From Verrucomicrobiota bacterium (GTDB taxonomy: Bacteria > Verrucomicrobiota > Verrucomicrobiia > Chthoniobacterales > UBA10450), in contig JBKPDP010000052.1 in NCBI GenBank assembly GCA_046727935.1, positions 6,174 to 70,173 on the forward strand: DNA of 64,000 nucleotides, read 5' to 3'. A model generated the notes under the pieces. That model was not told the DNA's origin and ran no database searches. It was given only the letters and a program-made list of their open reading frames with translations. This document shows positions 1 to 64,000 of this stretch, one piece after another. Position 1 is the first letter of the stretch, and every line of letters begins with the position of its first letter. The translations under genes and the position numbers were made by a program.

Positions 1-360
1 ACGATTGCGGGCAAAACCGGAACCGCGCAAAAGGTTGATCCTCGAGGAGGATACGAGCAGGGGAAGTTTGTTGTTTCTTTCGCAGGCTATCTGCCGGCGG
101 AACATCCCGAGTTTGTAGGTCTGGTGGTGCTGGATGATGCGCACACCAGCAAACCGGAGTTAAACTACGGTGGGCTCATTGCAGGACCAATTTTTTCCCG
201 GGTGGCTGAAAAAGCCGCCCGGTATCTTGATCTTGAGCCGCATGAGGAGATTCGCAAAGCGATTCCCGTAGAGCGAGTCGAAAAAACGATGCCGGCAGAG
301 CGAACGCGCAAAACTAGGCCGGCAGAACGAATCGCCTTAACCAATGCTTCGCACCATTGA
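1..360 (+). CDS. ftsI: Penicillin-binding protein 3 / FtsI-type transpeptidase, C-terminal fragment (5' end lies outside the window)
   Basis: Frame 1 is open from base 1. The translation starts TIAGKTGTAQKV, which contains the KTG motif of PBP transpeptidases. The gene sits directly upstream of murE, as in dcw clusters. Confidence 0.85.
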   Translation, partial: TIAGKTGTAQKVDPRGGYEQGKFVVSFAGYLPAEHPEFVGLVVLDDAHTSKPELNYGGLIAGPIFSRVAEKAARYLDLEPHEEIRKAIPVERVEKTMPAERTRKTRPAERIALTNASHH

Positions 361-418
361 ACACCTCGCCCTGGTTCGCGGCTGCGAATCCGTCCCGCGG
401 TGGACATGTTAAAGCCTC

Positions 419-1903
419 ATGCAGCTCAAGACTCTTCTCGCCGCGACTCCAGTTCGCCAAGTCATCGGGACACTTGATCGCGCAGTGGAAAACATCGCGT
501 ATGACTCGCGGCGAGTGCAAAGGAATGGCATGTTCGTGGCGTTGCGGGGCGAGAAATCCGATGGCCACGAATTCATCGGTCAGGCAATCGAAAAAGGCGC
601 ATCGGTAATCGTAGCCGAACGCGAGGAACAAAATCCGCGCGCAACTTGTCTCGTTGTCGAGAACACGCGCACCGCGCTCGCTGATTTTGCATCAACCTTT
701 TACGGCCACCCGGGGCGCAAATTAAAACTGGCGACGGTCACGGGCACGAACGGTAAAACCACCACTACATTTCTCATCAAGCACATTTGTGAAAATGCCG
801 GTTTGCGTTGCGGATTGATCGGAACGGTGCGCTACGAGATCGGCGAGCGGGTTTTGCCGGCCATTCGCACCACACCAGAATCGCTCGATTTACAAGAGCT
901 ACTGGCGCAGATCGTCAACGCGGGTTGTAAGGCAGCGGCAATGGAAGTTTCTTCGCATGCGCTCGCGCAGGATCGCACGCGTGGGCTCGAATGGAACGTC
1001 GCCGTTTTCACAAATCTTACGCAGGACCATCTCGATTTTCATGGGACCATGAAAAGCTACTTCGAATCCAAGATGAAGCTCTTCACAGGACTCGGGAGTC
1101 AGAAAAGAAAGCGCAAAGCAGTAGCAATTGTGAACGTCGATGATCGCTACGGCGAACAATTGCTCGACAAAATCGACAAACGTATAGGGGTTATCACTTA
1201 CGGAATGGGACTGCGAGCGGATTTCCGCGCTTCAAATTATCGCGTCGAGTCGAGCGGCACTTCTTATCAGCTGGATGCTCGTGGGAAGAGTTATCTGGTT
1301 CGCGTTCCTTTGATTGGCCGGTTTAATGTCACAAACTCCGTGGCGGCGCTGGCTGCCGCCAACGCTCTTGGAATCAATTTGCGTGACGCTGTGTTTAGTC
1401 TTGGCAAGTCGTCGCAAGTGCCGGGCCGCCTGGAATTGGTTCCCGCAAAGCGACAATTTCAAGTTTTCGTGGACTACGCACATACACCCGACGCGCTGGG
1501 GAATGTCCTCAAAACGCTGCGTGAGCTTGAGCCGCATCGGTTGATCGCCGTTTTTGGTTGCGGCGGCAATCGCGACCGGCAGAAGCGCCCGTTGATGGCT
1601 GAAATAGTAGATCGTCATGCTGATTACGCCATAATTACCTCCGATAATCCGCGCAAAGAGAATCCGGACACGATCATCGCCGAGATCGAAAGGGGGTTTC
1701 GCTCGAATCGCTATGAGAAAATTGTTGATCGCACTCAAGCCATTAATCGCGCCATTGCGCTTGCACAGCCGCGCGACATTGTGTTGATCGCAGGCAAGGG
1801 GCACGAAAATTATCAGGAGTTCGCGGATCACACCATTCCGTTCGACGATATTCAAGTCGCGCGACGTGCGATTGAGGACCATCCAGTGGAGTTTTCGTCA
1901 TGA
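419..1903 (+). CDS. murE: UDP-N-acetylmuramoyl-L-alanyl-D-glutamate--2,6-diaminopimelate ligase
   Basis: 494 aa. Carries the Mur ligase P-loop TGTNGKTTT and the DNPR motif typical of meso-DAP-adding MurE. Position in the dcw cluster fits. Confidence 0.95.
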   Translation: MQLKTLLAATPVRQVIGTLDRAVENIAYDSRRVQRNGMFVALRGEKSDGHEFIGQAIEKGASVIVAEREEQNPRATCLVVENTRTALADFASTFYGHPGRKLKLATVTGTNGKTTTTFLIKHICENAGLRCGLIGTVRYEIGERVLPAIRTTPESLDLQELLAQIVNAGCKAAAMEVSSHALAQDRTRGLEWNVAVFTNLTQDHLDFHGTMKSYFESKMKLFTGLGSQKRKRKAVAIVNVDDRYGEQLLDKIDKRIGVITYGMGLRADFRASNYRVESSGTSYQLDARGKSYLVRVPLIGRFNVTNSVAALAAANALGINLRDAVFSLGKSSQVPGRLELVPAKRQFQVFVDYAHTPDALGNVLKTLRELEPHRLIAVFGCGGNRDRQKRPLMAEIVDRHADYAIITSDNPRKENPDTIIAEIERGFRSNRYEKIVDRTQAINRAIALAQPRDIVLIAGKGHENYQEFADHTIPFDDIQVARRAIEDHPVEFSS

Positions 1904-3294
1904 ATCCGCTTCCGCTTTCTCAGATTGCGCAACTGGCCGGCGGCTCGCTTTCCTCCGGAGACGGAACTGTTGTAATCGATAAGGTCGGCACGGATTCGCG
2001 CACGATTAAACGCGGTGAACTGTTCGTAGCGTTGCGCGGTGAAAACTTCGACGGACATAATTTCGTAGAAGCCGCTGCAACAACCGGCGCGGCTGGGGCC
2101 ATAGTTGATTCCAATTGGAGAGGAAAGATTCCGGAGAGTTTCGCGCTCATTCGCGCAAAAGACACTTTGCAGGCGTACCAACAGCTCGCTGCCAACTATC
2201 GAAAGACTCTCAAGTTAAATGTTGTCGCGATTACCGGAAGCAATGGCAAAACCAGCACGAAAGACTTCGCCGCAGCGGTTCTCGCCCGCCGGTTTCGAGT
2301 CACGAAAACGCAGGCAAATTTCAATAACCACGTCGGTTTGCCTCGAACGATTCTGGAGGCCACGTCGCAGGATGAAGTCGCAGTTTGGGAAATCGGAATG
2401 AATCACCCCGGCGAAGTTGCCGCGCTGGCGAAAGTAGCTACGCCCGACGTAGGCATCATTACAAACATTGGTGTCGCGCATATCGAGTTTATGGGGTCGC
2501 GCGAAAGGATTGCGGAGGAGAAAGGCGCGCTTGCAGAAGCGGTTGGTGCCGAGGGAACGGTCATTTTGAACGCTGACGATCCATTTACCGAGCGGATTGC
2601 GGCTCGCACACGCGCCAAAGTGATTCTAGCTGGCACAACTGCTGGTACGATTCGCGCCGGTGAAATCAACCAGAGCGGAAGCGCAACAGATTTTACGATT
2701 CTCGAGGGTGCCCATCGCTGCCGGGCCCAGTTACCTGTGCCTGGTTTACATATGGTGCAGAACGCGCTGCTGGCGATCGCGGCCGGTCGTGTCTTTGGTC
2801 TTTCCTTGGAAGAATGCGCCGCCGGTCTGGTCGCTGCTCCGCTCACGAAAGCGCGTTTGCAAATCAGAGAGATTCACGGCGTGCAGTTTATTGATGACAC
2901 TTACAACGCGAATCCCGATTCCATGAAAGCGGCATTGCGTACGCTGGTGGAACTGGATGCGGATGGAAAACGCATCGCTGTGCTCGGCGAAATGAAGGAA
3001 CTTGGTTCCGAATCGGAGCTCGCCCATCAGGAAGTAGGGGAAACCGCCGCGATGTTCGGGATCGATCGGCTCATTACGATCGGTGACATGGCTGAAGCCA
3101 TTGCGCGGGCGGCGCGTGCTAGTGGCCTGGAAAACACGACGGCCGTGAGATCGACGAGGGAAGCCGCGGAGTTGTTAGGCCAAATTGCTGGGCCGGGCGA
3201 TCTCATTCTGGTAAAGGGCAGCCGGTCCGCCCGCACTGAGCAAGTCATCGAGGCTTTTGGGCATCGTCAGTCGTCATTCGTCACTTCGCCATGA
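1900..3294 (+). CDS. murF: UDP-N-acetylmuramoyl-tripeptide--D-alanyl-D-alanine ligase
   Basis: 464 aa with the TGSNGKTSTKD P-loop. A 4-nt overlap with the murE stop and the dcw gene order support the call. Confidence 0.93.
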   Translation: MNPLPLSQIAQLAGGSLSSGDGTVVIDKVGTDSRTIKRGELFVALRGENFDGHNFVEAAATTGAAGAIVDSNWRGKIPESFALIRAKDTLQAYQQLAANYRKTLKLNVVAITGSNGKTSTKDFAAAVLARRFRVTKTQANFNNHVGLPRTILEATSQDEVAVWEIGMNHPGEVAALAKVATPDVGIITNIGVAHIEFMGSRERIAEEKGALAEAVGAEGTVILNADDPFTERIAARTRAKVILAGTTAGTIRAGEINQSGSATDFTILEGAHRCRAQLPVPGLHMVQNALLAIAAGRVFGLSLEECAAGLVAAPLTKARLQIREIHGVQFIDDTYNANPDSMKAALRTLVELDADGKRIAVLGEMKELGSESELAHQEVGETAAMFGIDRLITIGDMAEAIARAARASGLENTTAVRSTREAAELLGQIAGPGDLILVKGSRSARTEQVIEAFGHRQSSFVTSP

Positions 3295-4391
3295 TGTACT
3301 TCCTCCATCACCTGAGCGATCGGTTCATCGGATTCAACGTTTTTCTTTATGTTACGTTCCGAGCTATTGCCGCGGCGGTGACAGCATTCCTTGTCACGTT
3401 GATTTTTGGGAACTTCATTATCCGAAGACTCATCGCGCTGAAATTGGGACAACCGATTCGCAGTGCGGCGGAAGTTCACCGTCTCGCTGAACTACATGGC
3501 GGTAAACAGGGCACGCCCACGATGGGCGGCGTGCTGGTTATCGGCGCAGTCTTTGTGTCCAGTCTGATTTGGGCGCGCCTCGATAACCGGTTCGTTTGGC
3601 TGGTCCTCTTTTGCATGATTTATCTCGGTGCCCTCGGGTTCGCTGATGATTACCTCAAGGTGACGAAGAAGAAGTCCGATGGCATCAGCGGCCGGATCAA
3701 ACTGCTTTTTCAGATCGCTCTTGCCGCAATTGTCACGGCCGTTTTTCTCACCAGCCCGTTGCTGGAAGTGCAGGCGCGTTCGCTCTACGTGCCGTTCGTT
3801 AAGGCGCCAGTCATTGGTAACATGGGCTGGTTTACCTTCGTATTTTTTCTTCTCGTCATCGTAGGTTCCTCGAATGCCGTAAATCTCACCGACGGACTCG
3901 ATGGCCTGGCGATTGGTTGCACCATTACCGTGGCGTTTGCATATGCTCTGCTCTCTTACGCGGCTGGGAATTTCCGAATCGCTGAATATTTACAGGTCCC
4001 GTTTTATCCATTTGCCGGAGAACTAACTGTCGTCTGCTCCGCACTGATCGGCGCGGGTCTGGGCTTCCTCTGGTTTAATTGTTTTCCAGCGAAGGTTTTT
4101 ATGGGCGATACCGGGTCGCTCGCTATTGGCGGCATGATTGGCGTCGTGGCGATCTGTTGCAAGCAGGAGCTGCTCTTAGTTGTCGTAGGCGGTGTTTTCG
4201 TAATCGAAGCCGTCTCGGTGATTTTGCAGGTGATGAGTTTCAAACTGACGGGCAAACGGATTTTCGTCATGTCTCCGCTTCATCATCACTTCGAATTGAC
4301 TGGCTGGAAGGAAAATACGGTCATCGTTCGGTTTTGGATTCTCTCAATCATCTTCGCGTTGCTTGGGTTGGCGACCCTGAAACTGAGGTAA
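3291..4391 (+). CDS. mraY: Phospho-N-acetylmuramoyl-pentapeptide transferase
   Basis: 366 aa polytopic membrane protein with MraY-type motifs (NAVNLTDGLDGLA, MGDTGSLAIGG). Overlaps the murF stop. Confidence 0.95.
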   Translation: MMYFLHHLSDRFIGFNVFLYVTFRAIAAAVTAFLVTLIFGNFIIRRLIALKLGQPIRSAAEVHRLAELHGGKQGTPTMGGVLVIGAVFVSSLIWARLDNRFVWLVLFCMIYLGALGFADDYLKVTKKKSDGISGRIKLLFQIALAAIVTAVFLTSPLLEVQARSLYVPFVKAPVIGNMGWFTFVFFLLVIVGSSNAVNLTDGLDGLAIGCTITVAFAYALLSYAAGNFRIAEYLQVPFYPFAGELTVVCSALIGAGLGFLWFNCFPAKVFMGDTGSLAIGGMIGVVAICCKQELLLVVVGGVFVIEAVSVILQVMSFKLTGKRIFVMSPLHHHFELTGWKENTVIVRFWILSIIFALLGLATLKLR

Positions 4392-4394
4392 AAC

Positions 4395-5729
4395 GTGCGC
4401 TACAAGAATCAAAATATTGCCGTTCTTGGAGCAGGATTGAGTGGGAGCGCCGCTGCGCTGCTGCTCAGATCGGAGGGCGCGCAGGTTACAGTGCTCGATA
4501 GTGCCGAGGAAAAGAATTTACTTAAATCAACCATCGACAATCTGCGGGCGCACGATGTGCGCGTAATTTGCGGGACGACCGCCGACGAAGACTCATCTAC
4601 TTATCAAATGGCGGTCTTAAGTCCGGGGATCGATCCGGCTTCTCGGCTGGCGCGTAATTTCTCATCGCGCGGACTTGATATCATCGGCGAGCTCGAACTG
4701 GGTTGGCGCTTTTGCGAAATTCCGGTCATCGCTGTCACCGGGACGAACGGCAAAACCACAACGACGGAATTGCTCGCGCAGATGTTGAATGCCTGTGGCC
4801 AGCGAACGATTGCCTGCGGAAATATTGGGAAACCGCTTTCCGAAGTGGCGTGCGAGAAGCAGCCATACGACGTGCTCACTGTCGAGGTGAGCTCGTTCCA
4901 ATTGGAAACGATTCGCTCCTTTCACCCATCCATTAGTCTCTGGCTCAACTTCGCTCCGGACCATCTCGATCGTTATCGCTCGGTGGCGGAATATCGCGCG
5001 GCCAAGCTGCGCATTTTTGAAAATCAAACCGATGCCGATGTAGCTGTCGTCAATGCCATCGAAAAAATACCGAATATCCATACCCGTACGATCACGTTTA
5101 GCGCTTACGCCAATCGGGCAGACTTCCGAGTCTCAGAAGGAGCGATTCTTTACCGCGACGAATCAGTTCTGCGATTGGCGGACCTCAGGTTGCGTGGCTT
5201 GCATAACATCGAGAATTTGATGGCGACCCTTGCCGTCGGCATGGCGCGCGGATTGTCGTTCCAGGCGATGGTGCCACCGCTCTGTGCTTATGAGCCCCGT
5301 CCGCATCGATGCGAGTTTATACGCGAAGTCGACGGCGTCGCCTATATGAACGATTCCAAGGCGACCAACCTCGACGCAGTGGACAAGGCGTTGCGCGCGC
5401 AAAGCAAGCCGGTCGTCCTAATCGCCGGCGGCAAGGACAAAGGATTTACCTTTGATCCGCTTAGATCTCTTGTGAAGGAGAAGGTCAGATCAACGATTTT
5501 GATCGGCGAAATGGCCGAAAGCATCAGGCGCTCCTGGGCTGGCGCGGTCAAATCCGAGATCGCAAGCTCGCTGGCGGATGCAGTTGAACGCGCACATACC
5601 AGCGCAAAACCCGGGGAAATCGTTCTTTTTTCTCCGGGCACGTCGTCGTTCGACATGTTCAAAAGCTACGTAGATCGGGGTGATCAATTTCGCGCGCTCG
5701 TGCAAGCTCTGCCCCAAACCAACCGATGA
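4395..5729 (+). CDS. murD: UDP-N-acetylmuramoylalanine--D-glutamate ligase
   Basis: 444 aa with a GTG start. Has an N-terminal Rossmann-like segment (VLGAGLSGSAAA) and the VTGTNGKTTT P-loop. Confidence 0.93.
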   Translation: MRYKNQNIAVLGAGLSGSAAALLLRSEGAQVTVLDSAEEKNLLKSTIDNLRAHDVRVICGTTADEDSSTYQMAVLSPGIDPASRLARNFSSRGLDIIGELELGWRFCEIPVIAVTGTNGKTTTTELLAQMLNACGQRTIACGNIGKPLSEVACEKQPYDVLTVEVSSFQLETIRSFHPSISLWLNFAPDHLDRYRSVAEYRAAKLRIFENQTDADVAVVNAIEKIPNIHTRTITFSAYANRADFRVSEGAILYRDESVLRLADLRLRGLHNIENLMATLAVGMARGLSFQAMVPPLCAYEPRPHRCEFIREVDGVAYMNDSKATNLDAVDKALRAQSKPVVLIAGGKDKGFTFDPLRSLVKEKVRSTILIGEMAESIRRSWAGAVKSEIASSLADAVERAHTSAKPGEIVLFSPGTSSFDMFKSYVDRGDQFRALVQALPQTNR

Positions 5730-6397
5730 AAATCCCGCGCCTCCTCAGACGTAACAAACTCTGGGCCGCGACCGCGCGTCGCTCCTCCGCAGCGTCTGCT
5801 GGAATGGACTTTGAAGAAATGCCGGAACCGAACATGAAATTGTCGCGGGCGCTACTGATTGTCTTGGTTCTTCACATAGTAGCCGTGTCGGGAATCATCG
5901 CATTCAACGCGATCAAAACACGGGAGAGTTCGTTTGTGCCGGCGGCCCCGGTAAACACGGAGCCTAGACCACCTGACACGGTGGGCGCAGCAATTCACAC
6001 TGATGGCGCCAAGCCGCAAACTGCGGTGGCGCAAAAGGAGAATGTGTCCCGCGAAGATCCAAAGCCTTCACATTCGCCTTCGAAACCATCTTCAAAAGAC
6101 GACCACGCGAAGGCACCCTCCTTCGCCAAGGCTACGGCGGGCAAGCCTCTATCTTCTGGAAAAACTTACGTTGTGAAAAAAGGCGATAATCCGGTGACGA
6201 TCGCAAAAAAACTAAAGGTCTCTTATGACGATCTGATCGCGCTCAACCATATCGAGGATCCGCGCAAATTACGGATTGGCCAAAAACTGTTAATTCCCAA
6301 GACAACTAAGCCAAAAACGACGAACGGAAAAGCAGCGGACCCCAAAGAGAAGAAAAATGAAGTGCGCCACGCAAAGCAGCAAGCGGGCTCGACATGA
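5726..6397 (+). CDS. Bitopic membrane protein with a Pro/Lys-rich linker and a C-terminal LysM peptidoglycan-binding domain
   Basis: 223 aa. It has a basic N-terminus, one TM helix (LLIVLVLHIVAVSGIIAFNAI), a low-complexity linker, then a LysM domain (YVVKKGDNPVTIAKKLKVSYDDLIALNHIEDPRKLRIGQKLLIP). ATGA overlaps link it to the murD stop and to the ftsW start. Confidence 0.8.
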   Translation: MKIPRLLRRNKLWAATARRSSAASAGMDFEEMPEPNMKLSRALLIVLVLHIVAVSGIIAFNAIKTRESSFVPAAPVNTEPRPPDTVGAAIHTDGAKPQTAVAQKENVSREDPKPSHSPSKPSSKDDHAKAPSFAKATAGKPLSSGKTYVVKKGDNPVTIAKKLKVSYDDLIALNHIEDPRKLRIGQKLLIPKTTKPKTTNGKAADPKEKKNEVRHAKQQAGST

Positions 6398-7542
6398 CCA
6401 TGCACCGTAAGAGCGCCTATATCCTTTTTCTCGCAGTGCTGGGCCTTCTCGTTATCGGGATTGTCATGCTCTTTAGTACCAGCGCGTTTGCGCGCGATAG
6501 TCACGGAGACGTCTATTTTTTCATCAGACGGCAGGCGATTTGGTTCGGGATTGGCCTTGCGGTCTGCGTCCTTGCCGCGCTGATAGATTATCACTTTTGG
6601 CAGCGCACATGGTGGCTGTGGTTTGCGCTGGCGATCGTGGCTTTATCCCTTTGCTATTTTCCGCACATCGGGATGCGCCTTAACGGATCGCGCCGTTGGA
6701 TCGGCATCGGCCCGGTAACTTTTCAGCCCTCGGAACTCGCGAAGCTGGCGGTAATTGTTTTCCTCGCTGCCTGGTTTGCGCGACGCGAAGAAGGAGGACG
6801 CAATGTCCTCTCTGGACTTATTCTTCCGCTTGCAATCGTTAGCCTCCCAGCGGGGCTTGTTCTGGGAGAAGTCGATCTGGGAACGACGGCTCTGCTGGGA
6901 ACAACCGCATTTGTTGTCATGTTCGTTGCCGGAGCGAATCCATTGTGGCTCGGCATCATATCGTTCGTCGGTCTTGGCACGCTTCTGATCGTTGCCAGCC
7001 GAATTTCTGAGCGAATGGGACGGCTCTCCGCTTTTCTTCATCCGCAGAACTACAAGGAGGACGCTGGCTTGCAGCAGTTGCAGGCGTTGATCGCCTGGGG
7101 GAGCGGCGGAATGGAAGGACTCGGCCTGGGTAATGGTCGCCAAAAGATGCTTTATCTGCCGTACGCGCACACCGATTTCATTTTTCCAATTATTGGCGAA
7201 GAGCTAGGTCTGCGGTTCAGTCTGCTCGTGATCTTTTTGTTCGTGGTCATCATTGTTTGCGGCGTCATGATCGCGTTGCACGCCAAGGATCGGTTCGGGT
7301 TGCTTCTGGGCTGTGGCGTTGTTTCGCTGCTGGCTCTGCAGGCCGCAGCCAATATCGGTGTGACCACGTCGCTCCTGCCGAACAAAGGGCTGCCGCTGCC
7401 GTTTATTAGTTATGGTGGTTCGAACCTGGTCGCATGCATGTTTGGCGTCGGTTTGTTACTGAACATATATCGGCAGGGCATTCTTGAGCCGCCGCAGAAG
7501 AAACCTGTGGCCATGCGGGTCCGAGTAACGCCACGTATTTAG
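6394..7542 (+). CDS. ftsW: SEDS-family cell-division protein FtsW (peptidoglycan glycosyltransferase)
   Basis: 382 aa polytopic protein with FtsW/RodA/SpoVE-like sequence (PSELAKLA, HTDFIF, LPLPFISYGGSN). Position in the dcw cluster fits. Confidence 0.92.
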   Translation: MTMHRKSAYILFLAVLGLLVIGIVMLFSTSAFARDSHGDVYFFIRRQAIWFGIGLAVCVLAALIDYHFWQRTWWLWFALAIVALSLCYFPHIGMRLNGSRRWIGIGPVTFQPSELAKLAVIVFLAAWFARREEGGRNVLSGLILPLAIVSLPAGLVLGEVDLGTTALLGTTAFVVMFVAGANPLWLGIISFVGLGTLLIVASRISERMGRLSAFLHPQNYKEDAGLQQLQALIAWGSGGMEGLGLGNGRQKMLYLPYAHTDFIFPIIGEELGLRFSLLVIFLFVVIIVCGVMIALHAKDRFGLLLGCGVVSLLALQAAANIGVTTSLLPNKGLPLPFISYGGSNLVACMFGVGLLLNIYRQGILEPPQKKPVAMRVRVTPRI

Positions 7543-7602
7543 CGCCAATGAATTCAATAGATTGTATAAGTCGTATGAGTCGGAGGTGAAGGATCAGATC
7601 TT

Positions 7603-8700
7603 ATGAATGCAGTGATCGCATGCGGAGGAACTGGCGGACATCTTTTTCCCGGCATCGCCGTGGCAGAAGTGCTGCGCAACCGTGGCCACGAAGTAATGCT
7701 GTTAGTTTCCGAGAAAGACATTGACGCTCTGGCGCTCTCCGGTCGCGGAAGTTTCCGGGTGGAAAAATTGCCCACGGTGGGATTGCCGTCGCCATTTTCC
7801 CCGGCGTTCTTTGGTTTCATTCGCCGCTTTTATGAAAGCTTGGCGCTTTGTCGATCCATCTACCGTACATTCAAGCCCCAGGTCGTTCTGGGCATGGGCG
7901 GGTTCACTTCCACTGCGCCGGTCTTGGCCGGCCGGATACGTGGTATTCCCACCTTTATTCACGAATCCAACGCTGTCCCTGGCAAAGCGAACCGCCTGAC
8001 AGCGCGGGTGGTGCGCGCGGTCATGCTAGGCTTCAAAGAATGCGCGCCTTTTTTTCCAAGGACCGATACAGAAGTAACCGGCACGCCGGTCCGGACCGAA
8101 CTGGTTCGTTTGGATCGACAAATGGCGCGTCAAAAACTTGGGCTCCGCGAGGATCTCATCACGCTGCTTGTGATGGGAGGCAGCCAGGGCGCCAGCGGAA
8201 TTAATCAGGCGATGATTAAAGCGCTGCCGTTTTTGCGGGGCGTTCGGCTGCAAGTGATTCACCTTTCCGGCGCACGCGATGAACGTCTGGTTGCAGACAA
8301 TTATCGCCGCGAAAATGTTCCCGCCCACATCGCTGCCTTCCATCATCGAATGGAAGAAGTTTACAGCGCAGCCGATCTCGTTGTTGCGCGCGCGGGCGCG
8401 GCTAGTCTTGCGGAATTCGCCACTTTTTCGTTGCCCGGCATCCTGATTCCATTTCCCTATGCGACCAATGATCATCAGACCCGTAACGCGGAGATCTATG
8501 CTCGCGCTCAGGCAGCGATTCTCCTGAAGGAGTCAGAACTCTCGGGCGAATTACTCGCGCGCAAAATTCGAGAGTTGATCGAGGATCCGGAGCGAATTCG
8601 ACAAATGGCTGCGAATTGCTCTCGCCTGGCACCGAAGGATGCGGCCGGGCATGTAGCCACGACGATGGAGAGATATACAACTCATGAAGCCCGTTTCTGA
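7603..8700 (+). CDS. murG: UDP-N-acetylglucosamine--N-acetylmuramyl-(pentapeptide) pyrophosphoryl-undecaprenol GlcNAc transferase
   Basis: 365 aa with the N-terminal GGTGGHLFPGIAVAE motif and GT28 architecture. Confidence 0.93.
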   Translation: MNAVIACGGTGGHLFPGIAVAEVLRNRGHEVMLLVSEKDIDALALSGRGSFRVEKLPTVGLPSPFSPAFFGFIRRFYESLALCRSIYRTFKPQVVLGMGGFTSTAPVLAGRIRGIPTFIHESNAVPGKANRLTARVVRAVMLGFKECAPFFPRTDTEVTGTPVRTELVRLDRQMARQKLGLREDLITLLVMGGSQGASGINQAMIKALPFLRGVRLQVIHLSGARDERLVADNYRRENVPAHIAAFHHRMEEVYSAADLVVARAGAASLAEFATFSLPGILIPFPYATNDHQTRNAEIYARAQAAILLKESELSGELLARKIRELIEDPERIRQMAANCSRLAPKDAAGHVATTMERYTTHEARF

Positions 8701-11035
8701 AGATCGCAGTGTGCCCGGCCCGCCTCCGGTCGCCGCGAGCGGTCGCACTCTACCGCTCGATCTGTCTGGGTTTCTGACGCGCGAGCAGCACCGAATTCAT
8801 CTTGTTGGCGTCGCGGGAAGTGGGATGAGCGGTATCGCCGCGCTTTTGATCGAACTTGGGCACACCGTCAGCGGCTCGGACAAAGTTAGTACGATGGAAA
8901 CGAATCGATTGCGGCGACTCGGTTTGCGTTTTCGTGGGCAACATCGCTCGGAGGACGCCGGGATCGCTGATCTCGTTGTCTTTTCTTCTGCAATCAGGAA
9001 CGACAACCCAATTCTTGTTAAGGCGCGCGATTGCGGAAAACCGATCGTTCGCCGCGCCGAAGCGTTGGCCGCAATCATGCGCGGCAAGCGCGGCATTATC
9101 ATCGCTGGAATGCACGGCAAAACGACGACCTCTGCCATGACAGCCCACGTTTTGCGCGAAGGCGGGCTGCATCCGTCACATTACGTCGGCGCCGAGATTC
9201 CAATTCTCGGAATGAACGCGCACTGGGACTCGCGCGGCGAATATTTCGTCGCCGAAGGAGATGAGAGCGACGGCACCATCGCGCTATTTCAGCCCGAGCA
9301 CACGCTGATTCTGAATATCGAGGAGGAGCACCTCGATTTTTATGCTGATCTTGCCGCTATCGAAAAGGTTTTCGCTCAACTGATCACGCAAACCACTGGC
9401 AAAGTCCTTCATAATATCGACGACAAACATGCCGCCCGCTTGTGTCGATCTTTCAAGAATGGAATTTGCTACGGTTTCGCCGATGAAGCCGATTATCGCG
9501 CCGTCAATATTCGGCTGAAGGATTTTGGTTCGACGTTCCTGGTCAATCATCGGGGGCAAGAATTCGGCGAAGCGATTTTGAACGTGCCCGGTGAACATAA
9601 CGTCCACAACGCGCTGGGAGTGATCGCACTCGCGTCAGAGCTCGGCGTTGCGTTTGAGAAAATAGCTAAATCGCTGGCGAAGTTCGAGCACGCGCGGCGC
9701 CGGTTCGAAATCAAATACGACAGCCCACGGTTTCTTCTGGTGGACGATTATGGGCATCATCCGACGGAAATCCGCGCCACGCTCAAGACGGCGAAATCGA
9801 TCGGGCGCAAACGCGTGCTGGCCATGTTTCAGCCGCACCGTTATTCGCGCACGAAAGCGTTGCGGAAGGAATTTGGTCGCGCGTTTGACGATGCGGACTG
9901 CGTGGTAGTGACGGATGTTTATGGATCGAACGAAGCGTCGATCCCTGGAGTGACCGGACAAATGATCGCAGATGAAATCGTGGCCCATGGACATCGCGGC
10001 GTCAGTTACGAGCCCCGTTTGGAACAGGTGCATCGGGCTGTAGGAAACGTGCTCGAGTCGGGCGATCTCGTTTTGAGTCTCGGTGCCGGAAACATTCACG
10101 AGCAATTATCTGTTCTCGCTGCCGACCTGGTGATTGCGGAAAAATTGAAAGCAATCGTGGGCGAAGACGGCGAGGTGCGTCTCTACGAGCCGCTCTCGAA
10201 GCACACTACCCTGCGCGTAGGCGGCCCGGCGCAATTTTGGGTCGAGCCGGGGGATGAGAAAGCGTTCGCCGAATTAATTCGGTTTTGCCGGGACGAAAAC
10301 CTACCGCTCTTCGTGATGGGTCGCGGATCGAATCTTCTTGTTCGCGATGGCGGTATTCGCGGCGTGGTCGTTCATCCGTGCGGTGGCGAATTCGACAAGA
10401 TCGAGATCAACGGCGCCGAGATCGCCGCAGGTGTTGGGGCGAAATTAAAAGAAGTGGCTTACGCGGGCAAAGCGGCCGGCATCGGCGGGTTGGAGTGGAT
10501 GGAAGGAATTCCAGGCGCGGTTGGTGGTGGCTTGCGCATGAACGCGGGCGCGATGGGCGCGCAAACTTTCGAGAACGTCGTGCGCGTTCGCTATCTCGAT
10601 GCTAATGGCGAGGCGCACACAAAGACACGGGATGAGCTGGAAGTGTATTACCGCAATTTCCCGTTGCTAGAGAAAAATTTTGCAGTGTCCGCCGTTTTTC
10701 GGGGCGAGCCTGCGCCGCTCGAAGAAATCGTGCGCAAACTGCAAGCGTCGCAGGAGAAACGGCGCACATCGCAACCGGCAGCGAAAAGCGCGGGCTGCAT
10801 TTTCAAAAATCCTGATTCATGTCCTGCGGGGAAATTGGTTGACGAGTTGGGATTGAAAAATTCGCGTGTCGGAAAAGCGCGGGTATCGGACGTGCACGGC
10901 AATTTTATTGTCAATGACGGCGGCGCGACGGCGGCAGAAATGCTGGAGTTAATCGAAAAAATCAAGGCGACTGCGCGGGCCAAGCGCGGAATCGAGCTGG
11001 AGACCGAAGTGCAAATCGTGGGAGAGCCGGGGTGA
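8684..11035 (+). CDS. murC/murB: Fused UDP-N-acetylmuramate--L-alanine ligase (N-terminal, about 470 aa) and UDP-N-acetylenolpyruvoylglucosamine reductase (C-terminal, about 300 aa)
   Basis: A single 783-aa ORF. The MurC part carries GVAGSGMSGIAALL and GMHGKTTTSAM. The junction is near nt 10120. The MurB part starts YEPLSKHTTLRVGGPAQFWVEP and ends with a MurB-like C-terminus. There is no stop codon between the two parts. Confidence 0.9.
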   Translation: MKPVSEDRSVPGPPPVAASGRTLPLDLSGFLTREQHRIHLVGVAGSGMSGIAALLIELGHTVSGSDKVSTMETNRLRRLGLRFRGQHRSEDAGIADLVVFSSAIRNDNPILVKARDCGKPIVRRAEALAAIMRGKRGIIIAGMHGKTTTSAMTAHVLREGGLHPSHYVGAEIPILGMNAHWDSRGEYFVAEGDESDGTIALFQPEHTLILNIEEEHLDFYADLAAIEKVFAQLITQTTGKVLHNIDDKHAARLCRSFKNGICYGFADEADYRAVNIRLKDFGSTFLVNHRGQEFGEAILNVPGEHNVHNALGVIALASELGVAFEKIAKSLAKFEHARRRFEIKYDSPRFLLVDDYGHHPTEIRATLKTAKSIGRKRVLAMFQPHRYSRTKALRKEFGRAFDDADCVVVTDVYGSNEASIPGVTGQMIADEIVAHGHRGVSYEPRLEQVHRAVGNVLESGDLVLSLGAGNIHEQLSVLAADLVIAEKLKAIVGEDGEVRLYEPLSKHTTLRVGGPAQFWVEPGDEKAFAELIRFCRDENLPLFVMGRGSNLLVRDGGIRGVVVHPCGGEFDKIEINGAEIAAGVGAKLKEVAYAGKAAGIGGLEWMEGIPGAVGGGLRMNAGAMGAQTFENVVRVRYLDANGEAHTKTRDELEVYYRNFPLLEKNFAVSAVFRGEPAPLEEIVRKLQASQEKRRTSQPAAKSAGCIFKNPDSCPAGKLVDELGLKNSRVGKARVSDVHGNFIVNDGGATAAEMLELIEKIKATARAKRGIELETEVQIVGEPG

Positions 11036-11976
11036 CGATGGCGACAGATCAAAGTTTACCGAAAAAAATTGCAGTGTTAATGGGCGGGCCGGGGTCTGAG
11101 CGCGAGGTATCGCTGGCGACCGCGCGCGGCGTGTCGAAGGCGTTGCGGTCGTTAGGCTGCGAAGTCGTCGACGTCGATGTTCGTGATGAGCATCTCGATT
11201 TACCTGACGACGTCGATTTTGCCTTCATCACAATCCACGGAACGTTTGGCGAGGACGGCCAGATCCAGCGCATTCTCGAGTTGCGCGGCGTTCCCTACAC
11301 TGGCGACGGCGTCGAAGAAAGCGCGCTTGCTTTCGATAAAATTCGGTCAAAAAGAAAATTCCGTGAACTGGGAGTGACGACGCCGGAGTGGGAAGTGATT
11401 CAAGCGGGCCAACGCCCGACACTTTCGCTGCCGCTCGTCATCAAACCGCCGCGCCAAGGTTCTACGGTCGGCGTTGTCATTGTCAAAACTGAGCGCGAAT
11501 TGGAATCGGCTCAGTCGGAAGCGGCCAAGTACGATCGTGAGTTGCTGGTCGAAAAATATATTCCGGGGCGCGAACTAACGATCGGCGTCCTCGGCGAACA
11601 AGTCCTACCCGTTCTGGAGATCATCCCGAAGGGAGGCTTTTACGATTTCAATACCAAGTATCCGTTTCTGAATCCGCAAGCTGGCGCCAGCGCGGAACAC
11701 GTTTGCCCGGCGAAAATTGACCATGAGAAGACGCGCGAGATCCAGGAAATGGCTATGCGCGGTTTTCGTTCGTTAGGCCTGCAGGTATACGGGCGCGTGG
11801 ATGTTGTTTTCGCCGAGAGGGGCGAGCCGTTCGTACTCGAGGTCAATACTATTCCCGGAATGACGGAGGCGAGCTTGTTGCCCGAAGCCGCTGCGGCTGC
11901 CGGTATCAATTATCTCGATCTTTGCGCGCGCATCATCGCGCTTTCTCGCGCCAGAACAGAAAGGAGCCGGAGATGA
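11032..11976 (+). CDS. ddl: D-alanine--D-alanine ligase
   Basis: 314 aa with ATP-grasp Ddl-like sequence (IAVLMGGPGSEREVSL, EVNTIPGMT). A 4-nt overlap links it to the murC-murB stop. Confidence 0.93.
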   Translation: MTMATDQSLPKKIAVLMGGPGSEREVSLATARGVSKALRSLGCEVVDVDVRDEHLDLPDDVDFAFITIHGTFGEDGQIQRILELRGVPYTGDGVEESALAFDKIRSKRKFRELGVTTPEWEVIQAGQRPTLSLPLVIKPPRQGSTVGVVIVKTERELESAQSEAAKYDRELLVEKYIPGRELTIGVLGEQVLPVLEIIPKGGFYDFNTKYPFLNPQAGASAEHVCPAKIDHEKTREIQEMAMRGFRSLGLQVYGRVDVVFAERGEPFVLEVNTIPGMTEASLLPEAAAAAGINYLDLCARIIALSRARTERSRR

Positions 11977-13070
11977 GACCCGTGCAGAGACGCTCCCAAT
12001 CGCGCAATCGGCGAGTCTCCAATGTGCGCCAGCGCCGCCAGCAGCACTTGCTTGATGTGAAAGTTCGCTCCCGCAGAGTGGCACAGCACCGCGCGCGAAG
12101 GGCACTGGCGGTTTTCTCCCGAGTGATATTGCTCGCCGCGCTATGCGCCGCGCTTTATGCGGGTACACGTGAAGCCGCGAGGCGTCTGTTTTTCGAAAAC
12201 CCGGATTATCAGCTGAAGACAATTGAATTGCAGACGGACGGGACGCTGCAGCGCGAGCAGATTTTGAAAGCCGCCGATCTGCGTGAAGGCGAAAACATTC
12301 TCCGCGTAAATCTGGGTCGGGTCCACGATCTCATACAGCAGCTGCCTCAGGCCGATGAGGTGCAGGTCGTGCGAAAATTACCTTCGGAGATTGATATTCG
12401 TGTGGTGGAACGAAAGCCAGTCGCGTGGATTACGAGCGAAAAGGAAATTTCCGATCCATTTGCATCAGACTCTGCTTTTCTAGTGGACGCGCGCGGAGTT
12501 TTGATGAAAGAAAAGAAGTTGTTGCCCGAATATCTCGGATTACCAGTCATTCTGGGATGCTCGAGCGAATCGCTCGAGGTAGGCAAAGTCGTCGAATCGT
12601 CCGAAGCAAAGACGGCGCTGGAGCTGCTGCGTTTAAGCGCGCGAAGTTTCTTGCAGATGCGTTTTCAGATCCGGGAGATCGATGTTTCCGAAGGTTATCG
12701 TCTGCTGGTGACGGACAAGAACCGTACCCGCGTGACGTTTGGTTATAACGATCTCGAAACGCAATTACGCCGGCTCGAACAATTTCTTGTTTACTGTGAC
12801 GATTCAAAACAAGAACTGGCGACGTTAAACCTGCTTGTACAACGAAACATCCCGGTGACTTTCGCGCCGCGGCCGGTCGCAGTCATTAACGATACCATCG
12901 AGCCTCCTGCAGAACCGCGGATTATGAAGGCGATCCCGGTACATCCTCCTGAAACCCGCCTTCGCCAAGGTTCCGGCAGGCAAGAGACTGCGTCACCAGC
13001 GTCCAAGCCGCGCACCAGTTCAACACCGCTCCCCCGAGCAATTCCCACTCAGCGACAGAAAACGGATTAA
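11973..13070 (+). CDS. ftsQ: Cell-division protein FtsQ (POTRA domain)
   Basis: Basic N-terminus, one TM helix, then a POTRA-like segment (IELQTDGTLQREQILKAADLREGENIL). The start was moved to the ATG at 11973, which has a GGAG 7 nt upstream and an ATGA overlap with the ddl stop. The ORF track starts at 11922. Confidence 0.8.
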   Translation: MRPVQRRSQSRNRRVSNVRQRRQQHLLDVKVRSRRVAQHRARRALAVFSRVILLAALCAALYAGTREAARRLFFENPDYQLKTIELQTDGTLQREQILKAADLREGENILRVNLGRVHDLIQQLPQADEVQVVRKLPSEIDIRVVERKPVAWITSEKEISDPFASDSAFLVDARGVLMKEKKLLPEYLGLPVILGCSSESLEVGKVVESSEAKTALELLRLSARSFLQMRFQIREIDVSEGYRLLVTDKNRTRVTFGYNDLETQLRRLEQFLVYCDDSKQELATLNLLVQRNIPVTFAPRPVAVINDTIEPPAEPRIMKAIPVHPPETRLRQGSGRQETASPASKPRTSSTPLPRAIPTQRQKTD

Positions 13071-13075
13071 CAACA

Positions 13076-14284
13076 ATGGCGAGCAATAATTTGATGGTTG
13101 GTCTTGAGATTGGAACTTATAAAATTTGCGTTGTTGTCGGAGAGAGCCGGCCCGACGGCACCGTCAAAATTCTGGGCGTCGGTCAGACACCATCTCGCGG
13201 CGTACGCAAGGGCGAGATCGTCGATTTTGAAACGGCAATGAAATGCGTGCACGAAGCGGTGGTCGATGCCGAACAGAAAAGCGACGTGATGATCCGGAGC
13301 GTTTATGTCGCTGTTGCCGGATCGCACCTTCAAAGCTTCAACAATCGCGGAAGCGTCATGCTGCCCGACGATCGCGATGAAATTGACGAACAGGACATCG
13401 AGGACGTGAAAATTAGTGCGCGCGAGGTAAGCATTCCTGCGCAAAACGCGTTCCTTCATTCCATCATTCAACATTATCATGTCGATGGACAAAACGGCGT
13501 GTTGAACCCGCTCGGGATGCTCGGGCAAAGATTGGAGGCAGACTTTCATATTATTCACGGTGTGCGGACGCGCATCCAGAACACGATCCGCTGTGTGAAA
13601 GAATTACCGCTCGACGTCGAGGATGTCGTTTTTGGCGGGCTTGCTTCTGCCCAGGTGGTCCTTAACCAACATCAAAAAGACCTTGGGGCGCTGGTCATCG
13701 ATATCGGCGGCGGGACGACGGACTACGTTTTGTATGCGGACGGTGCAGCGAAGCAGAGCGGATGCCTTGCAATCGGCGGTGACCATATCACCAACGACAT
13801 CTCCATGGGGTTGCGCATTCCAATGGCGCGCGCAGAGAAACTCAAGATCGAGGAAGGCAGTTGTATCCTCGGCAATTGTTTCCCAGGCGAAATGATTTTG
13901 CTGAAGGACGATTCCGGTTTTGCGGGGAAAGAGATCGAGCGCGAGACGTTGAACACGATTATTCACTTGCGTCTGCGCGAAAGTCTTGAGTTGCTCAAAC
14001 GCAGACTCGATGAAGAGCCATTCATCAATTACCTCGGCGGCGGTATTTTTATCACGGGCGGATGCAGCCTGCTCAATGGCATCGATAATCTGGCGGAAGA
14101 GATTTTCGAAATGCCCGCGCACGTCGCGCATGCTCAAACAACATCAGGTGTCACGTCTGCGGTAGAGAACCCGCAATTTTCGACTGCAATCGGGTTAATC
14201 AAGTACGCGCAAGCCGTGCAGACAGATCGCCCGCCACGTGGGATCGGACGAATCCTGGGAAGAATTTTTAGCGGAAGACGATGA
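13076..14284 (+). CDS. ftsA: Cell-division protein FtsA
   Basis: 402 aa actin-like ATPase (GLEIGTYKICVVVGE, IDIGGGTTD). It lies between ftsQ and ftsZ. Confidence 0.93.
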   Translation: MASNNLMVGLEIGTYKICVVVGESRPDGTVKILGVGQTPSRGVRKGEIVDFETAMKCVHEAVVDAEQKSDVMIRSVYVAVAGSHLQSFNNRGSVMLPDDRDEIDEQDIEDVKISAREVSIPAQNAFLHSIIQHYHVDGQNGVLNPLGMLGQRLEADFHIIHGVRTRIQNTIRCVKELPLDVEDVVFGGLASAQVVLNQHQKDLGALVIDIGGGTTDYVLYADGAAKQSGCLAIGGDHITNDISMGLRIPMARAEKLKIEEGSCILGNCFPGEMILLKDDSGFAGKEIERETLNTIIHLRLRESLELLKRRLDEEPFINYLGGGIFITGGCSLLNGIDNLAEEIFEMPAHVAHAQTTSGVTSAVENPQFSTAIGLIKYAQAVQTDRPPRGIGRILGRIFSGRR

Positions 14285-14372
14285 AGATGATTCAAATTTT
14301 TGGTAGGGCGCGACCGCCGGGCGCGCTGCAGATGCTTAATGTCCGACGGCACCGGCAGTCCGTCTTTTCAAT

Positions 14373-15794
14373 ATGATTCAACTTAGCAAAAATTATAGTC
14401 TTCCTGACCGCGCGGAGGAATTTATTCCAATTAAAATTGTCAGTGTGGGTGGCGCCGGTCTAAATGCGCTCGACCGGATCGTGCTCGACGGGTTGGAGGG
14501 GGCAGAGGTCCTGGCGATCAACACCGACGTGCAGTCTCTGGCGAGCTCCGTTGCTGCGCACAAAGTGCAGCTCGGCCGCACAGTTACCCGTGGCTTGGGT
14601 GCAGGTGGCGACCCCGAGCTTGGCTATCAGGCCGCTTTCGAATCGACAGAGGAGGTTCGCGAGGCATTGACCGGCGCAAGAATGATCTTCATATGCGCAG
14701 GGCTAGGCGGCGGCACGGGATCGGGCGCTGCGCCGTATGTGGCTCATCTCGCCCGCGAGGCTGGCGCGCTGGTGCTTGCGTTCGCAACGCTGCCATTCGC
14801 GTTCGAAGGCAGACGCCGCAACGCGCAAGCGCGCGAAGCTCTGGCCCGGCTCAACGAGATTGCCAACGCAGTAGTCTGCTTTGAGAACGATCAGATGGGC
14901 GACATGGTCGCGCCGCATGCCGGTATTCACCAGGCATTTTCCAAAGCCGACACAACAATCAGTCAAAGCGTTCGTTCGATTGTGAATCTGATTCAGCGAC
15001 CAGGACTCATTCGCATTGGCTTCGACGATTTGCTTTCTGCATTGCGCAGCCGGAATGGCCGATGTCTGTTCGGCTTTGGCGAATCCGATTCGGACAATCG
15101 CGCGCATGATGCGCTCGCTCAGGCGCTCAAGAGTCCGTTGATGGATCGTGGTCGCACACTGGCGGATTCCGCGCGGGTGCTCGTCCAGGTGGCAGGCGGG
15201 CCGGGTATGACCTTGTCCGAAGTCGAAATTGTCATGAAGGAGCTTGGCCGGCACGTAAACGAGGAAACGCAGATTCTTTTCGGCACTGCTGTGGACGGAC
15301 GGTTGGGAGATCGTTTAAGCGTTACGATCATCAGCTCGTTTACGGCGGACGAGGATTTGTCGCAGACTCAGCCTCCGCTGAGTAGCGCGCCGCCAATGCC
15401 GCCAGTGTGGGAACAGCCTCGGGAAACCCCACCGAAAATTGAGGTCGAGCCCGAACCGCCGCCGATCGAAGATTTTCAGTCGGTGGAGACGACTCCTATT
15501 GAGGAGCCGAATCTCGCCGAGGTCGAAAGCGCGCCGGCGCCTTCCGTGGAACCGGCCCCGAACGCGTTTGAGGTCCTCGACACGTCTGAACCGCCTGTGA
15601 CCACACCGCGGAGAAAGCCGGCGCCCGCAAGGGAGGAAAAAGTGTCCACTGAAAGATCCATGCAGGCTAAACAGGAAGTCTTGCAGTTCGAGCCGGTCAA
15701 CCGCGGTCGCTTTGAAAAAAGCGAGCCAACAATGGTCGAAGGCGAAGACCTCGACGTGCCGACCTATCTGCGAAAAAAAATCAAGGTGAAGTGA
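14373..15794 (+). CDS. ftsZ: Cell-division GTPase FtsZ
   Basis: 473 aa with the tubulin signature GGGTGSGAAP. It has a Pro/Glu-rich linker and a conserved C-terminal peptide (DLDVPTYLRKK). Confidence 0.95.
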   Translation: MIQLSKNYSLPDRAEEFIPIKIVSVGGAGLNALDRIVLDGLEGAEVLAINTDVQSLASSVAAHKVQLGRTVTRGLGAGGDPELGYQAAFESTEEVREALTGARMIFICAGLGGGTGSGAAPYVAHLAREAGALVLAFATLPFAFEGRRRNAQAREALARLNEIANAVVCFENDQMGDMVAPHAGIHQAFSKADTTISQSVRSIVNLIQRPGLIRIGFDDLLSALRSRNGRCLFGFGESDSDNRAHDALAQALKSPLMDRGRTLADSARVLVQVAGGPGMTLSEVEIVMKELGRHVNEETQILFGTAVDGRLGDRLSVTIISSFTADEDLSQTQPPLSSAPPMPPVWEQPRETPPKIEVEPEPPPIEDFQSVETTPIEEPNLAEVESAPAPSVEPAPNAFEVLDTSEPPVTTPRRKPAPAREEKVSTERSMQAKQEVLQFEPVNRGRFEKSEPTMVEGEDLDVPTYLRKKIKVK

Positions 15795-15800
15795 TTTGGC

Positions 15801-15860
15801 TGTAGAGGCAGCCGTGTCGGCTGCAAATCTTTCTCTGCCGGCGACACGCTGGCCACTACA
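15801..15860. repeat. Imperfect inverted repeat (TGTAG...CTACA type) between the convergent ftsZ and M20 gene ends
   Basis: TGTAGAGGCAGCCGTGTCGGC and GCCGGCGACACGCTGGCCACTACA are approximate reverse complements. It could act as a bidirectional terminator or a REP-like hairpin. Confidence 0.4.
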
Positions 15861-15862
15861 GT

Positions 15863-17206
15863 TTACCGCTTCATCAATTCAAGCACAGCGCTGGTCATTC
15901 CGATGACCCCAACACGGATCGTTGGTTCGGGAACGGGCGCGAATTTGCTCGAATGCAGGCTTGGCAGTTCTTTTCCCGCCTGTTTGTACTCCGCGACCTT
16001 CGCCGGATCGACTGCGCCGATGTGAAAATCAACCGCCGGAATGGAGTGGTCCGGCAAGCTGTATTCCGAGAAGTCTTCGCCACCCATTGTCGGATCGACA
16101 ATTTCCACGTTCTCGTTGCCTAACGAGTTCTTCCAAACGGCGACTAGATGCTTGGTCAACTCGGGGTTGTTGTAGGTCGCTGGGCAAAATTCATCTTTGC
16201 GCAACGTCACGATCGGAGCGCGCTCTGGCGGGACTCCGGCTGCTGCCGCGATTCCTTTGGCGACCCTCTCAATCGCAGCCAACACATGCTCGCGTGTCTC
16301 AGGTTTGTAGGTGCGCACGGTCACCTGCATTTTCACTTCGTCTGGAATGATGTTGTGCTTTGTCCCGCCGTGGATCGAACCGACCGTGATGACAATTGGA
16401 TCGAGCGGATTATTTTCGCGGCTTGCGATGGTTTGCCAGGCATTGATGATTTCCGCCGCGAGCACGATCGGGTCCTTCGTCTTGTATGGATACGCGCCGT
16501 GTCCGCCCACGCCCCGAACGGTGACATCAACCGAATCAACATTCGCGTAGGTGTAACCTTCAGTTACGCCAATGTGACCGGTTTCCAAATCGGCCTTGTC
16601 ATGAAAACCGAGCGCGAAATTCGGTTTGCCGAATTTTTCGTAAAGCCGGTCTCTGAGCAACGCGCGCGCGCCATTGCCGGTCTCCTCCGCCGGTTGCGCC
16701 ACGAACAAGATCGTGCCGTGCCATTGATCTTTTAGTTTCGCGAGAGCGCGCGCCGTTCCAATGAACGCGGCAATGTGTGCATCATGCCCGCAGGCATGCA
16801 TCACATGGACTTCTTTGCCTTCATCATTGTTCGCCACCACGTTGCTTGCATAAGGCAGGCCTGTTTGTTCTTCGACTGGCAACGCATCCATATCGGTGCG
16901 TACAAGCACGGTGGGCCCGTTGCTATTCTTCATTACGCCGACCACTCCGTAGCCTTTGAGTTTCGGGTTTTCATATTTACCAAGGTGGTCGGCGACCTGG
17001 TAGCCTGCCGCGCGTAGTTCCTTTGCGATGAACGCTGCGGTGCGCTCCTCATGCCCGGATAATTCCGGGTGGCTATGGATGTCTTTATAAATCCCGAGCA
17101 ACGAAGGCAGCTCCGCATCAGCGAGCGATTGTGAGGTTTGTTGCGCGACCGCGAGCGCAGGAAGAAGGATCGAAAGTAATAAGATCGATGAGGAAGGGGT
17201 TTTCAT
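15863..17206 (-). CDS. Secreted peptidase M20D-family amidohydrolase (aminoacylase / hippurate hydrolase-like)
   Basis: 447 aa with an N-terminal signal peptide (ILLLSILLPALAVAQQ). It has M20 metal-ligand regions (MHACGHDAH, FVAQPAEE) and a GGEDF motif. Confidence 0.85.
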   Translation of the reverse strand: MKTPSSSILLLSILLPALAVAQQTSQSLADAELPSLLGIYKDIHSHPELSGHEERTAAFIAKELRAAGYQVADHLGKYENPKLKGYGVVGVMKNSNGPTVLVRTDMDALPVEEQTGLPYASNVVANNDEGKEVHVMHACGHDAHIAAFIGTARALAKLKDQWHGTILFVAQPAEETGNGARALLRDRLYEKFGKPNFALGFHDKADLETGHIGVTEGYTYANVDSVDVTVRGVGGHGAYPYKTKDPIVLAAEIINAWQTIASRENNPLDPIVITVGSIHGGTKHNIIPDEVKMQVTVRTYKPETREHVLAAIERVAKGIAAAAGVPPERAPIVTLRKDEFCPATYNNPELTKHLVAVWKNSLGNENVEIVDPTMGGEDFSEYSLPDHSIPAVDFHIGAVDPAKVAEYKQAGKELPSLHSSKFAPVPEPTIRVGVIGMTSAVLELMKR

Positions 17207-17209
17207 TGT

Positions 17210-17294
17210 GTCATGCTAAGCGAAGCCGAAGCATCTCTTAATTCTGATTTCGTGCAATCGCAGTCAGAGATTTCTCGACTTCGCTCGAAATGAC
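17210..17294. repeat. Palindromic intergenic element, family A (GTCATYCTGAGCGAAGCGAAGRATCTC ... GAGATYYCTCGCTYCGCTCGRRATGAC)
   Basis: Left arm GTCATGCTAAGCGAAGCCGAAGCATCTC and right arm GAGATTTCTCGACTTCGCTCGAAATGAC. Related copies lie at 23447, 24687 and 28260. Confidence 0.6.
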
Positions 17295-17308
17295 AGAAAG
17301 TTGGATGA

Positions 17309-19519
17309 GTGATGAAATTTGAGAAGAACACGCTGCTCTTTGGCGCGGACCCTACCGCTCGCATTGTCGCAGTTGAGCTGGGCGAAACGGGAACGGTTAA
17401 GGTTTATCGCCGGGCAGCGGACGGATCGACTGTTGCCGATGTGGAGCCTTTCCACCCATTTGTCTGGTGCGACTCAGATGTTGTCGATCTTGGCATTGAA
17501 GCGGAAAAGCTCGAGAGCGATCTCAAGTACGGCTGGCTGATCACCGTCGATAGCTGGAAAGAACTGATCGCCTTGCGTAATGGACTCAAAAACGCTGGGC
17601 GCGATTTCTTCGCTTTCACCGATCCAGTGCAGCATTACCTAACAGCCACCGGTCGCACTTTGTTCAAGGATCTGGCTTTTGAAGAACTGAAACGCATGCA
17701 GATCGAGGTTCTGTCATTGGAGAACGCTGTCGCCGGGATCGATGACTCCGGCCGGGTTGATCACATCATGAGCATCGCGGTCTCCGATAACACCGGCTGG
17801 GAAGAATTACTGATTGTCGATCCAAAAAACATCGAGGAATCCGAGCACGATGTGCTCAAGCGCCTAACGAGTATCGTTAAAGAGCGCGATCCGGACGTGA
17901 TCGAAGGTCATGATTTGTTCCGCGTCCATCTCCCGCTCCTCGTTGCTCGCGCAAAAAAACTGAAAACGAAACTGGATTGGGGGCGCAGCGATGGTTTTCT
18001 GCGTTCGCGCCCGTCACGACTTCAAATCGCAGAGAAGACAATCGATTATCCGAAGTTCACAGTCGGTGGCCGCCACTTCGTCGATACGTTTTTGCTCGCA
18101 CAATTTTATGACGTCGGCATGCGTTCTCTTGCCGGTTTCGAGCGGACCGATGTCGCCCGGCATTTTGATCTTTGCGACAGCGAACAGATTTCCGCGCTTA
18201 CAGGCAAGGAATTGCAGCGCGCGTACCTGGAAAATTCGGAAGCATTTCGACGACGCGCACTATGCGGTGTGCGCGAGACACGGGCATTATCGGAACTGTT
18301 AGGCGCGAGCTACTTCATCCAGGCGCAGATTTTTCCATACAACTATCAGGATGTGATCGTCCGCGGCAACGCCACGCGGATCAATGCGCTTTTCCTGCGC
18401 GAATATTTCCGGCAACGCCATTCCATTCCCGAGTTGCCGATGGTGCGCGCCTTCGAAGGTGGCTACACCGACATCTTCTTCACCGGGATAGCGCGCAACG
18501 TATGGCATTGTGACGTCGCCTCGCTCTATCCGTCGATCATGTTGAAATTCGATTGTTTTCCGGTGACCGATCAATTGCAAATCTTCCGTCATTTGCTCAC
18601 CGATTTGCGCACGTTCCGATTGGAAGCGAAGTCAGAAATGCGTGCGGAGAAAGATCCCGCGAAGCAGCATCAGCTCCAGGCGTTGCAAAACACGTTCAAG
18701 ATTCTGCTCAACAGTTTCTACGGTTACCTAGGCTTCGCGCAGGGACATTTCGCCGATTTCGATGCCGCAGCGAGCGTGACTCAGATCGGCCGCGATTTGC
18801 TGAAGAAGATGATCGACTGGTTAACCGCGCAGGGGGCGAAAGTGATTGAAGTCGATACGGACGGAATCTATTTCGTTCCGCCAGCCAAGATCGGAATCGA
18901 CGAATTGCGCGAGGGTTTGGCGAAGGAATTGCCTGAGGGAATTGAAATCGAGTTCGACGAACAATTCGACGCAATGTTTAGCTACAAGGCGAAGAACTAC
19001 GCACTCCTTACGAAAGATGGCGAGGTAGTCATCAAGGGCGGCGCCCTCAAGTCGCGCGGACTCGAAAAATTCCAGCGTGTGTTTCTGGAGGAAATGATCA
19101 AGCTCATCATGGAAGGAAAATCCGAAGAGGTCCCGCAATTACGGGACGAGTTCGAGAAAAAAATCCGGGACCGCGAATGGAAAATCGACATGCTGATGAA
19201 GACCGACACGCTGCAGGATTCGCTCGATAAATATCGCGCCAAGATCGCCGGCTCCGCGCGCAACCGCGCCGCCGCTTACGAGCTCGCTCTGGCCAGCGGC
19301 CGCAATTACAAACCCGGCGACCAAATTAGCTATTACATCAAAGCCGCACCAAAGAAAGGTCCCGCCTACGAAGCTGCCAAACTAGCCAGCGAATTCGACC
19401 CGCTAAACCGCGACGAAAACGTCGATTACTATGTCGCCAAGCTCGACGACCTGGTGAAAAAATTCAGCGGCCTCACAGCGGTCGCGTCACCTTTGAAGCA
19501 GGAGAGTTTGGCGCTGTAA
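17309..19519 (+). CDS. polB: Family-B DNA polymerase (Pol II-like) with intact polymerase motifs and degenerate 3'-5' exonuclease motifs
   Basis: 736 aa. Motif A is CDVASLYPSIM, motif B is KILLNSFYGYLG, motif C is VIEVDTDGIYF and the KKRY-like motif is YKAKNYALL. The Exo I, II and III positions read QIEVL, GHDLFRVHLPLL and LCGVRETRAL. Confidence 0.9.
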   Translation: MMKFEKNTLLFGADPTARIVAVELGETGTVKVYRRAADGSTVADVEPFHPFVWCDSDVVDLGIEAEKLESDLKYGWLITVDSWKELIALRNGLKNAGRDFFAFTDPVQHYLTATGRTLFKDLAFEELKRMQIEVLSLENAVAGIDDSGRVDHIMSIAVSDNTGWEELLIVDPKNIEESEHDVLKRLTSIVKERDPDVIEGHDLFRVHLPLLVARAKKLKTKLDWGRSDGFLRSRPSRLQIAEKTIDYPKFTVGGRHFVDTFLLAQFYDVGMRSLAGFERTDVARHFDLCDSEQISALTGKELQRAYLENSEAFRRRALCGVRETRALSELLGASYFIQAQIFPYNYQDVIVRGNATRINALFLREYFRQRHSIPELPMVRAFEGGYTDIFFTGIARNVWHCDVASLYPSIMLKFDCFPVTDQLQIFRHLLTDLRTFRLEAKSEMRAEKDPAKQHQLQALQNTFKILLNSFYGYLGFAQGHFADFDAAASVTQIGRDLLKKMIDWLTAQGAKVIEVDTDGIYFVPPAKIGIDELREGLAKELPEGIEIEFDEQFDAMFSYKAKNYALLTKDGEVVIKGGALKSRGLEKFQRVFLEEMIKLIMEGKSEEVPQLRDEFEKKIRDREWKIDMLMKTDTLQDSLDKYRAKIAGSARNRAAAYELALASGRNYKPGDQISYYIKAAPKKGPAYEAAKLASEFDPLNRDENVDYYVAKLDDLVKKFSGLTAVASPLKQESLAL

Positions 19520-19614
19520 TGCAGGTAAGCTTCAGCCACCCCCAACCCTTCCAGGTTTTCTTCAGAAAATTGTTATCACTTGATGCAATATAATGCACGG
19601 GAGAAATAACAATC

Positions 19615-21108
19615 ATGAAAAGGCTTTTTCATTGTTCAATCGTTGTCGTCCTCGCGAGCGTGGCGGCATTTTCTCGACTCCGCGGAGCTGAAGGTGATCT
19701 CGGCGCGATAAAGACCGAAATCACAAAGCGTCATGATGAGGCCGTGAAGCGGCTGCAGGATTGGATCGCGCAAGTGTCGATCGCGGCGGAGAATCGCGGA
19801 TATCCAGAGGGCGCGGAGTACATGGCTAAGCTGGCGCGCGATGCGGGATTTCAGCAGGCGAAGGTGATCAATACCGACGGCAAACCGGGCGTGTTCGCGA
19901 CGCTCGATGCGGGCGCGCCGAAAACGGTCGGGCTTTATTTCATGTACGACGTCAAACAGTTTGACCCAGTGGAGTGGACATCGCCGCCGACTGAAGCGCG
20001 AATCGTGGACAAGCCGCCGCTGGGAAAGGTGACGGTTGGTCGCGGCGCGGTGAATCAGAAGGGACCGGAAGCGGCGTTTCTTGCGGCGTTGCATGCGATT
20101 CGCGGCGCAGGGAAGAAGATACCGGTCAACCTGGTAATGGTCGCCGAAGGTGAAGAGGAGATCGGTTCACCTCACATCCCACAACTTGTTAGGCGCCCGG
20201 AAGTGCTTGCCGCGCTGAAGAAATGTATCGGGGTGTTCATGCCGTCGGCGACGCAGGATTTGGATGGAATAGTGACGGTAAATCTAGGATCAAAAGGCGT
20301 GATCGAGCTGGAGCTGGTTTCAAGCGGGGAAAAATGGGGACGGGGTCCGGCAAAGGATATTCACTCGTCGCTGAAAGCGATGATTGACAGTCCGGCGTGG
20401 CATCTGGTCAAAGCGCTCGACACGCTTGTTTCCGACGACGGCAACGAAATCAAGATCGACAATTATCCGCAACCGCGGCCACTGAGCGCGGAAGAGAAAG
20501 CGATGATCGCCAGTGTGTCGAAGGTGCGGAGTGAAGTGCAGGCGAAAAAACAGTTCAGCGTGCAACATTGGATCAACGATCTGCCGTGGGAGAAGGCGAA
20601 CGAACGACTTGAATCGCAGCCGACAGTGAACATTGAAGGTTTGGTGGGCGGTTACACTGGCCCCGGCGGCAAAACAATCCTGCCACATCGCGCTGTTGCA
20701 AAGATCGATATGCGTCTGGTGCCAGACATGAAAGCCGCTGACGCACTCGCGGCGTTGAAGGCGCATCTGGCGAAGCGCGGTTTCGGCGACATCGAGGTGA
20801 ACATGACTGGCGGTTACGATCCGACGAGCACATCGGCGGATTCCGCCCTCATCAAGGCGCAGGTAGCGACTTACAAAAAATTCGGAATCGATCCACTACT
20901 TTGGCCGCGCAACGCAGGCTCGTATCCAGGTTACGTGTTTACAGGTGAACCGGTGAAGCTTGCTGCGGGTCATTTCGGACTCGGTCACGGTAGCGGTGCG
21001 CATGCGCCGGACGAGTATTACATCATCGAATCGGCGAACCCGAAAATACAGGGATTCGACGGCGCAGTGATGTCCTTTGTCGAATATCTGTACGAATTGG
21101 CGAAGTAA
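19615..21108 (+). CDS. Secreted peptidase M20 family (dipeptidase / ArgE-DapE-CPG2-like)
   Basis: 497 aa with a signal peptide (VVVLASVAAFSRLRGAEG). It has M20-type motifs (VAEGEEEIGSP) and a dimerisation-domain layout. Confidence 0.85.
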   Translation: MKRLFHCSIVVVLASVAAFSRLRGAEGDLGAIKTEITKRHDEAVKRLQDWIAQVSIAAENRGYPEGAEYMAKLARDAGFQQAKVINTDGKPGVFATLDAGAPKTVGLYFMYDVKQFDPVEWTSPPTEARIVDKPPLGKVTVGRGAVNQKGPEAAFLAALHAIRGAGKKIPVNLVMVAEGEEEIGSPHIPQLVRRPEVLAALKKCIGVFMPSATQDLDGIVTVNLGSKGVIELELVSSGEKWGRGPAKDIHSSLKAMIDSPAWHLVKALDTLVSDDGNEIKIDNYPQPRPLSAEEKAMIASVSKVRSEVQAKKQFSVQHWINDLPWEKANERLESQPTVNIEGLVGGYTGPGGKTILPHRAVAKIDMRLVPDMKAADALAALKAHLAKRGFGDIEVNMTGGYDPTSTSADSALIKAQVATYKKFGIDPLLWPRNAGSYPGYVFTGEPVKLAAGHFGLGHGSGAHAPDEYYIIESANPKIQGFDGAVMSFVEYLYELAK

Positions 21109-21110
21109 GA

Positions 21111-21566
21111 ATGAGCGAAAAATCAGGGACGATTGCGAGGGAGAATGATACGCGTGTACTACATGCCTTTGGCGAAGAAGTAACGATTCATCTCGATGGC
21201 GAACGCACGGGCGGAGAGCTCACAATGTGGACTGAGATCACTCCTCCGGGTGGCGGACCGCCGCCGCATTATCACCTCAACGAGGATGAAGCATTTCACG
21301 TCCTCGAAGGCAGGGTCGCATTCCTTTTAGATTCGGAATGGCACGAACTCGGCCCTGGCGGGACCGCTTTCATGCCGCGCGGCATCGTTCACACGTTCAA
21401 AAATGTTGGCGGTCAGCCCTCCCGGATGGTGCTTACAACGACGCCGTCAGGAATAGAGAAATTCTTCACGCGTTGCGCTGAGGAATTTGCAAAGCCCGGC
21501 GGTTCAGATATGTCGCAGATCATCAAGATCGGTGCCGAGCACGGGATTCATTTCCTGCAAGAGTAG
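21111..21566 (+). CDS. Cupin domain protein
   Basis: 151 aa with cupin motifs (GGGPPPHYHLNEDEAFHVLEG, MPRGIVHTFKN). Confidence 0.8.
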   Translation: MSEKSGTIARENDTRVLHAFGEEVTIHLDGERTGGELTMWTEITPPGGGPPPHYHLNEDEAFHVLEGRVAFLLDSEWHELGPGGTAFMPRGIVHTFKNVGGQPSRMVLTTTPSGIEKFFTRCAEEFAKPGGSDMSQIIKIGAEHGIHFLQE

Positions 21567-21595
21567 GAACGCGAAGTCGCAGTCAACGCCAGCGG

Positions 21596-22021
21596 CTACA
21601 GCAATTTCGCTTCCAGATTGATCTGTGTGCCGGCGAGAGCGACGGATACAGGACAAGTCTTTTTCGTTAGCTCGGCTTGTTCCTTGAATTTTGCCTGGTC
21701 GATTCCGGGAACGTCACCTTCGGTTTTCAAATCGATCGAGGTGATTTTGAATCCCTTGTCGGCGGGCTCCAGCTTCACCGTTGCGGTGGTGCTGACGCGG
21801 TTCGCAGGATGGCCTGCCTTTTCGAGGTTGAACGAAAGCGCCATGGAAAAACAGCCGGCCTCCGCCGCGCCGATAAGTTCTTCGGGATTCGTGCCCTTTC
21901 CCTCTTCGAAGCGCGATGAAAATGAAAAAGGACCTTCAAACGCGCCGCTTCCCAGTTTCATGTTTCCCTTGCCTTCCTTCAAAGTGCCTTCCCAAACAGC
22001 CGATCCAGTTCGTGTTGCCAT
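21596..22021 (-). CDS. osmC: OsmC-family peroxiredoxin
   Basis: 141 aa with the OsmC pattern (GTNPEELIGAAEAGCFSMAL and a second Cys in KKTCPVS). Confidence 0.85.
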   Translation of the reverse strand: MATRTGSAVWEGTLKEGKGNMKLGSGAFEGPFSFSSRFEEGKGTNPEELIGAAEAGCFSMALSFNLEKAGHPANRVSTTATVKLEPADKGFKITSIDLKTEGDVPGIDQAKFKEQAELTKKTCPVSVALAGTQINLEAKLL

Positions 22022-22107
22022 TGTTTACCTCCTTTATTTGTTGCTGATTACGATTCGCGCAGACGCGGTCAGGCGCAATCTGTTTTCCGTCTAACCAAAC
22101 AAGCCAA

Positions 22108-23439
22108 TCACGCCGCTTCCGGCGCGGCGATATCACCGAGCGCAGCGGCGCGTTTTCCGCGTTGTGCCTGCGCAAAAATGCGCTGTTTGTGGCCTAACCA
22201 AACACTTAGCGCCAACCAACAGGCGATGATCGGCACTGTAATGAAACTTATTCCGCGCAATCCGAATCCGAGCGCATTGAGTCCGCGATACGACCACGCC
22301 CCTAGCTGATCGCCAACACGGTAGGCGAAGGTGTCGATTACACTTTTGGCTTTGTACTTATCTTCGCGTCGCAGAACCGTGAACAGAACCTCCCGCGCCG
22401 GTCGCATGAACGCGAAAGTCGCCGCCCGCCTCAGCACCTGAAACACCGCCAAAACTGCGAGCAAGGGGCTGACTCCAATGAAAACAAATCCAATCAGACT
22501 TAGGGCTGGCATTAAGATAAGGGTTGGCGTGACGCCGAACCATTTAAGGAGCCTACCAGTCAGGAAAAGTTGACCAAGAAGCGTGAGTGTATTTACCGAG
22601 CGGTCGAGATTTGCAAAAAAAGTTGTGCGTGCGGCCCGATCCGCGAAGGCGTGGCCGGTGAGATCGGACTGTTGAAAATAGGCCCAAGTCGAAGTCGTTG
22701 AATAAAAAATAATGAACATGAACAAGCCAAAAAGGTAAGGCGACCGAAAAATGTGAGTTATCCCGGACCAAAGACTGCCGCCAATCGCTGCCTCTTCAGT
22801 TCGCTGATCTCGATCTTGCGATGCTTGCTGACCTCGTGCGAAGTCCGCCGGGAAGAAACGCACCGATTGCGCAGCAAGTTCAAACATTGCCGCGGAGACC
22901 AAAAGTAAATTGGCCGCGCCGATTGGCTTTACCAGCGAGGCGGTGATGCTCCCGCCGATAATGGCGCCCAATGATCCGCCGATGCTGATGAAGCCGAAGA
23001 GGCGTTTGCCTTGTTCGTTGCTGAAGAGATCGGTCATGAACGCCCAAAACACAGTGACGACGAAAAGATTAGCGACGCTTAGCCAGACGAAGAACGTCCG
23101 GCCCAACCATGCTTCCTGCGCGGGAGTGAGGACCCGCATGAGAACAGAAAAGATGAGCAGGTTCGCGATGAAGAAACGGTAGGCGATCGGAATAAATTTG
23201 CGGCGCGACATGCCCGCCACGAGTGCGGAAAAGAGCGCGTTTGCGATCAGCATCGCGATCAACGTGGCCGTGAACATCCACGGCAGATTTTCCACGCCGC
23301 TCGACGCGCCGATCTCATCGCGGATCGGACGAATCACATAATAGCTGCCGAGGACCATGAAATTGAAGGCAAACCCAAGCCAGAGCGCCCGGATTTCCTG
23401 CGGCTTTACGTCAACGATCTTTGCGAGAACTTTTTTCAT
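22108..23439 (-). CDS. 12-TM transporter of the MFS-like ATP:ADP antiporter (AAA/TLC, COG3202-type) family, substrate unknown
   Basis: About 443 aa and polytopic. The N-terminus (LWLGFAFNFMVLGSYYVIRPIRDEIG) resembles TLC-family proteins. The start was moved to the ATG at 23439, because the track start at 23451 lies inside repeat family A. Confidence 0.6.
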   Translation of the reverse strand: MKKVLAKIVDVKPQEIRALWLGFAFNFMVLGSYYVIRPIRDEIGASSGVENLPWMFTATLIAMLIANALFSALVAGMSRRKFIPIAYRFFIANLLIFSVLMRVLTPAQEAWLGRTFFVWLSVANLFVVTVFWAFMTDLFSNEQGKRLFGFISIGGSLGAIIGGSITASLVKPIGAANLLLVSAAMFELAAQSVRFFPADFARGQQASQDRDQRTEEAAIGGSLWSGITHIFRSPYLFGLFMFIIFYSTTSTWAYFQQSDLTGHAFADRAARTTFFANLDRSVNTLTLLGQLFLTGRLLKWFGVTPTLILMPALSLIGFVFIGVSPLLAVLAVFQVLRRAATFAFMRPAREVLFTVLRREDKYKAKSVIDTFAYRVGDQLGAWSYRGLNALGFGLRGISFITVPIIACWLALSVWLGHKQRIFAQAQRGKRAAALGDIAAPEAA

Positions 23440-23446
23440 TGGCGCG

Positions 23447-23532
23447 GTCATCCTGAGCGCAAACGAAGAATCTCGCCTGCTTGCGTAACGTTTTCCGCAT
23501 TTGTGAGGTCCCTCGCATCCGCTCGGGATGAC
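23447..23532. repeat. Palindromic intergenic element, family A
   Basis: Left arm GTCATCCTGAGCGCAAACGAAGAATCTC and right arm GAGGTCCCTCGCATCCGCTCGGGATGAC. Confidence 0.6.
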
Positions 23533-23539
23533 GTGGCTG

Positions 23540-24667
23540 TCATGCTTTTTTCTTATGCCACGCGGCGAGCACTTCCGCTTCGCGTTCGGGTGTTAGACCG
23601 GCGCGCAATTTCGATTGCCGCTCTTGCGGTAACGATTTGAACCAAGCGAGCGTGTCGCGCGCCGTTTGGGCGAGGGGACGGAACGTCAAACCTTTTGCCA
23701 GCGCCCGATCGATCTTCGTTCGCGAAAGTCCGAGCTCATCGCCCGCCCAGACCGGCATATCCGACCACGCTTCAACTTTTTGTTGCTGCAGAAAATCCGC
23801 CGGCACCCAGGTAAAACTCGCGTTCGAATCAAGCGCGCCTTTGATCCCGTCGAGCATCTGACCGATTTCGAGCGGCTTGGCGGAGCCGGTCGCGTTATAA
23901 ATTCCGGCTTCGCGATTCTCTGCCATGCGAATTGTCCATTCCGCCAGGTCGCGTGCGTCGATGAATTGCACCGGATCGCTCGGTTTGCCCGGGGCTACGA
24001 CCTCGCCTCCGCGATCAACACGCACCGGCCAATAGGTGAAGCGATCGGTCTCGTCGCCTGGTCCGACGATGAGGCCGGGCCGGATGATCAAGGTTTTTCC
24101 AGGAAACCACTTCTGGGCTTCCTGCTCCGACAAGACTTTGAGCGGCCCATAAGTTTTGTAACCGGACGCCCTCACTGCTTCGATTGTTTCCTTGTACGGA
24201 TCGGGGCCATCGTATTTGGCAAGCGGCGCGGTTTCATCCACGCCATTGTTTGTGTCGGCGTAAACCGAAATCGTCGAGATAAAGACGTAACGGGCGATGT
24301 TTCCTTTGAGAATTTGCGCAGCGTCGCGTACCCACGCGGGAACCGTGGTAGGATTATCGATCGCCACATCCCATTGCCGATCTCTCAGGGCATCGAGTTT
24401 ACCGTTGCGATCACCGACCAATTGCTCGACTTCCTTTGGCAACTCCCCTGGATGCGTCTTGCCGCGATTAAACGTGGTGACTTTGTGGCCGCGGCTCAGC
24501 GCGTATCGAACCTGATTAGGTCCGGTGAATCCGGTGCCGCCAAGAATCAGAATGCGTAAAGGCTGCACGGATTTCTCTGCGAGCACCGTTGTCGATCTCA
24601 TACTGAGAGCTAATGCGCCAGCGGCGGTACCAGAGAGTTTGATAAATTGGCGACGCGTTGTTTTCAT
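23540..24667 (-). CDS. Tat-signal NAD(P)-dependent epimerase/dehydratase-family (extended SDR) protein
   Basis: The N-terminus MKTTRRQFIKLSGTAAGALALS is a twin-arginine signal, followed by a Rossmann motif (ILGGTGFTG). The start was moved to 24667, because the track start at 24691 lies inside repeat family A. Confidence 0.8.
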   Translation of the reverse strand: MKTTRRQFIKLSGTAAGALALSMRSTTVLAEKSVQPLRILILGGTGFTGPNQVRYALSRGHKVTTFNRGKTHPGELPKEVEQLVGDRNGKLDALRDRQWDVAIDNPTTVPAWVRDAAQILKGNIARYVFISTISVYADTNNGVDETAPLAKYDGPDPYKETIEAVRASGYKTYGPLKVLSEQEAQKWFPGKTLIIRPGLIVGPGDETDRFTYWPVRVDRGGEVVAPGKPSDPVQFIDARDLAEWTIRMAENREAGIYNATGSAKPLEIGQMLDGIKGALDSNASFTWVPADFLQQQKVEAWSDMPVWAGDELGLSRTKIDRALAKGLTFRPLAQTARDTLAWFKSLPQERQSKLRAGLTPEREAEVLAAWHKKKA

Positions 24668-24686
24668 TTGCGCGGTAACCTTTCTT

Positions 24687-24772
24687 GTCATTTCGAGCGA
24701 AGTCGAGGAATCTCTTCCTGTCTCGTTAAACGATTTAAACGATTAGAAATGCCTCGACTGCGCTCGATATGA
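24687..24772. repeat. Palindromic intergenic element, family A
   Basis: Left arm GTCATTTCGAGCGAAGTCGAGGAATCTC and right arm AGAAATGCCTCGACTGCGCTCGATATGA. It lies between the divergent SDR and AKR genes. Confidence 0.55.
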
Positions 24773-25710
24773 AACTTGGAAACGTGACTCGACGCAAAGC
24801 CATGCGCCTGATTGGCGTGAGCGGAGCCGGATTGTTGTGCCCGGTTCGTGTGTCACGCGCGCAGGCGAAAGCCGAATCATCTACGATGCTGACACGCGCA
24901 ATTCCTTCATCCGGCGAGAAGCTGCCGGTGATTGGCCTGGGAACCTGGCAGGCTTTCGATGTCGATCTTACACCGGACAACCGGAGACAGCTCGGGGAGG
25001 TCCTTTTGCTTTTTGTGAAGCTTGGCGGACGCGTAATTGACACGTCGCCGATGTATGGTCGGGCCGAAGATGCGATCGGCGAGCTGACGACTGCGCTCGG
25101 CATTCGGGACGAGCTTTTTCTCGCCACGAAGGTTTGGACACGCGGCAAGGAGAATGGAATCAAATCGATGGAGCGTTCGATGGCGCTTCTGCGTGCGAAA
25201 CGAATTGACCTGATGCAAGTCCACAATCTCGTCGACGTCCAGATGCAGCTGGCGACAATGCGTGAATGGAAGGCGCAGGGGCGTATCCGTTACCTGGGCA
25301 TCACGCACTATGAAGCGGGGGCATTTGCTGATGTGGAAAAAATCATGCGAAGCGAAAAGCTCGATTTTGTGCAGATCAACTATTCACTTATGGAGCGCGA
25401 AGCCGAAGAACGCATTTTGCCGCTGGCGCAGGAACGCGGCGTGGCTGTCGTCGTCAATCGCCCCTTTGGCGGTGGCGATCTCTTCGGTAAGGTCCGCTCG
25501 AAGGCATTGCCTGATTGGGCGGCTGAATTTGATTGTCGGTCATGGGCTCAATTTTTCCTCAAATGGATCGTCGCGAATTCCGCCGTCACTTGCGCCATCC
25601 CCGCGACCGACAAACCACACCACCTCGAGGATAATATGCAGGGAGGAATCGGACCGCTTCCTGATGCAAAGATGCGCCAGCGAATGGTTGAATTGGTCTC
25701 GTCGCTGTAG
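24769..25710 (+). CDS. Aldo/keto reductase with a Tat-like signal peptide
   Basis: 313 aa. The N-terminus is VTRRKAMRLIGVSGAGLL...AQA. AKR features include GLGTWQ, IDTSPMYG, a LATKVW lysine and IDLMQVHN. Confidence 0.88.
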   Translation: MKLGNVTRRKAMRLIGVSGAGLLCPVRVSRAQAKAESSTMLTRAIPSSGEKLPVIGLGTWQAFDVDLTPDNRRQLGEVLLLFVKLGGRVIDTSPMYGRAEDAIGELTTALGIRDELFLATKVWTRGKENGIKSMERSMALLRAKRIDLMQVHNLVDVQMQLATMREWKAQGRIRYLGITHYEAGAFADVEKIMRSEKLDFVQINYSLMEREAEERILPLAQERGVAVVVNRPFGGGDLFGKVRSKALPDWAAEFDCRSWAQFFLKWIVANSAVTCAIPATDKPHHLEDNMQGGIGPLPDAKMRQRMVELVSSL

Positions 25711-25853
25711 CGGCCACCGATCAGGAATTGCCTCTAGACTGCGTTTTTTGCAGACCCTGTGCGCATTCAGCAATTGTCAACCGAAAAAATTTACGTTTTC
25801 TGAAAAAAATCGGTTGCGCGGGCAGTCGATTTCATCGATAGGACGCGCGCTTT

Positions 25854-26405
25854 ATGCGAAAAATAACCCCCTATCTTATTCTCGGAATCTGTTGCGTAGC
25901 ATTTTATCCGCGTCCGGCGGCGGCGCTGGTTTTTTCGGCGCCTGATCCCAAATTTGTTTATAAGGATACCTCGGGCAAAAAGCAGTCGATTCAGATTGTG
26001 GACAAATATTATCCGAAGAAGATCGTGCAGCCATTTGGCAATGATCCAAAGATTGATCCGAAGCTGCGCCGAGCTGCGACCATTGCAGAGGAACGCGCGC
26101 GAGCGCACTCGCTTTCGAAATGCTGGCACTACGTGAAAGAAGCTCTTGTTGCTGCTGGCGTGGTGAAGTCTCGACCGCAGACGGCCCTTGCCAAACAAGC
26201 TGGGCAGGAGCTGGTGAATAATTACGGGTTCAAGAAACTCCCGGTGTCGGACCCTTACCAGGCTCCGGTTGGCGCGGTATTGGTCTATGGCGCTAAGCGC
26301 GCGGCCGGTCACGTTGAGATCCGGACTGAGAGTGGTTTCGCCAGCGACTTTCGCTCCAAAACGCCATCACGCCGGCCACTGCTAGGCATTTTCGCTAAGA
26401 GTTAG
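25854..26405 (+). CDS. Small secreted protein with a papain-like (NlpC/P60 / CHAP / Tae-type amidase-like) Cys...His arrangement. The function is a hypothesis.
   Basis: 183 aa with a signal peptide (LILGICCVAFYPRPAAA). A candidate nucleophile sits in SKCWHYVKEALVAAGV and a candidate His follows a beta-strand in GAVLVYGAKRAAGHVEIRT. Confidence 0.45.
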   Translation: MRKITPYLILGICCVAFYPRPAAALVFSAPDPKFVYKDTSGKKQSIQIVDKYYPKKIVQPFGNDPKIDPKLRRAATIAEERARAHSLSKCWHYVKEALVAAGVVKSRPQTALAKQAGQELVNNYGFKKLPVSDPYQAPVGAVLVYGAKRAAGHVEIRTESGFASDFRSKTPSRRPLLGIFAKS

Positions 26406-26487
26406 CTCGCTCATTCTAGCGAGCCTGAGCACCTGCAAAGGATCAATTCAGCTGGCAAATTGTCCAGCTGCGCAAGATTCTTTGTAG

Positions 26488-27219
26488 ATGAACCAGCCCG
26501 TTCGCATCGCCATGTGGTCAGGCCCGCGAAACATCTCGACCGCGATGATGCGGGCGTGGGGCAATCGGCCGGATACTTTCGTCATTGATGAGCCGTTTTA
26601 TGCCTACTACTTAAAAGCGACCGGGAAAAAACATCCCGGCGCAGATGAAGTGATCACCACCGGTGAGACCGATTGGCGAAGAGTTATCGCGCAACTGACC
26701 GGTCCGATTCCAAGCGGCAAGCGATTTTTTTTTCAGAAACAGATGGCGCATCATCTTTTGGCGGAGGTGGACCGCGAATGGCTCGGCGAAGTGACGAATT
26801 GCTTTCTTATTCGTGACCCGCGCGAGGTGATCGCTTCATACATCAAAAAGCGAGAGAACCCAATGCTTCCGGACCTGGGCTTTATGCAGCAAGCGGAGAC
26901 CTTTGATTTAGTGCGCGCTCACACGAATTCCGTTCCGCCGATTGTCGATGCAAAAGACGTGCTGGAAAATCCCGAACGGATGCTGCGCCTGCTTTGCGAG
27001 GCAGTCGGCGTCGAGTTTAGCGAATCGATGCTTTCGTGGCCGCCGGGATTGCGTGAAACCGACGGCATTTGGGCAAAGCATTGGTACGGCGAAGTGGCAA
27101 AAACGACATCGTTTCAACCATATCGTCCGAGGGAAGTGAAAGTGCCCCCGAATTTACAGGAAATTCACGATCGCTGCCGCGAGTGTTACGAAAGACTTTA
27201 CCAATACCGATTGCATTGA
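26488..27219 (+). CDS. Sulfotransferase-fold (P-loop-like) protein of unknown substrate
   Basis: 243 aa. The N-terminal WSGPRNISTAMMRAW resembles a 5'-PSB loop. A later LIRDPREVIASY resembles the 3'-PB/RDP motif of sulfotransferases. Confidence 0.55.
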   Translation: MNQPVRIAMWSGPRNISTAMMRAWGNRPDTFVIDEPFYAYYLKATGKKHPGADEVITTGETDWRRVIAQLTGPIPSGKRFFFQKQMAHHLLAEVDREWLGEVTNCFLIRDPREVIASYIKKRENPMLPDLGFMQQAETFDLVRAHTNSVPPIVDAKDVLENPERMLRLLCEAVGVEFSESMLSWPPGLRETDGIWAKHWYGEVAKTTSFQPYRPREVKVPPNLQEIHDRCRECYERLYQYRLH

Positions 27220-27332
27220 ACCACGGATCGCGCGGAATTTTCAAATCGTTGCTTGGTTGATTCGATGGCGTTTGACACAAACGCCGCTACAACGAAACAA
27301 TCCGCGTTATCAGTGCAATCCGGGTTTAAGCA

Positions 27333-28232
27333 ATGCTTCAAAAATTCGACAAACGAAATCGCAACCTGATCGTCAATATCAATGGTCAGCTGGTGCATCG
27401 CGATCAAGCCGGGATCAGTCCGTTTGATTCCGCGGTGCAGGGCGGGGATGCCGTGTGGGAAGGATTACGACTTTACAATGGCCGGATTTTTAAGCTTCAC
27501 GAACATCTGGACCGGCTGGAACGTTCGGCGCGTGCCTTAGCTTTTGCTGAAATTCCGCCCCGCGAAAAAATTATCGAGGAAGTCAAGCGCACACTCGCGG
27601 CAAACAAGATGAGTGACAGCGTGCATATCCGCCTCACGCTTACGCGCGGTGTAAAGATTACTTCTGGAATGGATCCACGTCTGAATCAGAGCGAGCCGAC
27701 GTTGATCATTCTCGCGGAGCACAAGGCGCCGGTTTACGCAAAAACGGGGTTGACCTTGATTACGAGCAAAGTCCGGCGCCCGTCGCGCGAGGTTCTCGAT
27801 GCGCGAATTCATCACGCGAATCTGCTGAATTCGATTCTGGCAAAGATCGAAGCAAACAACGCCGGGGCAGACGATGCCTTGATGCTCGATACGCGCGGTT
27901 TTGTTGCGGAAACAAACGCCACGCACGTTTTTATCGTGCGTAATGGCGATCTGGCGACCAGTCGCGTGGTGGCCTGCCCGGAGGGAATTACGCGGGCGAC
28001 AGTGATCGAGATTTGTGCTGCGGAAAAAATTCGCTGCGTCGAGACCGATCTTTCGGTCGTCGATGTTTACGGCGCCAACGAAATGTTTTGTACGGGCACC
28101 ATGGGCGAGCTGGCCGCCGTCACCAAGCTTGACAATCGCCAAATTGGCGATGGCAAAGTCGGGCGGATGACAAAACGCCTAAGCGATCTTTACGCCAAAC
28201 GAACTGCGACCGAAGGAGTGCAGGTTGTATAG
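27333..28232 (+). CDS. Class IV (fold type IV) PLP aminotransferase (branched-chain or D-amino-acid aminotransferase family)
   Basis: 299 aa. The sequence fits this family (FDSAVQGGDAVWEGLRLYNGRIFKLHEHLDRLERSA, ETNATHVF, EMFCTGT). Confidence 0.88.
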   Translation: MLQKFDKRNRNLIVNINGQLVHRDQAGISPFDSAVQGGDAVWEGLRLYNGRIFKLHEHLDRLERSARALAFAEIPPREKIIEEVKRTLAANKMSDSVHIRLTLTRGVKITSGMDPRLNQSEPTLIILAEHKAPVYAKTGLTLITSKVRRPSREVLDARIHHANLLNSILAKIEANNAGADDALMLDTRGFVAETNATHVFIVRNGDLATSRVVACPEGITRATVIEICAAEKIRCVETDLSVVDVYGANEMFCTGTMGELAAVTKLDNRQIGDGKVGRMTKRLSDLYAKRTATEGVQVV

Positions 28233-28259
28233 TTATAGCAAAACGCGTGCGTTGCCCGT

Positions 28260-28369
28260 GTCATCCTGAGTGAAGCGAAGGATCTCACCCCACTCGCTGC
28301 TGCATCACGCAAGCTAGATAGTGTGATCACCATTTCGAATGTGAGGTTCCTCGCTCCGCTCGGAATGAC
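28260..28369. repeat. Palindromic intergenic element, family A (longest copy)
   Basis: Left arm GTCATCCTGAGTGAAGCGAAGGATCTC and right arm GAGGTTCCTCGCTCCGCTCGGAATGAC. It lies between convergent gene ends. Confidence 0.6.
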
Positions 28370-28412
28370 AGCGTTGAACTAGGACCTATGGCGCCGGGTG
28401 TTAAACGTTAAA

Positions 28413-29033
28413 CTATTCGTCCCAGGTTTTTCTTTGAAACGAAACCCGTCCCGAGCCTTTCTCGAATGCTTCAAAGTGCTCCGGGTTCTGCTGATAATAT
28501 TTCTGGTGATACGCTTCAGCCGGATAAAATCTTGTCGCTGGCAGAATTTCGGTCACGATCGGTTTGTTGAACTTGCCGGAGTGCCCAAGCTTCTCTTTTG
28601 AAGCCTCCGCGATTTTTTTCTCGTTGTCGTCGCCGTAAAAAATGGCAGCGCGATAACTCGGTCCGATGTCGGTGAACTGTCCGTCTGCCTGGGTTGGATC
28701 GATTTGTCGCCAGTAAATGTCTAGCAACTGGTCGTAGGAGATTTTCGCCGGGTCATAAGTGATTTGGATCGATTCGCGGTAGCCAGTTTTTTCGGACGAA
28801 ACAAGGTCGTAAGTCGGGTTCGGTTCCGTCCCTCCACAATAACCGACGACGGTCTTGATTACGCCTTTTGCCTTGTCGAATGCCGGCTGAATGCACCAAA
28901 AGCAGCCGCCAGCAAAAACCGCGGTTCTAGTTTCTGCAGGAGACGAATTTTGGCCCTGAGTACTTGTCATAGTGCCTGCAGCAATTGCCGCGTAGCCGAG
29001 CACAAAGAGAGTGGTTCGCTTCATACTGACCAT
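28413..29033 (-). CDS. msrA: Peptide-methionine (S)-S-oxide reductase with a signal peptide
   Basis: 206 aa with the GCFWC active-site motif and an N-terminal hydrophobic signal (LFVLGYAAIAAGTMTS). Confidence 0.92.
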   Translation of the reverse strand: MVSMKRTTLFVLGYAAIAAGTMTSTQGQNSSPAETRTAVFAGGCFWCIQPAFDKAKGVIKTVVGYCGGTEPNPTYDLVSSEKTGYRESIQITYDPAKISYDQLLDIYWRQIDPTQADGQFTDIGPSYRAAIFYGDDNEKKIAEASKEKLGHSGKFNKPIVTEILPATRFYPAEAYHQKYYQQNPEHFEAFEKGSGRVSFQRKTWDE

Positions 29034-29148
29034 GTTAGACAGCTTCTTAGCCGGAGCGTTGTGAATAACTCAGCCTCTTTTTTTGCTTGCCATTCCCGGC
29101 CCGACCGTCATAAACGAGTTCAGCCTTAACCGAGACGGACGAGACCAA

Positions 29149-29526
29149 ATGATTAAAACAGCCGCGCTTCTCTTCGGTATTGTCTTCCTGATCATTGGAA
29201 TTCTTGGATTCGTCCCTGCGGCAACGCCCTCGAATGGGATGCTCTTTGGCATCTTTCACGTAAACAGCGCGCAGAACATTGTATATCTTGCCTCCGGGAT
29301 CGTGTCTCTCCTCTGCGGGGTGGCTGGCGCCGGTCCTTCGCAAACATTTTTCAAGATTTTCGGGATCATTTATGCGCTCGTCGCAATTCTTGGATTTTAT
29401 TACGGCGACAATGCGCGCCTAGGAATCATTTCACCCAACGCCGCCGATACCTGGCTGCATGTGGTGCTGGCAGTCGTGATGTTGTTCCTCGGCTTCAGCG
29501 CTTCCGATAGCAAAGCGGCGGTTTAA
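29149..29526 (+). CDS. DUF4383-type small membrane protein
   Basis: Starts MIKTAALLFGIVFLIIGILGFVP and has 4 predicted TM helices. The start was moved to the ATG at 29149. Confidence 0.7.
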   Translation: MIKTAALLFGIVFLIIGILGFVPAATPSNGMLFGIFHVNSAQNIVYLASGIVSLLCGVAGAGPSQTFFKIFGIIYALVAILGFYYGDNARLGIISPNAADTWLHVVLAVVMLFLGFSASDSKAAV

Positions 29527-29538
29527 TTTCTCCTCAGC

Positions 29539-30162
29539 GTGCCTGTGGGTGAGGGTAGCTTAGCTCACCGCAGGCACGTCCCCTCTCGGGTTCTCGAGCT
29601 TGATTCGCTATTGGATCGTCTCGATCTGGAGAAGATTTTCGGCCGCGAAGTGCCTTTGCACGTCGATCTTGGATGCGGAGACGGTTCATTTCTTTGCGCG
29701 CTGGCGAAGCGCATGCCGGACAAAAATTTTCTTGGGATCGAACGCTTGCTCAATCGGGTCCGCAGTTCTGCGCGTAAAGCTGCCGCATTAGACAACGTCC
29801 GCCTGTTGCGAGTAGAGAGTTCGTACGCGGTGCGTTATCTGTTGCCGGGTGAATCGGTGGAAAGATTCTATCTGTTGTTTCCGGATCCCTGGCCAAAGCG
29901 CCGTCATCATCGACGCCGAATTGTGACGCCAGATTTCCTGAGCTCGATTCACACCGCGGTTCAGAAAGATGGGAGCATGTACATTGCTACAGATGACGTT
30001 GACTACCTTGGAAAAATCAAAGAGATCGTGGAATCGGATTCCGGTTTTGCAATCAGTGATGCTGATGTCGATCTGCCACCGAGCAGGTTTGGGCTCGTTT
30101 TCCGGCAGAAAGGCGCACCAATTCACTCGCTGCTGCTGCGAAAGGTTTCGCCGGTAAAATAG
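29539..30162 (+). CDS. trmB: tRNA (guanine-N7)-methyltransferase
   Basis: 207 aa with the SAM motif VDLGCGDGSF and the TrmB motif FPDPWPKRRHHRRR. Confidence 0.88.
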   Translation: MPVGEGSLAHRRHVPSRVLELDSLLDRLDLEKIFGREVPLHVDLGCGDGSFLCALAKRMPDKNFLGIERLLNRVRSSARKAAALDNVRLLRVESSYAVRYLLPGESVERFYLLFPDPWPKRRHHRRRIVTPDFLSSIHTAVQKDGSMYIATDDVDYLGKIKEIVESDSGFAISDADVDLPPSRFGLVFRQKGAPIHSLLLRKVSPVK

Positions 30163-32423
30163 CTTTGCGCTTCCCAACTGTCTTGACGAAAGCGGAGTGT
30201 CACTGCGCCCGTCTCGTCCTGTCGAAAGAGTTTGATGCCGCGTTTTCGCAAATTCTCTGCCCAGGCATCGCTGATTCGCTCATAGCCGGGGAACTCGCGC
30301 GAAGTGGCAATGATTAAACGCGGCCGCGTGGCGTCGAGGAATGCATCAGAGCCGGATGCCCCAGAATGATGCTGACCTTTAATGATGATATCGCTCTGGA
30401 CATTCAAATGCCGATCCAACAATGCCTGTTCAGTTTTAACGCCAGCATCTGACATGAACAAGATTGAGGTCGCTGGCGCGACCATCAAGTGGATGACGTA
30501 TGCCTGATCGTCAGCAATCGGCGAGCTAAAGTTCTGTGGAGGGAACAGGACGTTTGCAGTGACATTGCGCCACAGACGGAAAATGTCTCCCGCAACCAGG
30601 TTGTCCGATTTGATTCCGCGTTCTCGAAATAGACGTTGCAATCGTCTGTGAACAACCGAGTGATCGGGCGCCGTATTATCCACGACGCGGATTCGCGGGA
30701 AATCGTCGAGCAATTGCGCCGTGCCACCAAGATGAAGCGCGTCGCCATGACTAAGCAGCAAGCCAGAAAGGCGGTTTATCCCGGCCCAATGTAAATATTC
30801 GCGGACCACCCGCTGGTAAGTCCGCTCATTCGCACAGTCGAACAACCAGTTTGCACCTCCCGTTTGCAAGTGAACAGTCGCTCCAGCGTCGACATCCAGG
30901 ACCGTAATCTTTGCAACGAGCTTCTGGGGCCAATGCGGATGTTCGACGTAAACATGGCCGCCCGGAACGTGCGCGAGGATTTGCACGATTCCCAAAACAA
31001 GCTGAGCCAAAAGCCAGTTGGCATTATTGAAGATCACGGCGAGACCTGTCAGAAGTGGTGTCGAGAGAAGAGAGAGAAGCGCGATCGCGAGAATGAAAAA
31101 AGCGATCGGCACCACGATCAAATTCGCCAGCAAAGAAATCGGTGTGACGATGTAAAAGTACCAAAGCACCAGCGGTACTGAACCGACCCAGGCTGCGAGA
31201 GAAACGCCGGTTCCGCGGCAGAGCCATTCGAAGCCAGCGTGCACCCAACGCCGTGGGCCGCGCAACAGGCTTCGCGGCAAAAAAGGATCGGGAGCAGTCC
31301 AGCACTGCAAAAATCCCGCAAACGGATCGGCAAATAAGATGATGGCGCCCACGACCGCGAAGGACAGTTGAAAACCTGTTGAAAAGAGCTCGTTCGTGTC
31401 CCAGCAGAGGAGAAAGAACGCCGCTGCGGCGAGGCTGTTGAGCACGAAAACTTTGCGTTCGAAAAAGAAACCACCAACAAGAATCGAAGCCATTACGGCG
31501 GCGCGCACGCTGGGAACATGCAATCCGGTGATTGCTGCATAAAAAAAGAGCGACGGAATAATGAATGCTGCCGCCCATTTGCGCGAGAGCCCGGCGACTG
31601 TTGCCAGCATCCACAATAGCGCTGCGACGATTCCGACGTGCAGACCCGCTACGGCGAAAAGGTGAACAGTGCCAGTCTGCTGAAATGGTTCCTCGATGTC
31701 CTCTGGAGCTTCGTGCCTGATGCCTAGCACAATTCCACTGAGAAAACTTTGCACCTCCGGCGCGTTCTCCAATCCTCTGCAAATTGCGTTCTGCATCCAC
31801 CCACGCGACTTCTGGGCCAGGCGTAGAATCGGGTTGCCACCGCCGTGCCGAATCAGTGCGCCGTCCTCTGGATACCGAACAAAGAGCATTCGACGGGCGT
31901 CGTGACGCGCCAGATACGAGCGCATATCGAATTCGCCGGGATTTCGCGGCGGCGCGATGACTTCCGCCATTCCAAAGAGCCTCAGTTCATCACCAAATTC
32001 CGGAGCGCCTTTCCAACGGACTTGCCAGACCGCGCGCGTGGACTGTTTCTGGCCTTCGAATTCAATTGATTTGAGCTTCAGCAGAAATGTGGCAAACCCG
32101 CTGGGCGCAATTTTTGGCTCAGTGATGACGCACCCGATTGCCGTGACGACTCGTGGCCGGCTGCCAAGTTCATCAGCAAGTTGCTGGCCTTCCGTTTTGC
32201 TCGTCTCAAGGTCGTGCAGGAGGAAAAAGCCAATCCCAACGATGACGTAAGTTGCAAGCAGGGTGGGTTGCCACGCGACGATGATAATGCAGATCGCGAG
32301 GATGATTGCCGCCACAATCAAGGCGGCCTCGGGTAGGGGAAAGACATCTGCGATGATAATTCCTGTTGCAGCCATGAGGGCCAAACCAACAAACGGCTGA
32401 CGCGGCGCGTTCAACAATTTCAT
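30123..32423 (-). CDS. comEC: ComEC/Rec2 DNA-internalisation channel protein with a C-terminal metallo-beta-lactamase domain
   Basis: 766 aa with a polytopic competence domain and an MBL motif (LLLSHGDALHLGG). Its 3' end overlaps the convergent trmB gene by 40 nt. Confidence 0.88.
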   Translation of the reverse strand: MKLLNAPRQPFVGLALMAATGIIIADVFPLPEAALIVAAIILAICIIIVAWQPTLLATYVIVGIGFFLLHDLETSKTEGQQLADELGSRPRVVTAIGCVITEPKIAPSGFATFLLKLKSIEFEGQKQSTRAVWQVRWKGAPEFGDELRLFGMAEVIAPPRNPGEFDMRSYLARHDARRMLFVRYPEDGALIRHGGGNPILRLAQKSRGWMQNAICRGLENAPEVQSFLSGIVLGIRHEAPEDIEEPFQQTGTVHLFAVAGLHVGIVAALLWMLATVAGLSRKWAAAFIIPSLFFYAAITGLHVPSVRAAVMASILVGGFFFERKVFVLNSLAAAAFFLLCWDTNELFSTGFQLSFAVVGAIILFADPFAGFLQCWTAPDPFLPRSLLRGPRRWVHAGFEWLCRGTGVSLAAWVGSVPLVLWYFYIVTPISLLANLIVVPIAFFILAIALLSLLSTPLLTGLAVIFNNANWLLAQLVLGIVQILAHVPGGHVYVEHPHWPQKLVAKITVLDVDAGATVHLQTGGANWLFDCANERTYQRVVREYLHWAGINRLSGLLLSHGDALHLGGTAQLLDDFPRIRVVDNTAPDHSVVHRRLQRLFRERGIKSDNLVAGDIFRLWRNVTANVLFPPQNFSSPIADDQAYVIHLMVAPATSILFMSDAGVKTEQALLDRHLNVQSDIIIKGQHHSGASGSDAFLDATRPRLIIATSREFPGYERISDAWAENLRKRGIKLFRQDETGAVTLRFRQDSWEAQSYFTGETFRSSSE

Positions 32424-32513
32424 CCATCGGCTTTTCGCTTATCCGGGCTTGGCAAGGCAAGCCGCAATCTCGTGTGAACGGCGGTCACCCGAGATGTTAA
32501 AATGAGGGAAAAC

Positions 32514-32588
32514 GCCCAACACCCAACGTCCAACACCGAACGCTCAACTATCTGAATTGGACGTTGAGCGTTGAGAGTTGGACGTTGA
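32514..32588. repeat. Palindromic intergenic element (CAACGTCCAAC / GTTGGACGTTG type)
   Basis: CCAACGTCCAACACCGAACGCTCAAC faces GTTGAGCGTTGAGAGTTGGACGTTG. It lies between the comEC start and the uspA stop. Confidence 0.55.
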
Positions 32589-32594
32589 AATCTG

Positions 32595-33092
32595 CTATGA
32601 AGATTTCGGAGCCGGCACAAGCAACACGGGACGCGTGATATGTTTCAATACACCTTTAGTAGCGCTTCCTACCAGCAAGTTATACATCGCGCCGTGGCCA
32701 TGTGTACCCATAACAATCAGATCGGCATCAAGGTCATCGGCTTGATTCAAAATTTGTTCCGCCACCGCTCCGGTCGGCTCATGTAAACTCACCTTGATAC
32801 CGCCTTGAGCGATCTCTTCTTGCCATTTGGCAAGCTTCGATTTCTGGCCTTCATCCTCTGCGATTGCATCCGGCATCGGTTCAAAGCCTGGAACTGGCAC
32901 GCCTGACATCGGCGCAAGCTCAGGCATCCCCGCAAGGCCGTAGCCGAGCGGTCCCGGTGCGGTAGCCGCAGTGAGTTCTTTTACGTGCACAAGATGAATC
33001 TCCGCATCGAGAGCTTTGGCCAGCTGTCGGGCCAGATCGATCACCGGCGGTGTTACGTCGGAAAAATCAATCGGGACAAGAATACGTTTCAT
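32595..33092 (-). CDS. Universal stress protein (UspA family)
   Basis: 165 aa. The sequence starts MKRILVPIDFSD and carries the C-terminal ATP-binding motif GTHGHG...GSAT. Confidence 0.85.
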   Translation of the reverse strand: MKRILVPIDFSDVTPPVIDLARQLAKALDAEIHLVHVKELTAATAPGPLGYGLAGMPELAPMSGVPVPGFEPMPDAIAEDEGQKSKLAKWQEEIAQGGIKVSLHEPTGAVAEQILNQADDLDADLIVMGTHGHGAMYNLLVGSATKGVLKHITRPVLLVPAPKSS

Positions 33093-33179
33093 GTTTGTCG
33101 CTTCCAGCCTAGCTGTCGCGCAGCTTAATCACAAGATTGGTGACGCCTACATTACTGCCCCAATCGCTGCTTCCGGGAA

Positions 33180-34391
33180 ATGAGATGCAGAGATAGCGTG
33201 AGCGCCGTATTTTTGATCGTGCAGGATCTTTTCGAGGACAAGGAAGACGTAGAAGTCGAGCGCACCGATAATGCACCGCTTGCCACACGCATGCGACCGC
33301 GGTCGCTCGATGAACTCGTCGGCCAGGAACACATTCTTGCGCCGGGCAAACTTTTGCGCCGGGCGATTGAAGCCGATCGGTTGCCTTCGGTGATTTTCTC
33401 CGGGCCCCCCGGCGGCGGCAAGACCACACTGGCCCGAATCATTGCGGAGGCGACACACGCAAAATTCATCCGGATCAGCGGCGTAGAAAGCAATGTCGCA
33501 GAGATGCGCCGGGTAATTGCTGCCGCCACGAATCGACTCCGCACGTCGGGGCGAACAACGATCCTGTTCATCGACGAGATTCATCATTTCAACAAGGCGC
33601 AACAAGACATTCTCTTACCCGATGTTGAGGCAGGGACTCTTCATCTAATCGGCGCCACTACTTACAATCCGTTCTTTTATGTAAACAGCGCGCTCGTGTC
33701 GCGGTCGCAGATTTTTCGACTGGAACCGCTCAGCGTCGAACAACTCGAGATGTTGATTGATCGCGCATTGGCCGATAAAGAGCGCGGACTTGGAAATCAC
33801 AATGTGAAGATGGACAAGAACGCGCGCCGGCATCTCGCGAAGCTTAGCGACGGCGACGCGCGCAAATGTTTAAACGCGCTCGAGATCGGGGTCCTCACTA
33901 CACCACCAAAGGGAAATAACGGGGCAATTCATTTCACGCTTCAGGTAGCCGAAGAAAGCATTCAGCAAAAAGCGGTCGTTTACGATCGCGCAGGCGACGC
34001 GCACTACGATACGATAAGCGCTTTCATCAAAAGCATGCGCGCATCCGACGAAAAAGGCGCGATGTACTGGCTCGCGAAAATGCTGCATGCCGGTGAAGAT
34101 TTCCGTTTCATCGCCCGCCGTATCGTCATCTTTGCGAGCGAAGACATCGGCCTCGCGGACCCGGAGGCGCTGCAGCTCGCGATCGCGACGCAACAAGCGG
34201 TGGAATTTGTCGGCATGCCCGAAGCACGAATTCCTCTCGCTCATGCCACCGCTTACATGTGCCGCGCGGCGAAAAGCCGGGAAGCGTACGATGAGCTAAA
34301 CGCCGCGACCGAGAAAATCGAAATGGAGCAAACCAAGCGCGTCCCAGAGCGTCTCAAGAACAAACATTTTCCAGTGAATCCCGGGAGCTAA
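33180..34391 (+). CDS. rarA: Replication-associated recombination protein A (MgsA/RarA AAA+ ATPase)
   Basis: 403 aa with PLATRMRPRSLDELVGQEH, a Walker A motif (GPPGGGKTT), a Walker B motif (LFIDEIHHFNK) and a MgsA C-terminal domain. The true start may be slightly downstream. Confidence 0.9.
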   Translation: MRCRDSVSAVFLIVQDLFEDKEDVEVERTDNAPLATRMRPRSLDELVGQEHILAPGKLLRRAIEADRLPSVIFSGPPGGGKTTLARIIAEATHAKFIRISGVESNVAEMRRVIAAATNRLRTSGRTTILFIDEIHHFNKAQQDILLPDVEAGTLHLIGATTYNPFFYVNSALVSRSQIFRLEPLSVEQLEMLIDRALADKERGLGNHNVKMDKNARRHLAKLSDGDARKCLNALEIGVLTTPPKGNNGAIHFTLQVAEESIQQKAVVYDRAGDAHYDTISAFIKSMRASDEKGAMYWLAKMLHAGEDFRFIARRIVIFASEDIGLADPEALQLAIATQQAVEFVGMPEARIPLAHATAYMCRAAKSREAYDELNAATEKIEMEQTKRVPERLKNKHFPVNPGS

Positions 34392-34415
34392 CCACGAATG
34401 CACACGAATGGGCAC
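34390..34415. repeat. Family C repeat (AACCACGAATGNACAC...)
   Basis: AACCACGAATGCACACGAATGGGCAC starts within the rarA stop codon. Related copies lie at 50962 and, inverted, at 63789. Confidence 0.5.
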
Positions 34416-34460
34416 TGATCTCAGAGGTCAGAATCTCGCGCGCGAAGCGCGCTTTGGAGT

Positions 34461-34483
34461 GCGGCGACTTGGCGCCGCTTTTT
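34461..34483 (+). terminator. Candidate intrinsic terminator downstream of rarA
   Basis: GCGGCG-ACTTGG-CGCCGC forms a 6-bp GC stem and is followed by TTTTT. A related GC-palindrome with a T-run occurs at 45604-45631. Confidence 0.5.
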
Positions 34484-34629
34484 ATCCGCATCACGCGTGG
34501 TTCTGCCCGTTTTAATCTTGACGAGCTGCCGAGATTTTTTCAAAAATCGCCGTCGTTCAACGGATCTGAATCAGGCGGAGACCTTTTGCCCCGCCAGGTT
34601 CTTCGCCTCTTCCGGACCCGCAACCTCGA

Positions 34630-36028
34630 GTGCAACCAAGCGGGGAAAAGAAAGTAAGAACCATGGATCCATTGATTCAGCTCAAAAATCCCACGCGAAT
34701 ATTCGCCGCCGTGCTTCTGCTGGATTGTTTTGGTCTCGTGTCCGCCGCGCGAGCAGTGAATCCGCCGCCGGACGGCGGTTATCTTGGGGGCAACACAGCA
34801 GAAGGGCAAAATGCCCTTTTGAGCCTCACCACCGGCACATACAATACGGCAGTCGGGTTGTTTTCACTCAGGAGTAATACCGAAGGCGCCTTTAATACAG
34901 CCATTGGTGCTGGAACCCTCATCCTCAACGCGGCGGAGAACAATACCGCCACTGGCGCTGCCGCACTTTTCAGCAACACTACCGCGTTGGCAACACGGCC
35001 AATGGCGCTTTTGCGCTCTTGAACAACACTACCGGCGACGGCAACAACGCCTCTGGCGCCTATGCGCTAAGCGACAATACGACTGGGAATTACAACACTG
35101 CCGTCGGTGCCTTTGCGCTTGAGTCCAATGAGAGCGGAGCGTTGAACTCTGCTTTTGGTAACAGCGCGCTCAATTTCAATACTAGCGGGAGTGAAAACAC
35201 CGCCCTGGGCGCGGGTGCGCTCGCGTTCAATCAAAACGGAAGCAACAACACGGCTGTAGGTGCCGGCGCGCTGTTTCACAACCTCACCGGGAGCGACCAG
35301 ACAGCCGTCGGTCACCGAGCGCTGGAGAGTAGCACCGCGAGTGGACAATTCTGTTTCGGGAACACCGCGGTGGGGTCGCTTGCGCTCGCAGACAACACAG
35401 CTGGTTGCAGCAACACGGCTATTGGCGGTGCTTCACTAGGTAGCAACACCAGTGGCAGCAGCAACGTTGCGGTAGGCTTATTAGCCGGCAACAATGTCAC
35501 CACGGCGAGTAACGTTATTTGTATCGGCACTTCGGTCGGAGGCGCGAACGTGAGTGACAGCTGCTATATCGACAACATTTGGAATCAACCGGGGGGATCG
35601 CAAGCTGTCTATGTGAATTCAGATGGCAAACTCGGAGCCCAAGTGTCTTCACGGCGTTTTAAGGACGAGATCAAGCCAGTGGATAAGGCCAGCGAAGCCA
35701 TCTACGCACTCAAACCGGTGAGCTTCCGTTATAAGGCGAAAATTGAACCGACGCGTCCGCGCGGTTTCGGCCTCATCGCCGAGGATGTGCAAAACGTAAA
35801 CCCCGACCTTGTGATGTGCGATGCGGACGGCAAACCTTACACCGTGCGCTACGACGCGGTGAACGCGATGTTACTCAACGAGTTCCTCAAAGAGCACAAG
35901 AAGGTCGGGGGAAAAACATGCAAGTTCTCACGGTGCAGCTCAAAGAGCAGGCGGCGCAAATCCAGAAAGTAAGCGAGCAAGCTGAGAGGAACGAGCTTGC
36001 GGCGCTGATAGTTAGCAATAGTCGATAG
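34630..36028 (+). pseudogene. Frameshifted paralogue of the secreted NTAxG-repeat / S74-domain fibre proteins
   Basis: Three frames must be joined. ORF 34630-35022 covers the signal-like N-terminus and the first repeats. A shift near 34987 leads into ORF 35019-35972. A second shift at the GGGGGAAAAA run (about 35906-35915) leads into the coiled-coil tail ending at 36028. The S74 segment SSRRFKDEIKPVDKASEAIYALKPVSFRYK is present. The ATG and promoter hexamers of the intact copies are absent. Confidence 0.75.
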
Positions 36029-36157
36029 AAGTTGTAGGGCGTCTGTGGCAGGTGGCGGCCATAGAACAGGCGTTTCGCAGACGTTGCCGGCAGGGCTGCT
36101 GCCAACTACAGGCTGGCAGCCTGCGCTCCCCAGAAGTAAAAGCTCGCTGGTACAGAT

Positions 36158-37009
36158 ATGAGCGAAGTCCGAGGCGGAGCAGTTGGTCGTTTTTTGCGGT
36201 TGATTCGTTTTTCGCACACAATTTTTGCGCTGCCATTTGCGCTCGGTGCGCTCGTTGTGGCCGCGAACGGCTGGCCGTCGTTGAGAATTTTGGTTCTGGT
36301 TGTCGTCTGCATGGTGTTCGCGCGCACTGCGGCCATGCTCTTCAACCGGCTGGTTGACTGGTCGCTAGATCAGCGCAATCCGCGAACCGCTTCGCGGCAT
36401 CGGCTTGTTTCAAAATCGGTTGCTCTCATTTTGCTGGCCTTCAGTTCTGCGGCATTCATTGTAGCGGCAGCGGCGATCAATCGACTGACTCTGATGCTCG
36501 CGCCAGTTGCTTTGGCGCTAATTTTTTTCTATTCGCTCACAAAACGATTCACGAGTGCAACGCACTTTTTTCTCGGCTTGGCATTGGCTATTGCACCTGT
36601 CGGGGCATGGATTGCGCAAACTGGACGGATTGATCTTGCACCGATTGTGCTTGGGGTGGGCGTAGTTTGCTGGGTCACGGGATTCGATCTCATTTATGCG
36701 ACGCAAGATTACGATTTCGATCAGCGCGAAGGTATTCGATCGCTTGTTGTGAAACTAGGGATCACGCAGAGCGTGCGTCTCGCGCAGCTACTGCATTTCC
36801 TGACGTTTGTGGCACTCGTCGCTTTTGGCGTGGTCGCGCAGCTTGGCGCGCTTTATTACTGGTCAATGCCGCTGATTGCAGCAGCGCTTTTTTACGAACA
36901 CAAAACCGAGAAGCTCGATCTGGCTGGGGTCAATCGCGCGTTTTTTCAAAGCAATGCGTTTGTCAGCGCTGGCTTCTTAGTTGCCGTCTGCGTGGATCGA
37001 TTGCTCTAG
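36158..37009 (+). CDS. UbiA-family aromatic prenyltransferase (4-hydroxybenzoate polyprenyltransferase-like; could be a menaquinone or ubiquinone pathway enzyme)
   Basis: 283 aa and polytopic. It has a first Asp-rich motif region (NRLVDWSLDQRNPRT) and a second (YATQDYDFDQREG). Confidence 0.85.
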   Translation: MSEVRGGAVGRFLRLIRFSHTIFALPFALGALVVAANGWPSLRILVLVVVCMVFARTAAMLFNRLVDWSLDQRNPRTASRHRLVSKSVALILLAFSSAAFIVAAAAINRLTLMLAPVALALIFFYSLTKRFTSATHFFLGLALAIAPVGAWIAQTGRIDLAPIVLGVGVVCWVTGFDLIYATQDYDFDQREGIRSLVVKLGITQSVRLAQLLHFLTFVALVAFGVVAQLGALYYWSMPLIAAALFYEHKTEKLDLAGVNRAFFQSNAFVSAGFLVAVCVDRLL

Positions 37010-37035
37010 CCTGACAGAAATTCCAATCTCTGGAG

Positions 37036-37198
37036 GAATGACGAAGCACGAATGTCGAATAACGAAAAAAACCCGAATGACGAAAAGCAGGATGATCATC
37101 GCTTATCATTTAGTCATTCGTCATTCCTTCGAGCTTCGTCATTCGGATTTCGTCATTCTTGCGCTTGTTTCGGATTTCGAGATTCGGATTTCGAAATT
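37036..37198. repeat. Family B palindromic element (GAATGACGAA / TTCGTCATTC-rich)
   Basis: GGAATGACGAAGCACGAATGTCGAA faces GAGCTTCGTCATTCGGATTTCGTCATTC. It lies directly 3' of rpiB on the minus strand. Confidence 0.6.
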
Positions 37199-37203
37199 TG
37201 ACA

Positions 37204-37635
37204 TCACATCGCGTTTAACATTGCCACACGTCGCTCGTGTCGACCTCCATCGAAACCTGTTTCCAGCCAGATCCGCACAATTTTAAGCGCCAGATCTTCT
37301 GGAATCAGACGCTCGCCAATGGAAAGCACGTTGGCGTCATTATGTTTCCTTGAGAGACGCGCTGACTCTTCGCTCCAGCAAAGGGCGCAACGCACGCCGT
37401 GCACCTTATTGGCCACCATCGCTTCGCCGTTCCCCGAGCCGCCGAACACGATGCCGCGTTCGCACTCGCCACGAGCGACTGCTTCTGCCGCCGGGCGAAT
37501 GAAAAGCGGATAGTCCACGGGTTCCTCGCTGAATGTGCCGAAGTCTTTTACTTCATGCCCGAGCGAGGCGAGCAATTCTTTTACCTTCTCCTTATAACGA
37601 AAACCAGCGTGATCTGATCCAAGAGAAATTTTCAT
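37204..37635 (-). CDS. rpiB: Ribose-5-phosphate isomerase B
   Basis: 143 aa RpiB/LacAB-family protein (MKISLGSDHAGF, GIVFGGSGNGEAMVANK). Confidence 0.92.
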   Translation of the reverse strand: MKISLGSDHAGFRYKEKVKELLASLGHEVKDFGTFSEEPVDYPLFIRPAAEAVARGECERGIVFGGSGNGEAMVANKVHGVRCALCWSEESARLSRKHNDANVLSIGERLIPEDLALKIVRIWLETGFDGGRHERRVAMLNAM

Positions 37636-37690
37636 CCTGAGAGTTTGTTAATGGAGTTGCACGACTGCTGTCGAGGAATCTCTTTCGATC

Positions 37691-37817
37691 AATGACGAAT
37701 GACGAATGCCGAAGCACGAAGAAATGACGAATGATCAAATGCCGAAGGATCGTGGCGTCGCTTCTTCGTCATTCGGGCTTTGTGCTTGTTTCGTCATTCG
37801 ACATTCGGATTTCGTCC
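37691..37817. repeat. Family B palindromic element, second copy
   Basis: AATGACGAATGACGAATGCCGAAGCACGAAGAAATGACGAA faces TTCGTCATTCGGGCTTTGTGCTTGTTTCGTCATTCGACATTCGGATTTCGTC. It lies 5' of rpiB. A family A-like fragment (TCATCCTGAG...GTCGAGGAATCTC) sits at 37632-37683. Confidence 0.6.
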
Positions 37818-37893
37818 TTGAGATGCTGACTCGACTTCACTTGAAAGACGTGAACGGATCATCGCCGTGATCGGCGAGAGGACCATGTTGATC

Positions 37894-38850
37894 TCACCCG
37901 CCGTGCAGTTTCGCCAGCTCGTTCCAGATTTCGCGTTCGCGTTCGTTCAATTTCTTCGGGACGTTGATTTGAACTTCGACGTAGAGATCGCCACGTTTTC
38001 CGGAGACCCCAGGCAAACCGCGTTCGCGTAGACGAAATCGCTGCCCGCCCTGTGTGCCTGGCGGAATCTTCAGGCGCACCTTTCCTTCCAGAGTGGGCAC
38101 GAGCAATTCGCTGCCCAACACGGCACGCCACGGTTCGATCTTCACTTCGTGAATCAAGTCGGTGCCCTCGACCGAAAAATCTGGGTGGCGCGCAAGTCGG
38201 ACGCGCAGGAACAGGTCACCGCTTTTTCCACCGCGCACGCCGGCTTCGCCCTGGCCCGCCAGACGGATTCGCTGGCCCTCGCGAACGCCACGCGGAATTT
38301 TGACCTGATAATTTTCAACTTTGTTTGAGCCTGCCCGGCGCAGCGAGACCGTTCGAGTCGATCCGTTCAGCGCTTCTTCCAGTGTAACCATGATGTCGGC
38401 CTCGACATCGGCGCCACGCTCCGCCGTTGCCTGGCGTCCGCCAAATCCGCCGAAAGCTGAGCGGCCGCGGCCGCCGCCGAAAAACGCTTCGAAGAAATCG
38501 CTGAATCCGGTTCCGCCGAATTCGAATTGAACTCCTCCACCGCCATCGCCGCCCCATTGGTAAAATCCGCCTTCTGAGGGTTGCGGGCCCCATTGTGGTG
38601 GCGGCTGGAATCCGCCCGGGCGATTCCAATCCGCGCCGAGCTGATCGTATTTTTTGCGTTTCTCGGGATCGCCTAGTACCTCGTACGCTTCGTTGATCTC
38701 CTTAAATTTTTCCTCGGCGGCCTTCTTGTCCTTGGCTACATCGGGGTGATGTTTGCGCGCCAGCTTGCGAAAAGCGCTGCGAATCTCCTCGTCAGTAGCC
38801 GTTTTCGGCACACCGAGCGTCTCGTAATAATCTCGGAATTGTACTGGCAT
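37894..38850 (-). CDS. cbpA: DnaJ-class co-chaperone without a zinc-finger domain (CbpA-like)
   Basis: 318 aa. It has a J-domain (DYYETLGV...HPD), a Gly-rich linker and DnaJ C-terminal domains. There is no CxxCxGxG repeat. Confidence 0.85.
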   Translation of the reverse strand: MPVQFRDYYETLGVPKTATDEEIRSAFRKLARKHHPDVAKDKKAAEEKFKEINEAYEVLGDPEKRKKYDQLGADWNRPGGFQPPPQWGPQPSEGGFYQWGGDGGGGVQFEFGGTGFSDFFEAFFGGGRGRSAFGGFGGRQATAERGADVEADIMVTLEEALNGSTRTVSLRRAGSNKVENYQVKIPRGVREGQRIRLAGQGEAGVRGGKSGDLFLRVRLARHPDFSVEGTDLIHEVKIEPWRAVLGSELLVPTLEGKVRLKIPPGTQGGQRFRLRERGLPGVSGKRGDLYVEVQINVPKKLNEREREIWNELAKLHGG

Positions 38851-38898
38851 CCGCTCTCAAGCTTGTGCCTCCGCTCGATTTGCGCAACTTTTTGAATA

Positions 38899-39111
38899 AT
38901 GCGCGAGCTGGGCAAATTCGTCGCCGTCATTGGTGTGATCCTCACGCTGGTGGGATTGGTGATGTGGAGTGGGTTTGCGCCGAAATGGTTGGGACGATTG
39001 CCCGGCGACATCCGGATCGAGCGAGAACATTCTGCGTTTTATTTCCCCATCGTCACCTGCATCATTCTCAGCATCCTCTTGAGCCTGCTGTTATCGATCT
39101 TCCGTCGTTAA
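38899..39111 (+). CDS. DUF2905-type small membrane protein
   Basis: 70 aa with two TM helices and the GRLPGDIRIEREHSAFYFPI motif. Confidence 0.7.
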   Translation: MRELGKFVAVIGVILTLVGLVMWSGFAPKWLGRLPGDIRIEREHSAFYFPIVTCIILSILLSLLLSIFRR

Positions 39112-39141
39112 CCAGTTTTCAATTGCCTTGGTATCCCAAGC

Positions 39142-39227
39142 GCTGTAGCCACGGGCCTGTGGCCCGTCTCACCTTGCGCGTTGTCGGGCCATGTGCGAAC
39201 GGCCCACAGGGCCGTGGCTACAACAGC
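39142..39227. repeat. Inverted repeat (GCTGTAGCCACGGGCCTGTGGCC ... GGCCCACAGGGCCGTGGCTACAACAGC)
   Basis: The arms are near-perfect reverse complements about 35 nt apart. The repeat overlaps the 5' extension of the ORF-track entry 39181-39843. Confidence 0.6.
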
Positions 39228-39255
39228 TATCCAAACTCAGCTCGATCAACATGTG

Positions 39256-39843
39256 ATGGCGCTGCTCCAATGCCGTCGCTGCCCGCGAATGAAATCCCCG
39301 CCAGTCTCCGGCGGCGCAATCGTGAGCGATGTAATGATCATTGGCCAGGCACCGGGCCCGCGGGAACCGGTTTTGCAACGACCGTTTGCGCATACCGCCG
39401 GCAAGACGCTTTTCCGCTGGTTTGAAGAGTTCTGTGGGATGAATGAAGCCGCGGTTCGATCGAAAATTTATTTCGCAGCGGTCTGTCGCTGTTTTCCCGG
39501 AAAGAATTCTGGCGGCACAGATCGCGTTCCGGCTCCGGACGAGATTCGCAACTGCACTTCATGGATGGATGATGAGATCCAAATTCTGCGGCCGCGCCTC
39601 GTTATTCCTGTTGGCCGGCTGGCTATCATGCAATTCATCGAGTGCGCGAAATTAGAGAAAGTGATCGGCCACAGATTTCGTGTTGGGCGCGCAGGGCACC
39701 GTTTCGACGTGATTCCGCTTCCGCATCCGTCGGGCGCGTCGCCCTGGCACAAGATTGCGCCTGGAAAAGAATTGCTCGGACGCGCGCTGAAGCTGATCGC
39801 GCGCCATCCAGCTGTTGCGGCGAAAGCGGCGAGCAAGAGCTAG
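39256..39843 (+). CDS. Uracil-DNA glycosylase superfamily protein
   Basis: Starts MALLQCRRCPRM and carries the motifs IIGQAPGPRE and LPHPSGASPW. The start was moved to 39256, downstream of the inverted repeat. Confidence 0.78.
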   Translation: MALLQCRRCPRMKSPPVSGGAIVSDVMIIGQAPGPREPVLQRPFAHTAGKTLFRWFEEFCGMNEAAVRSKIYFAAVCRCFPGKNSGGTDRVPAPDEIRNCTSWMDDEIQILRPRLVIPVGRLAIMQFIECAKLEKVIGHRFRVGRAGHRFDVIPLPHPSGASPWHKIAPGKELLGRALKLIARHPAVAAKAASKS

Positions 39844-39891
39844 GTGATTGCAGAGATTGATTAGGACTGATCTAGTGCGTGATCTGAAGCT

Positions 39892-41313
39892 ATGGCTGTG
39901 AGTCGAAAGCCCAATTTGGTTCTTTTTCTGCCCGACCAACAGAGAGCACACACGATTGCATGCTACGGAGGCGTGAAGGTGCACGCGCCGAACCTGAATA
40001 AACTTGCCTCTGAATCGGTTGTCTTCGAGCGCGCATACGTCACGCATCCGGTTTGCACCCCTTCACGTTCTTCACTTATGACGGGCACCTGGCCGCACAT
40101 TAACGGATGCACGCGAAATAGCGTGCCACTCGATCGAAGATTCCGTGTTTTCCCTGAGTTAATGCGAGACAGAGATTATCGCACCGCGTATATCGGTAAG
40201 TGGCATCTGGGTGAGGAAGGGCCGATCGGGCGAGGATTTGAGGAATGGGTTTCCACCGATGATCACGGTGATTACACAAATTTCCTCCTTTCAAAGGGGA
40301 TTACGCCCGACAAGCAGAACCGACGATTCTCAGAACTGGCCATCAGCAGTCTGCCGATCGAACTGTCACGGCCGAGGTTTCTCGAGAGACATGCATGCGA
40401 ATTCATCGAAAAACATCGCGACGATCCTTTCATCCTCGTTGTAGGTTTTGTAGAACCGCATTCGCCCTATAACGGACCTCTCAACGATAAGCACCCGCTC
40501 GATCAAGTGGAACTCGATGCGACGGCCACACTTCCTGAGAGTGAAGACATTCCGCTGCGTTATCGTTTGATGCGCGAATGGCAGCAAGCGGAAGCTGTTC
40601 TGGATCGGGAGCGATTGCCTACTCAGTTGTTTTTCGGGATCACGCCCGAGGAATATCGGAGTATCAAACAGCGCTATCTCGGCTTAGTCACGCTAGTGGA
40701 TCAAAGCATTGGTGCCATCCTCGCATGCTTAGAACGATTTGGCCTGAGTGATCAGACGATTGTTATTCACACGAGTGACCACGGCGACAGCCTGGGCGCG
40801 CATCATCTCTTTGGGAAAGAAACAATGTTCGAAGAGGCTATGCGCGTTCCATTCCTGGTTCGGCTTCCTGGTCAAACACGCGCCAAGACTGTTCCGCGCC
40901 CAGTCAGTCACATCGATTTCGTGCCAACATTGCTTGATCTTCTCGGCCAGCCGACCCATTCCCAGTGCGCTGGCAAAAGTCTTTTGCCACTGATTAATGA
41001 AGTGGGAGTACCACCAGAGAACGTGTTTCTGGAGTGGGCGCCAAACCGTACGAAAGTAAAAAAGGGTACCAAATTGGCTCGGCGACGCATGGTCAAGTGC
41101 GCCGTCGAAGAATCCACCCGGACAGTTGTTTCCTCGGACGGTTGGAAGCTTAGCCTGCGCGACAAAGACTTAAACGAATTGTACAATCTGAACGACGATC
41201 CGCTGGAGATGCGCAATCTTTACGCGGCCCGGCAAAATGGTTCGGTGATTTCCCGGCTTACCGAAGAGATTTATCGCTGGCAGGAATCTACAAACGACAA
41301 GCTCGGATTGTGA
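39892..41313 (+). CDS. Cys-type (formylglycine) sulfatase with no recognisable signal peptide
   Basis: 473 aa with the CTPSRSSLMTG sulfatase signature. The N-terminus MAVSRKPNLVLFLPDQQR leads straight into the catalytic core. Confidence 0.9.
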   Translation: MAVSRKPNLVLFLPDQQRAHTIACYGGVKVHAPNLNKLASESVVFERAYVTHPVCTPSRSSLMTGTWPHINGCTRNSVPLDRRFRVFPELMRDRDYRTAYIGKWHLGEEGPIGRGFEEWVSTDDHGDYTNFLLSKGITPDKQNRRFSELAISSLPIELSRPRFLERHACEFIEKHRDDPFILVVGFVEPHSPYNGPLNDKHPLDQVELDATATLPESEDIPLRYRLMREWQQAEAVLDRERLPTQLFFGITPEEYRSIKQRYLGLVTLVDQSIGAILACLERFGLSDQTIVIHTSDHGDSLGAHHLFGKETMFEEAMRVPFLVRLPGQTRAKTVPRPVSHIDFVPTLLDLLGQPTHSQCAGKSLLPLINEVGVPPENVFLEWAPNRTKVKKGTKLARRRMVKCAVEESTRTVVSSDGWKLSLRDKDLNELYNLNDDPLEMRNLYAARQNGSVISRLTEEIYRWQESTNDKLGL

Positions 41314-41399
41314 GGGCGGTTTGGAAACCGCCGCTCCTTGCTGGTCCGCCTTAGGCATTCGACGAAGGCCACTCGCCCGCGGCGAGAGAGTCGGGGGGG

Positions 41400-41693
41400 T
41401 CAGGTTATAGACATTGAAGATATCGGTTCTTCGACCCTCATATTCTTTGCTTCTTTGAATTTGTAGCTTTCAGCTTTCCGGTATCGGGTTTTCCGCTTGA
41501 ATTTTCTGTGTTGCCATTCCCTATACTTTAGATTTCGCTTCCGCCGGTGCACCTCGCAAAACAAGCCGCCCTTAGTCGCCGGACGACTGCAGTCATGACA
41601 CAAGCCGGTGCGCTTGTGGCGCAGCTGGTAGCGGCGCTGTCGTGACAACGCACTCTTGTGGCTTGGTCCTGGAAGTCGAGCAGGAGAACTCAT
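41400..41693 (-). CDS. Hypothetical very basic Cys/His-containing small protein
   Basis: 98 aa, starting at the internal ATG of ORF 41400-41879. It is rich in R and K and contains a CHDC...CEVH pattern suggestive of a zinc ribbon. It lies in a locally AT-richer stretch. No family was recognised. Confidence 0.35.
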   Translation of the reverse strand: MSSPARLPGPSHKSALSRQRRYQLRHKRTGLCHDCSRPATKGGLFCEVHRRKRNLKYREWQHRKFKRKTRYRKAESYKFKEAKNMRVEEPISSMSIT

Positions 41694-41896
41694 TTCTGAC
41701 CGTTCCCCTTTCACAATGTTGGTTTTACCTATTCCTACGGGAAAATTTGCTCGATGTTGTAAAAAAAGTTTTGGGGAATCGATAAATTCTTCTGACCGCC
41801 AATGGCGCCGATGACACCGATCAGAGCAGGATCGTTCACTGCTGCTTATCTTTACAAAGTTCTTGAAATCGCACATCACCGCGAAGCGGATCGAGC

Positions 41897-42025
41897 ATGG
41901 GATGGTCCTGGAGCCTTTTTGCCGAACTGAAACGCCGCAACGTTTACAAGGTGGCGATAGCTTGCGCAGTTGTGGGCTGGCTGCTTATTCGCCGCTGGCA
42001 AGAAAAGGACAAGCTCAAGGTTTGA
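41897..42025 (+). other. 42-codon micro-ORF resembling the conserved N-terminal membrane anchor of larger TPR/cyclase-type proteins (possible gene remnant)
   Basis: It encodes MGWSWSLFAELKRRNVYKVAIACAVVGWLLIRRWQEKDKLKV. It falls below the ORF-track size cutoff and stops right after the TM helix. Confidence 0.3.
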
Positions 42026-42069
42026 TCAAGCAGAGCGCCAGCGATGGATCAATCGATTTGGGATGTGAG

Positions 42070-42765
42070 TTACTGTTTCGAAAGCCTCTTTTCTTCCAGT
42101 AAAAGGCTTTTCACATCGGCCAGGACGAGTCGCGGATCGAGAGTCGCGGAACTATAGATGTTCCGGATGCGGCCTTGGCGATCGATGAGAAACACCCGCA
42201 GAATGTGATACAGCGGGCCTTGTGGATCATTCGGATTGGATCGCTTGTCCACGGCTTGACCGTAGCCGTTCAGGATAGAGTCTAACTCCGTGCGCGATTT
42301 GGCTGTCGCGAAGCGCCATTCGCATCCCGATTTTTGTTCGCGCATCGCTTCCGAATAGATGGCGAGACGTTGCGGCGTGTCGTAATCTGGATCGAAGCTT
42401 AAGCTGACGAGGCGCATGTTCTTCGCCAACCCGCTATCTCCCGCGCTCAGCGCGTGCAGGTGGTACAACACGCCTGTGGCGTAAGGGCACGCTTTCGGCG
42501 CCGCGCACCGAGTATAGATAAAGCTTAACACCGTGATACGCCCATGCGTGAGCTCGCGCAGGTTTGATGCTTGGCCAGCTGAATCAATAATCGCGCCGTC
42601 GGGCGCCAGCTTGATAACTGGCAAGGCGTAGCTGCCCGGGACAGGTGGATCGTAATCGTAGTCGCTATCGTGCGGGAGCGCACTGTCGGCGGCAACAGAT
42701 ACAATCCGCGCAGCCAGGTAAAGCGTAAGCGCGAGTGCCAGCACTCGACTGCAATTGAACTTCAT
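42070..42765 (-). CDS. SCO1/SenC-family thioredoxin-fold copper chaperone
   Basis: It has a signal or anchor (MKFNCSRVLALALTLYLAARIVSV) and the CxxxC motif in FIYTRCAAPKACP. The ATG at 42765 forms an ATGA overlap with the stop of the upstream SBP56 gene. Confidence 0.85.
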   Translation of the reverse strand: MKFNCSRVLALALTLYLAARIVSVAADSALPHDSDYDYDPPVPGSYALPVIKLAPDGAIIDSAGQASNLRELTHGRITVLSFIYTRCAAPKACPYATGVLYHLHALSAGDSGLAKNMRLVSLSFDPDYDTPQRLAIYSEAMREQKSGCEWRFATAKSRTELDSILNGYGQAVDKRSNPNDPQGPLYHILRVFLIDRQGRIRNIYSSATLDPRLVLADVKSLLLEEKRLSKQ

Positions 42766-44135
42766 CGGTTTGGTTCCTGCGCTGATGCGACTACCCGATT
42801 CGCACCGAGCTTTGTCGCGCCGAAAAGCATGTGATGCGACCGGCCCAGCTTCAGCGCGGTAAAATCGAGAGCAAAACTTGGCTTCAGTTCTTTGCCGTCC
42901 CATGTATAGGCGCGCACGAATTGCTCGTTATCCTCGCCTTTCTTGTCCCAGTGCGCCAGGAGCGAACTGGTAAAATAGAGCCGCTTCCCGTCCCAGCTCT
43001 GCGACACCATGTTGACCTGCCGCCCAATCTGCTTCTCATAAATCTGTTTCGGTTTTTGCGGGTCCGAAACATCGAACACGCGGCACTTTCCATCGCCGAA
43101 ACAATCCACGAACAACGTCTTGTCGTCGGCGCTAAGGCTGATATCGACCGGTAGCACGCCGCCTTTGACGTCACCGATCGTCCCAACTTCCTTTGCCTGC
43201 CATTCGCCGCGGTCATCCAGATAGACCAACCAAAGTTTCGATGTTAGCGCCGTAGCAGTGAAGGCGTAGTTGTGCTTGTCGCCCCAGGCCCAACGGATTT
43301 CCAGTGGCGCGCCGGGTACCTCGAAAACTTTCTTGGGCTGCCGCGCATGGAAATCCCACATCACCATCGTCGAGCCAAAATGCTTCATCGCCTCGGGATC
43401 AGCCGTTAATTTGGCGAAGTCCATCGTGTAGTTGTTCCAGCCGGTAAACGATGAAGTGAGCAGCGCGTTCTTTCGCGGGAGCACACGCGCATCATAGCCG
43501 TAGCCGTCCGCGAACTTCGCGTCCGCCGCCCCGCGCGCGTCATCTTTTGTTGGCAACCAGTGGGTAGTGATGTAGTTGCCGTCGTTACTGTATTCGACCA
43601 ATGCAGTCCGGCCGCCGTGATCTTTCGCGTTCGAGAGACACGAAATGAGTACGCGCCCCGGCAATGCGTACGCCCCGTGAGGTCCGATCGCGCCGCCGGT
43701 GGTTTCCGCGAAATTTTCGATGGTCTTCACATGTCGCGGTTTCGCTGGATCAGTGTGCACGTCGAAAATGAACACGCGGCTGTTCTCGAGACCCGCGAGC
43801 CAGAGTTGGTGCCGGTCATCGGTGAACCCACCGTGGTGCGCTTCGTTGCGTCCACCAACGGAGGTGGAGCTGATGACTTTCCCATAGTTGGGCGATCCGG
43901 GCTTAACATCGACGGTGACCAGTTTGTCCGAACCATCGCCCAAGCCTTCCACGCCGAGCGTCCAAACATAGACGAACTCTTCCTGCCCCTCAATGCGAGC
44001 AAGGTAAGGTGAAGAACACGTCTCATCGGCACGTGTGTTGCTCATGGCCAAGGTGAGCATCAACGCTAGAGTGCCCACAAAGACTGCGTTTGAGATCTTA
44101 GCGATGAATGAGTGGGTATTAATGCATATTTTCAT
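42762..44135 (-). CDS. Selenium-binding protein SBP56 family, candidate periplasmic methanethiol oxidase (MtoX-like)
   Basis: 457 aa with a signal peptide. SBP56-like segments include EAHHGGFTDDRHQLWLAGLENSRVFIFDV and GPHGAYALPGRVLISCLSN. A SCO1 gene follows it. Confidence 0.85.
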   Translation of the reverse strand: MKICINTHSFIAKISNAVFVGTLALMLTLAMSNTRADETCSSPYLARIEGQEEFVYVWTLGVEGLGDGSDKLVTVDVKPGSPNYGKVISSTSVGGRNEAHHGGFTDDRHQLWLAGLENSRVFIFDVHTDPAKPRHVKTIENFAETTGGAIGPHGAYALPGRVLISCLSNAKDHGGRTALVEYSNDGNYITTHWLPTKDDARGAADAKFADGYGYDARVLPRKNALLTSSFTGWNNYTMDFAKLTADPEAMKHFGSTMVMWDFHARQPKKVFEVPGAPLEIRWAWGDKHNYAFTATALTSKLWLVYLDDRGEWQAKEVGTIGDVKGGVLPVDISLSADDKTLFVDCFGDGKCRVFDVSDPQKPKQIYEKQIGRQVNMVSQSWDGKRLYFTSSLLAHWDKKGEDNEQFVRAYTWDGKELKPSFALDFTALKLGRSHHMLFGATKLGANRVVASAQEPNR

Positions 44136-44156
44136 ATTTTTTCCTCTTAAGTTGCT

Positions 44157-45539
44157 TTACGGATTGATTACTATTTGTGGTGCGGGCTTGTTCATTTCGA
44201 TTTCGGTTTTCAACTTCTGGATTTGCGCGGCCTGCTCTTTGAACTGCGCCGTCAAAACCTCCATCCCTTTTTGTTGCTGGGCAACCGTTGATTTCAACTC
44301 AGTGATCGTCGCTTGTTGCGCTTGGATTCTTTTGTGTTCTTTAAGGAACTCGTTGAGCAACATCGCGTTGATCTGGTCGTAGCGGACTGTGTAGATTTCG
44401 CCGTTATTGTCGCGCGCTACTAAATCCGGATTCACCTCCGCGACTTCCTCGGCGATCAAACCAAATTGCCGCGGGCTGTTCTTGTAGTTCTTGTAGCGAA
44501 AAGTCACCGGCTTAAGCGAAAGGAGCGCTTCGCTGGCTTTATCCATTGGCTGGATCTCTTCCTTAAACCGCCTTGAGGAGGCGATCGTTCCGAGCTTGCC
44601 GCTTGAGTCGATCGCGACGACCATCGCGTCCGGGGCTATTATCGCGCTGAAGATGTTGCCGATGTAGCAGCTGTTATCGAAGTTCGCGCCTGGGAGTCCG
44701 ATAGCAATAACGTTATTGGCCGTCGTGACACTGGCACCGGCATTAGCGCCTAAGGCCGTATTGCCGTTGCCGGTGGTGTTGGCAAGGAGCGCAGCGGCAC
44801 CCATGGCCGTATTGTTCTGGCCGGTGGTGTTGTTGTAAAGCGCAATATCCCCGATCGCTGTGTTGGAACCTCCGGTGCTGTTGCTAAAGAGCGCGTCCTC
44901 GCCAGTGGCCGTATTATCGGCCCCGGTGCTATTGCTGTGGAGCGCGTCAGCGCCGATGGCCGTGTTGACCCCGCCCTCGGTGTTGCCATTGAGTGCGCCC
45001 TTACCGACAGCCGTGTTGCCGGTGCCCACCGTGTTTAACGCCAGTGCGCCCGCACCGAACGCGCTATTCTCTTCGCCAGTCGTGTTGTTAAAGAGCGCTT
45101 CGTCCCCGGTGGCCGTGTTGTTATCACCTTCGGTGTTTTTAAAGAGCGCAGTATGCCCATTGGCCGTGTTGGCGCTCCCAGTGGTGTTGCTAAAAAGGGC
45201 GAAGGCGCCATTGGCCGTGTTGAAGCTACCGGTAGCATTGCTTAAAAGCGCCCCGGCGCCAGTGGCCGTATTTTGGTCTGCGGTGTTGGCGAGGAGCGTC
45301 CCGGCGCCAGTGGCAGTATTGAAGTTGCCTTCGGCGTTGCTCAGGAGTGAGAACACGCCAACAGCTGTATTATATGTGCCGCTGGTGAGACTAAAAAGAG
45401 CACTTTGCCCTTCTGCCGTGTTGCCACCGGGGTAGCCGCCGTCCGGAGCCGGGACAACAGCTTGGGCCAGGGGCAAAAGCCCGAAGCACCCGAGCGCAAA
45501 CAGAATGATTAATGTGAATGGAATGTTTCGATTTTTCAT
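44157..45539 (-). CDS. Secreted fibre-like protein: signal peptide, about 20 tandem 14-residue NTAxGxxALxxNTxG repeats, peptidase S74 intramolecular-chaperone domain and a C-terminal coiled coil
   Basis: 460 aa from the ATG at 45539. The N-terminus is MKNRNIPFTLIILFALGCFGLLPLAQA. The S74-like segment is SSRRFKEEIQPMDKASEALLSLKPVTFRYK...FGLIAEEVAEVNPDLV...YTVRYDQINAMLLNEFLKEH. Heptad-like sequence follows, up to the stop codon. Confidence 0.85.
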   Translation of the reverse strand: MKNRNIPFTLIILFALGCFGLLPLAQAVVPAPDGGYPGGNTAEGQSALFSLTSGTYNTAVGVFSLLSNAEGNFNTATGAGTLLANTADQNTATGAGALLSNATGSFNTANGAFALFSNTTGSANTANGHTALFKNTEGDNNTATGDEALFNNTTGEENSAFGAGALALNTVGTGNTAVGKGALNGNTEGGVNTAIGADALHSNSTGADNTATGEDALFSNSTGGSNTAIGDIALYNNTTGQNNTAMGAAALLANTTGNGNTALGANAGASVTTANNVIAIGLPGANFDNSCYIGNIFSAIIAPDAMVVAIDSSGKLGTIASSRRFKEEIQPMDKASEALLSLKPVTFRYKNYKNSPRQFGLIAEEVAEVNPDLVARDNNGEIYTVRYDQINAMLLNEFLKEHKRIQAQQATITELKSTVAQQQKGMEVLTAQFKEQAAQIQKLKTEIEMNKPAPQIVINP

Positions 45540-45545
45540 AAGCTG

Positions 45546-45574
45546 AATACGGGTGGAGATCGGCAGTTGTTTCA
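45546..45574 (-). promoter_or_regulatory. Candidate ECF-type promoter TGAAAC-N17-CGTATT, 6 nt upstream of the fibre-1 ATG
   Basis: The minus strand reads TGAAAC AACTGCCGATCTCCACC CGTATT CAGCTT ATG. The hexamers and spacing are identical at 47529-47557. Confidence 0.5.
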
Positions 45575-45686
45575 AAGAATCGAAAAAATTTGGTGCTCTT
45601 TTTGGGAGTGCGGCGCCGCTGCGCCGCTTTTCAATGAGCTGTCGGCAGTGAGCGATGCCACGCAGGCAGGATTGGTCGCGTCACTT

Positions 45687-45870
45687 GAGCGCCAAAGGCG
45701 CGTTCTCATATTAGCCTGGGGCGTCGCCCCAGGAATCCGATAGTATAGCTAACCAAGCGCTGAAGGCCCAAGTCAGTGGAACGCGCTTTCAGCGCTTATG
45801 CCTTTGGGATTCCATGAATCCTGGGGCGCCGCCCCAGGCTGGCGGGGTGAATGCTGCGCCTTTGGGGCTA
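45687..45870. repeat. Nested palindromic, MITE-like element in the fibre-2/fibre-1 intergenic region
   Basis: The outer arms are GCGCCAAAGGCGCG...CCTGGGGCGTCGCCCCAGG and CCTGGGGCGCCGCCCCAGG...GCGCCTTTGGGG. The centre AGCGCTGAAGG...CTTTCAGCGCT is itself palindromic. No ORF in it is credible. Confidence 0.5.
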
Positions 45871-46110
45871 AACACATGCACGCAACGCCTGCCCGTAGTG
45901 CTGCAGCGTTGGAGGCGCAAGGCTCCACCTTCGCATGCTACGTGCCCCAAACTCCGTGTTCATCTTGACAAAGATTGCGATTCAAGTCGGACACAAGTCC
46001 TCTTCGTTTCTCTCTGTCAAAGCTCTCTGGAAGGCGTTTCAAGGAGGGGCGCCTTCCCTGGCTCGCCGTAGCCTTGGCGTAGGCGGCCAAACCGCCGCTG
46101 CTTGCGGCTG

Positions 46111-46136
46111 TAGCCGGGGTTCGATGACCCCGGCTA
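46111..46136. repeat. Strong hairpin TAGCCGGGG-N8-CCCCGGCTA just 3' of the fibre-2 stop
   Basis: It has a 9-bp perfect stem and no following T-run on the minus strand. It may be a REP-like or RNA-stabilising hairpin. Confidence 0.5.
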
Positions 46137-46154
46137 TCACGCCTCAGGAATGCT

Positions 46155-47522
46155 TTACGGAGTTTCGAGAACAACTTTTGTAGTCGGGTTGCTCATCTCC
46201 ACCTGGGCGCTCAGCTTTTGGATTTGCGCCGTCTGTTCTTTGAGTTGAGCGCTCAAGATTTGGATTTCCTCCTGTTGCCGCGCGCTGACCATTTCGAAAT
46301 CGCGCTTCAACTCTGTGATCGTCCCTTGCTGGTTCTCAATCATGCTCTCTTGCGCCTCGACTTTCTGATGTTGTTTGAGAAACTCGTTAAGCAACATCGC
46401 GTTTACCTGGTCATAACGCACGCTGTAGGTTTTCCCCTCGTTGTCGCGCACGACGAGGTCTGGATCCACCTGTTCCACCTCTTCCGCCACAAGCCCAAAC
46501 TGCGATCTGCCGACGGGATCAATTTCTTTCTTGTACCGGAAGCTTACCGGTTTAAGTGCCAGGATTACTTCGCTAGCTTTGTCCATCGGTTTAATGTCTT
46601 CTTTAAACCGTCGGGAGGAGGTAGTCGTACCGAGTTTACCGACGCCATTAACGAAAACTGGAGTGCCTCCGGAAGACGTTGCACCAAAAATCTGACCGAT
46701 ATAGCAGCTGTTGCTCACGTCTTCACCACTGGCACGGATAGCAATGACGTTATCGGCCGTATGGATGCCAATACCGGCTTGATATCCTAAGACCGTGTTG
46801 CCGCTGCCGGTGGTGTTTTGAGAAAGTGCAGAATCACCGACGGCGGTATTGAGGCTGCCGCTGGTATTGACAGGCATAGCTTGAAACCCCAGGGCCGTGT
46901 TGCCGCTGCCATCGGCGTTGCTAACGAGCGCGTCAACGCCGGTTGCCGTGTTGGAGTGGCCGGTAGTGTTCAACAGGAGCGCACTGTCGCCGATGGCCGT
47001 GTTGTAGTTGTCGGTATTGAAGTAGAGAGCGTCATAACCGATGGCTGTGTTGCTAATGCCCGTGGTGTTGCGGTTGAGCGCAATAAAACCGGTGGCCGTG
47101 TTGTGGGAGCCGGTGGTGTTGCTAAAGAGCGCTTGGTCACCGGTGGCTGTATTGAAGTTGCCGATGGTGTTGCCAAAGAGGGCGAACGCTCCATCGGCCG
47201 TGTTGTGTTCGCCGATGGTATTGTTTAAAAGCGCCCCTGCGCCAGTCGCCGTATTTTGGTTCGCGGTGTTGATAAGGAGCGTCCCGGCGCCGATGGCAGT
47301 ATTGAAGTTGCCTTCTGCGTTGCTCCGGAGAGAAAACAGGCCGACGGCCGTATTGTATGTGCCGCTGGTCAGGCTAAAAAGAGCACTTTGTCCTTCTGCC
47401 GTATTGCCTCCCGGGTAGCCTCCGTCCGGAGCCGGGACAACTGCTTGCGCTATTGGAGAAAGCGTAAGCGAGGCAAGTGCAAACAGGATGATTGTTGTGA
47501 ATGGGATATATCGATTTTTCAT
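46155..47522 (-). CDS. Secreted fibre-like protein, paralogue of 44157-45539 (NTAxG repeats, S74 chaperone domain, longer coiled coil)
   Basis: 455 aa from the ATG at 47522. The N-terminus is MKNRYIPFTTIILFALASLTLSPIAQA. The first 60 or so mature residues are nearly identical to fibre 1. The S74-like segment is SSRRFKEDIKPMDKASEVILALKPVSFRYK. Confidence 0.85.
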   Translation of the reverse strand: MKNRYIPFTTIILFALASLTLSPIAQAVVPAPDGGYPGGNTAEGQSALFSLTSGTYNTAVGLFSLRSNAEGNFNTAIGAGTLLINTANQNTATGAGALLNNTIGEHNTADGAFALFGNTIGNFNTATGDQALFSNTTGSHNTATGFIALNRNTTGISNTAIGYDALYFNTDNYNTAIGDSALLLNTTGHSNTATGVDALVSNADGSGNTALGFQAMPVNTSGSLNTAVGDSALSQNTTGSGNTVLGYQAGIGIHTADNVIAIRASGEDVSNSCYIGQIFGATSSGGTPVFVNGVGKLGTTTSSRRFKEDIKPMDKASEVILALKPVSFRYKKEIDPVGRSQFGLVAEEVEQVDPDLVVRDNEGKTYSVRYDQVNAMLLNEFLKQHQKVEAQESMIENQQGTITELKRDFEMVSARQQEEIQILSAQLKEQTAQIQKLSAQVEMSNPTTKVVLETP

Positions 47523-47528
47523 AAGCTG

Positions 47529-47557
47529 AATACGGATGCGGAGGGGCACGTGTTTCA
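47529..47557 (-). promoter_or_regulatory. Candidate ECF-type promoter TGAAAC-N17-CGTATT, 6 nt upstream of the fibre-2 ATG
   Basis: The minus strand reads TGAAAC ACGTGCCCCTCCGCATC CGTATT CAGCTT ATG. The spacer differs from copy 1 at 7 of 17 positions, while the hexamers are identical. Confidence 0.5.
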
Positions 47558-47617
47558 AACAATCGAAAAAATCTTTCGTGACCCTGGCTCCGGCGCGGCG
47601 TATGATGGCTTTGAGGC

Positions 47618-48292
47618 ATGAATCTATCACCAGGGCGCGCTGCATCGTCTTTGGCGACGCGGCGCAGCCTATTGAGTCGCCTCAAGGAATCGGATGCCCA
47701 GGAGAGTTGGCGACAGTTTTTCGATACCTACTGGCGATTGATCTATACGACCGCGCTCAACGCCGGGTTGACCGATTGGGAGGCACAGGAGGTCGTGCAG
47801 GAGACGGTCCTCACCGTCGCCAGGAAGATTAAATCCTTCCGCTACGATCCTGTTGTCGGCTCATTTAAGGGCTGGCTATTGACCATCGTGCGTTGGCGCA
47901 TCGCGGACCAATTCCGCAAACGCCAGCAGCAGATCCAGCCACTGGGTGCGCGCCGGGGAACAGAGACCGAGGGTACGGCAACAGCCGAGCGCGTTGCTGA
48001 TCCGGGAGCGATCGATCTTGACGTCGTGTGGGAGGAGGAATGGCAGCGCACACTGTTCGCTGCGGCGTTGGCGCGTGTGAAATGTCAGGCTAACGCGCGG
48101 CATTATCAGATGTTCGATCTCCATGCCGTGAAACAGTGGCCCGTGCAGAAGGTGGCGCAGACGCTCGGCGTGAGTGCCGGCCAGGTGCGCCTGGCGAAAC
48201 ACAGAATTACCGCGTTGATGCGCCGAGAAGTTGCTCGCCTCGAAAAGGAAGAGGAGAAGCGATGGGGCTTGGTGAAAGCGATGGCTCACTAG
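47618..48292 (+). CDS. ECF-family RNA polymerase sigma factor
   Basis: 224 aa. The sigma-2 region is WRQFFDTYWRLIYTTALNAGLTDWEAQEVVQETVLTVARKI...GWLLTIVRWRIADQFRK. The sigma-4 helix-turn-helix is WPVQKVAQTLGVSAGQVRLAKHRI. Confidence 0.9.
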   Translation: MNLSPGRAASSLATRRSLLSRLKESDAQESWRQFFDTYWRLIYTTALNAGLTDWEAQEVVQETVLTVARKIKSFRYDPVVGSFKGWLLTIVRWRIADQFRKRQQQIQPLGARRGTETEGTATAERVADPGAIDLDVVWEEEWQRTLFAAALARVKCQANARHYQMFDLHAVKQWPVQKVAQTLGVSAGQVRLAKHRITALMRREVARLEKEEEKRWGLVKAMAH

Positions 48293-50973
48293 GTCGAGCA
48301 GACGGGATGCGCGCCCGCCTTGGGCAGATTATGGCACGGCAGGCGAACGCGACACAACCAGGGCTGGATACCCCTCATATTCCAGACCTCGAATTACTGC
48401 GTTGTATCGGCCATGGCAGCTATGGCGAGGTGTGGCTGGCGCGAAACATCCTAGCCAGTTACCGGGCGGTTAAGATCGTTAATCGAAAAGCATTTCGTGA
48501 CGAACAGACGTTTGAGAGAGAATTTTTGGGTCTCCAGCGGTTCGAACCCGTATCGCGAGAGCACGATGGTTTTGTGGCAATCCTGCACGTGGGCCGCAAT
48601 CGCGCGGACGGTTTTTTCTACTATGTCATGGAACTGGCCGACGATGATTCGAACGGCGACCAGATTAACCCTGACAAGTACGTCCCGAAAACATTAAGCA
48701 GAGAGCTGGCCCGGTGCGGACGGCTGGCGGTCAAGCACTCCGCGCAATTGGGCTGGTCGCTGAGCGAAGCGCTAGCGGAGCTGCACCGTCGCGGGTTAGT
48801 GCATCGCGACATCAAGCCATCGAACATCATCTTCGTCAAAGGCCACTCCAAACTGGCGGACATTGGGCTGGTAGCGAAGGCTGGCGAAAAGGCGCGTCTT
48901 GGCACAGAGGGTTACATTCCGCCTGAGGGTCCTGGGGCGCCTCAAGCCGATCTCTACAGTCTGGGCAAGGTTCTTTACGAAGCGAGCACCGGCACGGATC
49001 GACTCGACTATCCGAATTTGCCACGGAACCTCGACACAATGGCCGAGCGCGAGGCGTTTCTTAAGCTCAACTCCATCATTCTGAAGGCGTGCGACAATGA
49101 TGTTCGCAAACGCTACCAGACGGCCACGGAGATTAGCGAAGACCTGACGCGGCTGGGCGTTGGGGGACCTGTTCAGACGGTTCGGAGCAAGTTTCTGCGC
49201 AATCCGGTCACCGTCTTCACTGCAGTGTTGCTCGGTGCTTTGGCTTTGGCGTTCCCGTTCTACTGGCTCCGAAATCCGGCAACCAGCTTAATTCCTGAGA
49301 AGAGCGTCGCCGTTTTGCCCTTCGACAATCTCAGCGACGAAAAACAAAACGCCTATTTCGCCGCCGGCGTTCAAGATGAAATTCTGTCGAACCTTGCCAG
49401 AATCGCCGAGCTCAAGGTGATCAGTCGCACTTCCGCGAACCTTTATAAGAGCGGGAAGCCGCGTAACTCGCGTGAGATTGGGCAACAACTCGGCGTTGCT
49501 CATCTTTTGGAAGGCAGCGTCCAGCGAATCGGAAATCGGCTCCGAGTCAACGCTCAACTGATCGACACGCGGAACGACACGCATACATGGGCGCAAACCT
49601 ACGATCGGGATGTGTCGGACCTCTTTGCAATCCAAAGCGAAATCGCGCAGACGATCGCCGGCCAGCTGTACGCGAAAATCTCACCGGCGGAAAAACTGGC
49701 CATCGAGCGACCCCCGACTGCCGATCTTACTGCGTTCGATCTCTACACGCGCGCAAAAGATCTTTCACTACGGTCGCCCTTTACCAGTCGTGGAAAAAAG
49801 GATCTGCTGCGCGCGGCTGATCTGTTGAACCAGGCGGTCGCGCGAGACCCGGCGTTTTTTCAGGCGTATTGCCAGCTCACCTTCACTCATGACTACCTTT
49901 ACTTCTTTGATCACGACCGGACGCCGGCGCGCCTGGCGCTAGCAGAGGCGGCTATTCAGGCGGCTTTTCGCCTTCGGCCCGACGCAGGTGAGGCACACCT
50001 TGCACGCGCGGAGCATCTTTATCGAGGATACCTCGACTATGATGGAGCGTTGGCTGAACTGGAAATTGCTCGTCAAACTTTACCCAATGATGCGCGCATA
50101 TCCCAACTGACGGGTTCCATCCAGCGTCGTCGAGGACGTTGGGAAGAGTCGATACGTAACTTGGAGCGTGCAGTCGAGCTGGATCCCCGCAACATTCATA
50201 CGCTACAGCAGATTGCAGACAGCTACGGATTTCTTCGGCGCTATGCCGAAGCAAAATCAGTGTATGATCGCGCGCTGGCCATCGCGCCCGACGATGTCGA
50301 GACAAGAGTAGGACGTGCGGATAGGGAACTGGATTGGAAAGCTGATACCACGCCGTTGCATCAATTGGTCGATTCAGTTCGGGCTACCAGTCCCGCCGCT
50401 ATCTCGGATATCGCCGATAGCTGGTTCATTTGCGCGCTAGCCGAGCGCGATGCGGCTGCTGCAAAGGAGGCCTTGATGGCCTCAGGCCAAAACACCTCAC
50501 CTAACAACGAGGCTGTTCAGTTCAATCGCCCCTTTGTGGAAGGCATTATCGCTCGTATGACGAAGGATGACGACAAAGCGCGATCCGCTTTCACAGCCGC
50601 TCGCGCGGAACAGGAGAAAATCGTCCAAGCCCAGCCGAACTACGGACCGCCGATGGTCGTGCTCGGTTTGATCGACGCCGCTCTTGGACGGAAAGAAGAA
50701 GCGCTGCGCGAAGGTCGCCGCGCGGTCGAGCTTCTTCCGGTGGAGAAAGATGCGATCAATGGTCCGCTCATGATCGAAGACTTGGCGATCATCGCTGCTT
50801 GGTTGGGTGACAGAGATCTCGCCTGCGAACAGCTTGGCGTCGCTATTCGCTACCCGGGCCATTTGAGCTATGGCGAGCTAAAACTCTTGCCCTTTTGGGA
50901 TCCGCTGCGCCGCGATCCGCGTTTCGAACAAATCGTCGCCTCTCTCGCGCCTAAGGGAATTAACCACGAATGA
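48262..50973 (+). CDS. Transmembrane Ser/Thr protein kinase with an extracytoplasmic domain and TPR repeats
   Basis: Kinase motifs are IGHGSYGEVW, AVKIV, HRDIKPSNIIF, LADIGL and GTEGYIPPE. One TM helix is present (VTVFTAVLLGALALAFPFYWL). A domain starting SVAVLPFDNLSDEKQNAYFAAGVQDEILSNL follows, then TPR-like repeats. The start was set at the ATG at 48262, which has a GAGGAG 5 nt upstream. The ATG at 48307 is an alternative. Confidence 0.9.
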   Translation: MGLGESDGSLGRADGMRARLGQIMARQANATQPGLDTPHIPDLELLRCIGHGSYGEVWLARNILASYRAVKIVNRKAFRDEQTFEREFLGLQRFEPVSREHDGFVAILHVGRNRADGFFYYVMELADDDSNGDQINPDKYVPKTLSRELARCGRLAVKHSAQLGWSLSEALAELHRRGLVHRDIKPSNIIFVKGHSKLADIGLVAKAGEKARLGTEGYIPPEGPGAPQADLYSLGKVLYEASTGTDRLDYPNLPRNLDTMAEREAFLKLNSIILKACDNDVRKRYQTATEISEDLTRLGVGGPVQTVRSKFLRNPVTVFTAVLLGALALAFPFYWLRNPATSLIPEKSVAVLPFDNLSDEKQNAYFAAGVQDEILSNLARIAELKVISRTSANLYKSGKPRNSREIGQQLGVAHLLEGSVQRIGNRLRVNAQLIDTRNDTHTWAQTYDRDVSDLFAIQSEIAQTIAGQLYAKISPAEKLAIERPPTADLTAFDLYTRAKDLSLRSPFTSRGKKDLLRAADLLNQAVARDPAFFQAYCQLTFTHDYLYFFDHDRTPARLALAEAAIQAAFRLRPDAGEAHLARAEHLYRGYLDYDGALAELEIARQTLPNDARISQLTGSIQRRRGRWEESIRNLERAVELDPRNIHTLQQIADSYGFLRRYAEAKSVYDRALAIAPDDVETRVGRADRELDWKADTTPLHQLVDSVRATSPAAISDIADSWFICALAERDAAAAKEALMASGQNTSPNNEAVQFNRPFVEGIIARMTKDDDKARSAFTAARAEQEKIVQAQPNYGPPMVVLGLIDAALGRKEEALREGRRAVELLPVEKDAINGPLMIEDLAIIAAWLGDRDLACEQLGVAIRYPGHLSYGELKLLPFWDPLRRDPRFEQIVASLAPKGINHE

Positions 50974-51022
50974 ACACTAATGTACACTAATCCGTGTTTT
51001 GAATTCTTGTCCATTAGTGGTT
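50962..51022. repeat. Family C repeat forming a hairpin (AACCACGAATGAACACTAATG ... CCATTAGTGGTT)
   Basis: It begins inside the last codons and stop of the kinase gene and ends 5 nt before the convergent sulfotransferase stop. Confidence 0.55.
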
Positions 51023-51027
51023 AGGAC

Positions 51028-51717
51028 TCAAAAACGGTAGCCGTGCAGTTCGATCTCTTTTGCGAATGCTTTTTCGACGATTCGCCGTTGGTCATCGTTG
51101 AATACTTGCTGGTATGGTGTGCGATCGGTCCGGTATTCCGATTTTGCTGCGACGCCAAGCGTTCCCTTGAAAGGAATGTTTAATTGTGAGAATACCTCGC
51201 CAAGCTCGGCTGTCAGGTTCTCATAGCGGAGAATACGATCCACGATGACTTTTGTGCCGGCGCAATCAGTGTACCGGAAATAGTTAATGGGGAACCGGCC
51301 GCGGGCTAGGTACTCATTCAGTGAAAGTGACTCGCCTTCGCGAGCAGCATGCATGTGATAATGTGACAAAACTTTGTCCCAGGGGTTTCGTTCCACGCAA
51401 AACTTGAAATAGCTGTTCCAAACTTCGGCAGGAACACGCTTTTGCACCTCAGATGCCGGCATGTGACGGTAAAATTTCTCGCGACTGGTAATTGAATGTC
51501 GCAATGCGGAAAAGAATGTCCGTGGTCTCTCAAGAATTTCAGGGATCGGGTTAATGAACCCCTCGTAATTGCGCGGCTGATGTCCTCCGACCGCCGGCTC
51601 GATTGGGGTCACGACATCAGTGGGGCCGCAGTGTCTTGAAAGAAAGACTTCAATACTCGTGCCAGCGGTCTTTGCCGTCTTAATGAAAATGAATTTGTAT
51701 TTGTGCGACAGGATCAT
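51028..51717 (-). CDS. Sulfotransferase (family-2-type, PAPS-dependent), copy 1
   Basis: 229 aa with the 5'-PSB loop FIKTAKTAGTS and the 3'-PB motif VERNPWDKVLSHY. Confidence 0.85.
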   Translation of the reverse strand: MILSHKYKFIFIKTAKTAGTSIEVFLSRHCGPTDVVTPIEPAVGGHQPRNYEGFINPIPEILERPRTFFSALRHSITSREKFYRHMPASEVQKRVPAEVWNSYFKFCVERNPWDKVLSHYHMHAAREGESLSLNEYLARGRFPINYFRYTDCAGTKVIVDRILRYENLTAELGEVFSQLNIPFKGTLGVAAKSEYRTDRTPYQQVFNDDQRRIVEKAFAKEIELHGYRF

Positions 51718-51803
51718 TGTTCCCGAGGAACCTCTCGCACGCTCGTAAGATGCTGGCCAGTGCTCGCATCACCGAGCCAGGCGTCGTAAATTAGGACTCG
51801 CGA

Positions 51804-52415
51804 ATGATCTCGTTACAAAAACGCTTTCTGTTCGTTCATATACCAAAAACCGCCGGCAACTCGATTCAGAGCGTACTGCGCGATTATTCAGAAGATGAAC
51901 TCGTTGCCCTGCGTAAGGAGCAGGATGGGGTCGAACGTTTTGGTCTGCGTAATCCGAAGTACAAGATCAAGAAGCATTCAACGCTGGCCGAGTATCGGGC
52001 CGCCCTCGGGGAAACCGAGTTTGGCAATCTCTACCGATTTACGTGTGTCCGAAATCCGTGGGACCGGATGGCCTCATATTATTTTACCCCTACGCAAAAG
52101 ACGGAAGCATGGGATAGGAAAAAATTCAGAAAGGTGATTTCAAGCGCTCTGTCGGTCGCAGATTATCTCCGGCTGGATAAAGGCGAAGGAGATCCATTCG
52201 GCAACGTCGATTACGCTATGCGCTTCGAGAATCTGGCGGACGATTTTCGCACGGTCTGCGCGGCGTTAAACATCTCGCCAACGATTCTGCCGCAGTATAA
52301 CCGCTCCAACCGCGAACATTATTCGAGGTATTACGACGAGGAGCTTCGCGAATTAGTACGCGCGCGGTTCGCCGCCGAGATCGAACGTTTTGGCTATGTT
52401 TTCGAGAAGCGATAA
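51804..52415 (+). CDS. Sulfotransferase (family-2-type), copy 2
   Basis: 203 aa with VHIPKTAGNS and CVRNPWDRMASYY. Confidence 0.85.
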   Translation: MISLQKRFLFVHIPKTAGNSIQSVLRDYSEDELVALRKEQDGVERFGLRNPKYKIKKHSTLAEYRAALGETEFGNLYRFTCVRNPWDRMASYYFTPTQKTEAWDRKKFRKVISSALSVADYLRLDKGEGDPFGNVDYAMRFENLADDFRTVCAALNISPTILPQYNRSNREHYSRYYDEELRELVRARFAAEIERFGYVFEKR

Positions 52416-52418
52416 GAA

Positions 52419-53162
52419 CTACAGTTTTCCGAGCGTCACATATTCGCCGTCCGGATGGTGGAACCATTCGGGTAACTCAATCCCTGCCGCGATCATGCTC
52501 TCGTAGCAATTTTGCGTGATCACACCCCGCCGGGTGCTTTCTCCAAACACTGCGAAATTTTCCTTCGTCACAAATAAGCGGTGCTCAGGCAATTTGGGAA
52601 TCTCGTCTTTGAGATCGTCCATAGCCTTCGCACTCGGAATATCGTCTGGCAGATGGGTAAAGAGGTATCGAAGCACCTTGGCACGCAAGATCTGGTGAAT
52701 CCATATCTGGAACCAGGCTTTTCGCTCGAAGTAAACATCGCCAAATGGATTCTTAACTTTGCGCGGGTAAAGAGTTAGTTTGGGATTATTCAGCGTCGCT
52801 CTGCATCTACAGAACAAAAGACCGTCTACTTCCGGCGATCGCATCGCGTGAGACATCAGGCTCGCGATTTTGTCGGTGATGAGTTGGATGGGGTATTTGT
52901 CATCCACACACCAATAAATCCACTCTTCATCGTCGATCTCCGTCAGCAAATGTAAGACTGTCCCGTTAATATCCGAGGGCGCCGTGAGGTACTTGACCCG
53001 TTCGGTATCCACTCCACCCAGCTCCTGATAAGGAACGTGAAAAACGAAGGGATGATCCGGCCATAACCAGTCATATTGAAAAATCATGTGCTCTGTGATC
53101 GATCGATAGCGATCACACGTGAGCACGATCGCTTTTATCTTATCCGGCAAACTCATAGCCAA
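52419..53162 (-). CDS. Hypothetical protein in an operon with sulfotransferase copy 3. A possible GT-A-like fold is speculative.
   Basis: 247 aa. No family was recognised. An N-terminal beta-strand-like segment (KAIVLTCDRY) and an acidic WIYWCVDDKYP motif are present. Its start overlaps the upstream sulfotransferase stop by about 20 nt. Confidence 0.6.
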   Translation of the reverse strand: MAMSLPDKIKAIVLTCDRYRSITEHMIFQYDWLWPDHPFVFHVPYQELGGVDTERVKYLTAPSDINGTVLHLLTEIDDEEWIYWCVDDKYPIQLITDKIASLMSHAMRSPEVDGLLFCRCRATLNNPKLTLYPRKVKNPFGDVYFERKAWFQIWIHQILRAKVLRYLFTHLPDDIPSAKAMDDLKDEIPKLPEHRLFVTKENFAVFGESTRRGVITQNCYESMIAAGIELPEWFHHPDGEYVTLGKL

Positions 53163-53784
53163 ACCGCTCTATATCGACCTTGAATTTGTTTGCGATTACG
53201 TCCTTGGTTCGCGGCGTGTAATATTCACTGTAATGCGGCGCTCGTGGATTGGCTCTTTGATGAGGCAAGTTCTCGCTTACGCCCAACTTCTTCGCGACAA
53301 AAGCCCAGTCCTGGTCGAGGTGCTCAAATTTCCCGATAAAATCGGCGAGCACATTTCCGTTGGGGTCGACAAACCAATCCAGTTGGTAACGATGCGGGGA
53401 CGAGTGGACGCAGGTGGCGCTGCTGTATTGAATCCAATCGACAAATTCGTCGAACGTCATTTTATCTCTGAGTTGTAACGCTTCGGTGCGCTCGTAAAGA
53501 GAAACGACGCGGTCCCACGGATTGCGAACGAATCCGAATTTGAAGTAGGTCTCGAATTGCTTGCGGCCGATTTCTCTCCGGCGCTCTTCCGGAAGCAACA
53601 AATACAAAGACGCAAGAATCCGGTTCTTTCTTCCGCCGTAACGCGTCCAATACGTCTCCATCTGGTTTTTGATCTGCCACAGATTCAGATGCGGTTTCCA
53701 AGCTTTGCCCAGAATCGCGCGGACACTGGTCGACCCCGTCTTGGGCACCTCAACGAAAATGCATTTATGTTTGTGAGAGATCAC
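53140..53784 (-). CDS. Sulfotransferase (family-2-type), copy 3
   Basis: It carries VEVPKTGSTS and FVRNPWDRVVSLY. The start was moved to the GTG at 53784 (VISHKHKCIF, parallel to MILSHKYKFIF of copy 1). The track start at 53829 would abut the tRNA. Confidence 0.85.
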   Translation of the reverse strand: MISHKHKCIFVEVPKTGSTSVRAILGKAWKPHLNLWQIKNQMETYWTRYGGRKNRILASLYLLLPEERRREIGRKQFETYFKFGFVRNPWDRVVSLYERTEALQLRDKMTFDEFVDWIQYSSATCVHSSPHRYQLDWFVDPNGNVLADFIGKFEHLDQDWAFVAKKLGVSENLPHQRANPRAPHYSEYYTPRTKDVIANKFKVDIERFGYEFAG

Positions 53785-53829
53785 TATCCTGCCGTGATGG
53801 AGTATGGGAGTGACGGAGCGATGTAGCAA

Positions 53830-53902
53830 TGGGTCGGCCGGGACTCGAACCCGGAACCAACGCCTTAAAAGGGCGCTGCTCTACCGATTGAGCTACCGAC
53901 CC
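53830..53902 (-). tRNA. tRNA-Lys (anticodon UUU)
   Basis: Hand-folded 73-nt cloverleaf. The acceptor stem is GGGTCGG/CCGACCC, the D stem is GCTC/GAGC, and the anticodon stem is GCGCC/GGCGT with loop CTTTTAA. The variable loop is TGGTT, and the T arm is CCGGG-TTCGAGT-CCCGG. The discriminator base is A. CCA is not encoded. Confidence 0.93.
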
Positions 53903-53945
53903 GCGCCGGAAAGGTTTTCTAATCCAGATCGCGCGCCGTCGCAAG

Positions 53946-54009
53946 ATTGTAGGGCAGGCGCCTCGCCTGCCAATGCCAGGCTCGGCAAGCGAGGCCCTTG
54001 CCCTACAAT
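53946..54009. repeat. Inverted repeat ATTGTAGGGCAGGCGCCTCGCCTGCC ... GGCAAGCGAGGCCCTTGCCCTACAAT
   Basis: The arms are near-perfect reverse complements with a 12-nt loop. It lies between the tRNA-Lys 5' side and the HAD gene, overlapping that gene's last two codons and its stop codon. Confidence 0.6.
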
Positions 54010-54692
54010 TCTAAAACCGCAAGCAGATCGCGCAGCGAATTCTTTGGTCGATCCAATCGAAAGATCGACAAACCAGCGGCGCTCGCAGCTTCCCAATCCC
54101 GTTTTGGATCATCGCCAACGTGAAGAACCTCGTTCGGTTTCAAATCGATTAGGGTCAACGCGCGCCGGAAAATTTCCGGATCAGGCTTGTCAGCCCCTAT
54201 CTCGCTGGAGATGAAAATGTGCGTAAAAAACTTCGAGATAGCGAGGTGCTGAAGAATGAGTCGCAAACGCCCATCGAAATTTGAGATTACGGCGAGCTGA
54301 AAACGGGGCCGCAATTGCTCCAAAACGCCGGGAACGTCCGGGTAAAGTTCCCAAACACCTGGTTCGGCAAAATGGTCGTAGGCGATCTCAAAAAAATTAT
54401 CGCGATCAAATTCGCTCAATGAAGGCGCGACTTGATCGAGGACAAGATCGACAAGCTCGCGCCACCAACCTTTGTCATCGTTTTCACGCGGCCCATCAAT
54501 CGCCGCGCGCGACGACATTTTCTTCCAAGCTGAGTAAAACGCGCCATCGAGGTGATGTGCATCGAGCGTAAGGCCCACCTCAGTGCCCACAAGTGCGTAG
54601 TGGCGACCGACGGTTCCGCTCAAATAAAACAGTGTTCCGACGGCGTCGAAAAAGACCGCTTTAATTGGTTTCTCTCTGTTTTTTGTCACCAT
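54003..54692 (-). CDS. HAD-superfamily hydrolase (subfamily IA-like)
   Basis: Motif I is AVFFDAVGTLF, and motif IV is in the region HVGDDPKRDWEAA. The start was moved to the ATG at 54692. Confidence 0.85.
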   Translation of the reverse strand: MVTKNREKPIKAVFFDAVGTLFYLSGTVGRHYALVGTEVGLTLDAHHLDGAFYSAWKKMSSRAAIDGPRENDDKGWWRELVDLVLDQVAPSLSEFDRDNFFEIAYDHFAEPGVWELYPDVPGVLEQLRPRFQLAVISNFDGRLRLILQHLAISKFFTHIFISSEIGADKPDPEIFRRALTLIDLKPNEVLHVGDDPKRDWEAASAAGLSIFRLDRPKNSLRDLLAVLEL

Positions 54693-54811
54693 AATCGGTA
54701 GCTCGATGGAAGGTTGTTTTGCTGCTGATTGCAACCTTTGCTGAGACATCGCCCTAGGCCGCTAATTTTCGATTGCAAAAATTGTCGCCGCGCGTTGCAT
54801 GATGCCGGGCG

Positions 54812-55474
54812 ATGGATGTTGAAGGATCACAAAGTTTGCAGAGATGGACGCAATCGGCCCGGGAGGAGCTGGCGAATAGTATCAGCCACGGGATCGGACT
54901 TGTCGGTGCGATCATCGGCGCGCCGATCTTGCTCCTGGCTGCGTTCCGCCATGGCAGCATGCTTTTTCTTATCGGCACGATCGTTTTTATCGTAACGACG
55001 TTGTTGCTCTATCTAGGGTCGATGCTCTACCACGCCTGGCCTCACTCGCCCGCCAAGTCGGTTTTGCAAATTCTGGACCACTCGGCGATTTTTTGGTTGA
55101 TCGCCGGAACATACACTCCCTTTGCACTGGGGCCGCTTCGAGGTGTTTGGGGTTGGACTATGCTCGGAATCATCTGGGCGTTGGCCGCGTTCGGCGTGTT
55201 CGTTAAGGCGACACGCGGTGCCGCGCGCCATCGGAAACTCGCGATGGCTCTTTATCTGGGGATGGGCTGGCTTGCTCTTGCTTTTATCCGACCGCTCTCG
55301 CTAGCGGTTCCGCTCTCCGCGCTGCTCTGGCTCCTCGCTGGTGGAATCGCTTACACAACAGGTGTGTTATTTTTCGTGAATGAGCGTCTGCGCTACGCTC
55401 ATTTTGTCTGGCATCTGTTCGTCCTCACCGGGACTGGTTGTCACTTTGCGGCCGTGTTAACTTGCGCGCTCTGA
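54812..55474 (+). CDS. Hemolysin III / PAQR-family membrane protein
   Basis: 220 aa with 7 TM helices and the motifs NSISHGIG, MLYHAW and LDHSAIFWLIAGTYTPF. Confidence 0.88.
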   Translation: MDVEGSQSLQRWTQSAREELANSISHGIGLVGAIIGAPILLLAAFRHGSMLFLIGTIVFIVTTLLLYLGSMLYHAWPHSPAKSVLQILDHSAIFWLIAGTYTPFALGPLRGVWGWTMLGIIWALAAFGVFVKATRGAARHRKLAMALYLGMGWLALAFIRPLSLAVPLSALLWLLAGGIAYTTGVLFFVNERLRYAHFVWHLFVLTGTGCHFAAVLTCAL

Positions 55475-55553
55475 CGGGTAAGCCGTCTCATCGCTGGCCC
55501 GGAACGCTGCGCGTACGGTTGGACAAGTTTGTCCGCGCGGCGGATTAATTGGG

Positions 55554-56654
55554 ATGCTGGCCGTCGAACATAACGATCCAATCAATGCAAAGATTCTCGC
55601 GATTTCAGAGGACAAAATCGAGGGATTCGTCCGCGAGCCATTTCAAGAAATCGCGAACCGTTCGGGCGTAAGTGTCGATGTTGTCATGGCGCGGATTGCC
55701 GCAATGCTGCGTGCGGGTACTATCCGGCGCGTCCGCCAGACTTTGCTTGCGACGAACCTGGCTGAAGGCGCCCTCGTGGCGTGGAAAGTTCCGGAGGACA
55801 AGATCGACGCAGCCTTTGACTGGATGTTTCAGCGCGATCCCTTTTCGGGACACGTCGTGTTGCGTTCCACGGACACTGTCAGCGCCGGATCGGACTACAA
55901 ACTTTGGACGACTGTAAAGGTCCCCCAGGGATTTTCATTGGAAGCGCATTGTGAATTGCTGGCGAAAAAAGTCGGCGCCGAGCGTTTTCGCCTCATGCCG
56001 GCAAAAGGAATTTTCACTCTTGGAGTGGGACATGTTCGCCGAAAGACGATTGAGCCTGGCAGTAAGGCAGATCAGCCGGCAAAAATGATTCCGGTGCAGA
56101 TTGTCGATCTTAAGGAACGCGAGTGGAATGTCTTGCTCGCCCTCAAGCGCGAATTTGCTCCGGAAGAGATCAGGCCGTCGCCGTGGGTTGCGCGTGCCAG
56201 CGAAGCCGGTGTCTCAAAAGAAGAATTCTTTCACGTGGCGGAAGAATTGAACGCGCGAAAAATCATCGGGCGCTTCTCAACCTTTCTGGAACACGTCAAG
56301 CCGTCAGTGGGTGGTGTGCGGGTCACGCGGTTTAACGCGCTGTTTCATTGGGCAGTGCTGTCCGGTGGTGAAATTGAAGCCGGAGGCGAAGTCGGGCGCC
56401 ACCATATTCTGACGCATTGCTATTGGCGCGAAGCGGGACCGGAATTCAAGAACGTCAACATCATGGCCGTGGCGCACGGTACTGATAAACAGCTACTGCT
56501 CGATCACAAAGCAGCCATTGACCGGCATCTCCACTCCAGAGGTATCCCAGTCTCGTACACAAACGTTTTCTGGGGTGGACGCAGCGAGATCATACCATCG
56601 GAAATTTCGCCGCACATTTACCGCGATTGGCTGATGCAGCAGTTAGAAAGTTGA
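55554..56654 (+). CDS. Two-module Lrp/AsnC-like protein resembling fused siroheme decarboxylase (AhbA-AhbB / NirD-NirL type)
   Basis: 366 aa. The first module has an HTH (FQEIANRSGVSVDVVMARIAAMLRAGTIRRV) followed by ALVAWKVPEDKIDAAF. The second half repeats this layout. The assignment rests on recalled family motifs only. Confidence 0.45.
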   Translation: MLAVEHNDPINAKILAISEDKIEGFVREPFQEIANRSGVSVDVVMARIAAMLRAGTIRRVRQTLLATNLAEGALVAWKVPEDKIDAAFDWMFQRDPFSGHVVLRSTDTVSAGSDYKLWTTVKVPQGFSLEAHCELLAKKVGAERFRLMPAKGIFTLGVGHVRRKTIEPGSKADQPAKMIPVQIVDLKEREWNVLLALKREFAPEEIRPSPWVARASEAGVSKEEFFHVAEELNARKIIGRFSTFLEHVKPSVGGVRVTRFNALFHWAVLSGGEIEAGGEVGRHHILTHCYWREAGPEFKNVNIMAVAHGTDKQLLLDHKAAIDRHLHSRGIPVSYTNVFWGGRSEIIPSEISPHIYRDWLMQQLES

Positions 56655-56658
56655 AAGG

Positions 56659-57285
56659 TTAAGCTTTACGCGCGAATCGCGCGCGATATGTCCGATCCAG
56701 CTTCCGCAAAAGAGCGATGGCAAATTTTTGGCGATCGACTTGTTTGCCAAGCGCCATCGCCAAGGAAATTGCCCTGCTTTGCAGCTCTTTCGGAAAATCT
56801 TCGCGGGATTGATTCACATTGATCCCGATACCGGCGATAGCCAGATGCGCTGCTTTCTCTCGGGCCCGCATCTCTACTAGGACGCCGGCGACCTTGCGCC
56901 CATCGATCTGCACGTCGTTTGGAAGTTTAATCGTGGGCGTGAGAGAAAATTCTTTTTGGATTGCACCGGAAATGGCTTCGGCCACCCAAGCAGTGAGCTG
57001 TGGTGAACTGGCGAGGTCGATCCCTGGTCGCAAAAGAATTGAGAACCAAAGTCCTTTGCCTGCTGCCGATTCCCATCGATTGCCGCGCTGACCGCGCCCG
57101 GCGGTCTGATGCTCAGCGAAGATTACCAAGCCTTCCTTGGACTTTGCATTCGCGATCTGCAAAATCGCATCGTTTGTCGAGCCGGTCTGCTCGAGCACGA
57201 TGATCTGGTGGCCGATTACGGCGCTGCTGAAGTTGGCCTGCAGTTCAGCGGCGATCAACCGGTCTACCATTTCAGCCCGGAACAT
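56659..57285 (-). CDS. birA: Biotin--[acetyl-CoA-carboxylase] ligase (no N-terminal HTH)
   Basis: 208 aa with the GRGQRGNRWES biotin-binding loop. Confidence 0.88.
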   Translation of the reverse strand: MFRAEMVDRLIAAELQANFSSAVIGHQIIVLEQTGSTNDAILQIANAKSKEGLVIFAEHQTAGRGQRGNRWESAAGKGLWFSILLRPGIDLASSPQLTAWVAEAISGAIQKEFSLTPTIKLPNDVQIDGRKVAGVLVEMRAREKAAHLAIAGIGINVNQSREDFPKELQSRAISLAMALGKQVDRQKFAIALLRKLDRTYRARFARKA

Positions 57286-58120
57286 GGGTCATTTCCAGCC
57301 CAATATCGATTGCGCGCGCGGCGTTCGTTAGTCCACCGATCGAAATGTAATCGACTCCCGTTGCTGCGATGCGCTTCACGTTTTTCAGTGTGACGCCGCC
57401 GCTTGCTTCAAACTGGATATTGTCCTTCCTCAAGGCGACAGCCTCCCGCATCTGGGCGGGCGTCATGTTGTCGAGCAGAATAACGTCTATGCCCTCAACT
57501 TCGGCAAAAGCGCGCGCTTGCTCCAGATCATCAGCCTCCACTTCAATGCGGATGTTTGGTCGTTCCCGTCGAAGCCGATGAATTCGATCGGCAAAACTGG
57601 AAAGCCCTCCGAAGGTGGCCAGATGATTGTCTTTTACGAGCACCATGTCGTACAAGCCAAAGCGATGATTAACGCCGCCGCCTGCGACCACTGCCGCTTT
57701 TTCCAACGACCGCAGCCCGGGAGTGGTTTTGCGTGTATCCAGGATCTTCGCCGGATGATTCCCAATGGCATCGACAAATTGGCGCGTAAGGGTCGCGATG
57801 CCGCAGAGGCGTTGCAAAAAATTTAGCGCGACGCGTTCCGCCTTCAGGATCGAGCGCGCCAGGCCACGCACCTCGAGAATAATGTCGCCGGCGACAACTT
57901 CGTCGCCCTCCCGGCGAACGGTCTGGATGTCTATGGAAGGATCGACCCGCCGAAAAACTTCCGCTGCCGCTGCCGTGCCGGCAACGACGGCCTTTTCACG
58001 CGCAGTGATACGTCCGGTTGCGTGCAACGTCTCCGGCACGAAAAAATCGGTCGTGATATCACCCTCGCCGATGTCTTCCTTGAGTGCAGCGGCGATGGGG
58101 TCGTAATGGTCAGGCTTCAT
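57272..58120 (-). CDS. nadC: Nicotinate-nucleotide diphosphorylase (carboxylating), also called quinolinate phosphoribosyltransferase
   Basis: 282 aa with QPRTase sequence (ILDTRKTTPGLRSLEKAAV, VKDNH, LLDNM). It overlaps the birA start by 14 nt. Confidence 0.93.
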   Translation of the reverse strand: MKPDHYDPIAAALKEDIGEGDITTDFFVPETLHATGRITAREKAVVAGTAAAAEVFRRVDPSIDIQTVRREGDEVVAGDIILEVRGLARSILKAERVALNFLQRLCGIATLTRQFVDAIGNHPAKILDTRKTTPGLRSLEKAAVVAGGGVNHRFGLYDMVLVKDNHLATFGGLSSFADRIHRLRRERPNIRIEVEADDLEQARAFAEVEGIDVILLDNMTPAQMREAVALRKDNIQFEASGGVTLKNVKRIAATGVDYISIGGLTNAARAIDIGLEMTHVPG

Positions 58121-58274
58121 CGGATTGATTGAGTGTTGGCTGGACGAAATGGATCGTCTACACGCGCGAGTTCAAAAGGTCCCGGGGCGAACGAAGAACG
58201 GTAAGCTCGAAACGGTATCGCGTCTATCAAACGCGATAGAACAGGAAGCCCAACTAAGAATTGATCAAATAGAC

Positions 58275-58345
58275 AAAAAAAAGATTCGGGCAGCGCACGC
58301 TAAGGAGAAACAACGAATATAAGAAAACGTGCAACCGCCCGAATC
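58275..58345 (-). terminator. Terminator-like long hairpin followed by a T8 run on the minus strand
   Basis: The minus strand reads GATTCGGGCGGTTGCACG, a loop of about 28 nt, CGTGCGCTGCCCGAATC, then TTTTTTTT. It lies about 180 nt downstream of the exonuclease stop and about 155 nt upstream of the nadC start. Confidence 0.45.
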
Positions 58346-58525
58346 GCCTTAACCTATTGAATTCGACAGTTGATAGATGCGCGCGTTCAACTTTTTTACG
58401 AAAAATCCGTGTCTGAATGTTAGTTTGTGGCAATCAGGAGATTATGCAGCTCAACGTTGCGGTTTGTCTCCGCGTGCTGGGCGCAGGCAGAATCGTCTCC
58501 GACGGCGATCGTCTATGAACCGCGG

Positions 58526-59437
58526 CTACAATAGATTCCTCTGACCGTCGCTCCCCACTCGGCCTGCCTCATCTCGAACCTCTTGGAGCAGGGATTTGAA
58601 TTCGCACTGCTCTAGCGCACGGATCAGGTTGGGATAATCGGGTTCGATCCGGAGCTGATCGATCGGCACCGGCAATTCGAGATCGCAATCCAAGTCGACC
58701 ATTTTTCGGTTTTCCAAAATTTGCTCGCGAGAGTTGATAAGTTTCTCGCGGGTTCGCGCGCTTTTGATCTTCTCGATGTTGGCTAGCAACGAGTCCAGGC
58801 CACCAAATTCACGAATCAACGCCGCGGCGGTTTTACGGCCGAAGCCGATTCCAGGGATGTTATCTACTGAATCGCCGGTCAAGGCGAGGACATCGCCGAT
58901 AAGATTCGGCGGAACCTCCCATTTTGCCACGACCTGATCTTCACTCAGCAAGGCGAATGCGTCTTTTGGGGAAGCAAGATCTGCCTTCGCCGTGGTATAA
59001 ACTTTAACGCAAGGGCCGACGAGCTGATATAAATCCTTGTCATTGGTGGCAAGCACAACTTCCATTTGGGGTCGTTTGCATGCGGCGATGGCATAACAAC
59101 CCATCAGGTCGTCGGCCTCTGTGTTGGGGAGGGCAATACTTCGGAAACCCAGCAAGGGCGTGAGTTTTTGGATAAAATCGAGCTGCGGGACCATTGGCTT
59201 GGGCATTTCCTTGCGCGTTTCCTTGTAAGCAGGCTGAAGCTTCACTCGGCGCTCCGGCATTCCTTCGTCCCAAAAAACTGCGCCTAACTCCGGTTGCAGA
59301 TGTTTAATCATCAGCCGCAATGTTTTTGTGAAGCCGAAAATTGCGTTGGTCGGTTCGCCTTTGGAATTCGAGAGATTCGGGATAGCGAAAAACGAGCGAT
59401 AAACGTAATAGTGACCATCGATAAGCAGCAGTTTCAT
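58526..59437 (-). CDS. Standalone 5'-3' exonuclease / flap endonuclease (Pol I N-terminal domain homologue)
   Basis: About 303 aa from the ATG at 59437. The sequence starts MKLLLIDGHYYVYRSFFAI and includes TNDKDLYQLV and an H3TH region (LTGDSVDNIPGIGFGRKTAAALI). No polymerase domain is attached. Confidence 0.88.
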   Translation of the reverse strand: MKLLLIDGHYYVYRSFFAIPNLSNSKGEPTNAIFGFTKTLRLMIKHLQPELGAVFWDEGMPERRVKLQPAYKETRKEMPKPMVPQLDFIQKLTPLLGFRSIALPNTEADDLMGCYAIAACKRPQMEVVLATNDKDLYQLVGPCVKVYTTAKADLASPKDAFALLSEDQVVAKWEVPPNLIGDVLALTGDSVDNIPGIGFGRKTAAALIREFGGLDSLLANIEKIKSARTREKLINSREQILENRKMVDLDCDLELPVPIDQLRIEPDYPNLIRALEQCEFKSLLQEVRDEAGRVGSDGQRNLL

Positions 59438-59466
59438 CGTAAAGGCTGATACTGGATTCTGAATGC

Positions 59467-60591
59467 ATGAAGCGGGATGATCAAGGAGTGACCGAAGAAT
59501 GGATTGTGCGCGTCGATGGCAGAGAATACGGCCCCGCCAATCTCGACACGCTGCGTGAGTGGAAAGCGGAGGGCCGAGTGCTTCCTGCAAACGAAGCTCG
59601 CCGCGCGGATGCCGAGCTTTGGACTTTAGCGGTGGAGATCCCCGGGCTATTCGATTTAGGGGCGCTCGCCACGGCGACTACCGGGCGGTTGGCGCAACCG
59701 CCCCTACAACAGCCTCGCCGCAGTTTTGTCCAGATTTTAGCCGAGACGCTTCGGATATACGCAAGAGGCTTTCTTCAATTCCTCTGCCTTACGCTCCTCG
59801 TGATTTTGCCTTCAATATGCGGGCAGCTGGCCGCCATGTGGACGCAGACTGTGCACGCCTCAAATGCTGACTTACGCGTTCTCGCTGCGGGAGGCTTTGC
59901 CTTTTTGATGTTTATCTTCTCGATTGCGATGTGGCCTGTTTACGTGGCGGGGATTCAAATTCTCACAGCTGAAATTACTGCCGGCCGCCGCACAGGATTT
60001 TTCGCTGCGCTGAATGAAGCTGTCCGGTTCTGGCCGCGGGTCGCAGCGCTGTGCGTTTTTGTCTATGGTATTTTTTTCTTGCTCATCGTATTTGCGTTGC
60101 TGATCGCGGCCTTGGTTGTCGGGGGGGCATCTTCGTTATTTGTGATCTTTTTCGCCCTGGCTTTGCTCGTCCTGCAGGTGTGGATGTTCGGCCGTTTTTT
60201 CATCAATGTGCTCTTCTGGCAGCAGTTTGCCGTCCTCGAAAATGCAGGAGTCATCGATTCATTGCGCGAAAGTCGAAATCTGGCGCACAGCGGGCGGGAA
60301 CTTCCGTGGTTTCAACGGCCGCTGTGGCGCGGCGCTTTTATTGCGTCCCTCTGGTTTGCGTTTGTGCTGGCGATCGCGCTCGCCTCGGAGTGGACGACGC
60401 TACAACGTTCTTTTAATGAATTAATGACGACACAAGATCCACAAGCGCTGTTGCAAAGACTGACTGAAGCCCAGCAAGCGCATGGTTTCGATGTTTCAAG
60501 TTTTGCGCTGAGCCTTTTGCAAAGAGTTCTTCAGCCGCTGATCGGGATCGCATTCGTTGTACTCTATTTTGATAGTCGAAGAGAACGCTAG
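59467..60591 (+). CDS. Membrane protein with an N-terminal GYF_2 (DUF4339)-like domain
   Basis: 374 aa. The N-terminus is WIVRVDGREYGPANLDTLREWKAEGRVLPANEARRADAELWT, followed by about 6 TM helices. Confidence 0.7.
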   Translation: MKRDDQGVTEEWIVRVDGREYGPANLDTLREWKAEGRVLPANEARRADAELWTLAVEIPGLFDLGALATATTGRLAQPPLQQPRRSFVQILAETLRIYARGFLQFLCLTLLVILPSICGQLAAMWTQTVHASNADLRVLAAGGFAFLMFIFSIAMWPVYVAGIQILTAEITAGRRTGFFAALNEAVRFWPRVAALCVFVYGIFFLLIVFALLIAALVVGGASSLFVIFFALALLVLQVWMFGRFFINVLFWQQFAVLENAGVIDSLRESRNLAHSGRELPWFQRPLWRGAFIASLWFAFVLAIALASEWTTLQRSFNELMTTQDPQALLQRLTEAQQAHGFDVSSFALSLLQRVLQPLIGIAFVVLYFDSRRER

Positions 60592-60658
60592 CACCTGCCA
60601 CTACCACAGTGCGACGCGACTCGCGTTGCATTAATTCTGGCACGACGGCGCCGCCCGG

Positions 60659-61330
60659 TCAATTCGCCTGTCGGCTCTGCAAGAGAAGCAGCGCAATCTT
60701 GCTGAAGTGGCGGCCAATGTAAGCAAGATAAGCGATGAACGAAACGAGCTGCGCGCTGATCAACCATACATGACCGCCGCGAGTAATAAACAAATCAGGC
60801 CAGATCCAAATGGCGAGCGCGCAAACGAGATTGAGGAAAAAGAGCAACGGAACCAGCACGCGAATATTACGCAATTGATCGGCTTTGGCGCGCGCGTAAA
60901 GGGCCCGATCGGCATCGTTACGCGCTTCAGCGATGCGTGCGTGAATTAATCGCATGTCGTAGATAAAAAGCAGCCACACAACGCCCGCATAGGTGGCGCT
61001 TAACTGGAACCAGGCCAGAGGATTGTCGAGGCGGCTAAAAAGCAGCGCTTCGCCCAGCGCGCAACCGATGTAGAAGAAGTTATGCCCAAACTCCATGGGC
61101 CAACGAATCAGCGTGAGCGTGTGAATGATTGAGCGTGACCAAAAGATAAAGATCACACACAAACCTGCGGCGACATAGAGAAACGAACCCCAATGGCGCA
61201 GCGTGATAACCGCGCGAGCATTGTCGGTTAAGAAAAAAAGTGCGACCCCTTGGATAATACTGGCGAGCGTGAGCTCGACATTGATGACGACCGAATCGAG
61301 CTCGCGGCGGCCTTCACTCTGCGGGTTCAC
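60659..61330 (-). CDS. Hypothetical polytopic membrane protein
   Basis: 223 aa with about 6 hydrophobic helices. No family was recognised. Confidence 0.6.
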   Translation of the reverse strand: MNPQSEGRRELDSVVINVELTLASIIQGVALFFLTDNARAVITLRHWGSFLYVAAGLCVIFIFWSRSIIHTLTLIRWPMEFGHNFFYIGCALGEALLFSRLDNPLAWFQLSATYAGVVWLLFIYDMRLIHARIAEARNDADRALYARAKADQLRNIRVLVPLLFFLNLVCALAIWIWPDLFITRGGHVWLISAQLVSFIAYLAYIGRHFSKIALLLLQSRQAN

Positions 61331-61566
61331 GATGCGACTCGTAACCGTTCATCAACTAGAATGTCAAGGCGCTCGGATGAGTCGCGCGCCATTAAGTATG
61401 ATCGGGCAATTATTCGAGCTGAGACAGTGCAATTTGTCTCATCCTTCTCAGCAAGACCGGGTGTGGCCTGTGCCAGATTAGACCAATAGCCGTCGGAAGA
61501 GGGTTACCGCTGTGCGAAGTTACTCATCTTATTAAGCTTATAGGGCAAGATCCTCTGAGCTCCCTC

Positions 61567-61583
61567 CTGGCACGGTGCCAGCT
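61567..61583 (+). promoter_or_regulatory. Sigma-54-like -24/-12 element (CTGGCACGGTGCCAGCT) upstream of hsp20
   Basis: GG and GC sit at the canonical 10-nt spacing of TGGCAC-N5-TTGC, but the -12 region is CAGC, not TTGC. The element is also a palindrome. It ends 45 nt upstream of the ATG at 61629. Confidence 0.3.
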
Positions 61584-61628
61584 AATAGGAAGCCCGGAAG
61601 ATTTTTTCAAAGAAAGGAGACTTAAATT

Positions 61629-62092
61629 ATGAATCTAATTCGTTATCAAGCTCCGGAACTAGCGCCATGGTCCGCAGCGGACCGCTGGAGCAATCTGAGG
61701 GATGAACTTAACTCGTTTTTCGAGTTGCCGCTTTGGTCGAGCTTTGCACGTGGGGGACAGCTTTTTACTGGCTGGTCGCCTGCCTCGATCTTTACCAGAG
61801 CAATGACAATGTCGTCGCCGTGGTCGAGTTGCCCGGAATGCGCAAGGAAGACATCGAAATTTCTTTGCATGACGGGACATTGACGATCAGCGGCGAGCGA
61901 AACCGCGAAAGCAGCAGCAATGGCGAGAAGGCCGAACGTACCGAGCGTTACATCGGCACATTCCGCCGCAGCATTGCGCTACCGACTCGCGTGGACGCCA
62001 ATAAAGTCAGCGCCACTTACCGGGACGGAATCCTGACCGTGACATTGCCCAAGGCGGAAGAAGTGAAGCCAAAGCAAATCCAGGTCAGTTAA
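61629..62092 (+). pseudogene. Hsp20/alpha-crystallin small heat-shock gene split by a 1-nt frameshift (or a sequencing error)
   Basis: ORF 61629-61883 has a strong SD (AAAGGAG) and a typical sHSP N-terminus ending GWSPA. The alpha-crystallin domain (LDLYQSNDNVVAVVELPGMRKEDIEISLHDGTLTISGER...) continues in the +2 frame from about 61784. One extra C in the CC run would restore the frame. Confidence 0.7.
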
Positions 62093-62119
62093 TCAATTCA
62101 ACTGAAAGGAAATTTCACC

Positions 62120-62491
62120 ATGAATACTTTGACTCGTGAAAACCGCGGTGGCGACCGCGCGCAGGGCGAACAGTTTGTTGCGTCGCCAGCGAGCGTGACT
62201 GAGGCTGGCGATGGCTACATGCTCGAAGTCGAAATGCCCGGAGTAAACAAGGACGGGCTCGACATTTCGGTAGAGAACAACGAGCTCGCGATTATCGGTC
62301 GGCGCTCCCTTCCGGTTGTGGAAGGAACGCTGATTCATCGCGAATCGCGCCCGGAAAATTTTCGGCGCACGTTCGAGCTCGATCCATCAATCGACGCCAA
62401 CAAGATCAGCGCAAAGATCGACCAGGGCCTCGTAACGTTGACTTTGCCAAAAGCGGAGCACGTTAAGCCGCGCAAGATCACCGTTTCTTGA
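62120..62491 (+). CDS. Hsp20/alpha-crystallin family small heat-shock protein
   Basis: 123 aa with the alpha-crystallin domain (GDGYMLEVEMPGVNKDGLDISVENNELAIIGRR...GLVTLTLPK). Confidence 0.9.
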   Translation: MNTLTRENRGGDRAQGEQFVASPASVTEAGDGYMLEVEMPGVNKDGLDISVENNELAIIGRRSLPVVEGTLIHRESRPENFRRTFELDPSIDANKISAKIDQGLVTLTLPKAEHVKPRKITVS

Positions 62492-62515
62492 GGTTAGTTC
62501 TTGACGAAATGCAAA

Positions 62516-62546
62516 GGCCGCGGGCTTGAGGTCCGCGGCCTTTTTT
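62516..62546 (+). terminator. Rho-independent terminator after the hsp20 pair
   Basis: GGCCGCGG-GCTTGAGGT-CCGCGGCC forms the hairpin and is followed by TTTTTT. Confidence 0.75.
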
Positions 62547-62620
62547 GGTTCTTTAACTTTGGACCGATCGCTTTTTTGCTTGGCGAATCGTCACCCCCGT
62601 CGTACTTAGAGTCATCTAAT

Positions 62621-63658
62621 ATGGCGGCGAAAACCGAGCAAAAAACCAGCGAAGACAAGGTCACTGCGGCGCGAAACAAGAATCTCGATCTGGCGATTCA
62701 GCAGATCGCAAAAGATTATGGTGAAGGCGCGATCATGCGTCTAGGTGACGAAAAAATTGTCGATATCGACGTCATTCCCACCGGAAATATCCTAATTGAT
62801 CGCGCCCTCGGCGTCGGCGGATTCCCAAGAGGCAGAGTCGTCGAAGTATTTGGCCCTGAGTCTTCCGGGAAAACGACACTGACTTTGACCGTGATTGCGC
62901 AAGCGCAGAAACGTGGCGGACTCGCGGCTTTTATTGATGTCGAACATGCCCTGGATCCCGCCTACGCAAAGCGGCTGGGCGTGAATCTGGATGATCTCCT
63001 GGTTTCTCAACCGAGTTCTGGCGAGGAAGCGCTGCGAATTTGTGAGACACTGGTGCGCTCCAATGCGCTGGATGTTATTGTACTCGATTCTGTGGCAGCG
63101 CTCGTTACCAGGGCGGAGCTGGAAGGCGAAATTGGGGACGCAACTGTTGGCGCCCAGGCGCGGTTGATGAGCGCGGCACTGCGTAAACTCACCTCGCTCA
63201 TTTCAAAAGCGCGGACCTGCTGCATTTTCACAAATCAAATCCGGGAAAAGATTGGGGTCATGTTTGGAAACCCGGAGACCACGCCTGGCGGCAAGGCACT
63301 GAAATTCTACGCTAGCCTGCGCGTCGACATTCGACGGATCGGCGCGATTAAGCAGACTGACGGTGTTGTTACGGGAAACCGGACCCGCATCAAAATTGTG
63401 AAGAACAAGGTCGCGCCGCCATTCACCGAAGCGGAGTTCGATATCATGTACAACGAGGGGATTTCATCCACCGGCGCGCTGCTCGATCTAGCGTTGGAAA
63501 AACAGGTCGTCGAAAAACGTGGTTCCTGGCTGAACTACAAGGGTACACAACTTGCCCAGGGCCGCGACGCGGCGAAAGAAGTTCTGAAAAACGACAAGGC
63601 CCTCTACGAAGAAATTGAGTCGGCGGTCAAAGCCAGGCTCGACGAAGAAAAAGACTAA
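62621..63658 (+). CDS. recA: Recombinase RecA
   Basis: 345 aa from the ATG at 62621 with a Walker A motif (GPESSGKTT) and canonical RecA sequence throughout. The track ORF begins upstream at a TTG inside the terminator. Confidence 0.95.
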
Positions 63659-63788
63659 CCTCGTGGCATGGCCATCCTGGCTGTGGGGCCGGCGGGCATC
63701 TTGTCCGCCACCGCACGGACTCGCTGTGGCGAGCCTGCCCAGCCGAACTGACACGAATCCGGAGTTGCGGTTTCAGGTTTTCCTGAAA

Positions 63789-63817
63789 TTCATGTTTATT
63801 CATGTTCATTGGTGGTT
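63789..63817. repeat. Family C repeat, inverted orientation (TTCATGTTTATTCATGTTCATTGGTGGTT)
   Basis: It is the reverse complement of the AACCACCAATGAACATGAATAAACATGAA type. It lies directly 5' of alaS. Confidence 0.5.
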
Positions 63818-63823
63818 AGACGG

Positions 63824-64000
63824 ATGACCTCGGCGCAAATCAGACAATCATTTCTCGATTTCTTTCGCGAGAAACAGCACACCATTGTGCCGTCGTCGTC
63901 GCTCCTGCCGGACGCGCCGAATCTGCTTTTCACCAATGCTGGCATGAATCAGTTCGTGCCGATCTTCCTTGGTCAGCAAAAGCCTCCATGGAAACCGGCA
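63824..64000 (+). CDS. alaS: Alanine--tRNA ligase, N-terminal fragment (runs off the window)
   Basis: The ATG at 63824 opens [50 protein letters not shown], the canonical AlaRS N-terminus. It is absent from the ORF track because no stop codon lies within the window. Confidence 0.9.

Follow-up and report, generated by a model that had tools for sequence, protein, structure and literature searches.

Two intact fiber genes in a 64,000-nucleotide stretch of DNA (hereafter, the window) are preceded by identical TGAAAC-N17-CGTATT motifs, and each of these sites is probably the target promoter of the neighboring ECF sigma factor gene (47618 to 48292), as part of a mechanism that we propose from sequence comparisons. 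Our results support the interpretation of the motifs as ECF promoters that was offered in a first-pass annotation of the window, and we consider an ECF promoter at the fiber genes to be a well-supported but unsurprising regulatory prediction.

The source of the window is an uncultured soil Verrucomicrobium of the Candidatus Udaeobacter type. On the minus strand, fiber gene 1 (44157 to 45539) encodes a 460-aa protein with a signal peptide, NTAxG repeats, a Peptidase_S74 chaperone domain, and a coiled-coil tail, while fiber gene 2 (46155 to 47522) encodes a 455-aa protein with 60% identity to the first and a Peptidase_S74 domain of its own. Both products have a repetitive fiber region followed by a C-terminal S74 chaperone domain, as expected of Peptidase_S74 fiber proteins, and they match PF13884 (Peptidase_S74; 3e-14 and 5e-14) as well as phage tail-fiber and tailspike PHROGs (up to 1e-45). 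The two genes are paralogues, with more than 90% identity over their first ~100 codons, and a search for a DUF3455 remnant in the gap between them (45540 to 46154) found none. On the plus strand, the sigma factor gene, which we call type A, encodes a 224-aa protein with a Sigma70_r2 match, a retained acidic sigma2.2 patch, and conserved threonines (T120/T122) in the linker. Its end is overlapped by the start of a gene on the same strand (48262 to 50973) for a 903-aa receptor Ser/Thr kinase, which has a Hanks kinase domain, one transmembrane helix (approximately residues 315 to 336), and an extracytoplasmic TolB_N/FlgO-like and TPR region. This sigma-kinase arrangement is kept at all loci.

Both copies of the motif lie on the minus strand and are followed by CAGCTT and ATG, as the first-pass annotation had reported. 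In copy 1, the -35 element TGAAAC (45569 to 45574) and the -10 element CGTATT (45546 to 45551) are separated by the 17-nt spacer AACTGCCGATCTCCACC (45552 to 45568), and the discriminator CAGCTT and start codon occupy 45537 to 45545, with the ATG at 45539 to 45537 and the putative +1 on its A (45539). Directly 5′ of the -35 is a T-rich block, ATTTTTTCGATTCTT (45575 to 45589), which resembles an UP element and may act as one, by analogy with promoters described previously (PMC7776599). Copy 2 has the same layout: the T-rich block ATTTTTTCGATTGTT (47558 to 47572) is 5′ of the -35 (47552 to 47557), which is followed by the spacer ACGTGCCCCTCCGCATC (17 nt, 47535 to 47551), the -10 (47529 to 47534), and the discriminator CAGCTT with the ATG of fiber gene 2 (47520 to 47528; ATG at 47522 to 47520, predicted +1 at 47522). 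In both copies, the 6 nt between the -10 and the ATG hold no Shine-Dalgarno (SD) sequence, and the ATG of the sigma gene (47618) does lie 60 nt past the -35 of copy 2.

Beyond the two sites at 45546 to 45574 and 47529 to 47557, we did not find TGAAAC-N17-CGTATT-N6-ATG anywhere in the 64-kb window. With one mismatch allowed, the full motif matched twice in 64 kb compared to 0.23 expected, and 3 of 100 shuffled sequences also reached two matches. The relaxed pattern GAAAC-N16/17-CGT occurred at background level in the window (10 found, 6.8 expected), and the match at 54118, within a coding sequence, is a chance hit of that relaxed pattern. The first-pass annotation had also described a third, frameshifted paralogue that had lost both its ATG and the hexamers. 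The frameshifts are present, but the gene has an ATG, at 34664, and it belongs to a different subfamily, with an N-terminus that reads MDPLIQLK... and, in members from other genomes, an SD-type leader in common. Loss of the motif can be ruled out for this gene, which is of a separate subfamily and never had the TGAAAC/CGTATT hexamers.

To place the motif in a wider context, we used a comparative sample of 951 kb of related Udaeobacter-type DNA, with ~10-kb flanks per locus, together with the 64 kb of the window genome. TGAAAC-N17-CGTA is well above background in the 951 kb, with 23 copies (16 of them non-redundant) compared to 1.3 expected. All 23 copies have the 17-nt spacing, are located 6 nt 5′ of a start codon, and adjoin an orthologue of the type A sigma gene. 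Among 76 loci chosen because they contain a fiber gene, a homologue of this sigma factor was present in three (L004, L012, and L024; 81 to 84% identity), and the motif was found in exactly those three. Overall, it was present at 6 of 156 fiber-type gene starts, and it was never found at the approximately 150 fiber genes that lack a type A sigma, including those that neighbor two other types of sigma factor (B and C). The loci chosen because they contain the sigma gene, where DNA was available, each have the sigma-kinase pair, a divergent gene for a secreted protein, and one to three copies of the motif. Loci with the motif encode a type A sigma and loci without it do not, a co-occurrence in keeping with the putative dependence of the promoter on that sigma factor.

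Several features of these loci describe how the motif is deployed. Tandem genes separated by long gaps each have their own copy (in the window and at L024, L118, and L120), and tightly packed downstream genes have SD-like sites instead. Between the -10 and the start codon, the sites have just CAGCTT or TAGCTT, with no SD sequence. Gene callers misplaced the starts of putatively leaderless genes at two loci (L120 and L129). We also scanned DNA across the metagenome for ATTNNTTGAAACA-N16-CCGTATT, which gave 40 matches, equal to the chance expectation, and added no regulon members or orthologues; all 40 were on low-GC contigs without fiber, sigma, or kinase homologues.

The two window copies belong to paralogous genes that may still share their 5′ flank, and the similarity of the motifs could in principle be a functionless relic of gene duplication. 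Homology between copy 1 and copy 2 begins abruptly ~53 nt 5′ of the ATG. The two spacers have 7 mismatches in 17 positions, compared to 6 in 51 positions outside them (-55 to +13), and this excess, which the first-pass annotation had pointed out, is modest when the window is considered by itself (Fisher p = 0.013); the strong evidence comes from the other genomes. We calculated pairwise identity across nine loci, using four-fold sites of the adjacent sigma genes and far-upstream DNA as neutral baselines. Identity is complete (100%) in the two hexamers and the start codon, followed by the discriminator (86%), the first five codons (ATGAAAAATCGA, unusually conserved in DNA at 74%), the spacer (66%), and the T-rich block (65%). 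The four-fold sites are 56% identical, and more than 25 nt 5′ of the -35, identity falls to a random level of 26%. The uniform conservation of some 60 nt that would have pointed to recent duplication is not seen. These comparisons of sequence show the motif to be under purifying selection, and the spacer and T-rich block, being conserved above neutral expectation, may contain an element for an additional regulator or for selectivity. The block is kept in at least nine distinct loci from different genomes while flanking intergenic DNA is randomized and neutral sites are at most 56% identical, neither the hexamers nor the two distances vary, and sigma protein identities of 80 to 86% argue against recent horizontal copying. 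A duplication relic is, in our judgment, scarcely credible.

The motif has the attributes expected of an ECF promoter. TGAAAC and CGTA are ECF-type elements (PMC5758882), and the -35 with AAC and the -10 with CGT are both invariant in the 16 non-redundant sites, as are the two final T residues of the -10, which were outside the search pattern. The 17-nt spacer, found at all 23 sites, is within the 14- to 18-nt range of ECF promoters (PMC5758882, PMC7776599). A genuine promoter could nevertheless be recognized by some other sigma factor, such as an ECF paralogue or the housekeeping sigma, with the sigma-kinase pair being a syntenic bystander or a regulator of something else. These genomes encode several ECF families, motif and sigma could occur together because orthologous loci keep their synteny and not because the two are functionally linked, and the TTGAAA that overlaps the -35 matches TTGACA at five of six positions and is 18 nt from CGTATT. 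However, CGTATT does not have the A at position 2 that is essential in a sigma70-type -10, and a sigma70 scan makes no call on TTGAAA-N18-CGTATT, which we rejected as a sigma70 promoter. The absence of the motif from fiber genes without a type A sigma, and the distinct motifs beside type B and C sigmas, also argue against another sigma. In addition, a change of cargo has not separated the motif from the type A sigma: L122 has a DUF5122 beta-propeller gene as replacement cargo but retains the promoter with its 6-nt geometry, as well as a signal-peptide start. We therefore regard recognition by another sigma factor as rather unlikely, and recognition by the type A sigma as the better account.

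The same motif does not appear to control the sigma gene. We found no copy on the sigma strand and instead identified a conserved sigma70-like promoter, GTGACC-N17-TATGAT (47578 to 47606, plus strand), which ends 11 nt before the sigma ATG. Its -10 box (TATGAT, TATAAT, or TATCAT) and the distance from that box to the ATG are conserved in 12 of the 12 sigma copies examined. With a sigma70-like promoter of its own, the sigma gene is not expected to be autoregulated. The T-rich block of copy 2 sits between two back-to-back promoters, those of fiber gene 2 and the sigma gene.

The position of the motif suggests that the fiber mRNAs are leaderless. At ECF promoters, transcription starts at -1/+1 from the flipped -10 base, at a pyrimidine-purine pair with an initiating A, and published examples include leaderless promoters that combine a start on A and a pyrimidine at -1 with UP elements (PMC7776599). 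The A of each fiber ATG is predicted to be at this position, with a T before it. The sites have no SD sequence, and the start codon is ATG at 15 of the 16 non-redundant sites. One orthologue (L129/L130) begins with GTG, which counts against the leaderless model; in E. coli-type systems, leaderless mRNAs are poorly translated from GTG. Across the lineage, SD-like sites peak at -17 to -10, and we did not see a general -10 box set against start codons, indicating that leaderless starts are not in general use. Because the lineage otherwise shows SD-like sites, the leaderless design would be specific to these genes.

Two further readings would place the true promoter upstream and give the fiber genes a longer 5′ leader. 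The conserved block could be mainly, or in addition, a transcription factor site or another DNA element, which we consider improbable. The conservation outside the hexamers (in the T-rich block, spacer, and discriminator) would fit such a site, and some loci have an imperfect palindrome, formed by TTTCAATTCTTTGAAA, that overlaps the -35; however, this TTTCAA/TTGAAA inverted repeat is not conserved (it fails in the window, L124, and L129), and we rejected it as a palindromic operator. Two blocks with AAC and CGT, a fixed 17 nt apart and at a fixed distance from the start codon, look like a sigma site, no SD site is available to serve a longer leader, and the random-level identity further upstream leaves no sign of another promoter. 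That lack of upstream conservation also bears on the second reading, in which the block works in RNA, within a transcript started upstream, either as a structured leader or as a translational element. The conserved first five codons would be in keeping with an RNA-level role, but RNAalifold applied to 15 sequences gave just a 4-bp stem (-0.55 kcal/mol) with no covariation, and the block matches no Rfam family. These results rule out a structured RNA or riboswitch and leave an RNA-level role highly improbable.

We compared the locus with known systems, beginning with sigmaW (ECF30) of Bacillus subtilis, to which the first-pass annotation had likened the motif. The likeness holds for the -35 hexamer and the -10 CGTA core, which are identical (PMC5758882), and T-rich DNA beside the -35 is also shared. 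It does not hold for the spacing, as sigmaW promoters are TGAAAC-N16-CGTA and the window motif has N17, nor for the sigma factor, which is not a SigW orthologue (29.5 bits with model NF007223, whose cutoff is 209). In contrast to sigmaW, which has an RsiW-type anti-sigma, the window sigma has a Ser/Thr kinase instead, is apparently not autoregulated, and comes from a different phylum. The leaderless ECF promoters predicted by Todor et al. 2020 (PMC7776599) are similar in having a -10 placed so that the +1 would be on the start-codon A with a pyrimidine at -1, an UP-like A/T tract 5′ of the -35, and a gene divergent from the sigma gene; however, those promoters are from Actinobacteria, in which leaderless mRNAs are common, whereas the window is from Verrucomicrobia that otherwise have SD-like sites.

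The sigma-kinase pair itself recalls ECF43, in which a transmembrane Hanks-type Ser/Thr kinase is encoded together with the sigma factor (EcfP-PknT in Vibrio parahaemolyticus and EcfK-PknS in Xanthomonas citri). As in those pairs, the window kinase has a large extracytoplasmic domain, the gene for a Pkinase-domain protein starts within the end of the sigma gene, and no anti-sigma factor is present; conserved Thr residues in the sigma2-sigma4 linker also parallel the EcfK linker phosphosites (PMC13147305). In ECF43, the DxxD acidic motif of sigma2.2 is replaced by an uncharged one with a phospho-acceptor Thr, QTTA/STTA (PMC13147305, PMC8999054). Alignment with Mycobacterium tuberculosis SigE instead gave ExxExxQE in the window sigma, and E55, E58, Q61, and E62 are kept in 118 to 120 of 120 homologues. 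Given this retained acidic patch, the window sigma is not an ECF43 member, and the one established mechanism of phospho-activation, that of ECF43, is not directly applicable. The window sigma also did not match PF07638 or TIGR02999, which the ECF43-like type C sigmas adjoining other fiber genes in the same lineage (L069, L026, L047, and L019) match at 1e-51 to 1e-66. By their published descriptions, the Planctomycetes-type groups ECF59, ECF61, ECF62, and ECF217 (PMC7826278, PMC8999054) are like the window sigma in being of the PVC superphylum, with a conserved adjacent Ser/Thr kinase and no anti-sigma factor, and the texts that we consulted give no target promoter for them. Families B and C of sigma-kinase pairs adjoin other fiber paralogues and have different promoters; at type B loci, GGAAC-N15-CGTT and an SD leader precede homologous MKNR... 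fiber genes.

Taken together, the mechanism that we propose would begin with transcription of the sigma gene from its own sigma70-like promoter, without autoregulation. The co-transcribed transmembrane Ser/Thr kinase would sense an extracytoplasmic cue through its TolB_N/TPR domain and presumably switch the activity of the sigma factor; gene adjacency suggests this signaling step, with T120 and T122 as candidate phosphosites. Active sigma-RNAP would then bind TGAAAC and CGTATT, 17 nt apart and preceded by the T-rich UP-like tract, and begin transcription 6 nt past the -10, at the A of the start codon. The resulting leaderless mRNAs would be translated without an SD site into Sec-exported, trimeric proteins of the phage tail-fiber type with a C-terminal S74 chaperone, and each separately spaced fiber gene would be controlled by its own promoter copy.

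Few soil bacteria are more abundant than Candidatus Udaeobacter, which is uncultured and for which, to our knowledge, essentially no gene regulation has been described. The locus provides a concrete, though predicted, assignment of sigma factor, promoter, and target for a kinase-linked ECF sigma. Large ECF surveys lack promoters for kinase-linked sigmas because such sigmas are not autoregulated. The wider pattern to which the locus points is one of receptor-kinase/sigma pairs beside an expanded family of secreted, phage-fiber-like proteins. We tentatively suggest, as a possibility that we hold with considerable doubt, that Udaeobacter-type Verrucomicrobia carry a family of modular cassettes. 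In each, an ECF sigma would be paired with a TPR receptor Ser/Thr kinase, the kinases being paralogues, and with one to three adjacent variant genes for secreted fibers under a promoter private to that sigma; the sigmas may come from three or more unrelated families, namely type A, the divergent type B, and the ECF43-like type C. Because type A keeps its acidic core-binding patch, its switch would differ from the ECF43 phospho-patch and could be, for example, linker phosphorylation at T120/T122. If this reading is correct, type A would be a kinase-controlled ECF sigma that retains the patch, and the cell could choose among many alternative surface fibers in response to distinct external cues.

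Two minus-strand sites in the window directly abut fibre-gene starts, with sequences exactly as described in the first-pass annotation. In copy 1, TGAAAC (45574-45569) is followed by a 17-nt spacer, CGTATT (45551-45546), CAGCTT, and the ATG at 45539 of fibre gene 1 (44157-45539); in copy 2, TGAAAC (47557-47552) and CGTATT (47534-47529) precede the ATG at 47522 of fibre gene 2 (46155-47522). With one mismatch allowed, these were the sole matches in the 64-kb window, compared to 0.23 expected. The relaxed pattern GAAAC-N16/17-CGT occurred at background level (10 matches compared to 6.8 expected), therefore we regard the match at 54118 as noise rather than a further site. The two copies are alignable from approximately 53 nt before the ATG, with an abrupt onset, and 7 of the 17 spacer positions differ between them, as previously counted; inside the window alone, the contrast between spacer and flank is modest (Fisher p = 0.013 over -55 to +13).

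We searched for related fibre proteins, keeping one genome per species, and obtained 76 loci (the fibre-anchored set). Every locus belongs to a soil MAG of Candidatus Udaeobacter or another member of the Verrucomicrobia, and many of these genomes carry multiple paralogues; the window itself probably has the same origin. Across these loci and the window (847 kb), TGAAAC-N16-18-CGTA occurred six times, always with N17 and 6 nt before a fibre ATG: twice in the window, twice in locus L024, and once each in L004 and L012. Among the fibre-anchored loci, tblastn with the window sigma factor detected homologues (81 to 84% identity) in exactly L004, L012, and L024, in each of which the sigma gene and the motif-bearing gene are transcribed divergently and the kinase gene follows the sigma gene. 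Overall, 6 of 156 fibre-type gene starts in this set carry the motif, and only those beside the type A sigma (the window ECF sigma and its orthologues). A search with the sigma protein returned 2183 homologues, the best 120 of which are at least 79% identical. We fetched the neighbourhoods of eight homologues (the sigma-anchored loci), and in all of them the sigma gene is accompanied by the kinase gene and by a divergently oriented gene for a secreted protein; wherever DNA was available, between one and three motif copies are present (two in L118, three in L120). In total, the 951 kb contain 23 sites, of which 16 are non-redundant, whereas Markov simulations predict 1.3; no copy was detected elsewhere in these 951 kb. 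On one metagenomic contig (L117), the type A sigma-kinase module is tandemly duplicated (2365-5750 and 6001-7096).

Pairwise identity over nine distinct loci was 100% for the -35 hexamer, the -10 hexamer, and the start codon, 86% for the 6-nt discriminator, 66% for the spacer, 65% for the 25-nt T-rich block 5' of the -35, and 26% for all sequence further upstream; at four-fold degenerate positions in the neighbouring sigma genes, it was 56%. Two features outside the search pattern, the A that follows TGAAAC and the final TT of CGTATT, were likewise invariant. Because segment identities are this unequal (26 to 100%), the 60 nt are not uniformly conserved in orthologous loci, the pattern proposed beforehand as the mark of recent duplication only, and the profile over the nine loci contradicts a pure duplication relic. 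In locus L122 (3791-5716, minus strand), the cargo has been replaced: the motif-driven gene is no longer a fibre gene and encodes a 641-aa DUF5122 beta-propeller protein, yet it retains the putative promoter at the same 6-nt distance and begins with a homologous signal peptide. Because L122 retains the element despite this replacement, we infer that it is kept for its own function and not as a by-product of fibre-gene homology. A structured RNA was rejected as an explanation of the block (consensus -0.55 kcal/mol, no covariation, no Rfam family), as was a palindromic operator, whose palindrome is not conserved. Read as a sigma70 promoter, the motif is missing the essential A at -10 position 2.

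The ECF sigma gene (47618-48292, plus strand; Sigma70_r2, TIGR02937) is overlapped at its end by the gene for a 903-aa Hanks-type Ser/Thr kinase (48262-50973), whose catalytic motif, HRDIKPSN, is intact; besides a single transmembrane helix (residues ~315-336), the protein has an extensive extracytoplasmic portion with TolB_N/FlgO-like and TPR regions. The ECF motif is absent from the sigma strand. Instead, the sigma gene has a sigma70-like element, GTGACC-N17-TATGAT (47578-47606), and a TATGAT, TATAAT, or TATCAT box lies 10 to 11 nt before the sigma ATG in 12 of 12 sigma copies examined. Given these data, the sigma appears not to be autoregulated, which fits post-translational control and would explain why surveys that depend on autoregulation assign no promoter to such groups (PMC7826278). 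The back-to-back promoters are 20 nt apart in the window compared to 245 to 319 nt in other loci. We rejected an identity with SigW, whose model gave 29.5 bits, below the cut-off of 209; the window sites are spaced N17, whereas Bacillus SigW promoters are spaced N16 (PMC5758882). An ECF43 identity was also rejected: there is no PF07638/TIGR02999 match, and the acidic sigma2.2 patch, which ECF43 members lack (PMC13147305, PMC8999054), is retained as ExxExxQE in 118 to 120 of 120 type A homologues (best 120 of 2183). Among the same best 120 of 2183, the sigma2-sigma4 linker is otherwise variable, with T120 present in 119 and T122 in 117; these residues recall the linker phosphosites of EcfK (PMC13147305), which is only a lead.

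With CGTATT at -12 to -7, the A of the ATG is the predicted +1, and it falls at -1/+1 whichever base of CGTA (T or A) is flipped, counting as in PMC7776599. This A is preceded by a pyrimidine and would be an initiating purine, as enriched in leaderless ECF promoters (PMC7776599). No SD site precedes the motif-bearing fibre ATGs. In 430 long ORFs from related loci, SD-like tetramers peak at -17 to -10, TANNNT forms no general peak next to start codons, and the six motif sites account for the sole positional CGTA peak; the missing SD is a peculiarity of these genes rather than general practice in the lineage. Gene callers misplace several of these predicted leaderless starts, 36 nt downstream in L120 (5688, called at 5652) and upstream in L129. 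One orthologue (L129 5952/L130) has GTG in place of the predicted leaderless ATG, which under E. coli rules, should they hold here, would speak against efficient leaderless translation.

Both fibre ORFs start with a typical signal peptide, MKNRNIPFTLIILFALGCFGLLPLAQA followed by VVPAPDGGYP, and continue with NTAxG repeats, a C-terminal Peptidase_S74 intramolecular-chaperone domain, and a coiled-coil tail. The two proteins are 60% identical, and their PHROG matches are to phage tail fibres and tailspikes; sequence searches found no PDB relatives. In some loci a DUF3455 gene lies between tandem fibre genes (L129 3850-4425, L130 873-1448); no remnant of it was found in the window gap (45540-46154). 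This gap contains, on the same strand as the fibre genes, a full-length sub-threshold match to the Rfam Acido-Lenti-1 RNA (45688-45733, minus strand; 32.8 bits, below the gathering score of 37; local E = 8.5e-5), and the 19-nt palindrome of the match, CCTGGGGCGRCGCCCCAGG, has a second copy ~100 nt off (45826-45844). Related loci gave no Acido-Lenti-1 match at gathering level. A GC-rich hairpin without a U-tail, AGCCGGGG-TCATCGAA-CCCCGGCT (46112-46135, minus strand), lies 20 nt past the fibre gene 2 stop, and L040 has a similar sequence. The window also contains a tRNA gene (53830-53902, minus strand; Rfam tRNA, 75.7 bits).

The third paralogue (34664-36019, plus strand) has at least two frameshifts, reflecting either a pseudogene or sequencing error. 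It had been thought to have lost its ATG and hexamers; however, the ATG is present at 34664, and the gene belongs to a different subfamily (MNPLIQLK), so the motif was not lost. This subfamily has a conserved SD-type leader in L033, L050, L058, L067, L070, and L075, mutated from GAAAGGAAG to GAAAGTAAG in the window copy. Another conserved upstream class, TTTT..TCTCGACAAG-N17/18-(C)GAAACT-N9-ATG, precedes fibre ATGs in L003, L020, L034, L039, L043, L057, L065, and L071 and resembles a sigma70 promoter nearly abutting the start codon. The third paralogue is preceded, at a distance of ~110 nt, by a comparable element (34505-34550).

Kinase paralogues occur within 5 kb of approximately one-third of the fibre-anchored loci, with sigma genes from two further families in front of them: type B, a divergent ECF (L074 2681-3451, minus strand; L027, L001, L040, L044, L009), and type C, which is ECF43-like, with a PF07638/TIGR02999 match and the QTTA signature of ECF43 (L069 2289-2870, minus strand; L026, L047, L019). 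In type B loci, GGAAC-N15-CGTT is conserved (L074 ~3680-3740, L001 ~2700-2760, L027 ~3690-3750), and a ~32-nt leader with SD-like GAAAGGAA separates it from the homologous fibre genes, which begin MKNR... The type C element is GATGATCA...TTGTTTAT, with a ~55-nt leader (L026 ~2540-2645, L047, L019). These elements look like candidate private promoters of the respective sigmas, and the comparison indicates that, among the three sigma families, the predicted leaderless design is confined to type A. The chief alternative left is recognition of the motif by another sigma. Because each sigma family pairs with its own putative element on the adjoining fibre gene, the comparison supports wiring of each sigma to its neighbour. 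Overall, this comparative evidence supports the interpretation of the first-pass annotation that the fibre genes have ECF promoters, and the locus would represent a known kind of arrangement, in which an ECF promoter, predicted to be leaderless, lies on a divergent target of a kinase-linked sigma.
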